Notes under the pieces: generated by a model
Told to the model about the DNA's origin: nothing
Databases searched by the model: none
The model's input: only the letters and a program-made list of their open reading frames with translations
Program-made: the position numbers and the translations under genes
Shown: positions 1 to 64,000 of the stretch, piece by piece
Layout: the number at the start of each line of letters is the position of its first letter
Position numbering within the stretch: position 1 is the stretch's first letter
DNA from: Candidatus Desulfatibia profunda
GTDB taxonomy: Bacteria; Desulfobacterota; Desulfobacteria; Desulfobacterales; UBA11574
NCBI GenBank assembly: GCA_014382665.1
Contig: JACNJH010000134.1
Location: 21,103 to 85,102, forward strand
Direction: 5' to 3'
DNA: 64,000 nt

Positions 1-273
1 AATTTGTCCGATAATACCGGCAGCGGCAAGAGATATTTAAAGGTTTCGATCGAGCTTGAGGTTGCGAGTGAAGAAAAAAAAGTAATGGTTGAAAATAATA
101 TACCAGCATTGAGAGATTCTATCCTGCTTCTGCTTTCGAGCCGGTCTATAATAGATGTTAATACACTGGAAGGCAAACTCGAATTAAAACAAGCTCTTTT
201 GGCAAAAATGAATCTGGTTTTGGGTGAAGGGATTATCCAAAGGGTATATTTTACAGAATTCGTAGTGCAATAG
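1..273 (+). CDS. fliL: Flagellar basal-body-associated protein FliL, C-terminal part (5' end lies outside the window)
   Basis: The reading frame is open to the window edge. The C-terminus ...GEGIIQRVYFTEFVVQ is the typical FliL ending. The gene sits directly upstream of fliM. Confidence 0.75.
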   Translation, partial: NLSDNTGSGKRYLKVSIELEVASEEKKVMVENNIPALRDSILLLLSSRSIIDVNTLEGKLELKQALLAKMNLVLGEGIIQRVYFTEFVVQ

Positions 274-281
274 GAAAAGCG

Positions 282-1259
282 ATGGCAAACATTTTATCCC
301 AAGATGAAGTCGACTCCCTGCTTGAAGGTATCACTGAGGGGAAGGTTCCAACCGAAGCGGCCGCACCTGATAGCGGCGAAGAGGTAAAGGTCTACGATTT
401 TAGTATGCCGGCCGGCCCCGTTCATTTGAGGCTTCCTGCGCTGAGAATAATAAACGAAAGGTTTGTCGGATTTTTAAGGACAAGCCTTCCCATTGCCAGC
501 AGAGCGGTTATCGATGTGAACTTATCTTCTACCGAGTCGGTAAAATTCAGCGAATTCTGCCTTTCTATTCCGCTCCCGTCAAACCTTAATATTTTTAAAA
601 TGGAACCGTTAAGGGGCTTTGCTCTTCTTGTTATAGAAGGCCCGCTGGTATTTTCCTTTGTTGAAAGTGTCTTCGGCGGCAAGGGTATGAGCCGCGCAAA
701 GCTTGAAGGAAGAGGTTTTACTGCCATTGAAACAAAGATTGTAGAAAAGATCGTGAAGTTCGTATTAAACGACTTGCAGCAGGCCTGGGCCGACGTTCAA
801 GAGGTAAAGACGGCGTTTATACGTTCGGAGATGGATCCGCAGTTTGCGGCAATCGTGAACCCCGCAGAGTTGGTTATTGTAAATAAATTCATGATTGATC
901 TTGAGAGCGGGTCAGGATCGATGACTCTCTGCATTCCCTACTCCAGCATTGAGCCGATCAAAAGTAGATTTCAAACCAGTTTTCGCGCTCAAGGACTTGA
1001 GACCGATCAGGCCTGGCGGAAGTATATACAGAAGGAAATTGTTAAGATGACAGTTGAGTTGAGTTGTATCATGGGGAGGGCAAAAGTAAACGGCAGAGAG
1101 CTTCTGCAAATGAAGGTTGATGATGTCATACCACTGGATCAGAAAATCGGCGATGCGATTGTTATCAATGTCGAAGGTCTTCCAAAATTTAAAGGCTATC
1201 CAGGGTCTTGTAAAAACAAAAAGGCCGTGAAAATCAGCGAAATATTGAGACAGGAGTAA
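282..1259 (+). CDS. fliM: Flagellar motor switch protein FliM
   Basis: 325 aa. The N-terminal LSQDEVDSLL peptide is the CheY-P-binding type. The length and the position before fliN fit FliM. Confidence 0.95.
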   Translation: MANILSQDEVDSLLEGITEGKVPTEAAAPDSGEEVKVYDFSMPAGPVHLRLPALRIINERFVGFLRTSLPIASRAVIDVNLSSTESVKFSEFCLSIPLPSNLNIFKMEPLRGFALLVIEGPLVFSFVESVFGGKGMSRAKLEGRGFTAIETKIVEKIVKFVLNDLQQAWADVQEVKTAFIRSEMDPQFAAIVNPAELVIVNKFMIDLESGSGSMTLCIPYSSIEPIKSRFQTSFRAQGLETDQAWRKYIQKEIVKMTVELSCIMGRAKVNGRELLQMKVDDVIPLDQKIGDAIVINVEGLPKFKGYPGSCKNKKAVKISEILRQE

Positions 1260-1262
1260 ACC

Positions 1263-1604
1263 ATGTACGAAGCAAACGATCAATTAAAAGGTAAAGGTCA
1301 GAAAGATACGGCAAAGACCGGCGGATCAGGACAGGAGCATAACTACGATCTGGATCTCATCTTGGATATACCTCTCGATATCTCTGTGGAATTGGGCAAG
1401 GTAAAAATGCCGGTAAATGAACTGCTCCGGCTGGGGCCAGGATCCATTATCGAGTTGGCCAAGTCGGTCGGTGAGCCGCTTGACATATATGTCAACAACA
1501 AATTGGTTGCCAAAGGTGAAGTTGTAATTTTGGATGAAAAATTCGGTGTGCGCGTGGCGGATATTATCAACCCGATTGAACGAGTTAAATCTTTGAGCAA
1601 ATGA
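1263..1604 (+). CDS. fliN: Flagellar motor switch protein FliN
   Basis: 113 aa with a C-terminal SpoA/FliN-type domain (LDIPLDISVELGKVKMPVNELLRLGPGSIIEL...). Confidence 0.93.
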   Translation: MYEANDQLKGKGQKDTAKTGGSGQEHNYDLDLILDIPLDISVELGKVKMPVNELLRLGPGSIIELAKSVGEPLDIYVNNKLVAKGEVVILDEKFGVRVADIINPIERVKSLSK

Positions 1605-1617
1605 AGGTATCGACGCG

Positions 1618-1914
1618 ATGTTTGAGTTGGATTTAATCAACACCGGACTTAAGACAATGGCCGTGCTTTTTATTGTGCTTGGCCTTTTGGTAGCGGTCCT
1701 CTACGCCATGAAACGATTTATCTTTGCTCAAAAGAAGGCCAAAGGAGATTTGTTCATCAAGGTCCTTTCAACGCTATATCTGTCTCCGAAAGAGAGACTT
1801 GAGGTCATAGAGATTTCAGGTGAAAAGATTGTGCTGGGTGTAACTCCTGGCAGCATCAGGTTTTTAATCAAACTGAGCGAAAAAAATGAGGGCCACAGGA
1901 CTGTCAATGGTTAG
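1618..1914 (+). CDS. fliO: Flagellar biosynthesis protein FliO
   Basis: 98 aa with a single N-terminal TM helix, followed by LEVIEISGEKIVLGVTPGSIRFL. It lies between fliN and fliP. Confidence 0.7.
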   Translation: MFELDLINTGLKTMAVLFIVLGLLVAVLYAMKRFIFAQKKAKGDLFIKVLSTLYLSPKERLEVIEISGEKIVLGVTPGSIRFLIKLSEKNEGHRTVNG

Positions 1915-2713
1915 AGAAAAGAAAACGATATTACGGGATAATACGCGCAAAAAACTTACAGTTATTTTTCTTGTCTGCGCTCTAATCTGCATTGGATCCA
2001 TGGAACATGCCTTTGGCGCCGATGTGGTTATCCCTTCATTGCATCTCGGCATTGAAAAGGGGGGAGATCCTGGTGATGTTTCTCTCCTGCTGCAGGTGGT
2101 CTTTCTTTTAACGATTCTGGCGCTTGCGCCGGCGATTCTGATACTCATGACGTCTTTTACCAGGCTGGTTGTGGTTTTTTCCTTTTTGCGACATGCTCTG
2201 GGTACCCAGCAGACGCCTTCTAACCAGATCATTGCCGGGTTGGCGTTGTTTCTGACATTCTTTATTATGATGCCTGTTTGGCAAAAAATTAATCAACAGG
2301 CCCTGCAGCCCTACCTGGCAGAAGAGATCTCTCAGGAAGCGGCCTTGACGGCGGCGATAAATCCGATTCGGCAGTTTATGTTCAAACAGACACGGGAAAA
2401 AGATCTGTCCCTATTTATCAATATGGCCAGGATAGCGAAACCCAAAAACACGGAGGATGTCCCTACAACCATATTAATTCCGGCGTTTGTGATCAGTGAG
2501 CTCAAGACCGCTTTTATTATTGGATTTGTTTTATTTGTGCCTTTTCTGGTTATCGATATGGTTGTGGCCAGTGTTCTGCTCAGCATGGGGATGATGATGC
2601 TCCCGCCGATTATGATCTCTCTTCCGTTTAAGCTGATGCTTTTTGTCTTGGTGGATGGCTGGAATTTGATTGTCGGTTCACTGGTAAAAAGTTTTGGAGG
2701 CGGGTTGCTATGA
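1886..2713 (+). CDS. fliP: Flagellar export apparatus protein FliP
   Basis: Conserved FliP core (LAPAILILMTSFTRLVVVFSFLRHALGTQQTPSNQ...). The start is uncertain: the ORF overlaps fliO, and internal Met codons at 1907 or later are possible starts. Confidence 0.95.
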   Translation: MRATGLSMVREKKTILRDNTRKKLTVIFLVCALICIGSMEHAFGADVVIPSLHLGIEKGGDPGDVSLLLQVVFLLTILALAPAILILMTSFTRLVVVFSFLRHALGTQQTPSNQIIAGLALFLTFFIMMPVWQKINQQALQPYLAEEISQEAALTAAINPIRQFMFKQTREKDLSLFINMARIAKPKNTEDVPTTILIPAFVISELKTAFIIGFVLFVPFLVIDMVVASVLLSMGMMMLPPIMISLPFKLMLFVLVDGWNLIVGSLVKSFGGGLL

Positions 2714-2979
2714 CGCCGGAATCTGTTGTCAATTTTGCTCAGGAGGCCATTAAAGTCACTATTCTTGTATCAATGCCCATGCTCGGTCTCGGACTGGTCG
2801 TGGGTCTGATTATCAGCATTTTTCAGGCAGTGACCCAAATCCAGGAAATGACCCTGGCATTTGTGCCCAAGATTTTGATCGTATTATTGGCACTTTTATT
2901 TTTTGCCAGCTGGATGCTTGAACATTTAATGCACTTTACGGTGACAACTATCGAACAGATTCCGTTTTTTATCAGGTAG
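2710..2979 (+). CDS. fliQ: Flagellar export apparatus protein FliQ
   Basis: 89 aa with two TM helices. Its start overlaps the fliP stop (ATGA overlap). Confidence 0.95.
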   Translation: MTPESVVNFAQEAIKVTILVSMPMLGLGLVVGLIISIFQAVTQIQEMTLAFVPKILIVLLALLFFASWMLEHLMHFTVTTIEQIPFFIR

Positions 2980-2987
2980 AGGAGACA

Positions 2988-3773
2988 GTGGTGGATATAT
3001 TTTCCATATCCTATCAGGAATTTAAGATATTCTTTCTAGTGCTGATCAGGGTAAGTATCATCTTGCTCATGTTTCCCTTCTTTAATGCGCGGGTTATACC
3101 GGTATTGTCGAAGGCCGGTCTAGCCCTTATTGTTGCCATCATCCTCTTTCCCGTCTTGAATAATGAAATGGCGGTCTTTCCTGATACGGTGTTCGGGGTA
3201 CTGCAATTAATCATCGCCGAGCTGATTATCGGTATGGTTTTAGGGTTATTGGTGCAGATATTTTTCGAGGGCGTAAGGATGATGGGACAGTTGGTGGGAT
3301 TTCAAACAGGTTTTGCCATCACCAACATCCTTGATCCTCAAAGCGGCGTCCAGGTTTCAATTTTTTCTAACATGGCCTACATGGCGGCCATTGTGATTTT
3401 CCTGTTATTAAACGGCCACCATATATTGCTCAGCGCAATCAGGGAGAGTTTTAAAATTATACCGGTAGGCTCATTAGGCTTAAACAGCGCGATGCTGAAT
3501 AAAATGATCCTTTTATATGGTGAAATGTTTGTTATTGCCATAAAGATCGGAGCGCCGGCCGTTGCAGCGCTCCTTTTTGTACAGGTGGCCTTTGGGCTGA
3601 TTACAAAGCTGATGCCCCAGATGAACATTATGATTGTGGCATTTCCTGTTCAGATAGTTGTCGGTCTTTTGTTTTTTGGTATTTCCTTGAACGTGCTTTT
3701 GGGATTCATGGAACGATACCTTGGTGGGCTTGGTGCCCTGCTGGTCAATACGATGACCTGGCTGAAGGTGTAG
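2988..3773 (+). CDS. fliR: Flagellar export apparatus protein FliR
   Basis: 261 aa polytopic membrane protein with a GTG start, in the canonical position after fliQ. Confidence 0.93.
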   Translation: MVDIFSISYQEFKIFFLVLIRVSIILLMFPFFNARVIPVLSKAGLALIVAIILFPVLNNEMAVFPDTVFGVLQLIIAELIIGMVLGLLVQIFFEGVRMMGQLVGFQTGFAITNILDPQSGVQVSIFSNMAYMAAIVIFLLLNGHHILLSAIRESFKIIPVGSLGLNSAMLNKMILLYGEMFVIAIKIGAPAVAALLFVQVAFGLITKLMPQMNIMIVAFPVQIVVGLLFFGISLNVLLGFMERYLGGLGALLVNTMTWLKV

Positions 3774-3775
3774 AA

Positions 3776-4855
3776 ATGACTGAAGAGAGTTCTGCAGAAA
3801 AAACCGAACAACCAACGCCCAAAAGAAGGCAAGAACTCAGGGAAAAGGGAGAGGTCGCCAAAAGCAGAGAGCTGCCTTCGGTGGCTGTTCTGTTATCGGC
3901 CTTGATTGCCTTAAGCTTCTTTGGGTCGTACATGTATTCGCAGATTCAGCTTGTTATGCAAGGGTCACTGTCGCTGCCCATAACGGCTGACCTGAATATT
4001 ACCAATTTTATCATATTTGTTCAAGAGATGACTACCCATTTTATACTGGCAATAAGTCCCCTGTTGGCGGTTGTTTTTATCACAGCGATTTTATCAAATG
4101 TCATGCAGATAGGGTTTGTGCTATCCGGCGAAACGATTATGCCGAAGCTGTCAAAATTAGATCCCATTAAAGGTTTTGGGAGACTTTTTTCAAAACAAGC
4201 GTTTATGGAGCTGTTCAAATCTTTGTTAAAGCTGGTCATTGTGGGCGCCATCGCCTACTACACCATAAAGGGCGAGATGAAAAAAGTTCCCATGCTGGGA
4301 CAGATGCAGATAGAATCGATTTGGACTTACATATTCGTCACATTCTTTAAGATTTTTATCAGGTGTACCCTGGCAATGATCTTTCTGGTTGTTATCGATT
4401 ACGCCTTCCAGCGATGGGAATTTGAAAACAGGATCAAGATGAGCAAGCAGGAGATCAAGGATGAGTTTAAAAAGACCGAGGGTGATCCGTTGATAAAGTC
4501 AAGGATCAGAAGCATTCAGATGCAAATGGCCAGGAGGCGGATGATGCAAGCCGTTCCGGAGGCAGATGTGGTCGTCACTAACCCCATGCGCCTGGCAGTG
4601 GCGTTAAAATACGATACCGCTGCCATGAATGCCCCGAAAGTACTTGCAAAAGGAGCCGGAAAAGTCGCTGAAAAGATCAGAGATCTGGCTACCCGGAACA
4701 ATATCCCCATTATGGAGCAAAAGGAACTTGCTCAGAGCCTTTATAAGCTGGTTGAGATCGGTCAGGAAATCCCGCCGGTCCTCTATCAGGCTGTGGCCGA
4801 GGTTTTGGCATATGTCTACAAATTAAAGGGCAAGTTAGCCCACGGATTAACTTAA
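3776..4855 (+). CDS. flhB: Flagellar export switch protein FlhB (autocleavage motif reads NPMR instead of NPTH)
   Basis: 359 aa. The N-terminus EKTEQPTPKRRQELREKGEVAKSRE and the region FEFENRIKMSKQEIKDEFKKTEGDP...VVVTNPMRLAVALKY are typical of FlhB. Confidence 0.95.
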   Translation: MTEESSAEKTEQPTPKRRQELREKGEVAKSRELPSVAVLLSALIALSFFGSYMYSQIQLVMQGSLSLPITADLNITNFIIFVQEMTTHFILAISPLLAVVFITAILSNVMQIGFVLSGETIMPKLSKLDPIKGFGRLFSKQAFMELFKSLLKLVIVGAIAYYTIKGEMKKVPMLGQMQIESIWTYIFVTFFKIFIRCTLAMIFLVVIDYAFQRWEFENRIKMSKQEIKDEFKKTEGDPLIKSRIRSIQMQMARRRMMQAVPEADVVVTNPMRLAVALKYDTAAMNAPKVLAKGAGKVAEKIRDLATRNNIPIMEQKELAQSLYKLVEIGQEIPPVLYQAVAEVLAYVYKLKGKLAHGLT

Positions 4856-4934
4856 TAGTTTTTATAATATTTTCAAATCATTTAAATTCTAATTTGGTTC
4901 CGGCTTGTCCGGGATAGGTCGTTAAGGTCGCAAA

Positions 4935-7025
4935 ATGGAAACAATGGTAAGTTCAAACGCAGATTTCGCAAATGCCTGTGAGTTGATGACCGTGGTTGGC
5001 GTGATCGCTGTGCTTGTGGTGATGATCATCCCCCTGCCCTCGATCCTGATCGATTTCCTTCTGGCCCTGAACATCACCCTTTCCATTACCATACTCTTAA
5101 TTGCCATGTACACCATAAAACCTTTGGATTTTTTCATATTTCCATCTTTGCTGCTAGTAACGACCCTCTTTAGGCTCTCATTAAATGTGGCCACAACCCG
5201 GTTAATACTTTTACATGGCCATGAGGGCCCCCTGGCGGCCGGAAAGGTTATCAAGTCATTCGGTAGTTTTGTTGTCGGTGGCAATTATGTCGTCGGTATG
5301 ATTGTGTTTATCATCCTGGTCATGGTTAATTTCATTGTCGTTACCAAAGGGGCCACCCGGATCGCCGAGGTCGCCGCAAGGTTTACACTGGATGCTATGC
5401 CCGGCAAACAGATGGCTATCGACGCCGATTTGAATGCAGGACTGATAGATGAGAACGATGCCAAGGCGCGCAGATTGCTGATTGCAAGAGAGGCTGAATT
5501 CCATGGTTCCATGGACGGGGCCGCCAAATTTGTCAGGGGAGATGCCATTGCCGGTATTATTATTACGCTTATTAATATTATCGGTGGATTTATCATCGGT
5601 GTTTTACAAAAAAAATTATCCGTCATTGATGCTGCCCAGAATTATACCCTTTTGACCGTCGGCGATGGATTGGTGTCTCAGATTCCGGCCCTCACTATAT
5701 CTACCGCGGCCGGTCTCGTTGTCAGCCGGGCAGCTTCAGAGGGAACCATGGGAAAGGATTTTGGCACACAATTCTTGAATTACCCCAAGGCCATTTATCT
5801 TTCAGCATTGACGGTCTTCTTTTTCGGCCTCATCCCCGGCTTGCCGCATACCGCGTTTATTGTGCTTTCCGTTCTCATCGGGGGCGGCATGTATCTTTTC
5901 AGCAAAAAGAAAGCGACATTAGAGGCAAAAATAATTGAATCTCAGAAGACGGAACCGGTTGGGGCCGGGCCGGAACCGGTGGAACATCTGCTGATGGTTG
6001 ATCCACTTGAGCTGGAAGTAGGCTACGGCCTCATTCCGCTGGTAGATAGAGAACAGGGGGGAAAGTTTCTTGAGAGGGTGCGTTCGATCAGACGGCAGTT
6101 TGCGCTTGAGATGGGTATTGTTATACCCCCTATTCATATCCGGGATAATCTTCAATTGAAATCCTCCGAGTACCAGATTCTTTTAAAAGGGGTAAAGATC
6201 GCCGGGGCCGAACTGATGGTGAATCATTATCTGGCCATGGACCCCGGGGATACCACGAGGAAAATCGAAGGAGTAGAAACAAAGGAGCCGGCATTTAATC
6301 TGCCGGCAGTTTGGATACCCGCGTCTCAAAGGGAGGAGGCCAAACTTTCAGGTTATACGGTCGTGGATGATGTTACGATAATGGCCACTCATCTGACAGA
6401 AGTTCTGCGTAAACACGCTGCCGAATTGTTGGGAAGACAGAACGTTCAAAATTTGCTTGACAATTTAAGCAGGTCTTATCCAAAGGCGGTCGAGGAACTG
6501 GTGCCGAACCTTCTTTCCCTGGGAGCCGTCCAGAAGGTTCTTCAAAATCTTATTCAAGAGCGGATATCTATCAGAGATCTGCTGACTATCATTGAAACCC
6601 TTGCCGATTGTGCGCTTTTGACCAAGGATCCGGAGCTTTTAACCGAGTATGTCAGGCACAAACTTTCCAGATCATTTATCAGTCCATATATCGGCCAAGA
6701 CGGGTTGTTGAAGCTGATAACCATGACCCAGGAAGTCGAAGATATACTCCTAAAAGGGCTTCAGAAGGCGGAACACGGCGGTACATATCTTTCCATTGAT
6801 CCCAAAGTTGCCGATTCCATTATTGCCTCCGTAAAGGAGGAGGCTGAAAAAGCCATGGCAAAAAATATTCAGCCGATTCTGCTTACGTCGCCGGTAATAC
6901 GGAGGCATTTAAAAAAGATGCTGGAATATTTTGTCCCCTCTTTAATGGTATTATCTCAGAGTGAACTTTTAAGTGATATGGGGCTTAAATCTATCGGAGA
7001 GGTAAGTTTGAATTATGCGGGTTAA
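4935..7025 (+). CDS. flhA: Flagellar export gate protein FlhA
   Basis: 696 aa with the conserved FHGSMDGAAKFVRGDAIAG loop, a TM N-domain and a cytoplasmic C-domain. Confidence 0.97.
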   Translation: METMVSSNADFANACELMTVVGVIAVLVVMIIPLPSILIDFLLALNITLSITILLIAMYTIKPLDFFIFPSLLLVTTLFRLSLNVATTRLILLHGHEGPLAAGKVIKSFGSFVVGGNYVVGMIVFIILVMVNFIVVTKGATRIAEVAARFTLDAMPGKQMAIDADLNAGLIDENDAKARRLLIAREAEFHGSMDGAAKFVRGDAIAGIIITLINIIGGFIIGVLQKKLSVIDAAQNYTLLTVGDGLVSQIPALTISTAAGLVVSRAASEGTMGKDFGTQFLNYPKAIYLSALTVFFFGLIPGLPHTAFIVLSVLIGGGMYLFSKKKATLEAKIIESQKTEPVGAGPEPVEHLLMVDPLELEVGYGLIPLVDREQGGKFLERVRSIRRQFALEMGIVIPPIHIRDNLQLKSSEYQILLKGVKIAGAELMVNHYLAMDPGDTTRKIEGVETKEPAFNLPAVWIPASQREEAKLSGYTVVDDVTIMATHLTEVLRKHAAELLGRQNVQNLLDNLSRSYPKAVEELVPNLLSLGAVQKVLQNLIQERISIRDLLTIIETLADCALLTKDPELLTEYVRHKLSRSFISPYIGQDGLLKLITMTQEVEDILLKGLQKAEHGGTYLSIDPKVADSIIASVKEEAEKAMAKNIQPILLTSPVIRRHLKKMLEYFVPSLMVLSQSELLSDMGLKSIGEVSLNYAG

Positions 7026-8070
7026 AAAATTTCGTGCAAAGACAATTAAGGATGCGACCTCAAAAGTAAAAAGCGCTTTGGGACCGAATGCACTGATCAT
7101 TTCTACGAACAGGCTAACAGAAAGCAATGAAGGCGATGTGTTTGAAATCGCTGCAGTACCGTCAGGTGATGATATTATCAATGAAACGATGGATCCCATG
7201 GGAGAAATAAAATCAGAATTGATGAGTATTAAGGAGATGATCTGCCTTGTGAATCATTGCGGCGGTGTCCTGGAAAAATTGATATTAAGCCCGGCTGTGC
7301 TCAAACTTTATGCAAAACTGATTTCAAACGGGGTGAACGATCAATATGCAAGGCTCTTTCTGGAAAAGGCCGGAGCATTCAATGGTCATGCCGGCTGCAT
7401 GAACACGATCAAGCAAAGGGTTATCAACGAGATCGTGAACATCATCAAGACAAGCAGTCCGTTTGATCTGAATAATAAAAAGCAGATCATAGCGGCGTTT
7501 ATTGGCACAACCGGCGTAGGTAAAACCACTACAATTGCAAAGTTAGCTGCTCAGCTTATGCTGAAAGGGCACAAGAAGGTTGGCTTAATTTCGATAGACA
7601 CGTATCGAATCGGCGCCTTGGAACAGCTTAAGACCTATGCGAATATTTTGGGCATTCCCTGTTTTCAGGTGTTTAAGAGAAGCGATTTACTTTTTGCCTT
7701 AAGAAAAATGGAAGAAAGAGATGTTATCTTGATCGATACAGCCGGCCAGAGCCAGTATGACAGGGAAAGAATAGAAGAACTGCAGAGAATGATACCTGAT
7801 AATTTGGCGATCGACACCCACCTGTTGTTGAGTGTTGCAACTACGGAGTCCGAGATGAACAAGACCGCTATTAATTTCAGCCCTCTAAATTTTCAGAGCT
7901 ATATATTTACTAAAACAGATGAAGCCCAGTGGTTCGGTTCAGCGCTAAATCAGATCATGAAAATAAATATTCCCGTTTCCTACATTACTACAGGTCAGAA
8001 TGTGCCTGAGGATATCGAGCAGGCAGATAAAAGAAAGATTTTAAACCTATTGTTGAACAAACATGCATGA
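7015..8070 (+). CDS. flhF: Flagellar SRP-type GTPase FlhF
   Basis: GTPase motifs GTTGVGKTTT, DTAGQ and TKTDE. The start overlaps the flhA stop. Confidence 0.9.
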   Translation: MRVKKFRAKTIKDATSKVKSALGPNALIISTNRLTESNEGDVFEIAAVPSGDDIINETMDPMGEIKSELMSIKEMICLVNHCGGVLEKLILSPAVLKLYAKLISNGVNDQYARLFLEKAGAFNGHAGCMNTIKQRVINEIVNIIKTSSPFDLNNKKQIIAAFIGTTGVGKTTTIAKLAAQLMLKGHKKVGLISIDTYRIGALEQLKTYANILGIPCFQVFKRSDLLFALRKMEERDVILIDTAGQSQYDRERIEELQRMIPDNLAIDTHLLLSVATTESEMNKTAINFSPLNFQSYIFTKTDEAQWFGSALNQIMKINIPVSYITTGQNVPEDIEQADKRKILNLLLNKHA

Positions 8071-8125
8071 ATTTGCAAAAAGTCGAATTCAGCATACAAA
8101 AAACTCTTGTCGATTGGAGAGAAAA

Positions 8126-9037
8126 ATGGATCAGGCTACAAATTTGAGAAGGATCGTTAAAGCAGAATCCGGAAAATTTCGTAAGCTCAAAACGCCGGGT
8201 GAAAACAGATCATTTTCAGCAACAAACATTCCCACGGTCATTGCCGTTACCAGCGGGAAGGGAGGCGTGGGAAAAACAAACGTTGTCGGAAATCTGGCAG
8301 TCGCCTATCAGCAGATGGGAAATAGGGTTCTAATTTTTGATGCTGATCTTGGGCTGGCAAATATTGATATTATCTTTGGAATTAATCCCCGCTTTACCAT
8401 TGAAGACGTCATTAAGGGCGAGAAAGAGCTATCTCAAATTATCGTTGAAGGTCCCGAGGGTGTAGCCATCATTCCCGCCAGTTCCGGGGTACAGGAAATG
8501 GCACACCTTTCAGAAGGCCATAAAATCAATCTTTTAAATGAATTCGATATGCTGAACAGCAGGTTTGACCTGCTGCTGATTGACACCAGCGCCGGAATCT
8601 CTTCAAATGTCATCTATTTTAATCTGGCGGCGCAGGAGAGAATCGTAGTCGTGACCCCGGAACCCACATCGATCACGGATGCCTATGCCCTGATGAAGGT
8701 TATGTTCAACCAGCACGGGACAAAGAATTTTAGCCTGTTGATGAATATGGTCAAAGATGAAAAAGAGGCCAGAGCTGTTTACACACACATGGCAAAGGTT
8801 GCGGCAAGATTTATGGCGAGTATATGCATTGATTATGTTGGATATATTCCCTGGGATAAATATTTGCTTGAAGCGGTTATCCGCAGGGAGCCGGTGACAT
8901 GTTGTTACCCTGAAGCATCATCAAGTCACGGCTTTAAACAACTGGCCAAAACTCTTTTAAGCCGGTCGAACGGGAGACCGAATGATGGAAATATTAAATT
9001 TTTCTGGAAAAGGCTGATGACGAGAGCAGTGGATTAA
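8126..9037 (+). CDS. flhG: MinD/ParA-type flagellar number regulator FlhG (FleN/YlxH)
   Basis: Deviant Walker A TSGKGGVGKTN and a C-terminal amphipathic GNIKFFWKRLM tail. The ATG at 8126 is preceded by GGAGAG; the ORF is open back to 8063. Confidence 0.88.
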   Translation: MDQATNLRRIVKAESGKFRKLKTPGENRSFSATNIPTVIAVTSGKGGVGKTNVVGNLAVAYQQMGNRVLIFDADLGLANIDIIFGINPRFTIEDVIKGEKELSQIIVEGPEGVAIIPASSGVQEMAHLSEGHKINLLNEFDMLNSRFDLLLIDTSAGISSNVIYFNLAAQERIVVVTPEPTSITDAYALMKVMFNQHGTKNFSLLMNMVKDEKEARAVYTHMAKVAARFMASICIDYVGYIPWDKYLLEAVIRREPVTCCYPEASSSHGFKQLAKTLLSRSNGRPNDGNIKFFWKRLMTRAVD

Positions 9038-9041
9038 GCAA

Positions 9042-9800
9042 ATGAAGGCAGGGGTTGGCAGATATCAACAGTTTATCCGCATCGACCAGGAAAATGTGGA
9101 TAAAAAATCCAGGGAAGAGCTTATTCTCGAATACGCTCCCCTTGTCAAAGCAATCGTTGAAAGGATTGCGATGCGGCTTCCTCCCAATATATCCAAGGAT
9201 GAATTGATTAGCGGGGGAATCATGGGACTATTTGATGCCCTTGATAAATTCGATCCAGGCAAAGGCACGAAATTCCGGACATATGCGACTCTAAGGATAA
9301 AAGGAGCGATTATAGATGAATTAAGAAGAATGGATTGGGTGTCCAGGTCTGTCAGGAGAGATATTCACAAGATTGAAGCTGCCCGCAGAACCCTTGAGAT
9401 GAAGCTTGGCAGGGAACCGGAGGATTTTGAAATTGCTGAGGAGATGGGTGTCGATGCTGATTCATATCATAGAATGACAACAAGGGCACAGGGGATCGGT
9501 CTTTTCAGTCTGGACGCGGAGTTGCCGGACTGTTTTTCTTTGGCGATTACAAGCCAGACTCCGGAGGTTGCCCATCCTCTTAATGAAGTCAGAATAAAAG
9601 AATTGAAAAAGGTTATCGCCAAGACCCTTTCGAAACTTTCAAAAAAAGAACAGTTGGTTATGTCATTATATTATTTCGATGAGTTGACATTGAAGGAAAT
9701 AGCCCAGGTGTTGGATTTAACAGAGTCAAGGATATCTCAGATCCATTCCAAGGCCATCATAAAATTGCGGGTAAAACTTAGATCATATTATGAAGGTTGA
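9042..9800 (+). CDS. fliA: Flagellar sigma factor FliA (sigma-28)
   Basis: 252 aa with sigma-70 regions 2-4 (LILEYAPLVKAIV..., region 4 LTLKEIAQVLDLTESRISQIHSKA). It follows flhFG. Confidence 0.9.
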   Translation: MKAGVGRYQQFIRIDQENVDKKSREELILEYAPLVKAIVERIAMRLPPNISKDELISGGIMGLFDALDKFDPGKGTKFRTYATLRIKGAIIDELRRMDWVSRSVRRDIHKIEAARRTLEMKLGREPEDFEIAEEMGVDADSYHRMTTRAQGIGLFSLDAELPDCFSLAITSQTPEVAHPLNEVRIKELKKVIAKTLSKLSKKEQLVMSLYYFDELTLKEIAQVLDLTESRISQIHSKAIIKLRVKLRSYYEG

Positions 9801-10378
9801 TGATGACTTCGGTAAGTACGGAACGAAATGACGAAAAATTCTCCGGAAATGAATTGGATGAACCGATTCCCGTCAATGAGTCGGTTGAGCCGAATGCGGA
9901 AGGGAGTAAAGGATCTCCGAAGGAAATAGAACCTAAAGACCCTGAAAAAAAATATAAAGGCAAAAGAAAGTTGTTTGTATATGCAGCGATCGGGCTATGT
10001 TTTCTGGCCGGAGCGGTATATTATTACCGGAACAATAAAAAAGATGAACCGTCCCGAATCGATAGATTATCGGCGCAGCCGGGCAGTTTACTTATATTTG
10101 ATTCGTTTGTGATTCCTTTTAATGGTCATAGTGAATTTACCTATATATCTTTAAGTGTTTCCTTTAAGGTGCCAAACAATGAAGTAGAGAAGGAAATGAA
10201 GGGAAAGAGGGATCGGCTTAGAGGGGTCTTATACGAAATGTTGAAAGAGGAGATAAACAGGACAGCCGAAGTTCCCGCGCTTGAAAAACTAAAGGAATAC
10301 ATTATTAAGAGAGTCAATCAGCTCTTGTCAACCGGCAAGGTTACCGAGGCGTATATAATGGATTTTCTGGCTGTATAA
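9797..10378 (+). CDS. FliL-like membrane protein (second FliL paralogue)
   Basis: One TM helix after an acidic N-terminus. The C-terminal half resembles FliL (...FTYISLSVSFKV...LKEYIIKRVNQLLSTGKVTEAYIMDFLAV). Confidence 0.55.
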   Translation: MMMTSVSTERNDEKFSGNELDEPIPVNESVEPNAEGSKGSPKEIEPKDPEKKYKGKRKLFVYAAIGLCFLAGAVYYYRNNKKDEPSRIDRLSAQPGSLLIFDSFVIPFNGHSEFTYISLSVSFKVPNNEVEKEMKGKRDRLRGVLYEMLKEEINRTAEVPALEKLKEYIIKRVNQLLSTGKVTEAYIMDFLAV

Positions 10379-10379
10379 C

Positions 10380-10405
10380 CCTAATTGAGTTAAAACTCAA
10401 TTAGG
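10380..10405 (+). terminator. Perfect 10-bp hairpin directly after the FliL-like gene (CCTAATTGAG-N6-CTCAATTAGG)
   Basis: The inverted repeat was read directly from the sequence. There is no strong T-run after it, so terminator function is uncertain. Confidence 0.3.
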
Positions 10406-10513
10406 TGTTATTCGTTATTGGTTATCCGTTATCGGTTTTAGGGTGAAAAATTAATACCCTTTTTCCCGATTAAAGCATAACGAGTAACAAATAACTTTAA
10501 ATTGGAGGAAAAG

Positions 10514-10819
10514 ATGGCAAGCGCAACCGATATGAATATTATCCTAGGTCAGGGGACTGCGATAAAAGAAGTGCATAATGTCAAGAAGCAGAGCCTGGAA
10601 TTAAATCAACATGTTGTGGCGCAAAAGACCGAGGATCAGAAAAAAGAGGATAAAGTAAAGGTCCAGAAATTTGAAGACAGCAGCAAGATCGAAAAAGAAA
10701 GTGATGAAGAGAAAAGCAGGAAGAAGGATCAGCAAGATAATAAGAAGGGTGCCTGCGCGCAAGAGTCAGAAAATGAATTCAAAATGTCGGAAGGCAATCT
10801 CATAGACATTACGGTATAA
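10514..10819 (+). CDS. K/E-rich hypothetical protein in the flagellar cluster
   Basis: The ATG at 10514 lies 5 nt after GGAGGA. 101 aa, highly charged and low in complexity. I recognise no family. Confidence 0.45.
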   Translation: MASATDMNIILGQGTAIKEVHNVKKQSLELNQHVVAQKTEDQKKEDKVKVQKFEDSSKIEKESDEEKSRKKDQQDNKKGACAQESENEFKMSEGNLIDITV

Positions 10820-10821
10820 AT

Positions 10822-11310
10822 ATGACAATCATCGACTTAAAGCTGCTAATTTTTGTACAAATATGCATGGATATCGCTATTATTGCGGTTTTTATTTTTT
10901 TGGTCAAAAGACTTGCAACAGTCAATAGGGATTCATCTTTAAATAACGGGCTGAAAATATTTGAATCCGTTTTGGCTGATGCCGAAAAAACGGCCGCCCA
11001 ATTCAACCAACAGCTGGAAGAAAAAAATCATCTGATAAATAAACTTAACAAACAGATGGACAAGAAGATAATGAGCATCAATGTACTTTTAAACAGGGCT
11101 GATGCCTTGCTCTCGAATCATTTGCATAGCGCTGATGCTCAAGACCAGCGGGTTTTACCTAACAATCAAGAAAAAAAGATCATAAAGTTGGCAGAAGAAG
11201 GCTATGATTTAGAGACTATCGCAGATACCCTTTCAATTCCCAAGGGGGAAGTGATGCTGGTTTTGGATTTAAAGAAAAAAATTGAAAAGTTACAAGAAGG
11301 TGTGTCTTGA
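10822..11310 (+). CDS. Membrane-anchored coiled-coil protein with a C-terminal HTH-like segment (DUF2802-like)
   Basis: N-terminal TM helix, a central coiled coil, and a C-terminal KIIKLAEEGYDLETIADTLSIPKGEVMLVLDL. This resembles the DUF2802 proteins of flagellar clusters; the call is from memory only. Confidence 0.45.
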   Translation: MTIIDLKLLIFVQICMDIAIIAVFIFLVKRLATVNRDSSLNNGLKIFESVLADAEKTAAQFNQQLEEKNHLINKLNKQMDKKIMSINVLLNRADALLSNHLHSADAQDQRVLPNNQEKKIIKLAEEGYDLETIADTLSIPKGEVMLVLDLKKKIEKLQEGVS

Positions 11311-12389
11311 TAGAAATCAACCAGTTATCATCTCCAGCCTCCAAAATCGCTTTACAGTCTGAAGACAGCGTTTCATCCCTTCCTAAATTTATCAAGAATG
11401 AGGTTGTTAATGGCAAAGTACTCAAAACAACTTCCCCAAGCGACGCCCTGCTGCTGATAAAAGGAATAAGAGTTACGGCTAAAACCCATCTGCCGTTAAG
11501 AGAAGGGGCTGGTCTGCTTCTGAAAGTTGAAGAAATATTCCCCCTTCCGATTCTTAAAGTGATAGGACCTCAATTTGGTTGTCATGCTGCTGTAAATGTA
11601 TCGGCGATACTATGTGCGATGAAGGAAAATTTGTGGAAATCAACGCTAGAATATTTTAAACAAAGTGAATTGTCCAAAGAAGATGCATTCTTGTTTCGGA
11701 AATTGATGCAAGATGTATCGATGAGACTTTTTAAGAAACCCACCCCGGAACTCCTAAAGGCCTTTATTGATAAATCAGGGCTTAGCTGGGAGAAGAAGCT
11801 TAAAGAAATATGCCTTCAAAAACAAATTGGAGCAGATGGCATCAATAGACTGATCGCCGAGGATCTAAAGGGCTTGGGTTCCAAATTAATTTCTTTGAGT
11901 GCAGAAAAGGAAGTTCTTTTAAACAGGTTCGTATCCGCCATAACAAATATCCAGGTACTTAACCATTTCGGGCTCGAGCAGGACGGAAAAATATTTTTGC
12001 CTATCCCGATTCAATTCCCTAACGGTCTTTTTACAATCGGCCAACTGTTAATCCGTCCATATCAGGAGAAGGAGGGTGAACATGGGAAAAAAGAAAATGA
12101 TCGGTCTTTTTATCGGATAAGCTTTTTGCTGGAATTGTCAAACCTCGGGCCACTCAGGGCCGATCTTACTATCAGGGAAAAAGAGATTGATGGCAGGTTT
12201 TTGCTGTCTAATGCAGCAGGGAAACTGCTCGTTGAAAAGAATCTGCCATTTTTGATCAAAACCCTGACAGAAAGCGGTTTTTCCATTTGCCAGATGGAGT
12301 GCCATCTGAAGAAGGATGAAATCGTAACACAGTCTCTTATAAAAGAAATTATTCAAGAGGAAGGTTGTACCGTCAGCCTGATGGCCTAG
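11307..12389 (+). CDS. FliK-like hook-length control protein
   Basis: The C-terminal segment LELSNLGPLRADLTIREKEIDGRFLLSNAAGKLLVEKNLPFLIKTLTESGF resembles the Flg_hook/FliK C-domain. The gene is followed by an FlhB-C-like gene. It has a TTG start overlapping the upstream stop. Confidence 0.6.
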   Translation: MIEINQLSSPASKIALQSEDSVSSLPKFIKNEVVNGKVLKTTSPSDALLLIKGIRVTAKTHLPLREGAGLLLKVEEIFPLPILKVIGPQFGCHAAVNVSAILCAMKENLWKSTLEYFKQSELSKEDAFLFRKLMQDVSMRLFKKPTPELLKAFIDKSGLSWEKKLKEICLQKQIGADGINRLIAEDLKGLGSKLISLSAEKEVLLNRFVSAITNIQVLNHFGLEQDGKIFLPIPIQFPNGLFTIGQLLIRPYQEKEGEHGKKENDRSFYRISFLLELSNLGPLRADLTIREKEIDGRFLLSNAAGKLLVEKNLPFLIKTLTESGFSICQMECHLKKDEIVTQSLIKEIIQEEGCTVSLMA

Positions 12390-12416
12390 CCCGGACAAGC
12401 CGGAAGCAAAATATAA

Positions 12417-12489
12417 TTGCCACCAAGGCACAAAGACACAAAGGATATATTTATTATTCTTTCTTTGTGCCTTGGTGTCTTGGTGGCAA
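12417..12489. repeat. Imperfect hairpin repeat built from 8-nt units (GCCACCAAG-GCACAAAG-ACACAAAG ... CTTTGTGC-CTTGGTGT-CTTGGTGGC)
   Basis: Read directly from the sequence. 12417-12448 is the exact reverse complement of 50106-50137 (32 nt). Confidence 0.8.
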
Positions 12490-12537
12490 TAAGAAAAGTG
12501 TTAACACAAAAGAAATTAATTAACACTAAAGGTCTAA

Positions 12538-12813
12538 ATGAAAAGAGTCAAAAAAAATAGGGCGGTGGCTTTAAAATACCGGCCCGGGACAGATCATGCC
12601 CCTAGGATCATGGCCAAGGGTCAGGGCAATATCGCTGAGAGAATCATCGAGATTGCCAGGGAGCATAATATATATATACACACCGACCCTGATCTCATCG
12701 AGATTTTATCACAGCTCGATTTGAATGCAGCGATCTCCCCGGATCTTTATGTGGTTGTCGCTGAATTGCTGGCCTTTGTATATTCTCTAAATAGCGGCAA
12801 AAAGTTCCCCTAG
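12538..12813 (+). CDS. Stand-alone FlhB C-terminal-domain-like protein (FlhX/YlqH type)
   Basis: 91 aa. AVALKYRPGTDHAPRIMAKGQGNIAERIIEIAREHNIYIHTDPDL...LYVVVAELLAFVY aligns with the FlhB-CC subdomain, starting just after the NPTH position. Confidence 0.85.
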   Translation: MKRVKKNRAVALKYRPGTDHAPRIMAKGQGNIAERIIEIAREHNIYIHTDPDLIEILSQLDLNAAISPDLYVVVAELLAFVYSLNSGKKFP

Positions 12814-13034
12814 GCATTTTTTTCCTTGAAACGCTCGAGACATTTTTTCCTTTAGTATATTTGATGAATCCGAAGAACATCGAATTCATCACGTTTTAGG
12901 CTTTAAGTGCTAAATATTAAGTTGCAAATTTAGGCATTATTAACAGATAGTTAAATCTCAAAAGCCGTCACTTAAAAAATTAGTTCAACGTTTAAGTATT
13001 TTGCCTTTTAAGAAATCACGATGTTTATTCTTGT

Positions 13035-13049
13035 TGGCATTAATATTGC
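13035..13049 (+). promoter_or_regulatory. Sigma-54 promoter (-24/-12) upstream of flgF: TGGCAT-TAATA-TTGC
   Basis: Perfect GG-N10-GC geometry, about 45 nt upstream of the flgF ATG and its AAGGAG RBS. Confidence 0.65.
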
Positions 13050-13094
13050 TTAAATAAAGACTGAATTCAGTGCTAAACACAAGGAGCCCGGAAG

Positions 13095-13781
13095 ATGATA
13101 TCAGGGATCTATGAATTGATTGACGGCTGTTTGGTTCAGCAGTTAAGATTTGAGACCATTTCTAATAATCTTGCCAACCTGAATACGAACGGTTTTAGGA
13201 AAGATGCCATTTCTTTTAATCAGGCACTTTCTATGAACTATTATTCTGAAACCGACTTTACCCCGGGTCCTGTCAGACATACAGGAAACGAGCTTGATGT
13301 GGCCTTGGAGGGTAAGGGCTTTTTCAAAATCCAGACTCCCAAAGGGATACGGTACACAAGGGACGGTGCATTCAGCATCAATGCGGAAGGTGTTCTAGTA
13401 ACGCATACTGGTGATGCCGTACTGGGCCAAAATGGACCTATCACGATCAATGGGGGCAAGGTAACCATTCAAACTGATGGTCAGGTCTTAGCAAACGGCC
13501 AGCCTGTGGACCAGTTGAGGATCGTCGATTTTGAAAAGCCTCAGCTTCTTGCCAAAGAAGGGGGTTCCTATTACGCTCATCAAGGAAAAGAAAGTGAAAT
13601 TGTCACAGCCGAGGAAGCCAATATTAAGCAGAGTTATATAGAGGGTTCCAATGTCAATCCAACCGAGGAGATGATCAAGATGCTGGAGGCCTTCAGGTCC
13701 TTTGAATCGGCCCAGAAGGCCATTCAGTCCATAGATGAAATGACCAGCAGAATGGTTAATGATCAGGGTTTACTGCAATAG
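13095..13781 (+). CDS. flgF: Flagellar basal-body rod protein FlgF
   Basis: N-terminal rod motif ISNNLANLNTNGF and a C-terminal SNVNPTEEMIKMLEAFRSFE. Confidence 0.9.
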   Translation: MISGIYELIDGCLVQQLRFETISNNLANLNTNGFRKDAISFNQALSMNYYSETDFTPGPVRHTGNELDVALEGKGFFKIQTPKGIRYTRDGAFSINAEGVLVTHTGDAVLGQNGPITINGGKVTIQTDGQVLANGQPVDQLRIVDFEKPQLLAKEGGSYYAHQGKESEIVTAEEANIKQSYIEGSNVNPTEEMIKMLEAFRSFESAQKAIQSIDEMTSRMVNDQGLLQ

Positions 13782-13795
13782 AGGAGGAAATAATT

Positions 13796-14578
13796 ATGTT
13801 AAGAGGATTGTGGTCAGCGGCATCCGGAATGGCAGCCCAGAAAATGACCATTGATGTTATTGCGAACAACCTGGCCAATGTAAATACAAACGGTTTTAAA
13901 AAGAGCAGGACCGATTTTCAGGACTTGATGTATCAGACCGTCAGTCAGGCCGGTTCCAGAACATCGAGCGGCGGTCAGGTGCCGACGGGAATTCAAATTG
14001 GCATGGGTACCATGCCGGTCGGGGTCCAGAAAATGTTCATGCAGGGCGATTTTCAGGAGACCAAAGAGGATCTGCACCTGGCTATTGAGGGCCGGGGATT
14101 TTTTAAAGTGCTCAGCAATGAAGAGGAGGCCTATACCCGGGCGGGCAATTTTAAATTGGATGCGGACGGCAACATCGTTACGCCCAGTGGCGATAAATTG
14201 CAACCTGAGATGAGCATACCGGCAAATACGATCTCTGTTAAAATCGGTAGCGACGGGACGGTAACTACCTTTGATAACACCAATGTCGGGACCTCGATCG
14301 GAACTTTAGAATTGTATTCGTTTCCCAACCCTGCGGGCCTTAAAAGTATGGGGCACAATCTGTACAAAGCTACAGACGCTTCAGGAGAAGCCGTTTCCGG
14401 CGCACCGGGTGCTGATGGCATCGGAACTGTAGTTCAAGGGTATCTGGAAGTTTCCAATGTGGATGTCGTCGAAGAAATGGTTGCCATGATTATGGCCCAG
14501 AGGGCCTACGAGATTAACAGCAAGGCCATCAAAACAGCCGATGACATGATGTCCATCGTCAATAATATTAAGAGGTAG
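13796..14578 (+). CDS. flgG: Flagellar distal rod protein FlgG
   Basis: 260 aa with IANNLANVNTNGFK and a C-terminal LEVSNVDVVEEMVAMIMAQRAYEINSK. Confidence 0.95.
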   Translation: MLRGLWSAASGMAAQKMTIDVIANNLANVNTNGFKKSRTDFQDLMYQTVSQAGSRTSSGGQVPTGIQIGMGTMPVGVQKMFMQGDFQETKEDLHLAIEGRGFFKVLSNEEEAYTRAGNFKLDADGNIVTPSGDKLQPEMSIPANTISVKIGSDGTVTTFDNTNVGTSIGTLELYSFPNPAGLKSMGHNLYKATDASGEAVSGAPGADGIGTVVQGYLEVSNVDVVEEMVAMIMAQRAYEINSKAIKTADDMMSIVNNIKR

Positions 14579-14583
14579 CTGTC

Positions 14584-15339
14584 ATGGTTAAAACTGCCCG
14601 TCTAATGATCGTGCTGCTTTGCTTTTTGGCGGTTTGCTTTCCGGCCAAGGCCGAAACTGCTTCCGGCAAGAATAATCAAGCAGCAGAGCTTCAAAATAGT
14701 CAATCCATTCCGGAGAGTGAGTTTCGAGAAGCCTTTGCGCAATATCTTTGCCGCCGTCTGGGGAAAGCAAAATCTGATGTGGTTGTATCTGAATTTGATG
14801 TTGACGGCAACAAACCGGTTCCTAACGGAACGGTTGGTTTTCAGCTCTTTCAAAAGGGTCGGAGCAGAATTGAAGGCTACGTAAGAATAGTTGCTTTGAT
14901 CAGCGTGAACGGAGTCGTCAGAAATAAGGTGAACCTTTCGGGCAGGGTGGATGTATTTGAATCGGTGGTTTGTACCTCTAAAAATCTTAAGAGGGGAGAG
15001 GCCATTAACGCGGGTGACGTTTATTTAGCAAGAAAAAATGTCTCGTACAAACCTTCAGACTATGTAACCGATATTAGCAAGGTGACCGGGCTTATGGCAA
15101 AACACAGCATAAAGGCCAATACTTTTACTAAAGAATGGATGTTGGAAAAATTCCCGGTGGTCGCCAAAGGTGATCTGGTCACAATTTTAGCGGAGTCAAG
15201 CAGCCTTAGGATAACCGTGCCCGGAAGGATTTTAATGAATGGTTACTCGGGCGAGCTTGTCAAGGTCGAAAACCTGATGAGCAAGAAGGAGATCTACGCA
15301 AAGGTCGTTAACACTTCAACTGTAACGGTAGATTTTTAG
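14584..15339 (+). CDS. flgA: P-ring assembly chaperone FlgA
   Basis: Signal peptide plus SAF/ChapFlgA-type C-terminal half (KRGEAINAGDV..., VAKGDLVTIL..., ELVKVENLMSKKEIYAKV). Confidence 0.85.
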   Translation: MVKTARLMIVLLCFLAVCFPAKAETASGKNNQAAELQNSQSIPESEFREAFAQYLCRRLGKAKSDVVVSEFDVDGNKPVPNGTVGFQLFQKGRSRIEGYVRIVALISVNGVVRNKVNLSGRVDVFESVVCTSKNLKRGEAINAGDVYLARKNVSYKPSDYVTDISKVTGLMAKHSIKANTFTKEWMLEKFPVVAKGDLVTILAESSSLRITVPGRILMNGYSGELVKVENLMSKKEIYAKVVNTSTVTVDF

Positions 15340-15353
15340 AAAAGGAGAAAATA

Positions 15354-16070
15354 GTGGCTGCCAGGAAATATTTACTTTTAGTCATCGCAGTTATTTTCTT
15401 AACCGGCTGTGCCGGTTTGCCGAAAAACACTTCCGGTCCAGTTGGAGTCAATAAGCCTCCCGAGCCCGAATTCCCGGAGATTGTCGCTCCCCGGACAGCG
15501 GAAGGATCATTGTGGTCGGATGTTTCAGGGGTCGACCTGTTTCAGGACAGAAGCGCCAGAAACGTGGGAGATATTGTCACCGTTCGGGTTGTGGAGGATC
15601 CGGAAGCGAAACTGAATGCCAATACCAAAACGAGCCGAACATCGAGTGTCGATGCGGGCAAACTGAAGTTTCTGGGTTATATGAAGGCCCTGGCGGAAAA
15701 GAACTCGAGACTCGCCCAGGATCCGGGTAAGGATGATTTGATCCTGGCATCTTTAGGCATGAAATTTGACGGTCAAGGCAGCAGTGACCGGGACGGCCAT
15801 GTCAAGGCATATATTGCGGCCGTGGTGGAAAAGGTTTTTCCCAACGGGAATCTTTATATCAACGGCAAAAGAGAGATCAAGGTCAATAATGAAACGCAGT
15901 ACCTAACGTTTTCGGGCATCATAAGGCCGGAGGATATCAGCTCAACGAATGAAATATCTTCCACGTATGTGGCTTCCGCCAAGATAACGTACGCAGGTCA
16001 AGGCCCCGTAGCAGACAAACAAAAACCGGGCTGGTTAGGGAGGGTAGTTGATTATGTCTGGCCGTTTTAG
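15354..16070 (+). CDS. flgH: Flagellar L-ring lipoprotein FlgH
   Basis: Lipobox LTGCAG. Conserved motifs SLWSD...LFQDRSARNVGDIVTV and NGNLYINGKREIKVNNE. GTG start. Confidence 0.93.
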   Translation: MAARKYLLLVIAVIFLTGCAGLPKNTSGPVGVNKPPEPEFPEIVAPRTAEGSLWSDVSGVDLFQDRSARNVGDIVTVRVVEDPEAKLNANTKTSRTSSVDAGKLKFLGYMKALAEKNSRLAQDPGKDDLILASLGMKFDGQGSSDRDGHVKAYIAAVVEKVFPNGNLYINGKREIKVNNETQYLTFSGIIRPEDISSTNEISSTYVASAKITYAGQGPVADKQKPGWLGRVVDYVWPF

Positions 16071-17220
16071 ATTTTATTTACTGACGATGTTGCTGTTAAG
16101 TTTTGTTTTGCCCGCCAGAGGGATCCCGGCGAGGATAAAGGATATCGCTTCGATCAAAGGTATCCGGTCCAATCAGTTGTTCGGCTATGGTCTGGTCATG
16201 GGCTTAAATGGCAGTGGTGACAAGGGAGGGACAAGTTTTACTATCCAGGGCCTGGTCAACATGCTGGAACACATGGGAGTCCATGTCGGTGCCGATGATG
16301 TTAAAGTTAGCAATGTGGCGGCCGTGATGGTGAGCGCAACGCTGCCGCCGTTTGCGCGAGTAGGCAAAAAAATCGACATAACGTTATCCTCTATCGGCGA
16401 TGCCAAAAGCCTGCAGGGGGGTACTTTACTGCTGACGCCTCTGAAAGGGGTTGACGGTAAGGTCTACGCTCTAGCCCAAGGGGCGATATCCATTGGCGGT
16501 TTTTCGGCGGGTGGGGGCGCCGGAGGCGGTGTCACCAAAAATCATCCCACGGTGGGAAGGATCAGTGGCGGGGCGACCATTGAAAGAGAGCTCTCTTTGT
16601 CGATAATGGATAAAAAAGAACTGACAATTATCCTGGATAATGCGGATTTTAATACGGCCAGCCGCATTGCCGATGCCATTAACACGCAATTGGCAGAGAA
16701 TGTTGCCGAGCCGATAGATTCAGGCACTTTAAACTTGAAGATTCCTGAAACGTTTCAAGGCAAGGTGGTTAATCTGATTGCTCAAATCGGCGATCTCGAG
16801 GTCACACCGGATTCCATCGCCAAAGTGATCGTTAACGAAAAGACGGGTACCGTTGTGATTGGAGAAAATGTCAGGATCCAAAAAGTTGCTGTTGCCCATG
16901 GTAATTTGAGCATTCAGATAAAAGAGACCCAAGAGGTATCACAACCGCTGCCCTTTTCACCTTCAGGTGATGGAACTGCTCCCACCCAAACAGAGGGAGG
17001 TACTATCGTCGCGCCGGGCGGGAGTACAATTGTTACTCCGCAGAGTGATGTAAGCGTCGAGGAGGAAAAAAATCAGCTTCTGCTGATACCGGAGGGAAGA
17101 ACCATCGGTGATTTGGTCAATGCCTTAAATGCAATTGGTGTTGGTCCCAGAGATCTTATCACGATTTTGCAGGCTCTGAAGGCGGCCGGTGCCCTTCAGG
17201 GAGAATTGGAAATTTTATAA
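16048..17220 (+). CDS. flgI: Flagellar P-ring protein FlgI
   Basis: Signal peptide, RIKDIASIKGIRSNQLFGYGLVMGLNGSGD, and a C-terminal ALKAAGALQGELEIL. The start is TTG 16048 or ATG 16054. Confidence 0.95.
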   Translation: MIMSGRFRFYLLTMLLLSFVLPARGIPARIKDIASIKGIRSNQLFGYGLVMGLNGSGDKGGTSFTIQGLVNMLEHMGVHVGADDVKVSNVAAVMVSATLPPFARVGKKIDITLSSIGDAKSLQGGTLLLTPLKGVDGKVYALAQGAISIGGFSAGGGAGGGVTKNHPTVGRISGGATIERELSLSIMDKKELTIILDNADFNTASRIADAINTQLAENVAEPIDSGTLNLKIPETFQGKVVNLIAQIGDLEVTPDSIAKVIVNEKTGTVVIGENVRIQKVAVAHGNLSIQIKETQEVSQPLPFSPSGDGTAPTQTEGGTIVAPGGSTIVTPQSDVSVEEEKNQLLLIPEGRTIGDLVNALNAIGVGPRDLITILQALKAAGALQGELEIL

Positions 17221-17233
17221 AAGGAGACATGAC

Positions 17234-17512
17234 ATGTTAAAACCGACGGCAGCAGATCCAGCAACAGCAGCATTGCAAAAAAATGTCTCCGAGGCCAGAC
17301 TCAGAAAAGCCTGCACCGAGTTTGAATCTATTTTCATTACCTATATGTTGAAAACGATGAGGGCTGCCGTTGCCGAGGACGGAGCCCTTGAAAATAGCAA
17401 TGAACGTCAGATTATTCAATCAATGTTTGACGAAAATCTCGCCCTGGGAATTGCTAAAGGCGGCGGTATTGGGCTTGCAGAGATACTTGCTCAGCATCTC
17501 AAAGCGCAATAA
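17234..17512 (+). CDS. flgJ: Rod-binding protein (FlgJ N-terminal domain only, no glycosidase domain)
   Basis: Rod_binding signature ACTEFESIFITYMLKTMR...MFDENLALGIAKGGGIGLAEIL. The ATG at 17234 follows AAGGAG; the ORF is open back to 17189 and overlaps flgI. Confidence 0.8.
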   Translation: MLKPTAADPATAALQKNVSEARLRKACTEFESIFITYMLKTMRAAVAEDGALENSNERQIIQSMFDENLALGIAKGGGIGLAEILAQHLKAQ

Positions 17513-17566
17513 TTGCCCTTCAGCTCATAGCAGGATCTACCGATAAATAGAATAGGGAGTGTATTT

Positions 17567-18052
17567 ATGGAAGCGACTGAAGTTGGTTTGATTGAAAATC
17601 TTTTTTACAAAAAGATCATGCTCTACAATGATCTGCTTTATTATTTTAAGCAGGAAAGAGAGTCTCTGATCAATATCGACTTGGACAAACTTTGGAGTAT
17701 ATCTAAAGAAAAGGAAAAGATATGCACCCAAATAAGTGCCACCAGGCACAAGATCCTTGCGGCCGTTGACTTGCAGGAAGATGAAAAATCTTTTAATCTT
17801 AGCCGGATAATGAATTTGATTCCCAGAGAATTACGGGCCGATTTTCAAAAGCTATACCTGAGGCTTATCAAATTAAAAAGCGAGATTGAGTTTTTGAGAA
17901 AAGAAAACACGGCCTTTATCGACGATTCTTTGCAGTTTCTGGATGAAATGATATCGATTATAACCGGCGGTGACAAATCCGAGATCGCATACAATCACAA
18001 ATGTCATTTTAGAAAATCGAGCCCCTATTTTCTTTTGAGCCGAGAGGTATAA
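17567..18052 (+). CDS. FlgN-like export chaperone
   Basis: 161 aa helical protein immediately upstream of flgK. Its N-terminal pattern (LIENLFYKKIMLYNDLLYYFKQERESLINIDLDKL) fits the FlgN family; the call is from memory only. Confidence 0.5.
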   Translation: MEATEVGLIENLFYKKIMLYNDLLYYFKQERESLINIDLDKLWSISKEKEKICTQISATRHKILAAVDLQEDEKSFNLSRIMNLIPRELRADFQKLYLRLIKLKSEIEFLRKENTAFIDDSLQFLDEMISIITGGDKSEIAYNHKCHFRKSSPYFLLSREV

Positions 18053-18055
18053 GCC

Positions 18056-19843
18056 ATGAGTTTGGGATTAGTATTAGACATTGCCAAAACCGCCCTTGCC
18101 GCCCAAAAGTACGCCCTGAATGTAACGGGTCACAACATTGCCAACGTCAATACACCCGGTTATTCTCGTCAAAGCCCTATCATGGAAGCCCAGGAACCTT
18201 CAACATATGCCGGCAAGGTCATGGGCCGTGGTGTATTGATGAATCAAATCGTCAGGGTCTGCGACCAGTTTATCGAAGACCGGCTCATGCAGGAGAAATC
18301 GAGCATGTTTTCCTCCAAGGAGATGGAAAATTACATGCAGATTCTGGAGAGTTCCTTTAGCGAAAATTCTACAGCCAGTATCAGTTCCATCCTGTCCGAT
18401 TTTTGGAACATGTGGCACGATGTTTCGAACAACCCTTCAGGCGTACCGGAACGGATTGCCCTTTATGAGCACAGCATGCTGCTGGCAGAGCAGTTTAACA
18501 AACTGGATGCCGATTTGGGGCAAATGACAACGGATTTAACCGCTGCCGTCAGCGTCGGCATCGAGAAGGCCAATGAGATCACCGCTAAAATCGCACAGCT
18601 CAATGATAAAATCGTCCGGATGGGAGCCAACAGTTCTGCAAACGACCTTTGGGATATGCGCAACACATTGATTTCGGAGCTTTCCGAATACCTGGATGTC
18701 AAAACTTTTGCCCAAGACAACGGTTCCCTAACGGTGGTGACGGCCATGGGCTACATTCTGGTTCATGCCAACACCAGCTTTGACCTGCAAATGGGCGGTG
18801 CCGGCGGCGATCAGGTGCAGTGGCTGGGTTCTAATGGTGAAACCGTTGACATAACAGACTATATTACCAGCGGTAAAATGGGCGGATGGCTCGATATGCG
18901 CGATGAGATCGTTGCCAAATATAACCTTGACCTTGATGCCGTGGTAAAAGAATTCACCTGGACCGTAAATCAACAGCACAGCCAGGGGATTGGACAGGCC
19001 GGCTTCACTTCCGTTACGGGAACATATTCTGCAACAGCTCCTGCGGCTGCGATCACTGCAAGCGGCTTGTCCTATCAGGATAAAGTTGACGACAGTAACA
19101 AGACCTTCAAAATATGGCTGTATGATACCAATGGTGATCCGTATGATTCTGATCTTGTTACCGCCGGTCTTCAGGGCAATCCAATCACTATCACGGTGAC
19201 ATCGGGCATGACGATAAATGAGCTGGTGACCGCGATTGATAATGGCACAGGTGTACAAGCTTCCCTTGACAGTCAAAATCGAGTGACCATCAGCATAAAT
19301 ACGGGGGAAATAGCAACGCTGGGCTCGCTGGCGTTTTCCGAAGACAACTCGAATGTCCTTGCGGCGCTCGGCATCAATACGTTTTTTCAAGGAGCCGGGG
19401 CGGGATCCATCAGCATAAATTCGGTAATAAGCAATAAGGATTATATCGCGACCGCCCAAATAGACGCAAACGGCAACTATACTGCCGGAGATAACTCCAA
19501 TGCTCTGGCCATGATCGACCTGCAGTACGCATCTACTGCGATTGCACAGTGGACGTGCGACCGAATCAATGGAAACACTCAGGGCAGCATCACGACGACC
19601 ATCGAAGGCTACTATCATGCCATGGCGGGTTCGATCGGGATCACTTCAGCGAGCATCACAAGCTCAAGGGCCTTTAATGAAGCGATGGTAAACAAATTAA
19701 GTGGGATACGGGACAGTATTTCGGCCGTGTCTCTTGATGAAGAGATGACCAATCTTATAAAGTTTCAACATGCCTATACAGCGGCCGCCAAACTTGTTAG
19801 CGTAGCCGATGAAATGATGGCAACGTTGCTTCAGATAAAATAA
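18056..19843 (+). CDS. flgK: Hook-associated protein 1 FlgK
   Basis: N-terminal GHNIANVNTPGYSRQ and a C-terminal VSLDEEMTNLIKFQHAYTAAAKLV. Confidence 0.93.
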   Translation: MSLGLVLDIAKTALAAQKYALNVTGHNIANVNTPGYSRQSPIMEAQEPSTYAGKVMGRGVLMNQIVRVCDQFIEDRLMQEKSSMFSSKEMENYMQILESSFSENSTASISSILSDFWNMWHDVSNNPSGVPERIALYEHSMLLAEQFNKLDADLGQMTTDLTAAVSVGIEKANEITAKIAQLNDKIVRMGANSSANDLWDMRNTLISELSEYLDVKTFAQDNGSLTVVTAMGYILVHANTSFDLQMGGAGGDQVQWLGSNGETVDITDYITSGKMGGWLDMRDEIVAKYNLDLDAVVKEFTWTVNQQHSQGIGQAGFTSVTGTYSATAPAAAITASGLSYQDKVDDSNKTFKIWLYDTNGDPYDSDLVTAGLQGNPITITVTSGMTINELVTAIDNGTGVQASLDSQNRVTISINTGEIATLGSLAFSEDNSNVLAALGINTFFQGAGAGSISINSVISNKDYIATAQIDANGNYTAGDNSNALAMIDLQYASTAIAQWTCDRINGNTQGSITTTIEGYYHAMAGSIGITSASITSSRAFNEAMVNKLSGIRDSISAVSLDEEMTNLIKFQHAYTAAAKLVSVADEMMATLLQIK

Positions 19844-19856
19844 AGGAGCTTCTTTT

Positions 19857-20723
19857 ATGCGGGTAGCAAACAAAAGTGTTTTCGATGTGGCCACATATCA
19901 CCTTGGCAATATTATCGAGGAACTGAATAAAGCCAGTAATATTGTTTCAACCGGCAAGCGGATTAACGAACTTTCCGACGATCCGGTCGGGATTATCCAG
20001 GCACTCGGCATTAGAACCACTCTGGCCAATATTGAACAGGTCAGACGCAATATTTCCCTTGGCAATTCCTGGCTGGCCGCATCCGAAAGCGCCTTGAGCC
20101 AAACGCAAGATATTGTTTCCTACATAAAATCTTTGGCCGTTCAGATGGCCAACGCCTCTATAGATTCGGCCCAGAGGGTTGCGGCAGCGCAAACCGTTCA
20201 AAACATGCTGGAAGAAATCGTGTCTTTGGCCAATACAGACGTGAGCGGCCGTTACATTTTCGCCGGTACAAAAACGGACACGGTTGCATTCAGCCAGAAC
20301 GGCACTTATAATGGGGATAACAACGCCTTTACCATCAAGATCGGGAAAGATGCCACCATGGCAGTCGGCAGCGACGGCCAGGCTGTGTTTGAATCCATCT
20401 TTACGACCCTGAGCACATTTAAGACCGCACTTGAAGCGAATAATATCAGCGGCATCGGGGAAGCCATGACCAACCTGGATGCCGACTTTAATTCCATTAC
20501 CGTGAAAATTTCAGATGTGGGTTCCAAAATGCTTCGCATGGAAGTCAAGGAAAAAATATTAGAGGATTCCAATGTCAGTAATACGGAAAGACTCTCAAAA
20601 ATTGAAGATGCCGATATTGTCGAAGCGATCATGAACCTGAAGGCCATAGAGTTTGCCTATCAGGCGACGCTGGCCTCATCAGCCAAGGTGATGACATTGA
20701 GCCTTGCAGATTATTTGAAGTAA
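19857..20723 (+). CDS. flgL: Hook-associated protein 3 FlgL
   Basis: 288 aa with flagellin-like N- and C-terminal helices ([16 protein letters not shown] ... [23 protein letters not shown]). Confidence 0.9.
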
Positions 20724-20749
20724 AACCATACAAAAACCAGGGACGGTCA

Positions 20750-21010
20750 ATGCTGATACTAACACGGAAGTTGGGTGAACGGATTAATATTGGCGATGAT
20801 ATTATCATTACGCTGCTCGAGATCAAAGGAGCCCAAGTCAAGCTGGGAATCGAGGCACCCAAAAATATCGGTATTCATCGCCATGAGATCTATGAAAGAA
20901 TCAAGAAAGAAAATCTGGAATCATCTGATGTTAGGGACTCTGACCTCTCCGAGGCGGTCTCCCTTTTGCAAAACATCAGCTCGGAGAAAGAGGGCAACAT
21001 TGAAGATTAA
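20750..21010 (+). CDS. csrA: Carbon storage regulator CsrA with C-terminal extension
   Basis: [51 protein letters not shown], plus a tail of about 30 aa. Confidence 0.95.
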
Positions 21011-21446
21011 AACCACAAGATTCGGAACGATCACGATAACGGAAGACAAAATTATTACCATGCCTTTGGGTATGCTGGGATTTCCAGATCAAAAGCGGTT
21101 TGTAATAATTCGACATAAGGAAAACTCGCCTTTCTTTTGGTACCAGTGTGTTGATGATCCGTCTTTGGCGTTTGTTATCACAAATCCATTTCATTTTAAG
21201 CCGGACTATAAAATCGATCTGGAGCATATCTTAAAGGAGATGTCCTGGAATGGGGACGGGAATAACGGCCATCTGGAATTATATGTGGTTGTTAATATTC
21301 CCAAAGGAGCGCCTCAAAATATGACTGGCAACTTAATTGGTCCTGTCCTGATAAATAATAAAGTCCGCCAGGCAGTCCAGATTGTCATTGCAGACAGCAC
21401 CTATACTCATAAATTTCCTCTTTGCGGCCAACAGGCCACTACATAA
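21000..21446 (+). CDS. fliW: Flagellar assembly factor FliW (CsrA antagonist)
   Basis: An in-frame TTG at 21000 gives (M)[29 protein letters not shown]..., the typical FliW N-terminus. It overlaps the csrA stop by 11 nt. The longer 20775 ORF is an artefactual extension. Confidence 0.9.
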
Positions 21447-21629
21447 AGCTGTACGTCCGTGCAAAGTCTTTTCATCCACGTTTAGTGGTTAAATCAAAAT
21501 TGGCTCTTCCGGGTCGGATTTTTAGTGATAAGTTGCGTTTGATGGGCCAAGTTGGCACAAAGTTTGAATACCTTCCAATTGAGCATCGTCGCTCAATTGG
21601 GGTGAGACCTTCCAGAGGAAAATAAGGCT

Positions 21630-22409
21630 ATGAAAGCACCGGATCATATCGGTATTCACTTCAGCAGTTGTCGCCCGGCCTCAAACCGTCAAAGTCAGAA
21701 TTCAACTGATGTGAAACCCGTCCAGGACAGAGGTCCCGGTTCATTTAACAAACTGCTGGCAGACAGCATCGAGAGTATTGGCTCCAGAGGTGATTACCTT
21801 TCTAAAGCGCTGCCCTTAGACCGGGATCAAGTTAAACAACTGTATGAGATGATTCAGACTTGCATGAACGATCACTTGGTTCGTGCCTTTTCTGAGTTTG
21901 ATGACAACAATTCAGTTGATGAATTTAAGCTCGACGAAATCAATAGTCGTCAAATAGGAAGTCAGGTGGAGTCCCATGTGTCAAAATTTCAACAGGACTC
22001 CCCGGGAAAAAAGAAGGGGCTATCACCGGCCGATATTGATAAAACCATTATCCGTGCTTCCAAGACATATGGCGTTGACCCGGACTTGATCAGGGCAGTG
22101 ATAAGGACTGAAAGCGATTTCGATGTCAACAGTACATCATCCAAAGGAGCCATGGGACTGATGCAGCTCATGCCCGAGACCGCCAAGGAACTCGGAGTTG
22201 TAAATTCCTATGATCCCGTTGAGAACATCATGGCGGGAACCCGTTATTTGAAAGGCTTGCTGGAACGGTATGATGGTCATGTTGACCTTGCCTTGGCAGC
22301 CTACAATTGGGGAATGGGGAATGTCGAAAGGCATCCGGAGAGGTTGCCTCAGGAAACTCGAACCTATATTGCCCGTGTTCAAAAATTCTTCGGCCGGGAA
22401 AAAGCTTGA
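21630..22409 (+). CDS. SLT-domain lytic transglycosylase
   Basis: SLT motifs IRTESDFDVNSTSSKGAMGLMQLMPETA and AAYNWGMGNV. Confidence 0.85.
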   Translation: MKAPDHIGIHFSSCRPASNRQSQNSTDVKPVQDRGPGSFNKLLADSIESIGSRGDYLSKALPLDRDQVKQLYEMIQTCMNDHLVRAFSEFDDNNSVDEFKLDEINSRQIGSQVESHVSKFQQDSPGKKKGLSPADIDKTIIRASKTYGVDPDLIRAVIRTESDFDVNSTSSKGAMGLMQLMPETAKELGVVNSYDPVENIMAGTRYLKGLLERYDGHVDLALAAYNWGMGNVERHPERLPQETRTYIARVQKFFGREKA

Positions 22410-22502
22410 TTGCTCAAATTTCGTATCCTCCAGCATTCTTGCCTGAAAATCTTTTGATAAACCGAACTTTTATTCTCTAATTCAATACGTTATGCGAAAA
22501 AC

Positions 22503-22517
22503 TGGCATGATATTTGC
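22503..22517 (+). promoter_or_regulatory. Sigma-54 promoter TGGCAT-GATAT-TTGC
   Basis: Perfect -24/-12 geometry. It lies about 80 nt upstream of the small zinc-ribbon ORF and about 285 nt upstream of the FapA-like gene. Confidence 0.6.
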
Positions 22518-22595
22518 TATGACTTTTAATAGAGACTGATACCCTGGTTCTGAGCCAGCGGCTATGGAAAAGCATTCGTATAACGAGAATGCATC

Positions 22596-22742
22596 ATGAA
22601 ATGCGAAAATTGCAACTGCGATACCTACATTATTTATATTGGTGAAGAGCATGAGAAGATCTGCATGGAGTGTTATCAGGCCAAAGAGGTGGACAATGGA
22701 GTGTCGCAAACGGTTAAAAAGCGAAAGAAAAAGAGGTCTTAA
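22596..22742 (+). CDS. Unannotated 48-aa zinc-ribbon mini-protein with a basic tail
   Basis: Hand translation: MKCENCNCDTYIIYIGEEHEKICMECYQAKEVDNGVSQTVKKRKKKRS. It is below the ORF-track length cutoff and has a CxxC...CxxC pattern. It lies downstream of the sigma-54 element. I see no clear SD. Confidence 0.35.
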   Translation: MKCENCNCDTYIIYIGEEHEKICMECYQAKEVDNGVSQTVKKRKKKRS

Positions 22743-22800
22743 TTTGCCCCAATCTGTCGATTAAAATCAATTATATAAACAGGTTAATAAGGGGAAGGCC

Positions 22801-25035
22801 ATGAAACACCTTGCAGTGTGCCCTGCATGTAGCTGCAAGTATCAAGTGCCGGGGGCTTTTATCGGCCGAAAAATTTTCTGTAAGAAATGCGGAACACAAT
22901 TTAAACTGGTCTTGCAGGATGAAAGCAAGCCAAAAGAAACCCGGCCGGATACTTTAGTGTTGCAGGAAGAGGTAGAGGAAATATCTCAGGATGACTCCTA
23001 TTTGCTTATTGGCAAATTGGCTGTAAAATATCGGTTTGCCAGCGTGGAACAAATCAAGAAGGCCTTATGGATCAAGGAACGGAAAAAACAGGATGGTCAG
23101 GAACTGTTATTAGGAGAGATTCTGGTCGATCAGGGGATACTATCTATATCTCAACTGGATTTTCTGCATTCGGTCCAGAAAATGATGGAGACAAGAAAAT
23201 CGGATAGTGATTTTGAGATAATTGCCGTTAAAAACGATTTTGCCACCCAGGAAGAAATTGACAGGGCCGTAAAAGAGCAAAAACGGGTTTTCAATGAGAC
23301 CAAAACCGTAAAAGTGATCGGAGATATACTGGTTGAGTCCGGGGTGCTGACAGCCCAGCAGCGCGATGCAATCCTCATAAGGCAAAAACACCTGACAAAA
23401 GGGGAAAATGATGAAAAGAGAAAACCTGAAGAGCCCGATACTGTGGATCAAGTCGAAATTGATACCGAATTCGAGTTGAGTATTTCAGAAGATCAGCTTT
23501 GCGCCTTTATTCGGCCGTTGGGCGAAGTTCCCCAAGCCTTCACCGCCGCAACAATTATAAATTTTCTGGCGAAAAAAGGGATAAACCCTGGAATCGTCGA
23601 CGATAGCCTAATAGAGGCCTATCTAAGAGATAAAAACAGTCATAAAACGCCGTGGAAGGTTGCAGCCGGCGAACCTGCCAAGCTCGGCAAAGATGCCGAG
23701 ATAAAATATTACTTTAACACCGACCCCCTGAACGTTGGAACAATTAAGGAAGGCGGTTCCATTGACTTTAAAGACAGAGGGATCATCCCCCAGGTAAAAA
23801 AAGGAGATCTTTTAGCTGAGAAAATACCCGCAGTCGAAGGCCCAGCCGGCATTGACGTTTATGGCAATAAAATACTTGCGCCAAAACCGAAAGACAGAAC
23901 CTTTAGGGCCGGCAAAGGCGCTGCAATTTCTGAAGACGGGCTTAAGATCTTTGCCAATACAGATGGCGTGCCTAAGATTTCGCTTCAAGGCAAGGTGCAT
24001 GTATTGCCGCAGCTAGAAATATCCTCAGATGTTGGCTTGAAGACCGGTCATGTGGATTTTGACGGCAAGATTCATGTTGCCGGGGGCATCCAGAATGGAT
24101 ATCGAGTCAAAGGCCACAGTCTTACAGCGGATGAGATTCTCAAGGCCGAAGTGGAGATGACCGGAGATATCGTTGTGGCCAGAGGGATCATTGGCGCAAA
24201 AATCAATGCGGGCGGGAACATCCGGGCAATATTTATGCATGAAGCCGATATTCACGCTATGGGAGACATTGTTATCGAGAAAGAAATCATTGATTCTAAC
24301 ATCGAGACCAGTGGCGCCTGCATTATTAAGGGGGGCACTATTTTATCTTCAAAAGTGACGGCCAGGAAGGGAATATGGGCATCCCAGATCGGTTCCGAAA
24401 TGTCAAAGCCCTGCAGCTTAATGGTGGGAGTTGATCTGATCACAAAAAAGGAGATCGATAAAATTATGGCCCTGATTCCATCCAAAAAGAAAGAAATTGA
24501 AGAATTAAAACATGTTGAGAACACGCTGAATCAGGAATCGAAACAAGCCGAAAATGAAATCGGTGATCTGGCGCAATTACAGGACCGCAGCATGGTGGAA
24601 CGAAGGAAAATTCAAGCGGAACTGGCGGAACATGGAAAGGCAAACGATCAAGCCCAACTGCAGAACGCCAAAACCGTGCTCCAGGAATTGGATTTGGAAA
24701 TAAAAGCAAGGGAAAAAAACCTTGAAAAACTTTTCAATCTACAGGACCGAATTTCAGAGCAACTCTCAGACATTCATCAAAAGATTAAGGTCCACGAGTC
24801 AGAGGTCCGGGAACTTGAGGAAAGGATCACGGAGCTTACGGAGTGGTCGAAAAATGGGAATGCCGTTTCTGAGGTAAAAGTGAACGGCGTCATTTTTCAG
24901 GACACCACTATTGATGGGATTTATTCTTCCTTGATTTTAAAACAAGCTTGCAAGAATGCCCATATAAAAGAGCATAAAATCCAACGTTCGGGTGGGGCAG
25001 TGCAATGGGAGATGCGGGTTTCAACACTTAAGTAA
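22801..25035 (+). CDS. FapA/DUF342-family protein with N-terminal zinc ribbon and T2SSE_N-like helical repeats
   Basis: The N-terminus CPACSCKYQVPGAFIGRKIFCKKCGTQFKL is an MJ0042-type finger. A beta-helix-like region (KIHVAGGIQNGYRVKG...GDIVVARGIIGAKINAGGNIRA...GDIVIEKEIIDSNIETSG) and a C-terminal coiled coil are typical of DUF342/FapA. Confidence 0.75.
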   Translation: MKHLAVCPACSCKYQVPGAFIGRKIFCKKCGTQFKLVLQDESKPKETRPDTLVLQEEVEEISQDDSYLLIGKLAVKYRFASVEQIKKALWIKERKKQDGQELLLGEILVDQGILSISQLDFLHSVQKMMETRKSDSDFEIIAVKNDFATQEEIDRAVKEQKRVFNETKTVKVIGDILVESGVLTAQQRDAILIRQKHLTKGENDEKRKPEEPDTVDQVEIDTEFELSISEDQLCAFIRPLGEVPQAFTAATIINFLAKKGINPGIVDDSLIEAYLRDKNSHKTPWKVAAGEPAKLGKDAEIKYYFNTDPLNVGTIKEGGSIDFKDRGIIPQVKKGDLLAEKIPAVEGPAGIDVYGNKILAPKPKDRTFRAGKGAAISEDGLKIFANTDGVPKISLQGKVHVLPQLEISSDVGLKTGHVDFDGKIHVAGGIQNGYRVKGHSLTADEILKAEVEMTGDIVVARGIIGAKINAGGNIRAIFMHEADIHAMGDIVIEKEIIDSNIETSGACIIKGGTILSSKVTARKGIWASQIGSEMSKPCSLMVGVDLITKKEIDKIMALIPSKKKEIEELKHVENTLNQESKQAENEIGDLAQLQDRSMVERRKIQAELAEHGKANDQAQLQNAKTVLQELDLEIKAREKNLEKLFNLQDRISEQLSDIHQKIKVHESEVRELEERITELTEWSKNGNAVSEVKVNGVIFQDTTIDGIYSSLILKQACKNAHIKEHKIQRSGGAVQWEMRVSTLK

Positions 25036-25067
25036 AACCCTAATTTAGTCAAAACCCTATTATTATT

Positions 25068-26543
25068 TTATTTTTTTCTGCGGACAACCTTCCTTTTTAC
25101 AACCCTTTTGCGCGTCTTTCGGGAAATAGCAGCAACTTTTTGGGACTTTTGCAAAGCAGAATTCATCGTATGCAAGAAATTGTCTGTTGCGTCCCATGGT
25201 GGTGCTTGCCAGTATCGACATGTTGCCCTCGGGCATTTTAAAATCGATTTTCCAGCCCTTTCTGATTCGATTAAAAAGGGATTGTTACACTGCGGGCACA
25301 GAACATGATGGGGTCTGCCCCAGCTGATAAAATTACAGTTTTTATTGGTACATTTGTAATAGGATTTTCCTTTTGTGGTTGTTTCGGCTTGAACTTTTGA
25401 TTGCCTGCATATGGGACATTCCAGGGCCAGATGTGCTTCAAAAGCTGCAATTTGCTGTTGAATGACATCATCTTGGTTGTCTAAGACGTTTTCTTCCAAG
25501 ATGATATCTGATTCAGATTTATTTTCAGCAACCTCGAGCGCCTCCTGGTTTAGTTCTGAAAGGACTTCAGGTTCTTTGGATTCATCACAGGCATAAATGT
25601 CGGTTTGTTGCTGCGTAAAATCCGGTTTAGGTGACGGATCCTGCACTGCGGAAGCGGTTTGTTCTAATGGCGTAATTACCGAGCCGGTTTCTGCCGGGAT
25701 GCCTTGTCCGCCATCTGTATCTTCCCTGCGCACACTCGCCTGCGGGTCTTGAGTTTCAAGATCCGCATCAAAGTCGGTAGCATTCTCTTCGAATTTGTCC
25801 TCTGAAGGAATAAGCCTGCCAAAGTCAACTTTTTTGATTTCAACTTTTCCGGCATAGTTATCAAAAGATAAAATCTTCGGTTCAGATGGATAAACGCGGG
25901 TGTCTATGGCAGGCCGGTTTACCTGGCTGGGAGTCTCCGGTGCGGGCGCAGGAGCTGTCTGTTCGAGCGCTAAGCGCGATTGGTCTTTGCAAACCGATGC
26001 GGCCGGGTCTTTTTTCAAAGGAACACCCTGCCGGTGTAAGATTTGATTAAATTGGCCGACTGCGGAATTCAGGTCTTTGCGTTCGGATTTGACTTCGTCA
26101 ATGGTCTGGAAAAAATAAGCGACAAGATTCATTCCGGGCATCCCGGGAAAGACTTTTTCAAGAAGCCGGCCCGTGCTGATGGCAGGCTTTTGGGGGATCA
26201 GCCTGTCGTTATCAACTTGAATATAGCCTTTTTGGATCATCTCCTGAGCGGTCAGGTTCATATTTCGGCCCAGGTCGAAACCCATGCCTTCCAGCTCATT
26301 GGATAGTGTTTGCAAGGTATAACGTTCAGCAGAAGAGGAAGGAAGACTCTCTATCTCATTTTCACGCTCCATCAGCATAATCAGACAGGATATGATGATT
26401 GAATTCAAAGGCAAAGCGCCAATACCGTATCTGGTTCCAATCAGGCGTTCCAGATGCCGGCCCAGAATCTCATCAAACAATTCCTGAACATTATATTCCT
26501 TATTACTGATTGCTGGTGCCTCCGGTGTCATCGAATTTTCCAT
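25068..26543 (-). CDS. Protein of unknown function with two topoisomerase-type C4 zinc ribbons and a poly-basic C-terminal tail
   Basis: C-terminal CPICRQ..YYKCTNKNCNF and CPQCNN..ILKCPRATCRY, then RKTRKRVVKRKVVRRKK. The N-domain and the P/E/Q-rich linker are unrecognised. The start is ambiguous (TTG 26552, ATG 26543 or 26531). Confidence 0.6.
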   Translation of the reverse strand: MENSMTPEAPAISNKEYNVQELFDEILGRHLERLIGTRYGIGALPLNSIIISCLIMLMERENEIESLPSSSAERYTLQTLSNELEGMGFDLGRNMNLTAQEMIQKGYIQVDNDRLIPQKPAISTGRLLEKVFPGMPGMNLVAYFFQTIDEVKSERKDLNSAVGQFNQILHRQGVPLKKDPAASVCKDQSRLALEQTAPAPAPETPSQVNRPAIDTRVYPSEPKILSFDNYAGKVEIKKVDFGRLIPSEDKFEENATDFDADLETQDPQASVRREDTDGGQGIPAETGSVITPLEQTASAVQDPSPKPDFTQQQTDIYACDESKEPEVLSELNQEALEVAENKSESDIILEENVLDNQDDVIQQQIAAFEAHLALECPICRQSKVQAETTTKGKSYYKCTNKNCNFISWGRPHHVLCPQCNNPFLIESERAGKSILKCPRATCRYWQAPPWDATDNFLHTMNSALQKSQKVAAISRKTRKRVVKRKVVRRKK

Positions 26544-26623
26544 GTTTCTCAATTAGTTATAAAAACAAACGAAAATATCTTGCCGTTCTGATTGCAGCCG
26601 GGTCATCCAGGATCAGCTCTGAT

Positions 26624-27112
26624 CTAGTGTTTATCTTCAATTTCTGAGATCAGCTCGCCGGCCTGGGATGCCAGTTTGGAAATCTTTTCTTGAGGGTTGG
26701 TTGCAGTTGTCGAGGATGCGTCCGTATCGTTAATTTCTGATGGAACCGGCAAGTCGAATTCCGACAAAGCCGATTCATAACTATCCTCAGATTCTTCCGG
26801 TTCAGCGGATGTGCCCTCATCGTTTTTTTCTTGTGATGTGTTCAAATCTCCGGAACTGGTTACAGACAGATAATTACCTTCTCTGTCCAGAAGGATCGCA
26901 AGGACGACAGTGACGTCAAATTCCAATTTATAGGCTATCTGGCCATTAAAAACAACGATATCGCCTTTTTTATATTCAACGTTATCATCGATTTTCAGTT
27001 TATGTTCCTTGCTGAAAATTTCTTCAATTGTTCCCCAATCCAGATCAGCAGTGATGGCATCGATCAGTTCCTGCTCTCCACTTTTGATCACGTCATGATT
27101 TGTAATTTTCAT
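26624..27112 (-). CDS. Hypothetical protein with a D/E/S/T-rich C-terminal tail
   Basis: 162 aa. Its ATG abuts the stop codon of the upstream ParA-like gene with a 0-nt gap. I recognise no family. Confidence 0.5.
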   Translation of the reverse strand: MKITNHDVIKSGEQELIDAITADLDWGTIEEIFSKEHKLKIDDNVEYKKGDIVVFNGQIAYKLEFDVTVVLAILLDREGNYLSVTSSGDLNTSQEKNDEGTSAEPEESEDSYESALSEFDLPVPSEINDTDASSTTATNPQEKISKLASQAGELISEIEDKH

Positions 27113-28075
27113 TTACACAGCTCCTTTACTAAAAACGTGCTTTTCGGGATCAACCCGTCCAGAAGTGTTTAACTTGGCAGTATCATCAAGATGCTGTCCT
27201 GAATGTTTATCTATCAATTCTTTTGCCAGTTTCAGATAACTCTGAGCACCGGCTGAGCTGATATCTTTTAGCAACAGAGGTCTGCCGTAAACAGCAGCTT
27301 CGCGTAGATGTATGCTTCTTGGGATTACCGTGTTAAACACCATCTGCTTAAAGTGGTTACGGACCTCATTGCCGATGAGCCGGGAAATATTTTCGGCGCT
27401 ATCAAACATGGTTAAAAGCAACCCGGAAATCTTTACTTTGGGGTTGTAATATTTCTTTAAAAACTGAACGGCCTTTAAGAGATGTTCCACCCCTTCTAAA
27501 GCATAAAATTCGCATTGGAGCGGGATCAGCAGAGAATCCGCTGCCGAGATGGCATTGACGGTTAAGAGGCTCAGAGAAGGGGACGAATCGATGATGATGT
27601 AGTCATATGTTTCCTTTAGTCCGCACAGAAGCTTGTGCAGAATCTTTTCTTTGTATGGTTTTGACATCAGTTCGGCCTCAGCGCGCATGAGTTCAATCCG
27701 GGCCGGAAGCGTATTTAAAGACTCAAGGTCACTTTTGATAATAGATGTTTCCAGCAGCGCCCTACCGGTGATTACATGGTAGATGGTGGCTGTTAATTTG
27801 GCTTTGTTGATCCCCATGGCAGAGGTAGCATGACCCTGCGGGTCGCAGTCGACCAGTAAAGATTTTTTTTCAGCAATGGCAAGGGCTGTCGAAAGATTGA
27901 CGGCAGTCGTCGTTTTTCCAACTCCCCCTTTTAAGCTTGCAATACAGATAATTTGCCCCATGCGGAGAACCCCAGTCGTACCTATCCCGGATTTTTCACG
28001 AGTTTGAAGAGTCTTCTCAAAAATTTTCATGAAATGCCCGGGCGATACATTATGTTCGTCAAGGTCTATGACCAC
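27113..28075 (-). CDS. Orphan ParA/Soj-type P-loop ATPase
   Basis: Deviant Walker A SLKGGVGKTTTAVNL and LLVDCDPQGHAT, on a ParA-like scaffold. The start is uncertain: GTG 28075 lies only about 20 nt from the putative -12 element, and Met39 at 27961 gives a canonical ParA N-terminus. Confidence 0.85.
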   Translation of the reverse strand: MVIDLDEHNVSPGHFMKIFEKTLQTREKSGIGTTGVLRMGQIICIASLKGGVGKTTTAVNLSTALAIAEKKSLLVDCDPQGHATSAMGINKAKLTATIYHVITGRALLETSIIKSDLESLNTLPARIELMRAEAELMSKPYKEKILHKLLCGLKETYDYIIIDSSPSLSLLTVNAISAADSLLIPLQCEFYALEGVEHLLKAVQFLKKYYNPKVKISGLLLTMFDSAENISRLIGNEVRNHFKQMVFNTVIPRSIHLREAAVYGRPLLLKDISSAGAQSYLKLAKELIDKHSGQHLDDTAKLNTSGRVDPEKHVFSKGAV

Positions 28076-28094
28076 TTATGATGATTTTAACCAT

Positions 28095-28109
28095 GCAAAA
28101 TATATACCA
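28095..28109 (-). promoter_or_regulatory. Sigma-54-like element TGGTAT-ATATT-TTGC (minus strand) upstream of the ParA-like operon
   Basis: GG-N10-GC geometry is correct. The -24 box deviates from consensus (TGGTAT versus TGGCAC). Confidence 0.4.
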
Positions 28110-28141
28110 ATTATGAGGCTCAAGCAGCGACCTTTAATTAA

Positions 28142-28156
28142 TGGAATGAGTTTTGC
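28142..28156 (+). promoter_or_regulatory. Sigma-54-like element TGGAAT-GAGTT-TTGC upstream of the 841-aa gene
   Basis: GG-N10-GC geometry is correct. It lies about 40 nt upstream of the GTG start and its AAGGAG RBS. Confidence 0.45.
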
Positions 28157-28196
28157 ATTAAACTAAAAAGATAAAGAAATCGCAAAGGAGATTCCT

Positions 28197-30722
28197 GTGG
28201 GTCTTTTCATAACACTAAATGGCATCGACCAAGCCGTATCCGGTCTCAATTACAACAACAGAAACACGTTAAAGCATAAAATGATCCATCTTATTAGACA
28301 AGCTTATCCGGATGACAGTTCCGTTGAATCATTAGAGGGTATCAACCCGGACGAATTAATAAAGGCGCTGTGGGATACGGATGATGATTCAGAATCCATC
28401 AGAAACAGAAGGAAAAATTTTAACTGTATCAAATCATCCGTGAATGCGGACTTGAGAAAGCTTTATAAGGAAGGGAAAAATCCGGAAGGGATAATCATCG
28501 GACCTGACAACACTTTTATGATGTCCGCGGAGGCCAAGGATAGCGTTCTTGAAAAGATAGGATTTGATATAAAATCAAATGGGACCGTTTCTTTAGACCA
28601 GATAATGGATATCCTTAAGATGATCCATGAAACCCTGTCGGGTTCCATGGAAGTTGAAGAGACGGAAGGCATTGGAGGTTTAAGTCAATTAGACCAACTG
28701 AAAGACCTTCTTCAGGGTTTGTCGAAATTGACCGGTTCAGCAGAGAAAGAGCTTAAGCAGACGGTTTCTGAAACAAGCAGAATGAAATCCGATGCTGCCG
28801 CAACAGGAAATATTAGATTCAAAGACGACATAGAAAGCTTGGATAAAATTGAAGTTGCGGATGATAATGCAGAAACCGGTATCGGCCAAAAGGGCGCCGG
28901 CCGGGATCTTCAGGGGAAAGATTCAGGTAAGGGCGATGCGGTCGCCGGCGATGACGGGGAGGCGGGAGTCAAAAAGACCTCCGGTCATTTTGATGACGCC
29001 GGTTTGCAGGAAAATTTTGAGGTGGAGGATCCTGAAGACGTTGAGAGGGTCGAGGACCCAGAAGAGGATAACGTTTTAGATGAAGTGACGGAAGTTGAAC
29101 TGGACGAAACTGCTGAAGATTCTGAAGACGTTGAAGAGGTCGAGGACCTAGAAGAGGAGGACGTTTTAGATGAAGTAGTGGAAGTTGCGCCGGATGAAGT
29201 TGCTGAAGACGTTGAGGAAGCCGAGGACCTAGAAGAGGATGCCGTTTTAGATGAAGTGGGGGAAGCCGAGCCGGATAAAGCTGTTGAAGATTCTGAAAAT
29301 CCGGAAGAAACTGGGGCGGCCGGCAGCGGTGAAGCGCCGGCGGGCGGCATGATTGAGAAAAATCTCGAAGCATTGGGATCTGAGGACGATGTTGGGCGTG
29401 CCGGTGCTGGTGGAGATGTCGCAGGTCCGGGTTTTCAAGGGAAAGCTTCGGGTGAAAACGATGCTGCCGTTGGCGATGACGGGAAGGCGGGTGCTGAAGA
29501 GACCTCCGGTCATTTTGATGAAGCCGGTTTGCAGGAAGATTTAAAGATAGATGCTCCTGAAGATGTTGAGGAAGTCGAGGACCTAGAGGAAGATGAGGTT
29601 TTAGATGAAGTGGTGGAAGTTGCGCCGGATGAAGTTGCTGAAGACGTTGAGGAAGCCGAGGACCTAGAAGAGGATGCCGTTTTAGATGAAGTGGAGGAAG
29701 TCGAACCCGAAGAAGCTGCAGTGGAGGCCGATCTTGACGAAAGTTATGAAGCTGATGATAATGAGCTTGAAGGGGGTGAGCCCTCAGATGACTTTGAGGA
29801 GATTGAAACGGCACAAGATCCCGCGGATTTAGGACTTCCGGTCGATTCTTTGGGGCAGGAGCATTCCGATGAAGTCAGTGACGAAATTCAAAAAGCAAAA
29901 CTTCTGGCTGAAAGCTTTGACGGTTACCTCGGTGCCATGGATAGATATTACAACCAGTATGTTTTTATTCCAAAAGGGGAATACATCATTGGCGGCAGAA
30001 ATGGCAAAAAAGCTGACAGGCCTGAGCAGAAGGTTTTCTTATCGTCATTTTATATCGGCCGGTTTCCGATTACCAACGCTCTTTTTGAGATTTTTGTCGA
30101 AAAAACAGGATATATAACCCATGCCGAAAAGGTTGGATATGGAACCGTTTACTACGGTCGTTTTCAAAAGATCAAAAACGAAAGAACCGGTTTAATCACA
30201 TCTACATGGAATTCTTGCCTTCATTGTGAAACTGTCCAGGGCGCATATTGGTATCAGCCGTCCGGTGCAGGGAGCACGCTTCACAACAAAAGGGCTCATC
30301 CTGTTGTTCAAATTGCCTTGGAGGATTCCATGGCTTTTGCAGCCTGGACTGGAAAAAGAATCCCGACCGAAAATGAATGGGAGGCGGCTTCCGGAGCGGC
30401 AAAGAGCTTGATGTATCCCTGGGGACCGGATTGGAAAGACAATGCGTGCAACATTGAGAATAGTTGTGCCGGGGATACGACGCCGGTTGACCAGTACGTG
30501 GAATTTGAAAATGATTTTGGGATAGTCGATACGATGGGAAATGTTTTGGAATGGACTTCGGACAGCATAGAGACACTCTCAGACAAAGGCGAAAAATACA
30601 GATACCATATCGCTAAAGGAGGAAGCTGGATTTCCGGAAAGGATATCAGGTTATTCAGCCGCTTCGAGTTAGAACCTGAATCGCACTCTAACATTCTTGG
30701 GTTCAGATGTGTCGCCCATTAA
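28197..30722 (+). CDS. Large protein: unknown N-domain, hyper-acidic repeat region, and C-terminal FGE/SUMF1-type (formylglycine-generating-enzyme-like) domain
   Basis: GTG start 6 nt after AAGGAG. The C-terminal ~270 aa carry YPWGPDW, GNVLEWTSD, AKGGSWISG and GFRCV. The central part is built from D/E-rich repeats. Confidence 0.8.
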   Translation: MGLFITLNGIDQAVSGLNYNNRNTLKHKMIHLIRQAYPDDSSVESLEGINPDELIKALWDTDDDSESIRNRRKNFNCIKSSVNADLRKLYKEGKNPEGIIIGPDNTFMMSAEAKDSVLEKIGFDIKSNGTVSLDQIMDILKMIHETLSGSMEVEETEGIGGLSQLDQLKDLLQGLSKLTGSAEKELKQTVSETSRMKSDAAATGNIRFKDDIESLDKIEVADDNAETGIGQKGAGRDLQGKDSGKGDAVAGDDGEAGVKKTSGHFDDAGLQENFEVEDPEDVERVEDPEEDNVLDEVTEVELDETAEDSEDVEEVEDLEEEDVLDEVVEVAPDEVAEDVEEAEDLEEDAVLDEVGEAEPDKAVEDSENPEETGAAGSGEAPAGGMIEKNLEALGSEDDVGRAGAGGDVAGPGFQGKASGENDAAVGDDGKAGAEETSGHFDEAGLQEDLKIDAPEDVEEVEDLEEDEVLDEVVEVAPDEVAEDVEEAEDLEEDAVLDEVEEVEPEEAAVEADLDESYEADDNELEGGEPSDDFEEIETAQDPADLGLPVDSLGQEHSDEVSDEIQKAKLLAESFDGYLGAMDRYYNQYVFIPKGEYIIGGRNGKKADRPEQKVFLSSFYIGRFPITNALFEIFVEKTGYITHAEKVGYGTVYYGRFQKIKNERTGLITSTWNSCLHCETVQGAYWYQPSGAGSTLHNKRAHPVVQIALEDSMAFAAWTGKRIPTENEWEAASGAAKSLMYPWGPDWKDNACNIENSCAGDTTPVDQYVEFENDFGIVDTMGNVLEWTSDSIETLSDKGEKYRYHIAKGGSWISGKDIRLFSRFELEPESHSNILGFRCVAH
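28908..29720 (+). repeat. Intragenic segmental duplication encoding the acidic repeat
   Basis: Two large units (about 28908-29300 and 29434-29720) contain VEDLEE(D/E)xVLDEV sub-repeats. 29178-29259 is identical to 29613-29694 (82 nt). Confidence 0.85.
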
Positions 30723-30806
30723 TTTTGAATCTATTAATTAATTCAAGCATTTACACCATTACCTCTTGCGTCCAAAGGGTGAGAATTTTTGATGAAATTT
30801 TCGGGC

Positions 30807-31730
30807 TTAGGGTTCATATGTAATTCGGATTCGGGGCGGTGTCGGCTGATCGTCCAGTTCCATGATGACATATCGCAGCAAGGACCGGATGCCTTCGTTT
30901 TGTCCGGGGTTGATGCAGAGGGTGTTTTCAATGGTGGTGCGAATCGTGCCGGAACGGGCGGGAGCGCCGTGGATGTGGCCGTGCAGTGATGCGATCAGAA
31001 GGCCCCTGCGGGACCAGTCTTCAATAAACCTCCTGATGCTGATACTTCCCACATGCAGGCCGTTGTCCAGAACATCTAAAGGGGTTTGATACGGCGGGGA
31101 ATGCGCAACAAATATAAACGGCCGGTCGATCGATTCAGATAATCGGGCAAGGTCGTTTTCAATGGTATCATCAGAAGTCAGATCGATAACGGTTTCGACT
31201 AAGTTGCCGCTTGCTGACGAATACCCGTCTAAAGCAACGATGTTGCCTTTAGCAAACGGCGCATCGGGTGTATCCGGTTTTTCCCAGTCTTTGCGGTAAA
31301 ACGGTGTCGGCGGTACGATCATGTAACCGATAATATCGACATGGTCGCTAAGCATGTACTTGCGCATATGCAGAAGCTTGATCAGTCCAAGATTGAGATC
31401 TTTTAGAATTTCGCGGTTGTAGACAAAATCATCGTTGGCAAGATCAAGATAAATGGCGATCGGCCGGCGTTCTTTAAAATTTTTGATCGCAGGCATAAAA
31501 ATATTCTTAAGATACAAGGCCTGGGCCTGCAAGACACCGACCGTGTCGGCATCCGGCAGGTAGTGCGGAACAATGTCGCCGCCGACGATAACCACGTCCA
31601 CCGCTTCTTTCTCAGCAATGTTCAGCATGGCATAGAGATGGTGGGGATTGGCATGAATGTCTGAGGTGTATAGGATTCTCATGTCACCTGTTCTCTTTGG
31701 GACAGTGCTACTTTCGATTGAATTTGTCAA
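30807..31730 (-). CDS. Calcineurin-like metallophosphoesterase
   Basis: MRILYTSDIHAN, VVIVGGDIV and SLHGHIHG motifs. The true start is possibly Met17 (31682). Confidence 0.8.
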   Translation of the reverse strand: MTNSIESSTVPKRTGDMRILYTSDIHANPHHLYAMLNIAEKEAVDVVIVGGDIVPHYLPDADTVGVLQAQALYLKNIFMPAIKNFKERRPIAIYLDLANDDFVYNREILKDLNLGLIKLLHMRKYMLSDHVDIIGYMIVPPTPFYRKDWEKPDTPDAPFAKGNIVALDGYSSASGNLVETVIDLTSDDTIENDLARLSESIDRPFIFVAHSPPYQTPLDVLDNGLHVGSISIRRFIEDWSRRGLLIASLHGHIHGAPARSGTIRTTIENTLCINPGQNEGIRSLLRYVIMELDDQPTPPRIRITYEP

Positions 31731-31940
31731 GGATGCGTTTTTAGCGCCAAGCGCTTTTATTTACGCTTGTCATGCCCTTCTTCTCATGAGTATAACCCTA
31801 ATTGAGCCTAAACAAAACAGAGAATGATCACAATATTTTTATTTCAGGGTATAACTTCGACTGTGCCTAAACAAAATGAAGGAACATTGCAGGATAAGTT
31901 ATAATCCCTGCCCTTATCCGGCCCAATCAGGAAAATCTTT

Positions 31941-33062
31941 ATGAGAACACCTTCCAACGACAAGATTGTGGAAGCGGCTGTTGCGCTGGCCGAAGCCTGG
32001 CAGAACCGGGCTAACGAGTTATTGACGGCCGAGGAAAAGGGAATCGCCCAGCAGGCCTACTTGCCGGACTCTTATGACATGCAAAAAGAGCTTACAGCCT
32101 GGGCCGGAAAGCGGGTGGCAAGCGGCGGAAGCCCCATCAGGATTCGAATCGTCAAAGGCGCCAACATGGAAATGGAGCAGCTCGAGGCCGCCATTCATAA
32201 CGGGTTGACTTCGGGTCTGGAAAGCTTGGACCGACGGGAACAGGAATACTGGCGGGAACGTATCAATGCCGGCAACCTTTATATCAACCGGGGGACCACC
32301 GGTGCCATGGTTTTGCGCCAGCCGTTCGGCGGCATGGGCAAATCGGCTCTGGGTGCCGGTATTAAGGCCGGCGGCCCGAATTATGTCTCCCAGTTTATGG
32401 ATTTTGAGGAAGTCGATTTGCCTTTTGTCGGCGCGATTCAGGATGATCATGCCTTGCTGCGTCTGGCCGCTGAATGGAAGCAAAAGCTAAATTGGGGCCA
32501 GTTGGGTGAGTTTAAGATCGACCTGCTTAAAACCATCCGGGCCGTTAAAAGTTACCTGTACCATTGGGAGCAGGAATTTTCGCAAGAAAAGGATTACTTC
32601 CATCTGCGGGGGCAGGATAACATAGTCCGTTATTTGCCCGTCGGTACGGTTGTGGTTCGCATCCATCCGGACGACAGCCTGTTCGATGTTCTGGCCAGAG
32701 TCGCCGCCGTCAAGATTTCAGGATGTAACCTGCTGATCAGCCTTACCAGAGGGTTGAATAACAAGGTAACCGAGTTTCTTAAAAACAATCCGGGCAAACG
32801 CTTTATAGATGATACCGCTGTGACGGAACAGTCCGACAAGGATCTTGTTGCGATCATCCCCGGGATTCAGCGCATCCGCTATGCCGCCCCGGGCCGGGTG
32901 CCGGAAGACGTATTCCGGGCGGCGGCAAGGACCGGCCTTTATATCTCGCGGACGCCGGTGTTGATGGAAGGCAGAATCGAGGTGTTGCAGTATTTGCGGG
33001 AGCAGAGCATCTGCAACAACTACCACCGCTATGGGAATCTGGGAGAAAGAGCGCTAATTTAA
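31941..33062 (+). pseudogene. Internally collapsed PutA-like gene (proline dehydrogenase / P5C dehydrogenase remnant)
   Basis: The 373-aa ORF joins a PRODH-end segment (AYLPDS...GGSPIRIRIVKGANMEMEQLEAAIHNG) directly to an ALDH-end segment (LTSGLESLD...NLYINRGTTGAMVLRQPFGGMGKSALGAGIKAGGPNYV) plus the PutA C-terminal domain. The PRODH barrel and the ALDH catalytic core are absent. Confidence 0.6.
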
Positions 33063-33117
33063 TCATCGCGGTCTAAGTTTGAGGAGTAACTAGTTAAAAT
33101 AAAGGGAAAATCATAGG

Positions 33118-33483
33118 ATGGCTCAACTTGTCGCCGATCGCCGGGACGCCAATTTTGTCCCGCACGAACAATTGCAAGTTGAAGATCTCAGCAAACATGA
33201 AAGGTTTGCAGCGTTCAACAAAAAGACCGTGGACATGATTATCTCGGAAGCACGCAATCTGGCTATCAAGGAGATTCTGCCCACCCGGGCAATAGGGGAC
33301 CGGGAAGGCTGCAAGTTCGAAAACGGGAAGGTGGCGGTTCCGGAATCCTTTCACCGAGCTTGGGAACTTTTAAAGGCAGGCGAGTGGATTGCCATGCCTG
33401 AAATCCCGGAATGGGGAGGCCAGGGGAATGCCTGCGGCGGTGGAAATTTCCGAGGAATCATTCGGCGGATAGTCTGCTTTTAA
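33118..33483 (+). pseudogene. Acyl-CoA dehydrogenase N-terminal stub
   Basis: The first ~103 aa match the N-terminus of long (about 600 aa) acyl-CoA dehydrogenases, up to ...PEWGGQG. The sequence then diverges and stops 18 codons later, overlapping the 3' end of the convergent fadD. Confidence 0.6.
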
Positions 33484-35174
33484 GTCCTTTTACTCAATTC
33501 TTCTGCCCGGAGTTCCTTTTTCAAAATTTTGCCCACATTGCTTTTAGGAAGTTTGGCCCTGAATTCAATCTCCGTCGGGAGTTTGTATGCGGCCAATTTG
33601 TCTTTGCAATAATCGATAAGTTCTTCTTGGGTTGCGGTTTTTCCTGCCTTCAATACCATGAAGACTTTAACCTGCTCGCCGCGTGTGGGGTGCGGAACTC
33701 CGATGGCGGTTGCTTCCAGGACCTTGGGATGCTCATAAAATACTTCCTCGATATCGCGCGGATAGACATTATAGCCTCCGGATAAGATCATATCTTTTTT
33801 GCGGTCAACAATATAAAAATATCCTTCTTCATCCATTTTGGCGATATCTCCGGTATGGAGCCAGCCGTCTGTGAGGGTTGCGGCGGTTTCTTCGGGTTGA
33901 TTACGGTATCCTTTCATTACCTGCGGCCCTTTTACAAGAAGTTCACCGGCTTCGCCAACCGGAACAACTGTCTTGCCGTCGGCAATATCGACAATGCGAC
34001 ATTGGGTGTCGGAAATCGGGACACCGATACTTCCGACTTTGCGTTTGCCGCCGGCAAACGGGTTGATATGCGTTACCGGTGACGACTCCGTCAGGCCGAA
34101 GCCTTCTACGATGACGGCCCCGGTCTTGTTTTCGAAATCTTTGATAACTTCAAGCGGCAGCGGGGCACTTCCGGAAAAGCATCCTTTAATGGAAGTCAGG
34201 TCGACTTTACTGATCTTGGGATGATTGAGCATACCGATATACATGGTCGGGACCAGCGGCACAAAGGTCGGCCTGTGTTTGCCGATGGATTCCAGTAAAG
34301 ATTCCGGCTGGGGTTTGGGAATGAGAATTTGCCCCCATCCCATGTATATGGCAAAATTCATGGCGGTTGACAAACCAAACACATGGAAATACGGCAGCGC
34401 TCCCAGCATGATTTCATTACCCTTGCTGAAGGTTGGAAACCAGGCGGCGACCTGCTGGACCTGTTTGCTGAGGTTGCCGTGGGTGAGCATTACGCCTTTG
34501 GAAACACCCGTGGTCCCGCCGGTATACTGATACATGGCCACATCGTCAAAAGAAAGTTCAACCGGCGGAGGATTGGGGGCATGGCGAGCCAGCAGGTCTT
34601 TCCATTTGTAGACATGTTCAGCAGATTTTACATCGGCGGCCAGGTTTTTCCTTTTGGCAACCAGCCCAAATAAAAGATTCTTTGGGAAGGGCAGGTAATC
34701 GCCGATAGACGTGTAAATGATCTGCTTGATCCGGGTCTTTTTCTTAAGATCGATCATGCGGTTGCCGAGAAGATCCAAGGTTATGAGGGCTTTTGATTCG
34801 GAATCATTGCATTGATATTCCAGTTCCCGGTCGCAATACAGAGGGTTGTTCATGACCGTAATGGCGCCTATTTTTAGTATGGCGTAATAGGCCGCAACGC
34901 AAGGAATAAGATTTGGCAGCAGGATGGCCACACTATCGCCTTTTTTGATGCCGAAGGTATGGAGGCCGGTGGCAAACCGGTTTACCATCTCATTCAAGCG
35001 GTGGTATGAAATCTTATAACCCTGAAACAGCAGGGCCGTTTTGTCGGGAAACCGGCCGGCCGAGCGTTCCAGAATGGCAGGCAGAGATATTTTTTCATAA
35101 TCTATCTTTTCCGGGACACCTTTTTCATAGCTGGCCAACCACGGCTTGTCTTCATATCTTATTTCCGCGGACAC
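33480..35174 (-). CDS. fadD: Long-chain fatty-acid--CoA ligase
   Basis: AMP-binding motifs YTGGTTGVSKGVMLTH, GYGLTE-like EGFGLTESS, and TGDIAKMDEEGYFYIVDRKKD. Confidence 0.9.
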   Translation of the reverse strand: MSAEIRYEDKPWLASYEKGVPEKIDYEKISLPAILERSAGRFPDKTALLFQGYKISYHRLNEMVNRFATGLHTFGIKKGDSVAILLPNLIPCVAAYYAILKIGAITVMNNPLYCDRELEYQCNDSESKALITLDLLGNRMIDLKKKTRIKQIIYTSIGDYLPFPKNLLFGLVAKRKNLAADVKSAEHVYKWKDLLARHAPNPPPVELSFDDVAMYQYTGGTTGVSKGVMLTHGNLSKQVQQVAAWFPTFSKGNEIMLGALPYFHVFGLSTAMNFAIYMGWGQILIPKPQPESLLESIGKHRPTFVPLVPTMYIGMLNHPKISKVDLTSIKGCFSGSAPLPLEVIKDFENKTGAVIVEGFGLTESSPVTHINPFAGGKRKVGSIGVPISDTQCRIVDIADGKTVVPVGEAGELLVKGPQVMKGYRNQPEETAATLTDGWLHTGDIAKMDEEGYFYIVDRKKDMILSGGYNVYPRDIEEVFYEHPKVLEATAIGVPHPTRGEQVKVFMVLKAGKTATQEELIDYCKDKLAAYKLPTEIEFRAKLPKSNVGKILKKELRAEELSKRT

Positions 35175-35384
35175 ATAAGCCTCCTTATAACTTTACATAA
35201 ACGGATCGGTTCCGGGTTCCCAGTTCAACCCTGAACCGCTTAACCTATGTTTTAGTGTATCTGATAGGATGAAAAAGGGTTGTTGTCAAGAAAGCGAAAG
35301 GGGTATATCCTAAAACGTTCACCTATCCAACATTGATTCGTGGATGGACACTAACTAGTTGCGAAGGGGGTTGAAGACAAGCAA

Positions 35385-37454
35385 ATGGAAACGGCGTTGA
35401 TCTCTCCTGCCAAGGCAACGGTTCTGGGAATTCCTACGGCCATTTTTTCTTTATTGATTCCGCTGGTCGGAGCCGGGATTTTTGCTTACATCATTGCCAT
35501 GCGGCTAAAACCCCTTGTTCTGGCTGCGCCGGATTCAAGGCTTGATCGTTTGGCGGATCGATTGTTGAACATGTTCAAATACGCGATCGGGCAGTACCGG
35601 CATCCCCGCTACCTGGATGCCGGCATCATTCATATTTTATTGTTTGCCGGTTTCATCATCCTGTCACTAAGATCAATTACGCTCGTGCTGCTTGGAATTT
35701 CAGAAGGTTATGTATTGCCGGGCTTTGGCGGGTCCGTTGGAACTGTTTACGGTATTCTCAAGGATTGTGCCGGAACCTGGGTCCTGGCCGTCTGTTTGAT
35801 TGCCATGGTCCGCCGGGGGGTTTTTAAACCCGAGCGCTACGCGGTGCCGGCAAAGTACGGCAAGGAACATACCTGGGAAGCCCTATTGGTACTGTTGCTG
35901 ATTACCGGTCTTGTTACCTGTGATATGATTTTTGAAGGCAGCCAGGTTGCGGCTCAGATTCAAAAAGGATTACAGACCGGTATTCTCATTCCAGGCACCG
36001 GAACCTGGTTTGCAGCCAATGTTTTGAGTCATTCAGCGCTTGGCAAGCTCCAGAGCCTGCATCTGGGGGCTTATTTTTTGCATGAGCTGATCTTTTTCTT
36101 TTTTTTGTGTTTTCTGCCGCTTGGCAAGCATTTTCATGTGATTACGTCGTTGCCGAATGTGTTTGTAATGAAACTGAAAAAAGGTGCCATAAAGCCGGTG
36201 CAATGGGGTGTTGGTGACGATCAGCTTGACGATCTCGAGTCCTTTGGGGTTAAAAAATTCGAAGATTTCACCTGGAAGCACATGCTCGATTTTTATGCTT
36301 GTGTCGATTGCGGACGCTGTTCGGATAATTGCCCGGCCAACGCCGTGGGACGTCCGCTCTCCCCCCGTTTTATTTCGATCAAGTGCCGGAACTATGCTTT
36401 CAAGAAATATCCGCTTTACGGCAAGGCCGTCAATGGCCGCCCGTTGATCGGTAATGTACTCGCAGAAGATGAGATTTGGTCGTGTACCACCTGCGGGGCC
36501 TGTGAGGAAGAATGTCCGCTCCTGATAGAATACATTGACAAGATTGTCGACGTCAGAAGAGGTATGGTAGATGACGGCATCGTGCCGCAGTCTTTGCAAA
36601 AACCGCTGGGAGCGCTTGAAAAACGCGGCAATCCTTACGGCAAGATCGAAAAAAAACGGGCCGACTGGGCCAAAGATTTGCCTGAAGAATGTAAGGTAAA
36701 GATACTGGACAAGAACGAAACCGCCGATACGCTTTATTTTGTTGACAGCATTACCTGCTATGATGACAGGATCCAAAAAATCGGCAGGGCTACAGCCCGT
36801 GTGCTTTCAAGTTTAAGGATCGATTTCGGCATTTTGGGACCGGCTGAAAGGGACAGCGGCCACGAGGTCAGACGCTTCGGCGAGGAGATGCTTTTTCAAG
36901 AATTAAGGGACCGAAACACCCAAGAGATCATCAACTCCGGTGTTCAACGTATTGTCACGGCAGATCCCCACGCTTTTAATGCCTTGAAGAATGACTATAA
37001 CGGCCTGCCGCCGGTGGAGCACATCTGTCAGGTGGTGGCCAGAGGGATAAAGGGAGGGAAATTTCGTTTAAAGGGTGAAGATACCGGCAAGATCCATGTC
37101 TATCATGACCCCTGCTATCTGGGGCGGCATAACGGCCTTTATGATGTTCCCAGAGAGGTTATTGACGCCATTCCGAATTTAAAAAGGGTCGAAATGACCA
37201 AGTGCCGTGACCGCTCGTTTTGTTGTGGCGGCGGGGGACTGATGCTTTTTTATGAGCCGGTCGAGGAGACCCGCATGGGCAGACTTAGGGTGGAGATGGC
37301 CCAAAAGGCCGGCGCCGACGTGATCGTTACGGCCTGTCCGTTTTGCATGGTCAATATTGAGGATGCCATCAAGACCAGCGGCCTGGAAGGAAAAATGGAG
37401 GCCATCGATCTTGTTGAACTGATCGAGCGATACATGCTACAGAATATAAGATAA
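35385..37454 (+). CDS. Membrane-bound Fe-S oxidoreductase (cytochrome-b-like TM domain + 2x[4Fe-4S] + CCG domains), the ETF-linked quinone reductase type
   Basis: N-terminal polytopic domain, CVDCGRCSDNCP and CTTCGACEEECP ferredoxin motifs, and a C-terminal CCG motif (SFCCGGGG). It lies immediately upstream of etfBA. Confidence 0.8.
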   Translation: METALISPAKATVLGIPTAIFSLLIPLVGAGIFAYIIAMRLKPLVLAAPDSRLDRLADRLLNMFKYAIGQYRHPRYLDAGIIHILLFAGFIILSLRSITLVLLGISEGYVLPGFGGSVGTVYGILKDCAGTWVLAVCLIAMVRRGVFKPERYAVPAKYGKEHTWEALLVLLLITGLVTCDMIFEGSQVAAQIQKGLQTGILIPGTGTWFAANVLSHSALGKLQSLHLGAYFLHELIFFFFLCFLPLGKHFHVITSLPNVFVMKLKKGAIKPVQWGVGDDQLDDLESFGVKKFEDFTWKHMLDFYACVDCGRCSDNCPANAVGRPLSPRFISIKCRNYAFKKYPLYGKAVNGRPLIGNVLAEDEIWSCTTCGACEEECPLLIEYIDKIVDVRRGMVDDGIVPQSLQKPLGALEKRGNPYGKIEKKRADWAKDLPEECKVKILDKNETADTLYFVDSITCYDDRIQKIGRATARVLSSLRIDFGILGPAERDSGHEVRRFGEEMLFQELRDRNTQEIINSGVQRIVTADPHAFNALKNDYNGLPPVEHICQVVARGIKGGKFRLKGEDTGKIHVYHDPCYLGRHNGLYDVPREVIDAIPNLKRVEMTKCRDRSFCCGGGGLMLFYEPVEETRMGRLRVEMAQKAGADVIVTACPFCMVNIEDAIKTSGLEGKMEAIDLVELIERYMLQNIR

Positions 37455-37478
37455 CCAACGACAGTCGGGAGGAGGAAC

Positions 37479-38270
37479 ATGGAAATTCTGGTATGTGTCA
37501 AGAGGGTTCCGGATGCGTCGGAAAATGAGATCGAGATTAACAGAGACGGTAGCGACATTGAACGGGACGACCTGGTCTACTCCGTTAACGAATGGGACAA
37601 TTATGCCGTGGAGGAAGCCATTCGCATCCGTGACAACGTCGGCGGGTCCGTTACCATCGTTTCCGTAGGAGACGAGGATGCCGAAGAAGTCATACGAAGA
37701 GAGATGGCCATGGGTGCCGATAAAGGTATCCGGCTGTCGGACGATGCCTTTGAGGGCTCTGACGGCAGAGGCATCGCCGCTATTTTAAAAGCAGAAGTTG
37801 AGAAAGGCGATTACGATTTGATTCTGACCGGCGCTCAGGCCGATGACGGGGCCGGCCAGGTGGGGGGCATGCTGGCGGCGATGCTCGATCGGCCCTATGC
37901 TTCTTTGGTCAACCATCTTGAAATCATTGATGACAAAAAGATCAAGGTCGGGCGCGAGATCGCCGGCGGAAATCAGGAAATGAACGAGATCGATCGGCCC
38001 TGTGTCCTTTCGATCCAGACCGGCATCAATGAGCCGCGCTATGTGGGTATTCGCGGCATCAGAAAAGTCGCTTCGGTCCAGATCCCGATTCATGGCGCCG
38101 GTGATCTCGGGATCGCCCCTGAATCCGTGGGCGCTGTTGGCGCCAAGCTAAAACGTCTGGATTATTTTGTCCCTGAATCGGGAGAAGGCGCTGAGATCCT
38201 GAAAGGCGGTACCGACGAAATCATCGCCAAACTGATTGAACTTTTGAAGGCCAAAGGAGGGATTAAATAA
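37479..38270 (+). CDS. etfB: Electron transfer flavoprotein beta subunit
   Basis: MEILVCVKRVPD...NEWDNYAVEEA... is typical of EtfB. 263 aa. Confidence 0.93.
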   Translation: MEILVCVKRVPDASENEIEINRDGSDIERDDLVYSVNEWDNYAVEEAIRIRDNVGGSVTIVSVGDEDAEEVIRREMAMGADKGIRLSDDAFEGSDGRGIAAILKAEVEKGDYDLILTGAQADDGAGQVGGMLAAMLDRPYASLVNHLEIIDDKKIKVGREIAGGNQEMNEIDRPCVLSIQTGINEPRYVGIRGIRKVASVQIPIHGAGDLGIAPESVGAVGAKLKRLDYFVPESGEGAEILKGGTDEIIAKLIELLKAKGGIK

Positions 38271-39256
38271 TGACCCCACCGGTTTTTGCATATATACTTC
38301 ACAAGGATGGTGTTACCGACGACACGGCCCTTGAGATGATGGCAGCGGCCCAAAAACTGAATCCTGAAGCCTCGATTGGTGCAATTGTAGCAGGTTCGGG
38401 AGCAGAGCTTGAGGCGGTCTGCCAAGACGTTGCCGCTTCGTATGCGCAAGTCTGGAAAATCAATAACGAGGCCCTGGCATATATCAATGCAGAGGTGTTG
38501 CGGGGCATGCTCGTGCGCATCCTGCCCCAAGGGTGTATCGTGCTCATTCCGTATGAACATTTTGGAATGGATCTGGCTCCCGGTCTTTCCATAAAACTTA
38601 ATGTCGCCTATCTTCCGGATGCCGTCGGTTTCGAAGGTGTCGAGAACGGCAAGCTCAAAGCCATCCGCGAGGAGTATAGCGGTCAGGTCAGCACCCATGT
38701 GCTTTGTGATGTTTCCAAAGGGGCTGTGATAACCGTCCGTCCGGGATCGTTTGCGCCGGATGAAAGCAAAGGTGCTGACGGCCAGGTGATTGACAAAACC
38801 GCCGAAGCCATGGAAGGCGGCCTGCCGGGTGTCGGTCGCCGTTACCTGGAAGTTGTCGCGGCCGAGGTCGGCGACGTTGATATTACCAAGTCTGACATTC
38901 TGGTTTCGGTTGGGCGCGGGATCGAAGATCAGGATAACCTTGAGATGGTCTTTGACCTGGCCAAAGCCATGGGCGCTGAAGTATCCTGTTCCCGCCCGAT
39001 CGTGGATGCCAAATGGTTGGAAAAGGCACGCCAGGTCGGAACGTCAGGCAAGACGGTAAAGCCGAAAGTCTATATGGCTCTGGGGATCAGCGGATCATTC
39101 CAGCATATCGGCGGGATCAAAGGTTCTCCGTTTATCGTAGCGGTCAACAAAAACTCCAGGGCTCCCATTTTTCAGATAGCGGACGTGGGGGTTGTGGCCG
39201 ATATCCTCGATTTCGTCCCGGAACTGACCGATAAAATCAATGAAATGAAAGGATAA
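38270..39256 (+). CDS. etfA: Electron transfer flavoprotein alpha subunit
   Basis: C-terminal FAD-binding region VSVGRGI...SRPIVDAKWL...QVGTSGKTVKPKVYMALGISGSFQH. The start overlaps the etfB stop. Confidence 0.93.
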   Translation: MTPPVFAYILHKDGVTDDTALEMMAAAQKLNPEASIGAIVAGSGAELEAVCQDVAASYAQVWKINNEALAYINAEVLRGMLVRILPQGCIVLIPYEHFGMDLAPGLSIKLNVAYLPDAVGFEGVENGKLKAIREEYSGQVSTHVLCDVSKGAVITVRPGSFAPDESKGADGQVIDKTAEAMEGGLPGVGRRYLEVVAAEVGDVDITKSDILVSVGRGIEDQDNLEMVFDLAKAMGAEVSCSRPIVDAKWLEKARQVGTSGKTVKPKVYMALGISGSFQHIGGIKGSPFIVAVNKNSRAPIFQIADVGVVADILDFVPELTDKINEMKG

Positions 39257-39350
39257 ATACCTGATCCAAATGAGCAGCCCGGCGTTTGGGGCGGTCACGT
39301 CTAAAACCGCAGACATGCGTGCCTATAGCCTTAAATAAATAGGAATAAAA

Positions 39351-40922
39351 ATGATAACACTATTGGATTACGGCGCCGGCAATGTTAGAAGCGTCATCAA
39401 TGCAATTGAAAGTTTGGGGGAGAACGTAAAGGTTGTCTCTGGTATCGATGACATCCTGTCTGCAGAGAAGCTGATTTTTCCGGGAGTAGGCAATTTCGGG
39501 AGCATGATGCGGATCCTGTATCAAAAAAAATATGTCGGTGCCCTGAAAGATTACCTGCTCGCGGACAGACCGTTTCTGGGCATTTGCCTGGGTCTGCATG
39601 CATTGTTCAAAAAAAGTGCGGAAGCCCCTGATATAAACGGATTGGGTGTGCTGCCGGGGGATGTCAAACGGTTCGATATCGATCTTGCCGTCCCGCATAT
39701 CGGCTGGAACGGCATTAACATCAAAAAGGCGTCTCGGATATTCAACGGGCTGCGAGGTGATGAAAAATTCTATTTTGTACATTCTTTTCACGTTGTCCCG
39801 CAGGACGACTCGGCTGTTTTAACAACAACCAATTACGGCATGGAATTTGTCAGCAGCATCCAAAAGGGGAATATCACGGCGACCCAATTCCATCCTGAAA
39901 AGAGCGGCGAGGCCGGGATAACGCTTTTAAAGAATTTTCTCAAGCCCGGCCATGAAAAAAAGACGCCTTTGCATGTTTCGAAAACAACCCGCCTGGCCAA
40001 AAGAATCGTTGCCTGCCTGGATGTCAGATCAAACGATCAGGGAGATCTTGTGGTTACCAAAGGGGATCAATATGATGTTAGGGAAAACGGGGCTGTCAGA
40101 AACCTCGGCAAACCGGTTGAACTCGCCGGGAGGTATTATCAAGAAGGCGCTGATGAGATTACCTTCCTCAATATTACAGGGTTCAGAGATTTTCCCTTAG
40201 AAGATATGCCGATGATTGACGTATTAAAACAAACTTCCATGAACGTTTTTGTTCCGCTGACCATAGGGGGAGGGATTAGAGATTATATTGATAAAGACGG
40301 CCGGAAATATACTGCTTTGGAAGTTGCGGCCGAATATTTCAGGTCGGGTGCCGACAAAATTTCCATCGGTAGTGATGCCGTCTTGATTGCCGAAGAGTAT
40401 CTGCGAACCGGCCTAAAAACCGGCAGAAGCTCCATTGAGCGGATATCCGCAGTTTACGGCGCCCAGGCGGTGGTTATCTCCATCGATCCCAGAAGGGTCT
40501 ATGTAGCGTCACCGGACCAGGTCCATCATCAGGTGATAAAAACAGAACAAAAAGGACCCAATGGTGAAGCATATTGTTGGTACCAGTGTACCATTAAGGG
40601 CGGCAGAGAGGGCCGAGACCTGGATGCCATCACGCTTGCCCAAGCCTGCGAAACGTTGGGCGCCGGCGAAATACTTTTAAATTGTATAGACAGGGATGGG
40701 ACCAAATCCGGCTACGATATCGAATTAATCAATTCTGTTAAGAATGCCGTCACAATTCCTGTAATCGCATCAAGCGGTGCCGGCTGCGTTGAACATTTTT
40801 ACGAAGTATTTACAAAAACCGAAGCGGAATCCGCGCTGGGCGCCGGCATATTCCACCGCAAGGAAGTTGCCATCGCCGCCGTAAAACATTATCTAAACGG
40901 CAAGGTTGAAATCCGGTTATAA
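39351..40922 (+). CDS. hisHF: Fused imidazole glycerol phosphate synthase (HisH glutaminase + HisF cyclase in one polypeptide)
   Basis: The N-terminal half has HisH motifs (GVGNFG, catalytic Cys in [15 protein letters not shown]). The C-terminal half is HisF with the extra segments seen in fused HIS7-type enzymes ([22 protein letters not shown]...). Confidence 0.9.
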
Positions 40923-40946
40923 AGAGCGATATCAACCAATTGAACC

Positions 40947-40989
40947 TTGATGGTTTCGTAAAAAATTTCCTTTTTACGAAACCATCAAC
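40947..40989. terminator. Perfect ~19-bp hairpin between convergent hisHF and the NtrC-type regulator gene (TTGATGGTTTCGTAAAAA / TTTTTACGAAACCATCAA)
   Basis: The inverted repeat was read directly. A/T runs on both sides suit bidirectional termination. It is flanked by the direct repeat AACCTTGAT. The left arm shares TGATGGTTTCGTAA with 58749-58762. Confidence 0.6.
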
Positions 40990-41018
40990 CTTGATAGCCC
41001 AAGTCCGGGACCATTTCG

Positions 41019-42389
41019 CTAAGGTTCTTGCGGCTCGAGCCCATATCGCTTCATTTTCCGCCAGAGCGAAACCCGGTCGATGTCCATAATTTTTGCCGCC
41101 TTGGTCTTGTTTCCATCGCACTTGGTGAGTACCCATTTGATGTAATTTTTCTCTTGCTCCTCCAGGGTGGGAACCTCGCAAGAACGCTGACGGTATGTCT
41201 CAATAGACAGATTACGGATATATTCCGGAAGATCATCCACGCGGATGCAGGGACCGTTCTCCAGCGCCACAGCTCTCTCGATGACGTTTTCCAGTTCCCT
41301 GACATTGCCGGGCCAGCCATATTGACACAGTAACTCCATACATTCCCTGTCAATATCGTGAATTTCCTTCTTCATGGCCTGGCTTTTCTGGGCCAGAAAA
41401 TGAAGGGCCAGCAACGGAATATCTCCCCCCCGATCCGTTAAGGGCGGCGAATGAATGGTGATCACATTGAGGCGGTAATACAGATCCTGGCGAAAATGCC
41501 CTTTTTCCACATCCTCCTTGAGATCGCGATGCGTGGCAGCGATAAAGCGGACATCCACAGGAACCGGACTCTCTCCGCCAACCGGCAAAACCTCCTTTTC
41601 CTGAATGACGCGCAGCAGTTTGATCTGCATGCTCAAGGGCATATCACCGATTTCATCCAAAAAAACGGTGCCGCCGTCGGCCACTTTGATCAGGCCGGCT
41701 TTGGCTTTGGTGGCGCCGGTAAATGCATCCTTTTCATGCCCGAAAAGCTCATTGGCCATGAGTTCTTCGGTAAAAGAGCCGCAATTAAAGGCGATAAACC
41801 GTTTATCGGAACGGGGGCTTAAGTTATGGATCGCCCGGGCCACCAGTTCCTTGCCGGTTCCGCTTTCACCCAGTATCAAAACGTTGATGTCCGCAGGCGC
41901 GATCTGGCGGATGGTTTTCTGGACGTTCACCATCGCCTCGCTTTTGCCGACGATAAAAGGGATCTGCTGGTGCTGTGAGAGTGTTTCTCTGAGTGCCAGA
42001 TTTTCCACCTGGAGCCTGCGCTTTAAAAGCGCTTCCTGGGCAATTTTGCGGACCTCGTCGATTTTGTAAGGTTTGGCAATATAGTAATAGGCGCCTTCCC
42101 GCATGGCCTGTACGGATGAATCCACGGTGGCATATCCGGTGATCATGATCACCTCGGTGTACGGTTGAAGTTCCCTGGTTTTCCGTAAGACCTGCATCCC
42201 ATCCACGTGCTCCATTTTAAGATCCGTGATGACCAGGTCGAAACTTTGTGAGTTCAGCAGATCAAGGGCCTTTACCCCGCTGTCCACCGCAATGATGTCA
42301 TATCCTTCTTTTTTCAGGATATGTTCCAGATTTTTGCGGGAAATTTCCTCGTCTTCCACAACAAGCAATTTTTCTTTAGCAGATTTCAA
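41019..42389 (-). CDS. Sigma-54-dependent response regulator (REC + AAA+ + Fis-type HTH), NtrC family
   Basis: REC (LVITDLKM), Walker A GESGTGKE, GAFTGA motif, and a C-terminal HTH (NKTKAAKIMDIDRVSLWRKMKRYG). Confidence 0.93.
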   Translation of the reverse strand: MKSAKEKLLVVEDEEISRKNLEHILKKEGYDIIAVDSGVKALDLLNSQSFDLVITDLKMEHVDGMQVLRKTRELQPYTEVIMITGYATVDSSVQAMREGAYYYIAKPYKIDEVRKIAQEALLKRRLQVENLALRETLSQHQQIPFIVGKSEAMVNVQKTIRQIAPADINVLILGESGTGKELVARAIHNLSPRSDKRFIAFNCGSFTEELMANELFGHEKDAFTGATKAKAGLIKVADGGTVFLDEIGDMPLSMQIKLLRVIQEKEVLPVGGESPVPVDVRFIAATHRDLKEDVEKGHFRQDLYYRLNVITIHSPPLTDRGGDIPLLALHFLAQKSQAMKKEIHDIDRECMELLCQYGWPGNVRELENVIERAVALENGPCIRVDDLPEYIRNLSIETYRQRSCEVPTLEEQEKNYIKWVLTKCDGNKTKAAKIMDIDRVSLWRKMKRYGLEPQEP

Positions 42390-42494
42390 TACTTTCCCCT
42401 TAGGTCTGAAATTGCCTAATGATCAGGCCATGAAGAAGCAACGATGTGCCTTTATTTTTTGGCTGAGGATCCAAAAACAAAAAAACAGGAACGT

Positions 42495-43922
42495 TTAAAG
42501 TATATTTGACGATTGACCACCGGTAGGCAAAAAAACCGTAAACGTAGCACCTTCTCCTTCCTCACTGGTGACTTTTATCCAGCCGCCGTGTTGTTCAATA
42601 ATGCCGTATACAATCGAAAGCCCCAATCCCGAGCCTTTGCCGACATCTTTTGTGGAAAAAAAGGGGTCGAATATCCGTGTAATATTTTCTTTGGCAATAC
42701 CGCAGCCGGTATCCTGAACCTCAAAAGAAAACTCTTGTTGATTCTCTTCCTTTGAAGCTGTAATTTTCAGGGTCCCCTCATCTCCCACCGCCTGGAGCGC
42801 ATTCAGGATGAGATTGATCAGAACCCGTTGAATCCGATCAGGATCAAGATTCGCCTGAATATCCGCCGGTACATCCAATTCAAGTTTGACATTTGCCGGT
42901 AATTCCCTTTTGATCGATTTAACGGCTTCATCGACCAGGTCAATAAAATTGACCGTTTTCACCTTGAGAGTCCGTTCCCGGGAAAATTCCAGCAGCGCTT
43001 TGACAATATTCCTGGCGCGATCCACCTGTTTTTCGGCACCAATCAAGAGCTCCTTTTGATATTCTGGATCACCTTGCCCAAATTCTTCCAGCAGGATTTG
43101 GACGGACGTGGAAATATTATTGAGCGGGTTGTTCAATTCATGGGCCACTCCGGAGGTTAATCTCCCTAAAGAAGCCAGTTTTTTGGCCTGAATGAGTTCT
43201 TCGCTCCGTTTATTCAGTTCCTTGATCATATTGTTCAGGCTGATGACCAGAGATTCGAATTCGTCGCCCGTGGCTATTTCGGGTATGTTCTTAAAATCAC
43301 CCGTGGCTATTTTGGCAATGGCATCCTCAATCATTTTTAAGGGGCGATTGACGTTGAAAATTAAAAAAAGAGCCACCAGACCGGAGAGAATAACGATGGG
43401 CACCAGGGCGATAAGATGAATCGTTTTGGATTTGGCTGTAAGATCTCGAGTAACTTGACCTTCTTTTGCTAAAATATTCTCCAGTTCGGTTGTAAGCTTG
43501 CGCCCCTGCAACTGAATTAGAGAAATTTTTGCCGGGGGGATCAATAACGTGCCGTTTTGATGCAATTGCAAAAGTTCTGAAAGCGATTTTTTATATGCCC
43601 TCAGCTCGGTCAGCCGCTCAGGGAGATTTTTGGTCAGGGTAAATTTTCCGTATTCTGAAGTGATGTTTAATAAGATATCTTCGGCTGTATTAATATAAAC
43701 AAGGGCCTGGTCGATATTCTCTTTGTCCAATGTTAAAAAAAAGTTCTTTTCATAGCGGCGGGCCTCCAGGATGGTGTTAAAAAGATTGTTTTTCCTTTCT
43801 ATGATTTGGAGTTTTTGATGAAGAACGTACTGGCTGTGATAACTCCGCAGCCATATGAGTCCGCTGATCCCTATAAAAATCGCGAATGCTAAAAAAATCT
43901 TTTGCCTGATACTGATCTTCAT
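42495..43922 (-). CDS. Sensor histidine kinase (2 TM + HAMP + HisKA + HATPase)
   Basis: H-box SGVAHELNNPLN and the G-boxes DTGCGI and GSGLGLSIV. The start is probably MKISIRQK at 43922; the ORF is open back to 43955. Confidence 0.88.
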   Translation of the reverse strand: MKISIRQKIFLAFAIFIGISGLIWLRSYHSQYVLHQKLQIIERKNNLFNTILEARRYEKNFFLTLDKENIDQALVYINTAEDILLNITSEYGKFTLTKNLPERLTELRAYKKSLSELLQLHQNGTLLIPPAKISLIQLQGRKLTTELENILAKEGQVTRDLTAKSKTIHLIALVPIVILSGLVALFLIFNVNRPLKMIEDAIAKIATGDFKNIPEIATGDEFESLVISLNNMIKELNKRSEELIQAKKLASLGRLTSGVAHELNNPLNNISTSVQILLEEFGQGDPEYQKELLIGAEKQVDRARNIVKALLEFSRERTLKVKTVNFIDLVDEAVKSIKRELPANVKLELDVPADIQANLDPDRIQRVLINLILNALQAVGDEGTLKITASKEENQQEFSFEVQDTGCGIAKENITRIFDPFFSTKDVGKGSGLGLSIVYGIIEQHGGWIKVTSEEGEGATFTVFLPTGGQSSNIL

Positions 43923-44109
43923 GCTGGTTAACACCCCCTGATCGGCACAGCTCACCCGCTGTTGACGCCGGCCTGAAGCTCCTGGTGCGGCCGTCAGGAA
44001 TAATAAGGAAGATCAACATGACATGTTACGTCTTTTACACCGGAAATTTTCCGTGCAATTTCCTGGCCGTGGCTGAAGCATCCCCGTGAAATCGTAATAA
44101 TTGCCATAG

Positions 44110-45924
44110 TTATTGGATTCCATAGAAGAAATAGAGAATGGTAAGCTCCACCGTTAAAAAGAGGACGGTCATAAAAGCGCCTGCTTTGGCGTAATCCACC
44201 GTGCGATAGCCGCCCGGTCGCATGACCAGGGCATTGACCTGGTGCGTCGGCAGCACGAACGTATTGGAGGCCGACAATCCCACGACCAGAGCGGCCATAC
44301 GGGGATCTCCGCCGGCCATGACCGCCATGTTCATGCACAGAGGAACCAAAAGAACCGTGGCACCGACATTGGAAATCACCAGGGTGAAAAAGGAAGTCAG
44401 GATGCCGACCGCGGCCAGCAGCACAATCGGAGAAGGCTGGCCCAGGAAGCCCAAGATCGTTTTGGCAATAAAAGCCGCCGTTCCGGTTTTTTCAAAGGCC
44501 ATTCCCAGGGGAATCAGACCGGCCAGCAGGAACACGGTCATCCAGTCCACGGAGTAGTAGGCCTCATCAATGGTAAGCACCCCGGTGATGATCATCCCCA
44601 GGGCCCCCGACATCAGTGCCACCGAAAGCTGAACCTTGAAAATTAAAATCTGCAACAATGATACCGCCAGCCAGGCTATGGCCAGCTTGGCTTTTTCGGG
44701 GCGCAAGATTTCACCTTCCAGGGCCGTGGCAAAGGATAATGCCCGCGGTTGCGGCTTGTTTCTTAAAATATGGAACTTTTCCCAGGGACCGTGAAGCAGC
44801 AGGGTGTCGCCCATTTTCAGCCGGATATGGGTAAGTCCGCTGTAAAAAATCTTGTTGCCGGTGAACAGCGCTACCGGATTTACGCCGTAAAGCTCCTTAA
44901 AATTAGCTTCGCTAATGGTTTTGCCGATCAATTCAGACCTCGGCGAAACAACCGTTTCCGCCATGCCGGCGTTGGTCATGGCCAGGCTATCGGCAAATCC
45001 TTCCAGAGCGGGCTTGACCTGCCAGCCGTATTCTTCGGCCAGTTTGTGAACCCTTCCGGTTTTACCGACCACGGCAAGGTCATCGCCGGCTGAAATTTTA
45101 TCGGTACTGCGCGGCACGAAATTTTTCTGTTTTTTGGCTGAAAAATTAATGGCGACCACCGTCACCAGGAATTTTGCTCTGATGTCCAGATCTGCCAGGG
45201 TTTTAGGCGTGGCAAAGGTATCGGGAACATGCAGCTCGAAAATATTTTCAAGCCCTTGATATTCCTCCATCAGCATGGCCGTGACGCCTTTATCGGCTTC
45301 GCCCCCGGCGGCCGGCAGGATGTATTTGCCGAAAAAAGTAAAATACAAGATTGCGCTGGAAAGCAGGCAGACTCCGATCGGCGTCTGGGTAAAAAGACCG
45401 AAGGGCTCTAATTTTTTTCCGCCCAAAACCAATAAATCATTCAGCAGAATGGTCGGACTGGCACCCACCAGGGTGATGGTTCCTCCGATAATGGCACAGA
45501 ATCCCATGGGCATGAGAACCCGGGAAACCGGCATCCCCATTCTTTTGGAAATGCGCTGGGCCGCCGGAAGAAACAGCGCCGCCGCCCCGATGTTCTGCAT
45601 CATGCTGGAGATTATTCCGACGGTGCCGGATATAAGTGTAATCACTTTCTTTTCACTGTTTCCGGCCAGCTTGATGATGGGACTGGCCACCTTGTTCATT
45701 ACGCCGGTCTTGTCCAATCCGGCGCCGATGATAATAACGGCAATGATGGAACAGACGGCATTACTGCTCAAGCCCACAAACGCTTCTTTCGGAGTTACCA
45801 GCCCGACCAGCGGCAGTAAAACCATCATCATGATTCCCACCACATCAACCCGTACCCATTCGGAAATAAAAAGAAAAACCGCAAAACTAAGCACGATCAT
45901 GGTCATAATCATCTGAGATGTCAT
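44110..45924 (-). CDS. SLC13/DASS-family anion transporter with two central TrkA-C domains
   Basis: 604 aa polytopic protein. Two TrkA_C-like inserts (…ISAGDDLAVVGKTGRVHKL…, …LKMGDTLLLHGPWEKF…). Confidence 0.88.
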   Translation of the reverse strand: MTSQMIMTMIVLSFAVFLFISEWVRVDVVGIMMMVLLPLVGLVTPKEAFVGLSSNAVCSIIAVIIIGAGLDKTGVMNKVASPIIKLAGNSEKKVITLISGTVGIISSMMQNIGAAALFLPAAQRISKRMGMPVSRVLMPMGFCAIIGGTITLVGASPTILLNDLLVLGGKKLEPFGLFTQTPIGVCLLSSAILYFTFFGKYILPAAGGEADKGVTAMLMEEYQGLENIFELHVPDTFATPKTLADLDIRAKFLVTVVAINFSAKKQKNFVPRSTDKISAGDDLAVVGKTGRVHKLAEEYGWQVKPALEGFADSLAMTNAGMAETVVSPRSELIGKTISEANFKELYGVNPVALFTGNKIFYSGLTHIRLKMGDTLLLHGPWEKFHILRNKPQPRALSFATALEGEILRPEKAKLAIAWLAVSLLQILIFKVQLSVALMSGALGMIITGVLTIDEAYYSVDWMTVFLLAGLIPLGMAFEKTGTAAFIAKTILGFLGQPSPIVLLAAVGILTSFFTLVISNVGATVLLVPLCMNMAVMAGGDPRMAALVVGLSASNTFVLPTHQVNALVMRPGGYRTVDYAKAGAFMTVLFLTVELTILYFFYGIQ

Positions 45925-46048
45925 ATCAGCAATACCCCTTTCTCATCGGTTTCGAATATATCCATCCGCTTGCTATTCATAAACGGTTCAAATCGGAACC
46001 TGACAGGACTCATCCTTTGATTTTTCGTTTAAAGAGGACGCTGCGTTT

Positions 46049-46138
46049 TCATTTGCGCTTATTGTCTTTCCTGAACTTGAAGCACAAGAAAAGTACAAAT
46101 CCGATGAGAACCAGACCAAACAAGAAATGCGCATCCAT
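46049..46138 (-). CDS. Possible 29-aa hydrophobic mini-protein upstream of the SLC13 gene
   Basis: Hand translation MDAHFLFGLVLIGFVLFLCFKFRKDNKRK. The ATG is preceded by AAAGGAGGA at a good distance. There is no other support. Confidence 0.25.
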   Translation of the reverse strand: MDAHFLFGLVLIGFVLFLCFKFRKDNKRK

Positions 46139-46212
46139 TCCATCCTCCTTTTAAATAAAATGACGCAAAACTAGAATCGGTTTCAAAATGGAATACATCC
46201 TATAAATGATTA

Positions 46213-46286
46213 TCTCAAAAAAATAAAGCAGAAAATCCGGTCTGCTTTTTATAGAGCTTGTTTAAAAAGCAGCCGGATTTCTGCTT
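46213..46286 (-). terminator. Rho-independent terminator after the TFAEAG-motif operon
   Basis: About 21-bp stem with two bulges (GCAGAAAATCCGGTCTGCTTTTT / AAAAAGCAGCCGGATTTCTGC). On the minus strand it is followed by TTTATTTTTTT. Confidence 0.6.
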
Positions 46287-46308
46287 GTGCAATTCTGGTG
46301 CAATCACA

Positions 46309-46863
46309 TCACACCATGGAATAAACAAACAATTTGCGCTCCAATCTTTCACCCTCTTCTACTCTGCTTTCACCCGCTTGTTCTATGGATTCCGACACTA
46401 CAAAGGCAACCTCCCCGAACTCTTTTCTGAGCGATTCAACGGCCTCGTCGGTTTCACTGAACTTGATCACATGGGAAAAAGGAATTCCTTCCCGGGCGGC
46501 CTCTTCTTGAAACAGCCGGGCGTTATTTGCCGAAAGATCTTTAAAATCCTGGCAAATCTTGTCTCGCGAAGAGGAAAACAATTTGAATGTGTCGCAGGAC
46601 AACGGTGCGGTGTTTAAGGCCACGATCTCATAAGACATCCGTTTGGCCATTTCCAGAGCATAATCGATAATCTCTCTGGAAAAGGTACTTTCCCTACCGA
46701 TTACAAGAAGTTTATCGGACTCTCTCGGCATTTCTTCCGGGGTAAATTCGCGGGCATATTCCGGCTGTCCTGCCTCAGCAAAGGTGATCGCTTCCTGATA
46801 TCGGTCCATCTTGCCGGTCAACCTGTTTACCTTCCGCTTAATTTTTCCAAAAATACCTGACAT
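46309..46863 (-). CDS. USP-like protein with N-terminal AITFAEAGQPE motif
   Basis: 184 aa. N-terminal ...RYQEAITFAEAGQPEYA..., then a USP-like alpha/beta segment (KLLVIGRESTFSREIIDYALEMAKRMSYEIVALN). Confidence 0.6.
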   Translation of the reverse strand: MSGIFGKIKRKVNRLTGKMDRYQEAITFAEAGQPEYAREFTPEEMPRESDKLLVIGRESTFSREIIDYALEMAKRMSYEIVALNTAPLSCDTFKLFSSSRDKICQDFKDLSANNARLFQEEAAREGIPFSHVIKFSETDEAVESLRKEFGEVAFVVSESIEQAGESRVEEGERLERKLFVYSMV

Positions 46864-46911
46864 GTTTTAAACCTCCTGTATGGATTTAATTTTAAAAATA
46901 TTTCTTGATCT

Positions 46912-47418
46912 TTAGCCGCACATCACCACCAGCGGAATGAACAATGACTGTTTTATTTTTCGGAACATGGGCGTTTCTTTTACCGCAAGGCCCTTCTGGC
47001 GGCGACCCTTTCCAGGGGAATCGTAGATGGTAAGCACGACATCCCGATGCGCATTGACATAATTAATAATCTCTGTATCAGGAGCCCCCGACGTTATGGT
47101 GAAGTGACAGGGAACACCTTCTTTTTCCGATTCCGGTAAAAGCTGCTTGATATTCTTCAAGGCTTCGGACATGATTTCGGCGGCGGTCTCATGTTCCCCT
47201 GCTTCGGCAAAAGTTGCGGCCACCAAAGAGCTTTCAAGGTATCTTCTGGCATGGCCGGCGCCTTTTCGCATCTTTTTCAGATATTCGCCGTAATTGCGGG
47301 GGTCGATAATTTGAAACACATTCAACTCCGCCTTAATGCGGTTGCAAAGCTCTATGGCGTAACGAAATGCCTTCTGATCAGGGGTAATACCGTCTACGGC
47401 CAATAATACTTTTTTCAT
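46912..47418 (-). CDS. Universal stress protein family member with an internal ATFAEAGEHE motif
   Basis: MKKVLLAVDGITPDQKAFRYAIELC...NVFQII is USP-type. It has an insert LVAATFAEAGEHETAAEIM. The ORF is open back to 47454. Confidence 0.7.
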   Translation of the reverse strand: MKKVLLAVDGITPDQKAFRYAIELCNRIKAELNVFQIIDPRNYGEYLKKMRKGAGHARRYLESSLVAATFAEAGEHETAAEIMSEALKNIKQLLPESEKEGVPCHFTITSGAPDTEIINYVNAHRDVVLTIYDSPGKGRRQKGLAVKETPMFRKIKQSLFIPLVVMCG

Positions 47419-47454
47419 TTTTATTTTCCCCGTCTGCTTTGACGACCGGTACAA

Positions 47455-47640
47455 CTACATTCTCAGGCCCGGCCTGGTTTCTTCCCGTCTCGTAATCCCA
47501 GACTCGATTCGCTTGTCCTTTTCCTGCTTGGGTCGATCGTACAGGATATCCATTGCTCTCTCGGGTTCTCCGGCTTCGGCAAAAGTGATTGCCGCCATCA
47601 TCCTGTCGAAGTTGTCGATTAAATTTTTAAGATTAAACAT
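47455..47640 (-). CDS. 61-aa protein consisting essentially of the AITFAEAGEPE motif region
   Basis: The ATG at 47640 is preceded by GGAGGAAG. Sequence: MFNLKNLIDNFDRMMAAITFAEAGEPERAMDIL.... The 81-aa version in the ORF track would start inside the promoter. Confidence 0.5.
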   Translation of the reverse strand: MFNLKNLIDNFDRMMAAITFAEAGEPERAMDILYDRPKQEKDKRIESGITRREETRPGLRM

Positions 47641-47684
47641 GACCGCTTCCTCCTTGTTAAAATTTGATTTTATAAGTAGAATGA

Positions 47685-47699
47685 GCAACTTCCATGCCA
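47685..47699 (-). promoter_or_regulatory. Sigma-54 promoter TGGCAT-GGAAG-TTGC (minus strand)
   Basis: Perfect -24/-12 geometry, about 45 nt upstream of the ATG at 47640. Confidence 0.62.
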
Positions 47700-47777
47700 C
47701 ACAGGCTAAATAGATCTAACCTTCTTATTTTATAGACAAAATAATCGTAACGCTCGAAAAGGTGAAAAAGGGATGGC

Positions 47778-47794
47778 TGTTGCAATTTGCAACA
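47778..47794. promoter_or_regulatory. Perfect 8-1-8 palindrome TGTTGCAA-T-TTGCAACA, a candidate enhancer-binding-protein site
   Basis: It lies about 80-95 bp upstream of the sigma-54 element. Further (T/A)GTTGCA half-sites occur at 47865-47871 and 47938-47944. Confidence 0.4.
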
Positions 47795-47998
47795 TGTTTT
47801 TAATGTATGGTAATATTTATTGAAATATAAGTATGTTATGATATATTGCAGAAAAAAGGGCTGATGTTGCAGATTGTAGCGGCAAATATTCCCATGAAAC
47901 CATCAGGCGCGTGGGTTGCCAGGCGGCGTGTGAAAACAGTTGCAGATCAATCTGAAGCTGTCCTATACTTACGCCAAAAACCGAAATGAGGTCATGTC

Positions 47999-49996
47999 AT
48001 GCGCATATTCAAAAAAGGCCCGGAAAAAGGGACACCTTCGGAGATAGAAGAATTAAAGGAGGTGGTGCTTGGCCTTAAAATGCCGGAGCCGGTTCAAAAA
48101 GTCGCGCTGAAAGAAATCGAGAGGCTGATGAAAACCAGTCCCGCCAGTGCTGAATATACCATCGGCATTAATTATCTCGATTATCTGGTGAGCCTCCCAT
48201 GGAACAGGATGACCGAAGACAATCTTGATATTGAACGGGCCGAGTCGATTCTGAATCAGGAGCACTACGGCCTGACCAAAATCAAGGATCGAATCCTGGA
48301 TCATCTGGCGGTCAGAATATTGAAGATGTCCCGGAAACACAGGATCCTGGTGGTGGATGATGAAGAAATGACCCGCAGGAATCTTGAGCACGTTTTTCAA
48401 AAGGACGGTTATCATGTCGATACGGCGGCCAGCGGGGTCGAAGCCCTGAATCTATTGGAAAAAAGTGCCTATGACGTCATCGTGACGGATCTTAAGATGG
48501 AAAAGGTGGACGGCATGGACGTCCTGGGGCAGGCCAAGGCCAAAGACCCCAACACCGAGGTGATTATCATCACGGGGTATGCCACTGTTACAACGGCCAT
48601 TGAAGCCATGAAAAAGGGATCTTACCACTTTCTGGCCAAGCCGTTGAAGCTGGCTGAAATCAGATCAACCATCAAGACCGCCTTATTCAAAAAAATGGTT
48701 CGGCTGGAACCCAAGGGCCCTGTGCTGTGCTTTGCAGGTCCGCCCGGTACCGGCAAAACTTCTCTGGGGATGTCCATCGCCCGGAGCCTGGAGCGAAAAT
48801 TCATACGCATTTCCCTGGCCGGGATGAAAGACGAAGCCGAAATCAGAGGACATCGCAAAAGCTATGTCGGCGCGCTGCCCGGTAGAATTATCCAGGAAAT
48901 TCGCCGGGCGGAATCGAAAAATCCGGTCATGATGCTGGATGAAATTGATAAAATCGGGCAGGATTTTAAAGGGGACCCGGCTTCGGCCTTGCTGGAGGTT
49001 CTCGACCCCGAGCAGAATGCCAACTTCGTTGACCACTATCTGGATGTTCCCTTTGATCTTTCCAAAGTCATGTTCATCACCACGGCCAACACCGTTGATC
49101 TCATCCCCGGTCCGCTTCTCGATCGACTGGAGGTTATTTACCTTTCAGGATATACAGAGGAAGAAAAGGTGCAAATAGCAGCAAGATATTTGGTATCCAA
49201 AGAGATAGAGGAAGCAGGGCTCGTTGAAGATCCGGCCGTTTTTACAACCGAAGCCATTCACAAGATCATCAGGGAATACACCCGCGAAGCCGGTCTCAGG
49301 AATCTCCAGAGGCAAATCGCTTCGATCTGCCGTAAAACCGCCCGCAAAGCGCTGAAAAGCGGCCGCCAAAATATATCAAGCCCGATAACGCCGGAGACGG
49401 TGGAGCAACTCCTGGGTCCCGGAAAATATCATCTGGAAGTTGTCGACGACAAAGGAAGAATCGGTGTGGCCACCGGTTTGGCATGGACGGCCGCCGGCGG
49501 AGAAATCATCTTCATCGAAGCTGTAAAAATGAAAGGTAAAAGCCGTCTGACCTTAACGGGTTCCTTGGGTGACGTGATGAAAGAATCCGCCCAGGCGGCC
49601 TTAAGTTATATTCGCAGCCATACCGAACTGCTCAATATCCCTGAAAGTATGTTCGATGAATATGACATTCATATTCACGTTCCGGCCGGTTCCATTCCCA
49701 AGGATGGACCTTCGGCGGGATTGACCATTGCCGTTGCCTTGATTTCGCTGTTGACCGGACGGCCGTGCAAAAGAGAAACGGCCTTGACAGGAGAAATGAC
49801 CTTAAGCGGCAGGTTGCTTCCGGTGGGCGGCGTGAAAGAAAAGGTTCTGGCGGCCCACCGGGCCGGGGTAAAATCTGTGGTTTTTCCGGCCAAAAACGAG
49901 GCGGACATTAAAGATATCCCCGATGATATTAAAAAGGATTTAAAGATTATTACCACCGATGAATTGGCGGAGATCGTTGATTTGGTGCTAGAATAA
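47999..49996 (+). CDS. lon: LonA-type protease lacking the N-terminal LON domain and carrying an inserted receiver (REC) domain before the AAA+ module
   Basis: The Lon pre-AAA helix region (SPASAEYTIGINYLDYLVSLPWN...EHYGLTKIKDRILDHLAV) is followed by a REC domain (aa ~114-230: VVDDEE, VTD164LKM, IIIT192GY, LAK214P). Then come KGPVLCFAGPPGTGKTS, the AAA+ module, and the protease domain (PKDGPSAG, GGVKEKVLAAHRAG). Confidence 0.9.
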   Translation: MRIFKKGPEKGTPSEIEELKEVVLGLKMPEPVQKVALKEIERLMKTSPASAEYTIGINYLDYLVSLPWNRMTEDNLDIERAESILNQEHYGLTKIKDRILDHLAVRILKMSRKHRILVVDDEEMTRRNLEHVFQKDGYHVDTAASGVEALNLLEKSAYDVIVTDLKMEKVDGMDVLGQAKAKDPNTEVIIITGYATVTTAIEAMKKGSYHFLAKPLKLAEIRSTIKTALFKKMVRLEPKGPVLCFAGPPGTGKTSLGMSIARSLERKFIRISLAGMKDEAEIRGHRKSYVGALPGRIIQEIRRAESKNPVMMLDEIDKIGQDFKGDPASALLEVLDPEQNANFVDHYLDVPFDLSKVMFITTANTVDLIPGPLLDRLEVIYLSGYTEEEKVQIAARYLVSKEIEEAGLVEDPAVFTTEAIHKIIREYTREAGLRNLQRQIASICRKTARKALKSGRQNISSPITPETVEQLLGPGKYHLEVVDDKGRIGVATGLAWTAAGGEIIFIEAVKMKGKSRLTLTGSLGDVMKESAQAALSYIRSHTELLNIPESMFDEYDIHIHVPAGSIPKDGPSAGLTIAVALISLLTGRPCKRETALTGEMTLSGRLLPVGGVKEKVLAAHRAGVKSVVFPAKNEADIKDIPDDIKKDLKIITTDELAEIVDLVLE

Positions 49997-50064
49997 GGAA
50001 AACAATCAGTTCCTTTATTGCCTTAATTGTAAGATTTGTGCATATTGCCGTAGAACTTTTTTAA

Positions 50065-50137
50065 TTGCCACAAAGACACCAAGACACGAATAAAAAATAC
50101 TAAAGATATCCTTTGTGTCTTTGTGCCTTGGTGGCAA
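50065..50137. repeat. Second copy of the CACAAAG/CACCAAG-unit hairpin repeat, between convergent genes
   Basis: TTGCCACAAAGACACCAAGACACGAA ... TCCTTTGTGTCTTTGTGCCTTGGTGGCAA. 50106-50137 is the exact reverse complement of 12417-12448. Confidence 0.8.
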
Positions 50138-50150
50138 ATATTTTTTTGTG

Positions 50151-50939
50151 TCAAGGCTTGTGCTGGAGGGCCCTTTGCTTGAGGTGTTGGAAAACGTCGG
50201 GGCCTTCCGTGGTCGCTGGTTCCTTCCCCGAGGCAACCTGTTGTATGAATTCAATTTTGCCCTTGTCAAAACTGCCGACCTGCTGGTCAATGAAATAGAG
50301 CGTGTTGTGGATAATGCTGTAAATGACCATTGGCCCGAACACGATTTCGCCGCTTTCTTTACGGGTTAAGACACCGAAAGCTCTGTGGTGGCTCATCTGG
50401 AAGGCTTTGGGAGCCGGACTGAACGCCAGAATTTCGGCAAAAAGTTCTAAAGATTCAATGACGCCGTCGGCATATTTTCGCTGCAACGAGGCCGTGCCGT
50501 CGTTTACAATTTCGTCAAGATCGGATTCCTCAAAGGAAAGATCCAGGGTATCGATGCATTCTTTTTGGATGGTTCTAACGGATGCTTCTTTTTTGCTGAT
50601 GACCACGTCGCTGTCATTTAATATCTTGATAACGTTACGGATGCTGATCATTTCCTTGACCGTGGGACTTTTGCGCATAGCCACGTCCTCGACAGACGTG
50701 TTATAGATGGCCAGATCATTGTCGAGTACCAGGATTTTGGTTTTTTTAGCATCGGCATCCTGTAAGTACAGATTCAGATCTCGCTGCTTACGGTACGTAT
50801 AAGTGCTCATTTTAAGCAGGCTGCGCATGAGCTGCTTGTCTATCCTGCGGTCGCTGTCCGGCGGTCCGATCGTCGCAAGCACCTGCGCTGCCAGGCTGTC
50901 GATCTTGATTTTCTTTAAAAGATTTTCCTTAAAAGACAT
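50151..50939 (-). CDS. Hypothetical protein (262 aa)
   Basis: Long ORF with ordinary composition. I recognise no family. Confidence 0.5.
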   Translation of the reverse strand: MSFKENLLKKIKIDSLAAQVLATIGPPDSDRRIDKQLMRSLLKMSTYTYRKQRDLNLYLQDADAKKTKILVLDNDLAIYNTSVEDVAMRKSPTVKEMISIRNVIKILNDSDVVISKKEASVRTIQKECIDTLDLSFEESDLDEIVNDGTASLQRKYADGVIESLELFAEILAFSPAPKAFQMSHHRAFGVLTRKESGEIVFGPMVIYSIIHNTLYFIDQQVGSFDKGKIEFIQQVASGKEPATTEGPDVFQHLKQRALQHKP

Positions 50940-51098
50940 TCTGCCCTCGGGTTAAGGGAGTTTTATATCATCTTTACCTTTTTGCACTAGAGAATAGACG
51001 ATCTAAAGCCGGCTGTCAATTGTTCGCCACGGTTACTTGACCAACAGGCAATATTTATGTATGTAAAAATGAATATTTTTTTAAAAAAGGAATAAAAC

Positions 51099-52439
51099 AT
51101 GACCGAATATGCAAAGCTTATATTCGAAGGCAAGACTTACGAGTTTCCCGTGGTTGTCGGTACCGAAGGTGAAAAGGCCATCGACATCTCGCAGCTTCGC
51201 CAGCAGACAGGCCTGATTACACTCGATCCGGGTTATGCCAATACCGGCAGTTGTGAAAGTGCCATTACTTTCATGGACGGTGAAAAGGGAATATTGCGGT
51301 ACCGCGGCATTCCGATTGAGCAGTTGGCCGAACATTCCAGTTTTATCGAGACGGCCTTTCTGTTGATCAACGGCCGGCTGCCCACCAGGGAGGAACTGAA
51401 TCGAGTGTCGGTTCTGTTCAATGACCACAGCCTGGTGCACGAGGACATGCAGATGTTTTATCATAATTTTCCCCGGGCCTCTCATCCCATGGGCATCCTT
51501 TCATCCATGGTAAACGCCCTAAGAAGTTTTTATCCTGAACTGCAGACCATTGAGGAAGAAATCAATATCACTGAAATCCGGCTGCTGTCCAAGGTTCGCA
51601 CCATGGCTGCCATGTCCTACAAGATATCGAGGGGTCACAAGGTCGTGTATCCCCGTCCTGACTTAAAGTATTGTGCCAATTTTCTAAACATGATGTTCGA
51701 CACACCGGTAAAGCCGTATCAGATCAATGATACTCTGGTGAAAGCCTTGGAAGTCTTTTGGATTTTGCATGCCGACCATGAACAGAACTGTTCGACGTCC
51801 ACCGTAAGGCTGGTGGGCAGCGGCAGGGTCAATCTTTACGCTGCGATTTCAGCCGGGATTTCGGCCCTGTGGGGGCCCCTGCACGGCGGCGCCAATCAAG
51901 CCGTGATTGAAATGCTGACCGAAATTCACAAAGACGGCGGCAATTATCGTCAGGCTATTGAAAAAGCCAAGGACAAAAACGACCCCTTCAGGCTCATGGG
52001 CTTCGGGCATCGGGTTTACAAGTCCTATGATCCTCGTGCCAGAATCATGAAAAAAATGTGTGATGCCGTCCTGGAAGGCCTCCACATTACCGATCCCTTG
52101 CTCGACATAGCCAAGGAACTGGAAGAAGCGGCCTTGACGGATGATTATTTTATCGAAAAAAATCTCTATCCCAATGTTGACTTTTACAGCGGTATTGTGT
52201 TGCGGGCCATGGGGATTCCCACCAACATGTTTACGGTGATGTTTGCCATCGGCCGGCTTCCCGGATGGATTGCGCAGTGGAAAGAGAGTATGGACGATCC
52301 CAAATGGAAGCTCGGACGGCCCCGCCAGATCTATATCGGACCTGCTAAAATGGATTATGTTCCGATCGATGAACGCAAAATCGACAGTTCCAAAAGAATT
52401 GCCGGCATTGAACCGCCAAAGTATTCCATGACCCTTTAA
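51099..52439 (+). CDS. gltA: Citrate synthase
   Basis: 446 aa with motifs ILHADHEQNCSTST and GFGHRVYKSYDPRA. Confidence 0.95.
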   Translation: MTEYAKLIFEGKTYEFPVVVGTEGEKAIDISQLRQQTGLITLDPGYANTGSCESAITFMDGEKGILRYRGIPIEQLAEHSSFIETAFLLINGRLPTREELNRVSVLFNDHSLVHEDMQMFYHNFPRASHPMGILSSMVNALRSFYPELQTIEEEINITEIRLLSKVRTMAAMSYKISRGHKVVYPRPDLKYCANFLNMMFDTPVKPYQINDTLVKALEVFWILHADHEQNCSTSTVRLVGSGRVNLYAAISAGISALWGPLHGGANQAVIEMLTEIHKDGGNYRQAIEKAKDKNDPFRLMGFGHRVYKSYDPRARIMKKMCDAVLEGLHITDPLLDIAKELEEAALTDDYFIEKNLYPNVDFYSGIVLRAMGIPTNMFTVMFAIGRLPGWIAQWKESMDDPKWKLGRPRQIYIGPAKMDYVPIDERKIDSSKRIAGIEPPKYSMTL

Positions 52440-52612
52440 CCTGCTGCGCGGCCGGATATCGCCATGGAATCCCCTGACGCCGAATTGGCCCCGTGCTGCT
52501 TCAATGAGCTTGTAAGGCGCTTTGCGGTCATGTGTGCCGGTGATGAACCCCGGGTATCAATTGTGTTACAGTCTGGGGCGCCATGAGATTATTCAATTAA
52601 AACAGCAGGAAA

Positions 52613-53524
52613 ATGTATATGGATGGAATGAATTTAAATTATAAGGCCTTGATGGATAATCTTTTTGACGGTGTCTATTTCGTCGATAAGACCGGAACGA
52701 TCCGATACTGGAATAGAGCGGCTGAAAATATAACCGGTTTTGCGGCCGATGAAGTCTTGGGCAAACGCTGCTCAGATAATGTTCCGGTCCATTTTGACAG
52801 TGACGGGCACAATCTCAGTAAGGGCTTGTGCCCCCTTGAAAAATCCATCACAGACGGTGCCGCCCTGGAAACGGAACTTTATCTTTGCCATAAAAACGGG
52901 CGTAGAATCCCGGTGGCTATCCGTATTACGCCGGTCAGGGATTCTGAAGGATCGATCATCGGTGCTTTGGAATTATTCAGTGACATCAGTTCAAAATCAG
53001 CAACCCTTTTAAGAATCAAAGAGCTTGAAAAGCTCTCATTGACGGATCCACTGACACGGCTGGCCAACAGAAGATTTGTTGAATCGGAACTGAGCAACCG
53101 TCTTCAGGAACTGGCTCGTTTTAAATGGCCGTTCGGTGTTCTTTTTATGGATATCGACCATTTTAAACATTTTAACGACACTTACGGACATGACGTCGGC
53201 GATTCGATTTTAAAAACATTGGCGAATACGGTGGTCGGTAATACCCGGCCGTTTGATCTTTTCGGACGCTGGGGCGGCGAAGAGTTTATCGGCATCATGC
53301 GGAATGTAGATCAAAAGGGTCTGCAATATATTGGAAACAGGCTGCGGTTGCTTGTGGAAGCAGCTTGCGTCGTCGTAGAAGAAAAGAAGATGAATGTCAC
53401 GGTTTCTTTGGGGGGAACCATGGCCAAACCGGATGATACCGTTGAAGGACTTATCAAGCGGGCCGACCGGCTGATGTTTCAAAGTAAAAAGGCCGGGAGA
53501 AACTGTTTGACGGTTTCCGATTAG
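52613..53524 (+). CDS. PAS-GGDEF diguanylate cyclase
   Basis: PAS (IRYWNRAAENITGF). GGDEF domain with active site GGEEF and an RPFD I-site five residues upstream. Confidence 0.9.
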   Translation: MYMDGMNLNYKALMDNLFDGVYFVDKTGTIRYWNRAAENITGFAADEVLGKRCSDNVPVHFDSDGHNLSKGLCPLEKSITDGAALETELYLCHKNGRRIPVAIRITPVRDSEGSIIGALELFSDISSKSATLLRIKELEKLSLTDPLTRLANRRFVESELSNRLQELARFKWPFGVLFMDIDHFKHFNDTYGHDVGDSILKTLANTVVGNTRPFDLFGRWGGEEFIGIMRNVDQKGLQYIGNRLRLLVEAACVVVEEKKMNVTVSLGGTMAKPDDTVEGLIKRADRLMFQSKKAGRNCLTVSD

Positions 53525-53540
53525 CTTGGATTTTAACTGC

Positions 53541-55685
53541 TTATCGGTCCAATTCGGCTCTGACCGCCAATCCGATCTTCTCGATAGAAAACGGCTTTCT
53601 CAGATAGCAGCCCGCACCTAAACTCAAGGCCTCTTTGGCGCGATCGGTTTCCGAAAACCCGCTCACGATGATCGCCTTCTGGCCGGAATGGAATTCAAGG
53701 ATCCTTTTGTAGGTTTCAAGGCCGTCAATGCCGGGATCCATGATCATATCCAGAATCAAAAGATCGGCAGAGTGTTTTTTCATGTAATCGACCGCTTCTT
53801 CTCCGCTGGAAACTGCTTTCACGGCGTAACCCAATTTTTCAAGTATGTTACAGGTCAAATTACGCTGCTCCTCCACATCATCTACAACCAGAACGGACTT
53901 GCCGTTTCCCATATAATCTTTTATGGAGATTTGCCGCTTGTCACTGTCCGGTTTCTTTCGCGTTGCCGGGATATAGAGCGTAAAAGTGGTTCCTTTTCCA
54001 TAGGTGCTCTGTATCTCGATGAAACCTTTATGGTCCTTTACCGTACTCCAGACCACGGTCATTCCCAATCCTGTTCCGCTCTTTCCCATGGCTTTTTTTG
54101 TATAGAACGGCTCAAAGATTCTCTCCATGTCCGCAGATGAAATCCCTGTGCCTGGATCAGAAACAGAGAAAACAACATAGTCCCCGGGCGGTGCAGCTTC
54201 ATTCTTGATCAGGGATCGGTCCAGGTAACGGTTTTCGGTGGCCAGGATGATTTTGCCTCCCGAGGGCATGGCTTCCGCAGCATTGGAAACCAGGTTCATG
54301 ACCATCTTGGACAGATGGACCGGAGATCCTTGAACGTTAAACAGGCTGGTATCGAGGTCTGTTTCCACCTGAACGCCGCAATGATAGTATTTCATCTTGT
54401 CATGTTCGGGACTCGTCAAGTATTCCAATACGACATTATTCAAGTTAACCACTTCGTTGACGACAACGCCTCTCCTGGCAAGATTCAGTAGATCCTGCAC
54501 AATCGCTGCAGCCTTTTCTCCCGACTTCTTTATGGTCAAGATGGGCCCCTTCAAAGGGCTGTTCTCCGGAATATCCATAAGCAGAAGCTCGGGATAACTG
54601 ACCAAACCGGACAAAATATTGTTCAGGTCATGGGCCACTCCTCCGGCAAGTGTGCCGATGGCTTCCATCTTTTGGGAATGGATGAGCTGTTTTTCCAGAG
54701 CTTTTCGCTCTGTAAGGTCTCTGACCGACAGGATTACGGCCTTTTCCCCGCTGTGGTGAATTGATGAAAAATTGATCTCTACGTCTCTCATTATCCTGTT
54801 CTTACCGCGCAATCGAACTTCGAGGTGTCTGCCGGAAGCCCCGTCCTCTAAGAGGGACTGGATTGTGCGGAAATCCGTATAATCGGTTGTGTTGTCCAAA
54901 AGAGCTTCGAATGCTATCTTGGTAAGTTCTTCAAATCCGTAGCCCGTTATCTCTTCATATTTGGGATTGGCGTAGACGTGCATCCCCGCCTGAATAATGG
55001 CGATACCGTCGTTTGAACTTTCAGCCAGGATCCGATATTTTTGTTCACTATCGCGCAATTTCTCATATTGGAGGGTGCTGTACACCATGATGGCCACAAA
55101 GTTCGATATCACGTTGAACAGGTAGATGTCGTTTTTTTCAAAAACATTGTTCTCCCTGTGACTGAGGTTGATGACCCCAAAACGTTTTCCTCCGATCATC
55201 AGGGGAATGGAGATAAGGCTGCCAATCGTTACCTTGCTGTTATCGCGGGATAAAAAATATTCGGACTCTTTTGCATTCTGGATGAGAACACTCCTCTTTT
55301 CCAGCAATGCCTGCCCGGCAGCGCCTTGCCCCAAATTGAAGAGGTATCGGACACCCTGCTTTGAAAACACCTTTTCAGGTTTCAGCACATAAGCTCTTTT
55401 TTCGGGGTCGCTGGCGCAGACGAGGAAGAGTCGACGCTTCTTATGATCAAACAGCATGATCGAGCAATTCTGAGCGCGAGTATTATGGATAATGACGTCA
55501 AGAATGTGTTGACATGTTTTTTTGAAACTGCTGATATGAAAAAGGGCCTGCCCAATCTCGCGGACCATGGAGAGCTCGGCGATCTTCTCCTCGAATCGGC
55601 CTTGAATGCCCTGGATCTGATCACGGAGAAGCTTGTTCTCCAGTTCTAAAGCGTTAATCTTTTTCTCCATCATAACTGAAAACAA
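53541..55685 (-). CDS. Hybrid sensor histidine kinase (GAF + PAS + HisKA + HATPase + REC)
   Basis: H-box [13 protein letters not shown]-boxes DPGTGI and GTGLGM, and a C-terminal REC (LLILDMIMD). Confidence 0.9.
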
Positions 55686-55693
55686 TCAATAAT

Positions 55694-56563
55694 TTATTTT
55701 ATCAATTCGAAGAATTCTTGGATACTTGAACGTTTCTTTTTCAAGACCTGTAGAAGTTCCTTCAGGTCTTTTTCAGAAAGCCTTAGCTCCCGGGCGGTGG
55801 TTTTCGGTATATCAGGCACGGAATTTCCGCTAGATCCAATACCGGCCTGATGACATAGAAAATCAGCAAGCCCTACAATCGTGGCTTGGTATCGGTAGGG
55901 CTGGGGACAGTCCGTCGGATCGTGATGAAAGCGGCATGGATAAACGAGGCTTTCAGGAAAATTCCATCTTTCCATTAAAAGTCCTGATAGAACAGCATGG
56001 TCGATACCCAGAATCTCTTTTTCTTTGAGAAATAAAACAGTCTCGTTTTTTCCCGCGTCCTCCAGCACAGCTTTATACTCCTTAGGAAAGTATACCACGA
56101 AAATGACTTTACCCATGTCGTGGAGAAGCCCGTTTAAAAATAGTTTCTCATCCGCTTTCATGCCTGTTTTCATGCCGATTTCTTTGGCTGCTGTGGCACA
56201 CCCGACAGAGTGAAGCCACAAATCTCTTATATCAAAGACTTCATGAACAGGGTTCTGCTTGAACGCTGAAAAAACACTCATTCCAATGGTTAAGCCGATG
56301 ATTTCATTGAAACCAACGACCGTTATGGCCCGTTGAATGGTGTCAACCTGTTTCATCTGGCCGTAGTAGGCTGAATTGGATAGTCTGAGGATTTTGTTGG
56401 CCAAGGCCTGGTCATTGTTGATGAAACCGGACAGATCTTTACTGGAAGTCTTTTCGTCGATGGCCGCATTCAAAACCTTATCCACGACCATGGGCAGGGT
56501 AGGCAACTGCGTCTTTTTGTTGCGCACCAGGTCTTCGATCTTATCTTTTAATTTCGATACCAT
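55694..56563 (-). CDS. HDOD-domain signalling protein
   Basis: LPTLPMVVDKVLNAAIDEKTS...LANKILRLSNSAYYG and GLLHDMGKV are typical of HDOD. Confidence 0.88.
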   Translation of the reverse strand: MVSKLKDKIEDLVRNKKTQLPTLPMVVDKVLNAAIDEKTSSKDLSGFINNDQALANKILRLSNSAYYGQMKQVDTIQRAITVVGFNEIIGLTIGMSVFSAFKQNPVHEVFDIRDLWLHSVGCATAAKEIGMKTGMKADEKLFLNGLLHDMGKVIFVVYFPKEYKAVLEDAGKNETVLFLKEKEILGIDHAVLSGLLMERWNFPESLVYPCRFHHDPTDCPQPYRYQATIVGLADFLCHQAGIGSSGNSVPDIPKTTARELRLSEKDLKELLQVLKKKRSSIQEFFELIK

Positions 56564-56656
56564 TCTTACACTGCAAAACCCATTCAGCGCTTTTATTTTA
56601 ACGCCATGACGAAAACTAAAGAAGATGTCTGCTTTTGTTCACCACTAGTAATGCAA

Positions 56657-56671
56657 GCAAAAATTGTGCCA
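56657..56671 (-). promoter_or_regulatory. Sigma-54 promoter TGGCAC-AATTT-TTGC (minus strand) upstream of the HDOD / hybrid kinase operon
   Basis: Perfect consensus -24/-12, about 95 nt upstream of the HDOD ATG. Confidence 0.62.
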
Positions 56672-56744
56672 AATAAATACGGGAAAGACCTAAGCATGCA
56701 TTGAGTCATTCAAAAGGCGCGGCCGGATTCCCTGTCCGGATTTC

Positions 56745-57530
56745 TCATTCAGGGATTTGAACCAGATCCGTGTCCGCATCCATCCAGGCCGGGAAGGATT
56801 CCCGGTACGCCCGCAGTTCATTATGGGATAACACCGCTGTATACATGCAATCCTTGTACTCTTTCTGAAAGAGAATTTTCCCGGCCGGATCGATAATCGA
56901 AGAGTCTCCCCTGTAAGTTAAGCCGTTGCCGTCGGTCCCGACGCGGTTGACGCCGATGACATAGCACTGGTTTTCAATGGCTCGCGCCAGCAGCAGGGCC
57001 TTCCAGTGCAAGGCGCGCCTTTCCGGCCAGTTGGCGACAAAGATCGCCATATCAAACCGGTTGGAGATGTTTCTGGTCCAGGCCGGAAAGCGCAGGTCAT
57101 AACAGATAAACGGTCGGATCTTCCAGCCTTGCAAATCGACGGTAACGGTTTTATCGCCGGCGCTGTATACTTTTTCTTCGCCCAACATCCGAAAAAGATG
57201 TCTTTTATCGTAGGTGATGAGCCGGCTGTCCGGCTTGGCCCACAACAGGCGGTTTAAAAAAAGTCCGTTATCTTTGATAATGACACTGCCGACGATGTCC
57301 GCATGCATCTGTCTGGATTTTTGCTGAAGCCACTGGACGGCAGAACCGTTCATGCCCTGGGCAAGTTTTGCGGCCTTCATGGAAAAACCGGTGGTAAACA
57401 TCTCCGGCAAAATGATAAGATGCGTCTCTTCCCGGATCGCGTCGATCTTGCGGTCAAACGCCGCCAGGTTTGCCGCAATGTCTTCCCAGGCCAGTTCGCT
57501 TTGAATGATCGTTACTTTTAAATCGCGCAT
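56745..57530 (-). CDS. C-N hydrolase (nitrilase superfamily), omega-amidase/YafV type
   Basis: 261 aa. ILPEMFTTGF (catalytic Glu region) and the ICYDLRFP Cys motif. Confidence 0.8.
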   Translation of the reverse strand: MRDLKVTIIQSELAWEDIAANLAAFDRKIDAIREETHLIILPEMFTTGFSMKAAKLAQGMNGSAVQWLQQKSRQMHADIVGSVIIKDNGLFLNRLLWAKPDSRLITYDKRHLFRMLGEEKVYSAGDKTVTVDLQGWKIRPFICYDLRFPAWTRNISNRFDMAIFVANWPERRALHWKALLLARAIENQCYVIGVNRVGTDGNGLTYRGDSSIIDPAGKILFQKEYKDCMYTAVLSHNELRAYRESFPAWMDADTDLVQIPE

Positions 57531-58699
57531 AGTTTTTCCGCAGCCCTTTCCAGGGTTTCATCTTTTTTGGCAAAGCAGAATCGAAGCACCCGATGGTCTT
57601 TGTTATCATGATAAAACACCGACGGCGGGATCGAAGCGACCCCGTGCCGGATGGTCAGGCGTTTGGCGAACTGCATATCAGGTTCATTGCTGATGGCTGA
57701 GTAATCGAGCATTTGAAAGTAGGTGCCGCGGCAAGGCAGCGCTTTAAAACGCGACGGTTCAATCAACGCCAAAAACTTGTCGCGCTTGTTTTGATAAAAT
57801 TCCGAGAGCGCAAGATAAGCATCCTTTTTCTGCATAAATTCCGCATAGGCATGCTGAATCGGGGTGTTCGAAGCAAAGGTCAGAAACTGATGCACCCTTT
57901 GGAACTCTGCCGATAACGGTTCCGGCGCCAGGCAGTACCCGATCTTCCACCCGGTGGTATGGTACGTTTTGCCGAAAGAGCTGATGACAAAGCTTCTTTG
58001 GGCAAGTTCCGGATGGCGGCAGATGCTTTCGTGAATCCGGTCATCGAAAATAATATGCTCGTAAACCTCGTCACTGACAAGCAGCACATCCGTATCCCGG
58101 ACGGTCCGTTTCAGTGCCGATATATCTTCGCCCGATAAGACGGCACCGGTCGGGTTATGGGGCGAGTTTAATATCATCAGCCTGGTTTTTGAGGTGATTG
58201 CACGCTGAACATCGTCCCAGTCGATGCGATAATCCGGGAAACGATACTTTACAAATACGGGGATGCCGCCGTTGAGCCGGATGGCCGGCACGTAGCAGTC
58301 AAAGGCCGGCTCCATCACGATAACCTCATCATTTGTTTGAACGACGGCGGTGATGGCCGCAAACAAAGCTTCGGTGGCCCCGGAGGTCACGGTGATTTCC
58401 GTTGCCGGATCGTAAACGGCGTTGTAGAGCTGCTGTGTTTTTTCCGCGATCCTTTCACGCAGCTCCGGCACCCCCTGCATCGGCGCGTACTGGTTATATC
58501 CGGCCCGCATGTATTTGGCCACCAGCTCCAGAAGATCGGGATCTACGTCGAAGTCCGGAAATCCCTGGGATAGATTTAAGGCCTTGTGTTCGCTGGCCAG
58601 GGCCGACATGACCGTGAAGATGGTTGTAGCGGTGTGCGGGAGTTTGGAATGGATTTTCATGGCTTTTAAGTCTAATGTTTTACAATAATTTGAAATCAC
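57518..58699 (-). CDS. Class I/II PLP aminotransferase (YbdL/MtnE-like)
   Basis: 393 aa with LNLSQGFPDF, NSPHNPTG and SFGKTYHTTGWKIGY (PLP lysine). Its 3' end overlaps the start of the amidase gene by 13 nt. Confidence 0.88.
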   Translation of the reverse strand: MISNYCKTLDLKAMKIHSKLPHTATTIFTVMSALASEHKALNLSQGFPDFDVDPDLLELVAKYMRAGYNQYAPMQGVPELRERIAEKTQQLYNAVYDPATEITVTSGATEALFAAITAVVQTNDEVIVMEPAFDCYVPAIRLNGGIPVFVKYRFPDYRIDWDDVQRAITSKTRLMILNSPHNPTGAVLSGEDISALKRTVRDTDVLLVSDEVYEHIIFDDRIHESICRHPELAQRSFVISSFGKTYHTTGWKIGYCLAPEPLSAEFQRVHQFLTFASNTPIQHAYAEFMQKKDAYLALSEFYQNKRDKFLALIEPSRFKALPCRGTYFQMLDYSAISNEPDMQFAKRLTIRHGVASIPPSVFYHDNKDHRVLRFCFAKKDETLERAAEKLCAI

Positions 58700-58747
58700 T
58701 TGGCAAAATCATTATTTTGCCGTTAATTCTTTTGCAATTATCAAAAT

Positions 58748-58885
58748 GTGATGGTTTCGTAATAAGTCAAAATCTCACGCAAAGGGCGCAAAGTTAACTT
58801 GTTAATATTAAATGATATTATCTTGGCGTCCTTGGCGTCTTTGCGAGAAAATATAGTTTTTACGAGTTCGTCAAAATGTCATTAA
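58748..58885. repeat. Composite/nested palindromic element (outer TGATGGTTTCGTAA...TTTTACGAGTTCGTCA; inner CACGCAAAG-GGCGCAAAG ... CTTGGCGT-CCTTGGCGT-CTTTGCGAG)
   Basis: Read directly from the sequence. The inner arms are a G/C variant of the 8-9-nt unit repeats at 12.4 and 50.1 kb. The outer arm shares 14 nt with the 40.9-kb hairpin. Confidence 0.6.
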
Positions 58886-59071
58886 CTTAAAAAAAATGTC
58901 AAGTTTTTTTTCCTTTCCCTGCGATTTTAGCTTCAGAACTTATTGAAAAATTTATGATAAACTGGATTTTTTTGCTCAACCCCGGTGCCGGGATCTTCGA
59001 CCTGCATTTTTGGAAAACTTGACAAGCGCTCAACTTAGGACAAAGTATCCGCTTTAAAAAAAGATCATCCA

Positions 59072-59338
59072 TTAGGGTTTGAGCTCGACCAGCGTGGCCC
59101 CCCACCCGCCGGCTTCAAGGGGTGCATCCCGGAAAGACGATACCAGGGGATGTTTCTCTAAAAGTTCCTGAACCCTTTTTTTCAGTATGCCCTTGCCCTT
59201 GCCGTGAACGATCCGGACAGAAAAGATGTGTTTTTCAACGCAGGCAGCCAGGTATTCGTCCAAAAGGTCCGGGACGTCCCGGGGTTGAAAGGTGTGCAGA
59301 TCAAGGATGTCTTGGATCGGTATTTTTACGGGTTTCAT
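59072..59338 (-). CDS. Smr-domain protein
   Basis: LDLHTFQPRDVPDLLDEYL...VRIVHGKGKGILKKRVQELL. The start is probably MKPVKIP at 59338; the ORF is open back to 59410. Confidence 0.8.
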   Translation of the reverse strand: MKPVKIPIQDILDLHTFQPRDVPDLLDEYLAACVEKHIFSVRIVHGKGKGILKKRVQELLEKHPLVSSFRDAPLEAGGWGATLVELKP

Positions 59339-59443
59339 GACATAATACATACGATTTGGTTGGGCTGGCTTAAATTCTTGATATAAAATGTTCCTTGATA
59401 TAACAAACAAACTATAAACCTTATGGAGTTAAAATTCAATTAA

Positions 59444-60058
59444 GTGTTTAACATGTTGAAATTTCTTGTCCTTCCTTTTTTGGCATACCTGTTGGGGTCT
59501 ATTCCCTGGGGTTTGGTTTTGACCCGTATGTTTACATCCGTTGATATCCGGCAGCACGGCAGCGGTAACATCGGTGCCACCAACGTCAAACGCGTCGCCG
59601 GTTCAACCCTGGGGATGCTGACCCTTGCCGGGGATGTGCTCAAAGGTGCTGTTCCGGTCTGGCTGGCGGTAACCCTGGCCGGTCCGAGTTCGGTCTGGGG
59701 CCAGATGTATATTTCAGTTGTGGCCCTGGCTGCCTTTGGCGGACACCTTTATCCGGTGTTTTTAAAATTCAAAAGCGGCGGAAAAGGGGTTGCCACTGCG
59801 GCCGGCTGCTTTTTTGCGATTTCGCCGGCGGCGGGCATTGTCGCCATGCTGGTCTTTATCATGGTTGTCTGCTGGTGGGAGCGAGTCTCGGCGGGGTCGC
59901 TTGCGGCCGCGGCCGCCCTGCCGGTGGCTGTTTGGGAGGCGTCCCAATCAAGGGTCCTCACCGGATGTGCCGTTGTCACCGCGATATGCATCTATATTCG
60001 CCACAAGGACAATATCAAACGGCTGTTGGCCGGAACCGAACCGAAAATAGGGGAATAG
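59444..60058 (+). CDS. plsY: Glycerol-3-phosphate acyltransferase PlsY
   Basis: YLLGSIPWGLVLTR...DIRQHGSGNIGATNV and GGKGVATAAG. Confidence 0.93.
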   Translation: MFNMLKFLVLPFLAYLLGSIPWGLVLTRMFTSVDIRQHGSGNIGATNVKRVAGSTLGMLTLAGDVLKGAVPVWLAVTLAGPSSVWGQMYISVVALAAFGGHLYPVFLKFKSGGKGVATAAGCFFAISPAAGIVAMLVFIMVVCWWERVSAGSLAAAAALPVAVWEASQSRVLTGCAVVTAICIYIRHKDNIKRLLAGTEPKIGE

Positions 60059-60109
60059 GTTGGTTGATTGGTTAAAACGTTCGCAAAATTGCTTTGTTAA
60101 AAAAAACCC

Positions 60110-60138
60110 TTGACAGGGATGTCCATAATGTAGTATTT
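60110..60138 (+). promoter_or_regulatory. Sigma-70-like promoter candidate upstream of the ArsR-family gene (TTGACA ... TAGTAT/TATTTT)
   Basis: Perfect -35 hexamer. The -10 box is ambiguous, with a spacing of 15-18 nt. Confidence 0.3.
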
Positions 60139-60156
60139 TAGCCGTAACTTAATTGG

Positions 60157-60573
60157 ATGGTGAAAATGGAAACTAAACAAGCCGAATTATTTAAAGTTTT
60201 GGGGGTGGAGTCACGTATAAAGATCATCGAACTGTTGAAGCAGAAAGGCCCGTTAGGCGCAAACGAGATGTCCGAGATACTGGGGATTACGCCTTCAGCC
60301 GTTTCCCAACATCTTAAGATTCTCAAACATGCCGGATTGGTTCGAAATGAGCGCAAGGGTTATTGGATACCTTATGAGATAAACCCGGCTGCTTTGGAAA
60401 AATGCGGGGATTTATTATCCAGCATTTGCACCTGCGGCTGCGAAGGAACTGGAAAGTTCCGCGAGGCTGAGCTCGAAAAGTCCGGGGACAAAGTTGCCCT
60501 TTTAAGAAAATACGAGCGCGAGCTTGAGGAGGAAATTAAAAAAGTTCGGGCTCAAATCGAAACGCTGGAATAA
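60157..60573 (+). CDS. ArsR-family transcriptional regulator with a C-terminal CTCGC + coiled-coil extension
   Basis: wHTH SRIKIIELLKQKGPLGANEMSEILGITPSAVSQHLKILKHAGLV. The extra tail reads ...SSICTCGCEGTGKFREAELEKS...LEEEIKKVRAQIETLE. Confidence 0.85.
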   Translation: MVKMETKQAELFKVLGVESRIKIIELLKQKGPLGANEMSEILGITPSAVSQHLKILKHAGLVRNERKGYWIPYEINPAALEKCGDLLSSICTCGCEGTGKFREAELEKSGDKVALLRKYERELEEEIKKVRAQIETLE

Positions 60574-60672
60574 GCCAAGAATCTTAGTCTATTTTTTTTG
60601 GGCAAATAATTAAGTAAATGCTTAATTGCCTAGAGACTTAATAACTTTAAAACTTAAAGGAGGAACACGACC

Positions 60673-61822
60673 ATGGAACACAAGACGGACCGTTTCGGAG
60701 ACGACAAAGAAGTACGAAGACTTGCCGAGCAAATCGCCAATGAGCGCATAGCACCTGATGCCTCAGAGCGCGACCTGAACCACACTTTTCCCTGGGATGC
60801 CATTCGCATTTTAGCGGAAGCCGGTATATTGGGCGTGGCCGTTTCCGAAGACTATGGCGGTTTTGGAGGCGGACGAGTTAGTTTCGCCTCTGTAGTGCAA
60901 GAGATATCGAAAGCATGCGCTTCGACTGCCCTTGTTTTAGTCTCCCATGCGATAGCGGCAAAGGCAATCGAGCTTGCTGCGGACAAGGCGGTGGCCAAAA
61001 GGTGGCTTCCGGAAATGGTGAAGGGCCAATCTCTTGGAGCATTTGCCGTTCATGAACCTGACAGTGGCAGCAACGCCGGAGCCATAACGACTCGGGCAAT
61101 GAAAGATGGTAATCATTATATCGTGAACGGTTCTAAATTCTTCATTACCTCAGCCGGAGAAGCCAACCTCTATCTGGTTCTTGTCAAGACCGATCCCGAA
61201 AAGGGTCCACAGGGAATGAGCACCATCCTTGTTGAAAAGGATACTCCCGGCCTTTCTTTTGGTCGCTCCGAAGATAAAATGGGCATGACAAGCACTTCAT
61301 CAAGGGAAATGTTTTTTAGCGATTGCAGAATTCCCATTGGTAACCTCATAGGTAAAGAAGGCGAAGGAACGCAGGTTATCGGCAAGGCGGTCGTTGGCTG
61401 GGGGTTTTTCGGAGCTGCCGCCATATCCGTGGGTATCGCCGATTCCGCTGTGACGCTTTCGGTTAAGCATGCCAAAGAGAGAACGATTGCAGGCCACCCC
61501 ATTGGTATTCATCAAGCCGTTCAATTTTTAATAGCTGATATTATTCTTGGGAAAGAAGCCGCGGAATCTTTGCTGGTGACATGTGCTGCGCGAGCGGATT
61601 CAGCGCCAGACACGGCCGCTATCAACGGATTCAAGGCCAAGCTTTTCGCGTCCGAGACGGCTGTAGATGTGTATCAAAGCGATACAGGTCATGGGCGGTC
61701 ATGGGTACTGTCGCGATTACGTGGTTGAACGGCTTTTTCGTGACGCCCGCGGCCTGATGCTCCACTTCAAGACCTCCGAATGGCTCCGTCAAGATGTTGC
61801 CAAAGCGGCACTGGGATTGTGA
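60673..61822 (+). pseudogene. Acyl-CoA dehydrogenase with a frameshift near codon 334
   Basis: The frame-1 ORF (60673-61728) ends in non-homologous sequence after ...ETAVDV. From 61673 the +1 frame reads IKAIQVMGGHGYCRDYVVERLFRDARGLMLHFKTSEWLRQ...*, the canonical ACAD C-terminus, ending at 61822. Confidence 0.75.
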
Positions 61823-62089
61823 GGTTTCTTTGCAATCGAAAACATAATAAGTGGTTGAGTCTCTAAATTTTGGCATGATGAGTCGCGTTAACTTGAAAAG
61901 GGGGTGATAAGGGTATCGGATAAAACTTGGGGGATTTCGAATGTATTCAGATGAAACAGTAAAACGCCAAAGTCAAAAAAGGACCGAAAACCAAGAAACC
62001 CAAATAGAATATTTTTTGGTGACACCCGGATACACCTAAATGTGTCATATTTGAAGAACAAATCTGATTGAGGAAAGGAAATAGATCTT

Positions 62090-62464
62090 ATGGAGCCTAA
62101 AAAGAAATTTCTATATGTTCAAACAAGCAGTGTTGAAACACCGGAGCGAACATACGCACCTTTCATCCTTGGGCTTACCGCCATCGCAATGGGTATGGAT
62201 GCTTCTATATTCTTTGGAATAAAAGGGGTCACTATTGCTCAACGGGGCAAAGCCGAAAAGATCAATTTGCCCCAGCCTTTTGGCTCGTTGAAAGGGGCAA
62301 TCGAGCAGGCCAGGGAAGCCGGTGTCACTTTTCTCGTCTGTGAAGAGAGTGCGCGAATGCTTGGTATCGACCTCGATAAAGGATTGATTGATGGCGCTAA
62401 AGTAGTCGGCGCGGCAACCCTGAATACACTCGTTATGGAGTCTGATGCCGTTATGTACTTTTAA
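62090..62464 (+). CDS. DsrE/DsrF-like family protein
   Basis: 124 aa. The pattern FLYVQTSS...YAPFILGLTAIAMGMDASIFFGIKGV...GVTFLVCEESARMLGI fits the DsrE fold family. Confidence 0.8.
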   Translation: MEPKKKFLYVQTSSVETPERTYAPFILGLTAIAMGMDASIFFGIKGVTIAQRGKAEKINLPQPFGSLKGAIEQAREAGVTFLVCEESARMLGIDLDKGLIDGAKVVGAATLNTLVMESDAVMYF

Positions 62465-62497
62465 AAACCATAGCGCATTCTGGTGAAAGGAATAAAT

Positions 62498-62788
62498 ATG
62501 AATTCTATGATTACTGAAAAACACAACAGGAAGCCTACACAGAGTGAAGATAAAAGAATTATAACTCTGGATGTGAAAGGATTGTATTGTCCCATGCCGG
62601 TTTTGAAAACAAGGAAAATGTTCGATTCATTGAAGATTGGAGATATACTGCAAGTTATAACAAACGCTCCGGCGACTGAATCCGATCTTCAAAATTGGGC
62701 TAGGTCCACCGGACAAAAAATTGTTGGTATACAAAGGCAGGACTCGGAGATTTCTTTTTCTATCGAAAAAATTAGAGCAATTTCATGA
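62498..62788 (+). CDS. TusA/SirA-like sulfur carrier protein
   Basis: LDVKGLYCPMPVLKTRK (CPxP motif). The ATG at 62498 follows GAAAGGA; the ORF is open back to 62483. Confidence 0.85.
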   Translation: MNSMITEKHNRKPTQSEDKRIITLDVKGLYCPMPVLKTRKMFDSLKIGDILQVITNAPATESDLQNWARSTGQKIVGIQRQDSEISFSIEKIRAIS

Positions 62789-62877
62789 GGATCAAATAGG
62801 AGCATCGATTCCAAAACGATTTATCAATCCCTGATCGGAAAAATGACAGATTTGACCCGGAAAGGAGGTGATTTAAA

Positions 62878-63066
62878 ATGTGTCAACAAAGAGAAATTCC
62901 AAGATATACGGAAATGGCAGGATGCACCTGCGGCTGTTGCGGGTGCGGTTCGTCGTTTCGCAGTTTTTTTTCTGCCCAAGAGAAACTGGAACGCTTGGAA
63001 GCCTATAGAGAGCAGCTTAAAAAGGAACTGGCCGGAGTGGAGGCATGCATCAAGGAACTTAAATGA
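62878..63066 (+). CDS. 62-aa Cys-Gly-rich mini-protein with a C-terminal coiled coil (DUF5320-like architecture)
   Basis: The ATG follows AAAGGAGGTGAT. Sequence: ...AGCTCGCCGCGSSFRSFFSAQEKLERLEAYREQLKKELAGVEACIKELK. Confidence 0.55.
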   Translation: MCQQREIPRYTEMAGCTCGCCGCGSSFRSFFSAQEKLERLEAYREQLKKELAGVEACIKELK

Positions 63067-63112
63067 CAATAATATTTACATAACTTGCCGGAACCGAAAG
63101 GAGGTGATAAGG

Positions 63113-63223
63113 ATGACCGATAAAAAAGAAAGCCATTGCGGCTGCGGCTGCCTGCCAAAGACCAAAAAGGGCGCCAAAATTCAAAAGCCGGAGGTTAATA
63201 CGTCTGAAAAACCCAAGAGCTGA
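63113..63223 (+). CDS. 36-aa mini-protein with an HCGCGC motif and a basic tail
   Basis: The ATG follows the same AAAGGAGGTGAT RBS block. Sequence: MTDKKESHCGCGCLPKTKKGAKIQKPEVNTSEKPKS. Confidence 0.4.
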   Translation: MTDKKESHCGCGCLPKTKKGAKIQKPEVNTSEKPKS

Positions 63224-63338
63224 CGGCCTCGAAAACCTCGATATTAAAGGGGAGGGGGAGAAGCGTGTTCTTTCCCTCCGCCGTTTTAGCAATTAACAGA
63301 TACAATTGGTTCCAATAAATCCCATGGACAGTCGGGTT

Positions 63339-63986
63339 TCACTCAATCACATTTTCCAGCAAAAGACGGTTCACGATTTCAACCTTTTGCCCGTCGAACC
63401 GTACCATCCCTTCATTTTCAAGGCTATTTGCCGTTCGATAGAATGTCTCATGCGTCATTCCGAGAAGCGTCGCGATGGATTTTCGATGTACCGGGAGTTT
63501 GATAGAAGGGGTGTTCTGTACCTCCGACAGCAGCAGAATGTAGCTCACGATTCGCGCCCTGGGAGATTTTAGGGAAAGCTCTTCGATGCGCTGCCTGAGG
63601 TGGATGATCTCAAGGGAGAGGATATGCATCCACCTGGCAGCAAACCGGATGTCCTTTTGAATCATTTCCAGGAATGCATCTTTTCGTACCAGATAGACCG
63701 TACTGTCCTTCAAAGCTTCCGCATAACAATGGTAAACATCCGAAAAAAGACTCGCCTCCGCAAAGGTGCTTCTGGTTTCGGCAATCTCCAGGGTGATCTC
63801 CTTTCCTCCGGAGGAGACCCTGTAGATACGCACAGCCCCGTCGCGAACCGCATAGAAGCCCTGCGACGCATCCCCGGGAGCAAAAAGGATGGATCCCTTT
63901 TTAACAAGAATTTGCCGGGAAATCCCTTTCAACCGGGTCAAGTGATCGTCAGAAAGACCGGCAAAAAGCGGGAATTTTTTTAGCAT
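63339..63986 (-). CDS. Crp/Fnr-family transcriptional regulator
   Basis: cNMP-binding domain (FPLFAGLSDDHLTRL...GDASQGFYAV) plus a C-terminal HTH (RKSIATLLGMTHETFYRTANSLENEG). Confidence 0.88.
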   Translation of the reverse strand: MLKKFPLFAGLSDDHLTRLKGISRQILVKKGSILFAPGDASQGFYAVRDGAVRIYRVSSGGKEITLEIAETRSTFAEASLFSDVYHCYAEALKDSTVYLVRKDAFLEMIQKDIRFAARWMHILSLEIIHLRQRIEELSLKSPRARIVSYILLLSEVQNTPSIKLPVHRKSIATLLGMTHETFYRTANSLENEGMVRFDGQKVEIVNRLLLENVIE

Positions 63987-64000
63987 ATAGTGTCTCCGCT

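Follow-up and report, generated by a model that had tools for sequence, protein, structure and literature searches.

The window (the entire 64-kb stretch of DNA analysed) codes for a LonA-type protease that has lost its LON domain and, ahead of the ATPase motor, bears a receiver (REC) domain. We refer to this protein as REC-Lon. With a probability of about 0.65, we regard it as a second, proteolytic response regulator of the histidine kinase encoded at the same locus.

Domain architecture of REC-Lon

The gene (47999..49996, forward strand) starts with ATG and codes for 665 residues, arranged in the order helical N-terminal segment, REC, AAA+ and Lon_C. The earlier note, made from the sequence alone, had described this ORF as a LonA-type protease with an inserted REC domain. 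The ORF itself, Pfam domain parsing (Response_reg, AAA, Lon_lid and Lon_C are all matched) and phmmer alignments against PDB sequences confirm that description. The protein scores 745.8 bits with the TIGR00763 ('lon') model (cut-off 608), 574 with NF008053 (PRK10787; cut-off 891) and 98 bits with LonB models (cut-offs 517-723). No second lon gene was found within the window.

Residues 1-112 (47999..48334, forward strand) open with the conserved N-terminus M-x-[IL]-F-[KR]-K, of which M1 and F4 are conserved across the family, and continue with the LonA helical segment that precedes AAA+. In phmmer searches against PDB, residues 13-112 match residues 248-347 of Thermus thermophilus Lon (7p6u), and residues 7-111 match residues 1-105 of the B. 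subtilis structure 3m6a. The AlphaFold2 (AF2) prediction has helices at 15-25, 30-44, 51-65, 78-88 and 93-103; the LonA-type three-helix bundle before AAA+ is thus retained. What is missing is the LON/PUA-like N-domain, the absence of which had already been noticed. Pfam gives no LON_substr_bdg (PF02190) match in REC-Lon, and this domain occurs in 0 of 240 relatives with precomputed Pfam domains. Nor is an N-domain encoded in frame upstream, since the gene is preceded by a 358-bp intergenic spacer and its reading frame opens just three codons before the ATG.

The REC domain occupies residues 113-238 (48335..48712, forward strand). Response_reg (PF00072) matches residues 116-225 (E-value 2.6e-28) with model positions 1-110 of 111. 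In the AF2 prediction, five strand-helix units at 115-236 (pLDDT 75-89) make up a full-length (beta-alpha)5 receiver fold. The domain has the phospho-acceptor D164, the acidic pair D120/D121, T192, the switch residue F211 and K214. Its best matches are NtrC1 and AtoC, and the CpdR model scores 75.8 bits.

The REC insert separates the final helix of the N-terminal bundle from AAA+ strand 1. On its C-terminal side, residues 239-664 match 7p6u residues 352-775, and residues 238-664 match residues 347-771 of E. coli Lon (6u5z; both phmmer against PDB). Judged by these alignment boundaries, ~126 residues (113-238) stand in for a linker of ~4 residues, so that the insert length, initially put at ~117 aa, has to be corrected to 126 aa. 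Its proposed location at the LonA linker before AAA+ holds both in the PDB alignments and in an alignment of 18 canonical LonA proteins with 11 REC-Lons. In the latter, the segment between positions 95 and 250 (window numbering) has 156 residues in all 11 REC-Lons, as against 30 residues in 14 of the 18 canonical LonA proteins and 31-46 in the other four.

The AAA+ module (residues 239-455, alpha/beta plus lid; 48713..49363, forward strand) has Walker A GPPGTGKT, Walker B DEID and pore-loop Y289. Pfam AAA (PF00004) is contiguous at 243-383, and Lon_lid is matched at 404-455. The S16 Lon protease domain (residues 463-664; 49385..49990, forward strand) carries the S572/K615 dyad (Lon_C, E-value 2e-84). 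Features of sigma-54 activators were looked for in REC-Lon, and neither PF00158 nor PF02954 (at E <= 0.01) nor the GAFTGA motif was found. The AF2 monomer was built with a 48-sequence family alignment. Its single domains are confident, the pTM is 0.42 and both REC linkers have pLDDT < 50; because of these values, no conclusion was drawn on the placement of REC.

Conservation and origin of the REC-Lon family

No fewer than 240 cluster representatives share this architecture and insertion site; their MAG labels are Desulfobacterales, Desulfobulbaceae, Syntrophales (Desulfobacterota), Nitrospirota and Geothermincolia. All five receiver signature residues named in the earlier note are correct: D120, D121, D164 and K214 occur in 241/241 sequences, while position 192 is T in 239 and S in the other two. 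An aromatic switch residue (Y or F) occupies position 211 in 240/241, and the length and junctions of the insert are fixed in 240/241. Together with the Pfam match, this conservation upholds an intact REC. The AAA+ and Ser-Lys protease domains likewise are intact, as had been supposed, with Walker A K253, Walker B D314/E315, Y289, S572 and K615 invariant in 241/241. Because residues of REC, ATPase and protease are all kept across the 241 sequences, conservation points to purifying selection on phospho-acceptance as well as on proteolysis.

In the NJ analysis, the non-REC parts of REC-Lons form one clade (bootstraps 100/100) nested among canonical LonA. Judged by this tree, REC-Lon is a single-origin subfamily of LonA. 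A library of representatives, searched in order to count REC-Lon clusters at 50% identity, gave ~4 matches with the single-stretch REC-Lon pattern. High-scoring multi-stretch matches in this library were rejected as REC-Lons; they are Lon proteins without REC in which the AAA+ module is duplicated or triplicated in tandem.

The same data bear on the reading that REC-Lon is a pseudogene or an artefact of assembly, gene calling or fusion. A relative at locus L089, on a 2-Mb contig, is indeed split by gene calling into a 191-aa REC and a 444-aa AAA-Lon. However, the same unbroken ~665-aa frame with the same junctions is found in at least 240 independent representatives from many samples and assemblers, and the catalytic residues are invariant across the family. 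The orthologue survey thus yielded a conserved family, and the artefact or pseudogene reading, to which we assign a negligible probability, is refuted by family size, the shared insertion site, the NJ clade and residue conservation.

Linkage to a histidine kinase and a sigma-54 response regulator

Two further genes of the window accompany REC-lon at other loci. One codes for a sensor histidine kinase (42495..43955, reverse strand), in which two TM segments flank a ~140-aa sensor region and are followed by HAMP-HisKA-HATPase (Pfam, hydropathy). The other (41019..42389, reverse strand) codes for an NtrC/AtoC-type sigma-54 response regulator (Pfam), the REC of which we compared with Lon REC. Of the 13 loci whose flanks could be used, 12 have orthologues of both linked to REC-lon; HAMP in the linked HisKA-HATPase kinase orthologues was counted where Pfam detects it. 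Kinase orthologues flank REC-lon in L001-L003, L005-L008, L084-L089 and one further locus found by reverse look-up. The loci combining REC-lon, kinase and regulator span several phyla and represent at least three gene orders. The order lon-HK-RR on one strand is that of the Nitrospirota-type loci; it is found in L084-L087, L089 and the same reverse-look-up locus, and in L084 and L086 the lon stop overlaps the HK start. In the L090/L091 locus pair, no kinase was found between or near lon and the regulator.

Lon REC and the REC of the partner regulator are 49% identical and 78% similar, gap-free over 127 aa. On average, Lon RECs are 49% identical to partner regulator RECs and 53% identical to each other, with 32-40% identity to the second sigma-54 regulator of the same loci and 28% to the REC of the hybrid kinase in the window. 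The beta4-alpha4-beta5-alpha5 region is nearly identical in Lon REC and regulator REC (ITGYATV..A.EAM..G...Y.AKP.K..E.R), and the likely kinase-contact residues N128 and H131 of REC alpha1 are common to both. By sequence, Lon REC is a close paralogue of the partner regulator's REC.

The idea of the earlier note that proteolysis is controlled by a histidine kinase thereby gains independent support from the 12/13 linkage, the lon-HK-RR order and the 49% REC identity. Genomic linkage supports a functional link between the kinase and REC-Lon, and this should not be taken to imply proof that the kinase phosphorylates both RECs. The window genes located 3' of lon (a 262-aa ORF, citrate synthase, PAS-GGDEF, the hybrid kinase and HDOD) were also considered as members of the system and were rejected because they are not conserved at other REC-lon loci.

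The divergent operon and its probable sigma-54 promoter

Upstream of REC-lon there is always a divergent operon, probably driven by sigma-54, that codes for a ~60-aa protein, USP-like proteins and an anion transporter. The divergent position of REC-lon relative to a sigma-54 motif-protein/USP operon, pointed out previously for the window, is therefore a recurrent arrangement. In the window, the small protein (47455..47640, reverse strand; 61 aa) carries A-x-x-F-A-E-[AE]-[GN]-E as its motif; its tail is basic, and R-x-x-L-R-A is conserved at the C-terminus. Its gene is divergent from or adjoins REC-lon in every locus, and reverse look-up starting from the small protein found REC-lon adjoining in 3/3 cases. 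No Pfam or NCBIfam match was found for this family, and every one of its 1541 clusters is labeled 'hypothetical'. The neighbourhood of REC-lon thus reveals an unannotated small-protein family of ~1,500 clusters.

The next gene (46912..47454, reverse strand) codes for a universal stress protein (Pfam Usp, E-value 2.4e-10) with an internal copy of the A-x-x-F-A-E motif. The M at 47418 is probably where its translation really begins; orthologues in L001, L002 and L088 have 168 aa. It is accompanied by a 184-aa protein (46309..46863, reverse strand) with the motif near the N-terminus and with orthologues in other REC-lon loci. For this protein neither Pfam nor NCBIfam gave a family, its relatives having only sub-threshold Usp matches (E-value 6e-4), and its body is probably degenerate USP-like. 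Two kinds of protein, the ~60-aa protein and the USP-like protein of 167-185 aa, thus share the helix A-x-x-F-A-E-[EA]-[GN]-E, and in Desulfobacterales a USP has it as well.

The transporter (44110..45924, reverse strand) is of the CitMHS/DASS type with TrkA_C domains (Pfam); Nitrospirota-type loci have a TauE/TSUP transporter instead. Both DASS and TSUP/TauE proteins are candidate sulfate transporters of sulfate reducers (PMC5840216), and this sulfate-transport review does not mention the REC-lon locus. We treat a sulfate-transport role of the locus transporter as a lead only; the anion moved might be sulfate or sulfite.

A sigma-54 promoter-like element, TGGCATGGAAGTTGCT (47684..47699, reverse strand), lies ~44 nt upstream of the small-protein gene. 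Equivalent elements 5' of the small gene in L001, L003, L004, L007, L008 and L083 bring the number of such loci, with the window, to seven. For REC-lon itself, a sigma-70-like candidate promoter (47820..47847, forward strand) reads TTGAAA-16-TATATT with a TG extension (10/12, a match to the consensus only). The divergent intergenic region also contains the palindrome GTTGC-N5-GCAAC (47779..47793), which is present twice in each of the L003 and L006 intergenic regions and may be an enhancer site of the sigma-54 regulator.

Comparison with known systems

REC-Lon is closest to canonical LonA (E. coli, B. subtilis, T. thermophilus and M. taiwanensis; 6u5z, 3m6a, 7p6u and 7fd4), with which it shares 50-60% identity in AAA+, lid and S16 domain and the helical segment before AAA+. 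It differs in lacking the LON/PUA-like domain and the long helix and in having the 126-aa REC where canonical LonA has a ~4-residue linker. The genomic setting is different as well, canonical LonA being found in a housekeeping context and REC-lon in a two-component locus. LonB and LonC also are without the LonA N-domain and have an inserted element tied to the AAA+ module. In LonB and LonC, however, it is Walker A and Walker B that the insertion, a TM hairpin or a helical insert, sets apart, whereas the REC-Lon insert precedes a contiguous AAA match (243-383).

Activators of the NtrC1/DctD/NtrC/AtoC type (REC-AAA+-HTH) resemble REC-Lon in having REC directly N-terminal to a ring-forming AAA+ ATPase. 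In NtrC-type activators REC phosphorylation is reported to govern assembly of the AAA+ ring (PMC7175178). The AAA+ module of REC-Lon, in contrast, is of the Lon type, without Sigma54_activat, GAFTGA or HTH_8, and the predicted output is proteolysis rather than remodelling of RNA polymerase.

Receiver-controlled proteolysis has been described for E. coli RssB, the phosphorylation state of which controls ATP-dependent proteolysis (PMC10755785). RssB and CpdR (Caulobacter/Brucella) are separate, trans-acting ClpXP adaptors, whereas REC-Lon carries its receiver within the chain of the protease, here a Lon. Phosphorylation of a canonical Lon occurs in Xanthomonas citri, reportedly on a serine of the protease domain; for REC-Lon, the proposed site is an Asp in a dedicated receiver, and the proposed donor a histidine kinase. 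The activity of X. citri Lon is reported to be regulated by phosphorylation (PMC5784255).

Proposed role of REC-Lon and alternatives

If REC-Lon is a second response regulator of the locus kinase, the membrane HAMP kinase (42495..43955) would phosphorylate two targets, the sigma-54 activator and D164 of REC-Lon. The NtrC-type activator (41019..42389) would then drive the divergent operon of small motif protein, USP proteins and anion transporter. REC adjoins the ATPase ring directly on its N-terminal side; once phosphorylated, it would alter how the ring assembles or how the pore is reached, and so switch ATP-driven proteolysis, much as REC and AAA+ are coupled in NtrC1, DctD and NtrC. Candidate substrates would be the sigma-54 regulator or those proteins of the divergent operon that bear the motif. 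We infer phosphotransfer from the locus kinase to REC-Lon, any effect on proteolysis, in whichever direction, and the substrates. Because the AF2 monomer leaves REC placement undefined, control of gating or ring assembly by phosphorylation is proposed purely by analogy. REC might also replace the N-domain in substrate selection.

A more elaborate and rather doubtful version is a 'transcribe and degrade' circuit, in which one kinase would switch both the sigma-54 activator and the N-domain-less Lon, and the operon proteins would be substrates or regulators of Lon. The A-x-x-F-A-E-[EA]-[GN]-E helix would be a recognition tag or an allosteric ligand for the entrance formed by REC and the helical bundle, and the R-x-x-L-R-A tail of the small protein might have the same role. 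If true, synthesis and half-life of an anion-transport/stress module would be co-controlled in anaerobes.

The close relationship between the two RECs can also be read differently. REC may act as a bait that captures the sigma-54 regulator, by heterodimerisation at the alpha4-beta5-alpha5 face, and presents it for degradation; REC would then be the substrate selector in place of the N-domain, resulting in phosphorylation-dependent feedback turnover. The mean identity of 49%, the nearly identical beta4-alpha4-beta5-alpha5 region and the loss of the substrate-recognising N-domain would all fit. Moreover, REC-REC heterodimers between paralogues have a reported precedent in BldM-WhiI (PMC4125116). 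Yet the similarity of the RECs is equally explained by one common kinase, and we consider the bait unlikely, although compatible with REC-Lon being a second response regulator rather than exclusive of it.

Alternatively, REC might be a phosphate sink that competes with the sigma-54 regulator and so tunes transcription, while Lon activity itself would be insensitive to phosphorylation. Sink receivers in branched pathways are established in chemotaxis and other phosphorelays, and the sharing of N128 and H131 in alpha1 would suit such competition. However, to work as a sink REC would not have to be built covalently into the mouth of an AAA+ ring, always at one site, and the concomitant loss of the N-domain would be left unexplained; the insert length and junctions, fixed in 240/241, suggest mechanical coupling instead. 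This makes a sink distinctly improbable. A purely structural REC, standing in for the N-domain as an oligomerisation element or scaffold of a constitutive housekeeping Lon, would agree with the plain 'endopeptidase La' label in databases, and many receiver-like domains do function without phosphorylation. Pseudo-receivers, however, typically lose acceptor-site residues, whereas here none of the 241 sequences has lost D120, D121, D164, T/S192 or K214 and all but one retain the switch aromatic, and a kinase is genomically coupled to REC-lon. We therefore find a phosphorylation-independent role very hard to sustain.

Literature searches for a receiver-Lon fusion found no paper on this architecture; the response-regulator censuses by Galperin were outside their coverage. 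New here is the linkage of REC-lon to a kinase and a sigma-54 regulator. Two-component control of AAA+ proteolysis normally goes through separate adaptors such as RssB and CpdR. If REC-Lon is indeed a proteolytic response regulator, no link from a histidine kinase to protein degradation would be known that is more direct than this receiver within the protease chain, and proteolysis would be an added class of response-regulator output. Because the family replaces the N-domain, it also constitutes a natural experiment on the need for this domain and on N-terminal gating of the Lon ring. The conserved neighbourhood gives a candidate kinase, sister regulator and substrates. In databases, the REC-Lon family is masked by its annotation: the entry identical to the window protein (P0001) is named 'endopeptidase La'.

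Domain architecture and insertion site

The gene for the 665-aa receiver-containing Lon (REC-Lon; REC, receiver domain) lies at 47999..49996 (+), as the earlier note had described it, with a ribosome-binding site (GAGG) 8 nt upstream of the ATG. Pfam assigns Response_reg to residues 116-225 (E 2.6e-28), AAA to 243-383, Lon_lid to 404-455 and Lon_C to 463-664 (E 2e-84). The absence of the N-terminal LON domain, also claimed in the note, is borne out, since this domain has no Pfam match in the protein and the frame upstream of the ATG is open for 3 codons only.

Alignment to solved structures matched residues 13-112 to T. thermophilus Lon 248-347 and residues 239-664 to 352-775. Based on these boundaries, a four-residue linker is swapped for a 126-residue segment. 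We also compared the equivalent interval in 18 canonical LonA from many phyla and 11 receiver-containing proteins. It comprises 30 residues in 14 canonical LonA and 31-46 in the other four, whereas all 11 receiver-containing proteins have 156 residues and an identical junction position. Pfam, the structure alignment and the interval lengths thus agree with the note in placing the receiver ahead of the AAA+ module, and every receiver signature residue it had named is correct.

Conservation and origin of the family

Relatives were collected in two database searches, seeded with the window protein and with a relative 54% identical to it. In each search, the best 120 cluster representatives (120/120) had matching Pfam content, including PF00072, and about 665 aa; PF02190 was listed for none of the best 120 in either search. 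The source labels, as given in the MAG records, include Desulfobacterales, Desulfobulbaceae, Thermodesulfobacteriota, Syntrophales, Nitrospirota, Candidatus Geothermincolia and one 'Betaproteobacteria' MAG.

The conservation pattern points to purifying selection on the phosphorylation chemistry as well as on the ATPase and the protease. In 241 sequences, the receiver acidic pair (D120, D121), phospho-acceptor (D164) and lysine (K214) are invariant, as are Walker A K253, Walker B D314 and E315, pore-loop Y289 and the protease dyad (S572, K615). Position 192 (T192 in the window) is T or S throughout, the aromatic switch at position 211 is Y or F in all but one sequence (240), and 240 of the 241 likewise share the same length of receiver insert.

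A neighbour-joining tree based on 523 non-receiver columns groups the receiver-containing proteins in a single clade (100/100 bootstraps) nested among canonical LonA. This topology indicates one origin of N-domain loss plus receiver gain. Under 50% clustering the family shrinks to a handful of clusters, and we therefore consider it populous yet compact.

At one related locus on a 2-Mb contig (L089, 3725-5651 (-)), REC-lon is split into two calls, REC (191 aa) and AAA-Lon (444 aa), which may reflect a sequencing-error frameshift, or a genuine split or pseudogene. The representative library also contains 890-1380-aa Lon proteins without REC, with two or three tandem AAA+/Lon_lid modules and a single Lon_C (P0121, P0123, P0125-P0127, P0129, P0130 and P0137); P0124 (710 aa) has two Lon_C stretches instead.

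Genomic linkage to a kinase and a sister regulator

The REC-Lon gene stays closely tied to those of a kinase and of a sister regulator whose receiver is paralogous. In the window, a minus-strand row divergent from REC-lon encodes a 61-aa protein, a USP, a 184-aa protein, a CitMHS/DASS transporter with TrkA_C domains, a HAMP-HisKA-HATPase kinase (42495..43955) and an NtrC/AtoC-type sigma-54 regulator (41019..42389). Two predicted TM segments of the kinase bracket a sensor region of ~140 aa.

For comparison, we used independently assembled related loci, 16 in all (L001-L008, L083-L090 and a further one without DNA); L091 duplicates L090, and the contigs of L004, L083 and L008 stop at or within lon. 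Of the 13 loci whose flanks are usable, 12 have orthologues of the partner kinase (HK) and regulator (RR) linked to REC-lon, the sole exception being the L090/L091 pair (lon then RR, without kinase). The arrangement varies. In Desulfobacterales loci, lon diverges from a co-directional row of RR, HK, transporter, 185-aa protein, USP and small protein; in L005, RR and HK share one strand, divergent from the small protein followed by lon; in L006, HK then RR lie ~3 kb upstream of lon; L007 and the Nitrospirota-type loci have lon, HK and RR all on one strand, with overlapping lon stop and HK start in L084 and L086. Since the linkage persists through so much rearrangement and 45% sequence divergence, it provides strong evidence that the pair and REC-lon are functionally connected.

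Five Nitrospirota-type loci (L084-L087, L089) have two kinase + sigma-54-regulator pairs, one in the lon-HK-RR row and another at the end of a divergent operon (small protein, 167-aa protein, 83-aa TM protein, TauE, tandem USP). The genes downstream of REC-lon in the window are not conserved at the other loci. A convergent 262-aa ORF (50151-50939 (-)) has no Pfam or NCBIfam match and is not found beside REC-lon at other loci. A signalling cluster (52613-56563) encoding a PAS-GGDEF cyclase, a GAF-PAS hybrid histidine kinase with REC and an HDOD protein shows no conservation with REC-lon.

Relationship between the two receivers

In the window, a gap-free alignment of the Lon and partner regulator receivers over 127 residues gives 49% identity and 78% similarity; identity of the Lon receiver to the hybrid-kinase receiver is only 28%. 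Across 8 loci, mean identity is 49% between Lon and partner regulator receivers, 53% among Lon receivers and 63% among partner regulator receivers. The second sigma-54 regulator of Nitrospirota-type loci has a receiver 32-42% identical to the others and 32-39% to Lon receivers. Receivers contact kinases mainly through helix alpha1; its pattern ..R.NLEH.. occurs in 13 of 16 Lon and partner-regulator receivers, but not in the second regulator. Based on the identities and the shared helix, the data fit one kinase serving both receivers and suggest that the insert derives from the partner regulator lineage.

Possible mechanism

We infer that the kinase acts on D164 with an effect on proteolysis: it would phosphorylate this residue, and phosphorylation would alter the proteolytic activity. 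According to sequence and AlphaFold, receiver strand 1 starts within ~10 residues of the final N-terminal bundle helix, and the C-terminal helix (218-236) reaches AAA+ strand 1 within ~6 residues. The insertion is thus tight and in line, and the receiver of NtrC-family activators occupies a matching topological position. Receiver phosphorylation governs ring assembly in these activators (PMC7175178). Because of this shared position, we favour phosphorylation controlling ring assembly or pore access in REC-Lon (probability roughly 65%). Receiver placement is not defined by the AlphaFold monomer (pTM 0.42, linkers with pLDDT <50).

Alternatively, the receiver might form a REC-REC heterodimer and so act as bait for the partner regulator; we hold this to be rather unlikely, and it would be compatible with phospho-control of assembly or pore access. 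We give somewhat less credence to a phosphate sink, and a structural, phosphorylation-independent role seems quite improbable. It is scarcely conceivable that the architecture is an artefact.

Relation to known systems

REC-Lon shares its motor and protease mode with LonA but lacks the N-domain, one defining LonA feature. Its receiver-motor coupling resembles that of NtrC-type regulators, yet the features defining bEBPs (Sigma54_activat with GAFTGA, HTH) are missing. RssB and CpdR follow a similar logic, but in trans on ClpXP rather than in cis on Lon. Identity as LonB or LonC was rejected. The protein is named plain 'endopeptidase La' because TIGR00763 (NCBI) scores it above cut-off. The residue phosphorylated in Xanthomonas Lon is reportedly a serine. 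That phosphorylation switch, reported on a canonical Lon (PMC5784255), differs in mechanism from REC-Lon's.

No description of a receiver-Lon fusion was found in the literature searched, with response-regulator census papers outside its coverage. Domain databases surely show the architecture, and we therefore call it 'uncharacterised', not 'never seen'. REC-Lon offers a clear-cut and conserved case, amenable to experiment, in which proteolysis would be a direct output of two-component signalling; its kinase is defined, and a sister regulator and candidate substrates are encoded nearby.

Divergent operon and its promoter region

The small protein (55-61 aa) adjoins lon in all loci with upstream sequence (among them window 47455-47640 (-); L001 7474-7650; L005 3720-3902; L006 9423-9602; L007 2285-2458; L083-L087). 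Its invariant motif, A-x-x-F-A-E-[AE]-[GN]-E-x-x-x-A, includes the conserved A17, F20, A21, E22, E25 and A29; the protein also has a basic tail and, at the C-terminus, a conserved R-x-x-L-R-A(D). A profile search returned 1541 clusters, all 'hypothetical' and without a Pfam domain, and some relatives are tandemly duplicated (93-103 aa, e.g. L004 522-863). Three members chosen solely for long contigs all divergently adjoin a receiver-Lon gene, making the association reciprocal.

The motif is also N-terminal in the operon's 166-185-aa protein (window copy 184 aa, 46309-46863 (-)), whose match to the Usp family is sub-threshold only, and internal in the Desulfobacterales USP (window copy 46912-47454 (-)). 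Six-frame translation of the 64 kb yields exactly three occurrences of the pattern, all within these three adjacent genes. Depending on lineage, the operon transporter is CitMHS/DASS or TauE/TSUP, always an anion-transporter family. DASS and TauE/TSUP are among the candidates discussed for sulfate or sulfite transport in sulfate reducers (PMC5840216); we treat this as a lead, not a result.

A sigma-54 promoter-like element, TGGCAT-N5-TTGCT (TGGCATGGAAGTTGCT, 47684-47699 (-)), precedes the small gene by 44 nt, and 6 other loci retain it. About 90 bp beyond it, and immediately 5' of the lon promoter region, the palindrome GTTGC-N5-GCAAC (47779-47793) is a candidate enhancer site; L003 and L006 have two copies each.
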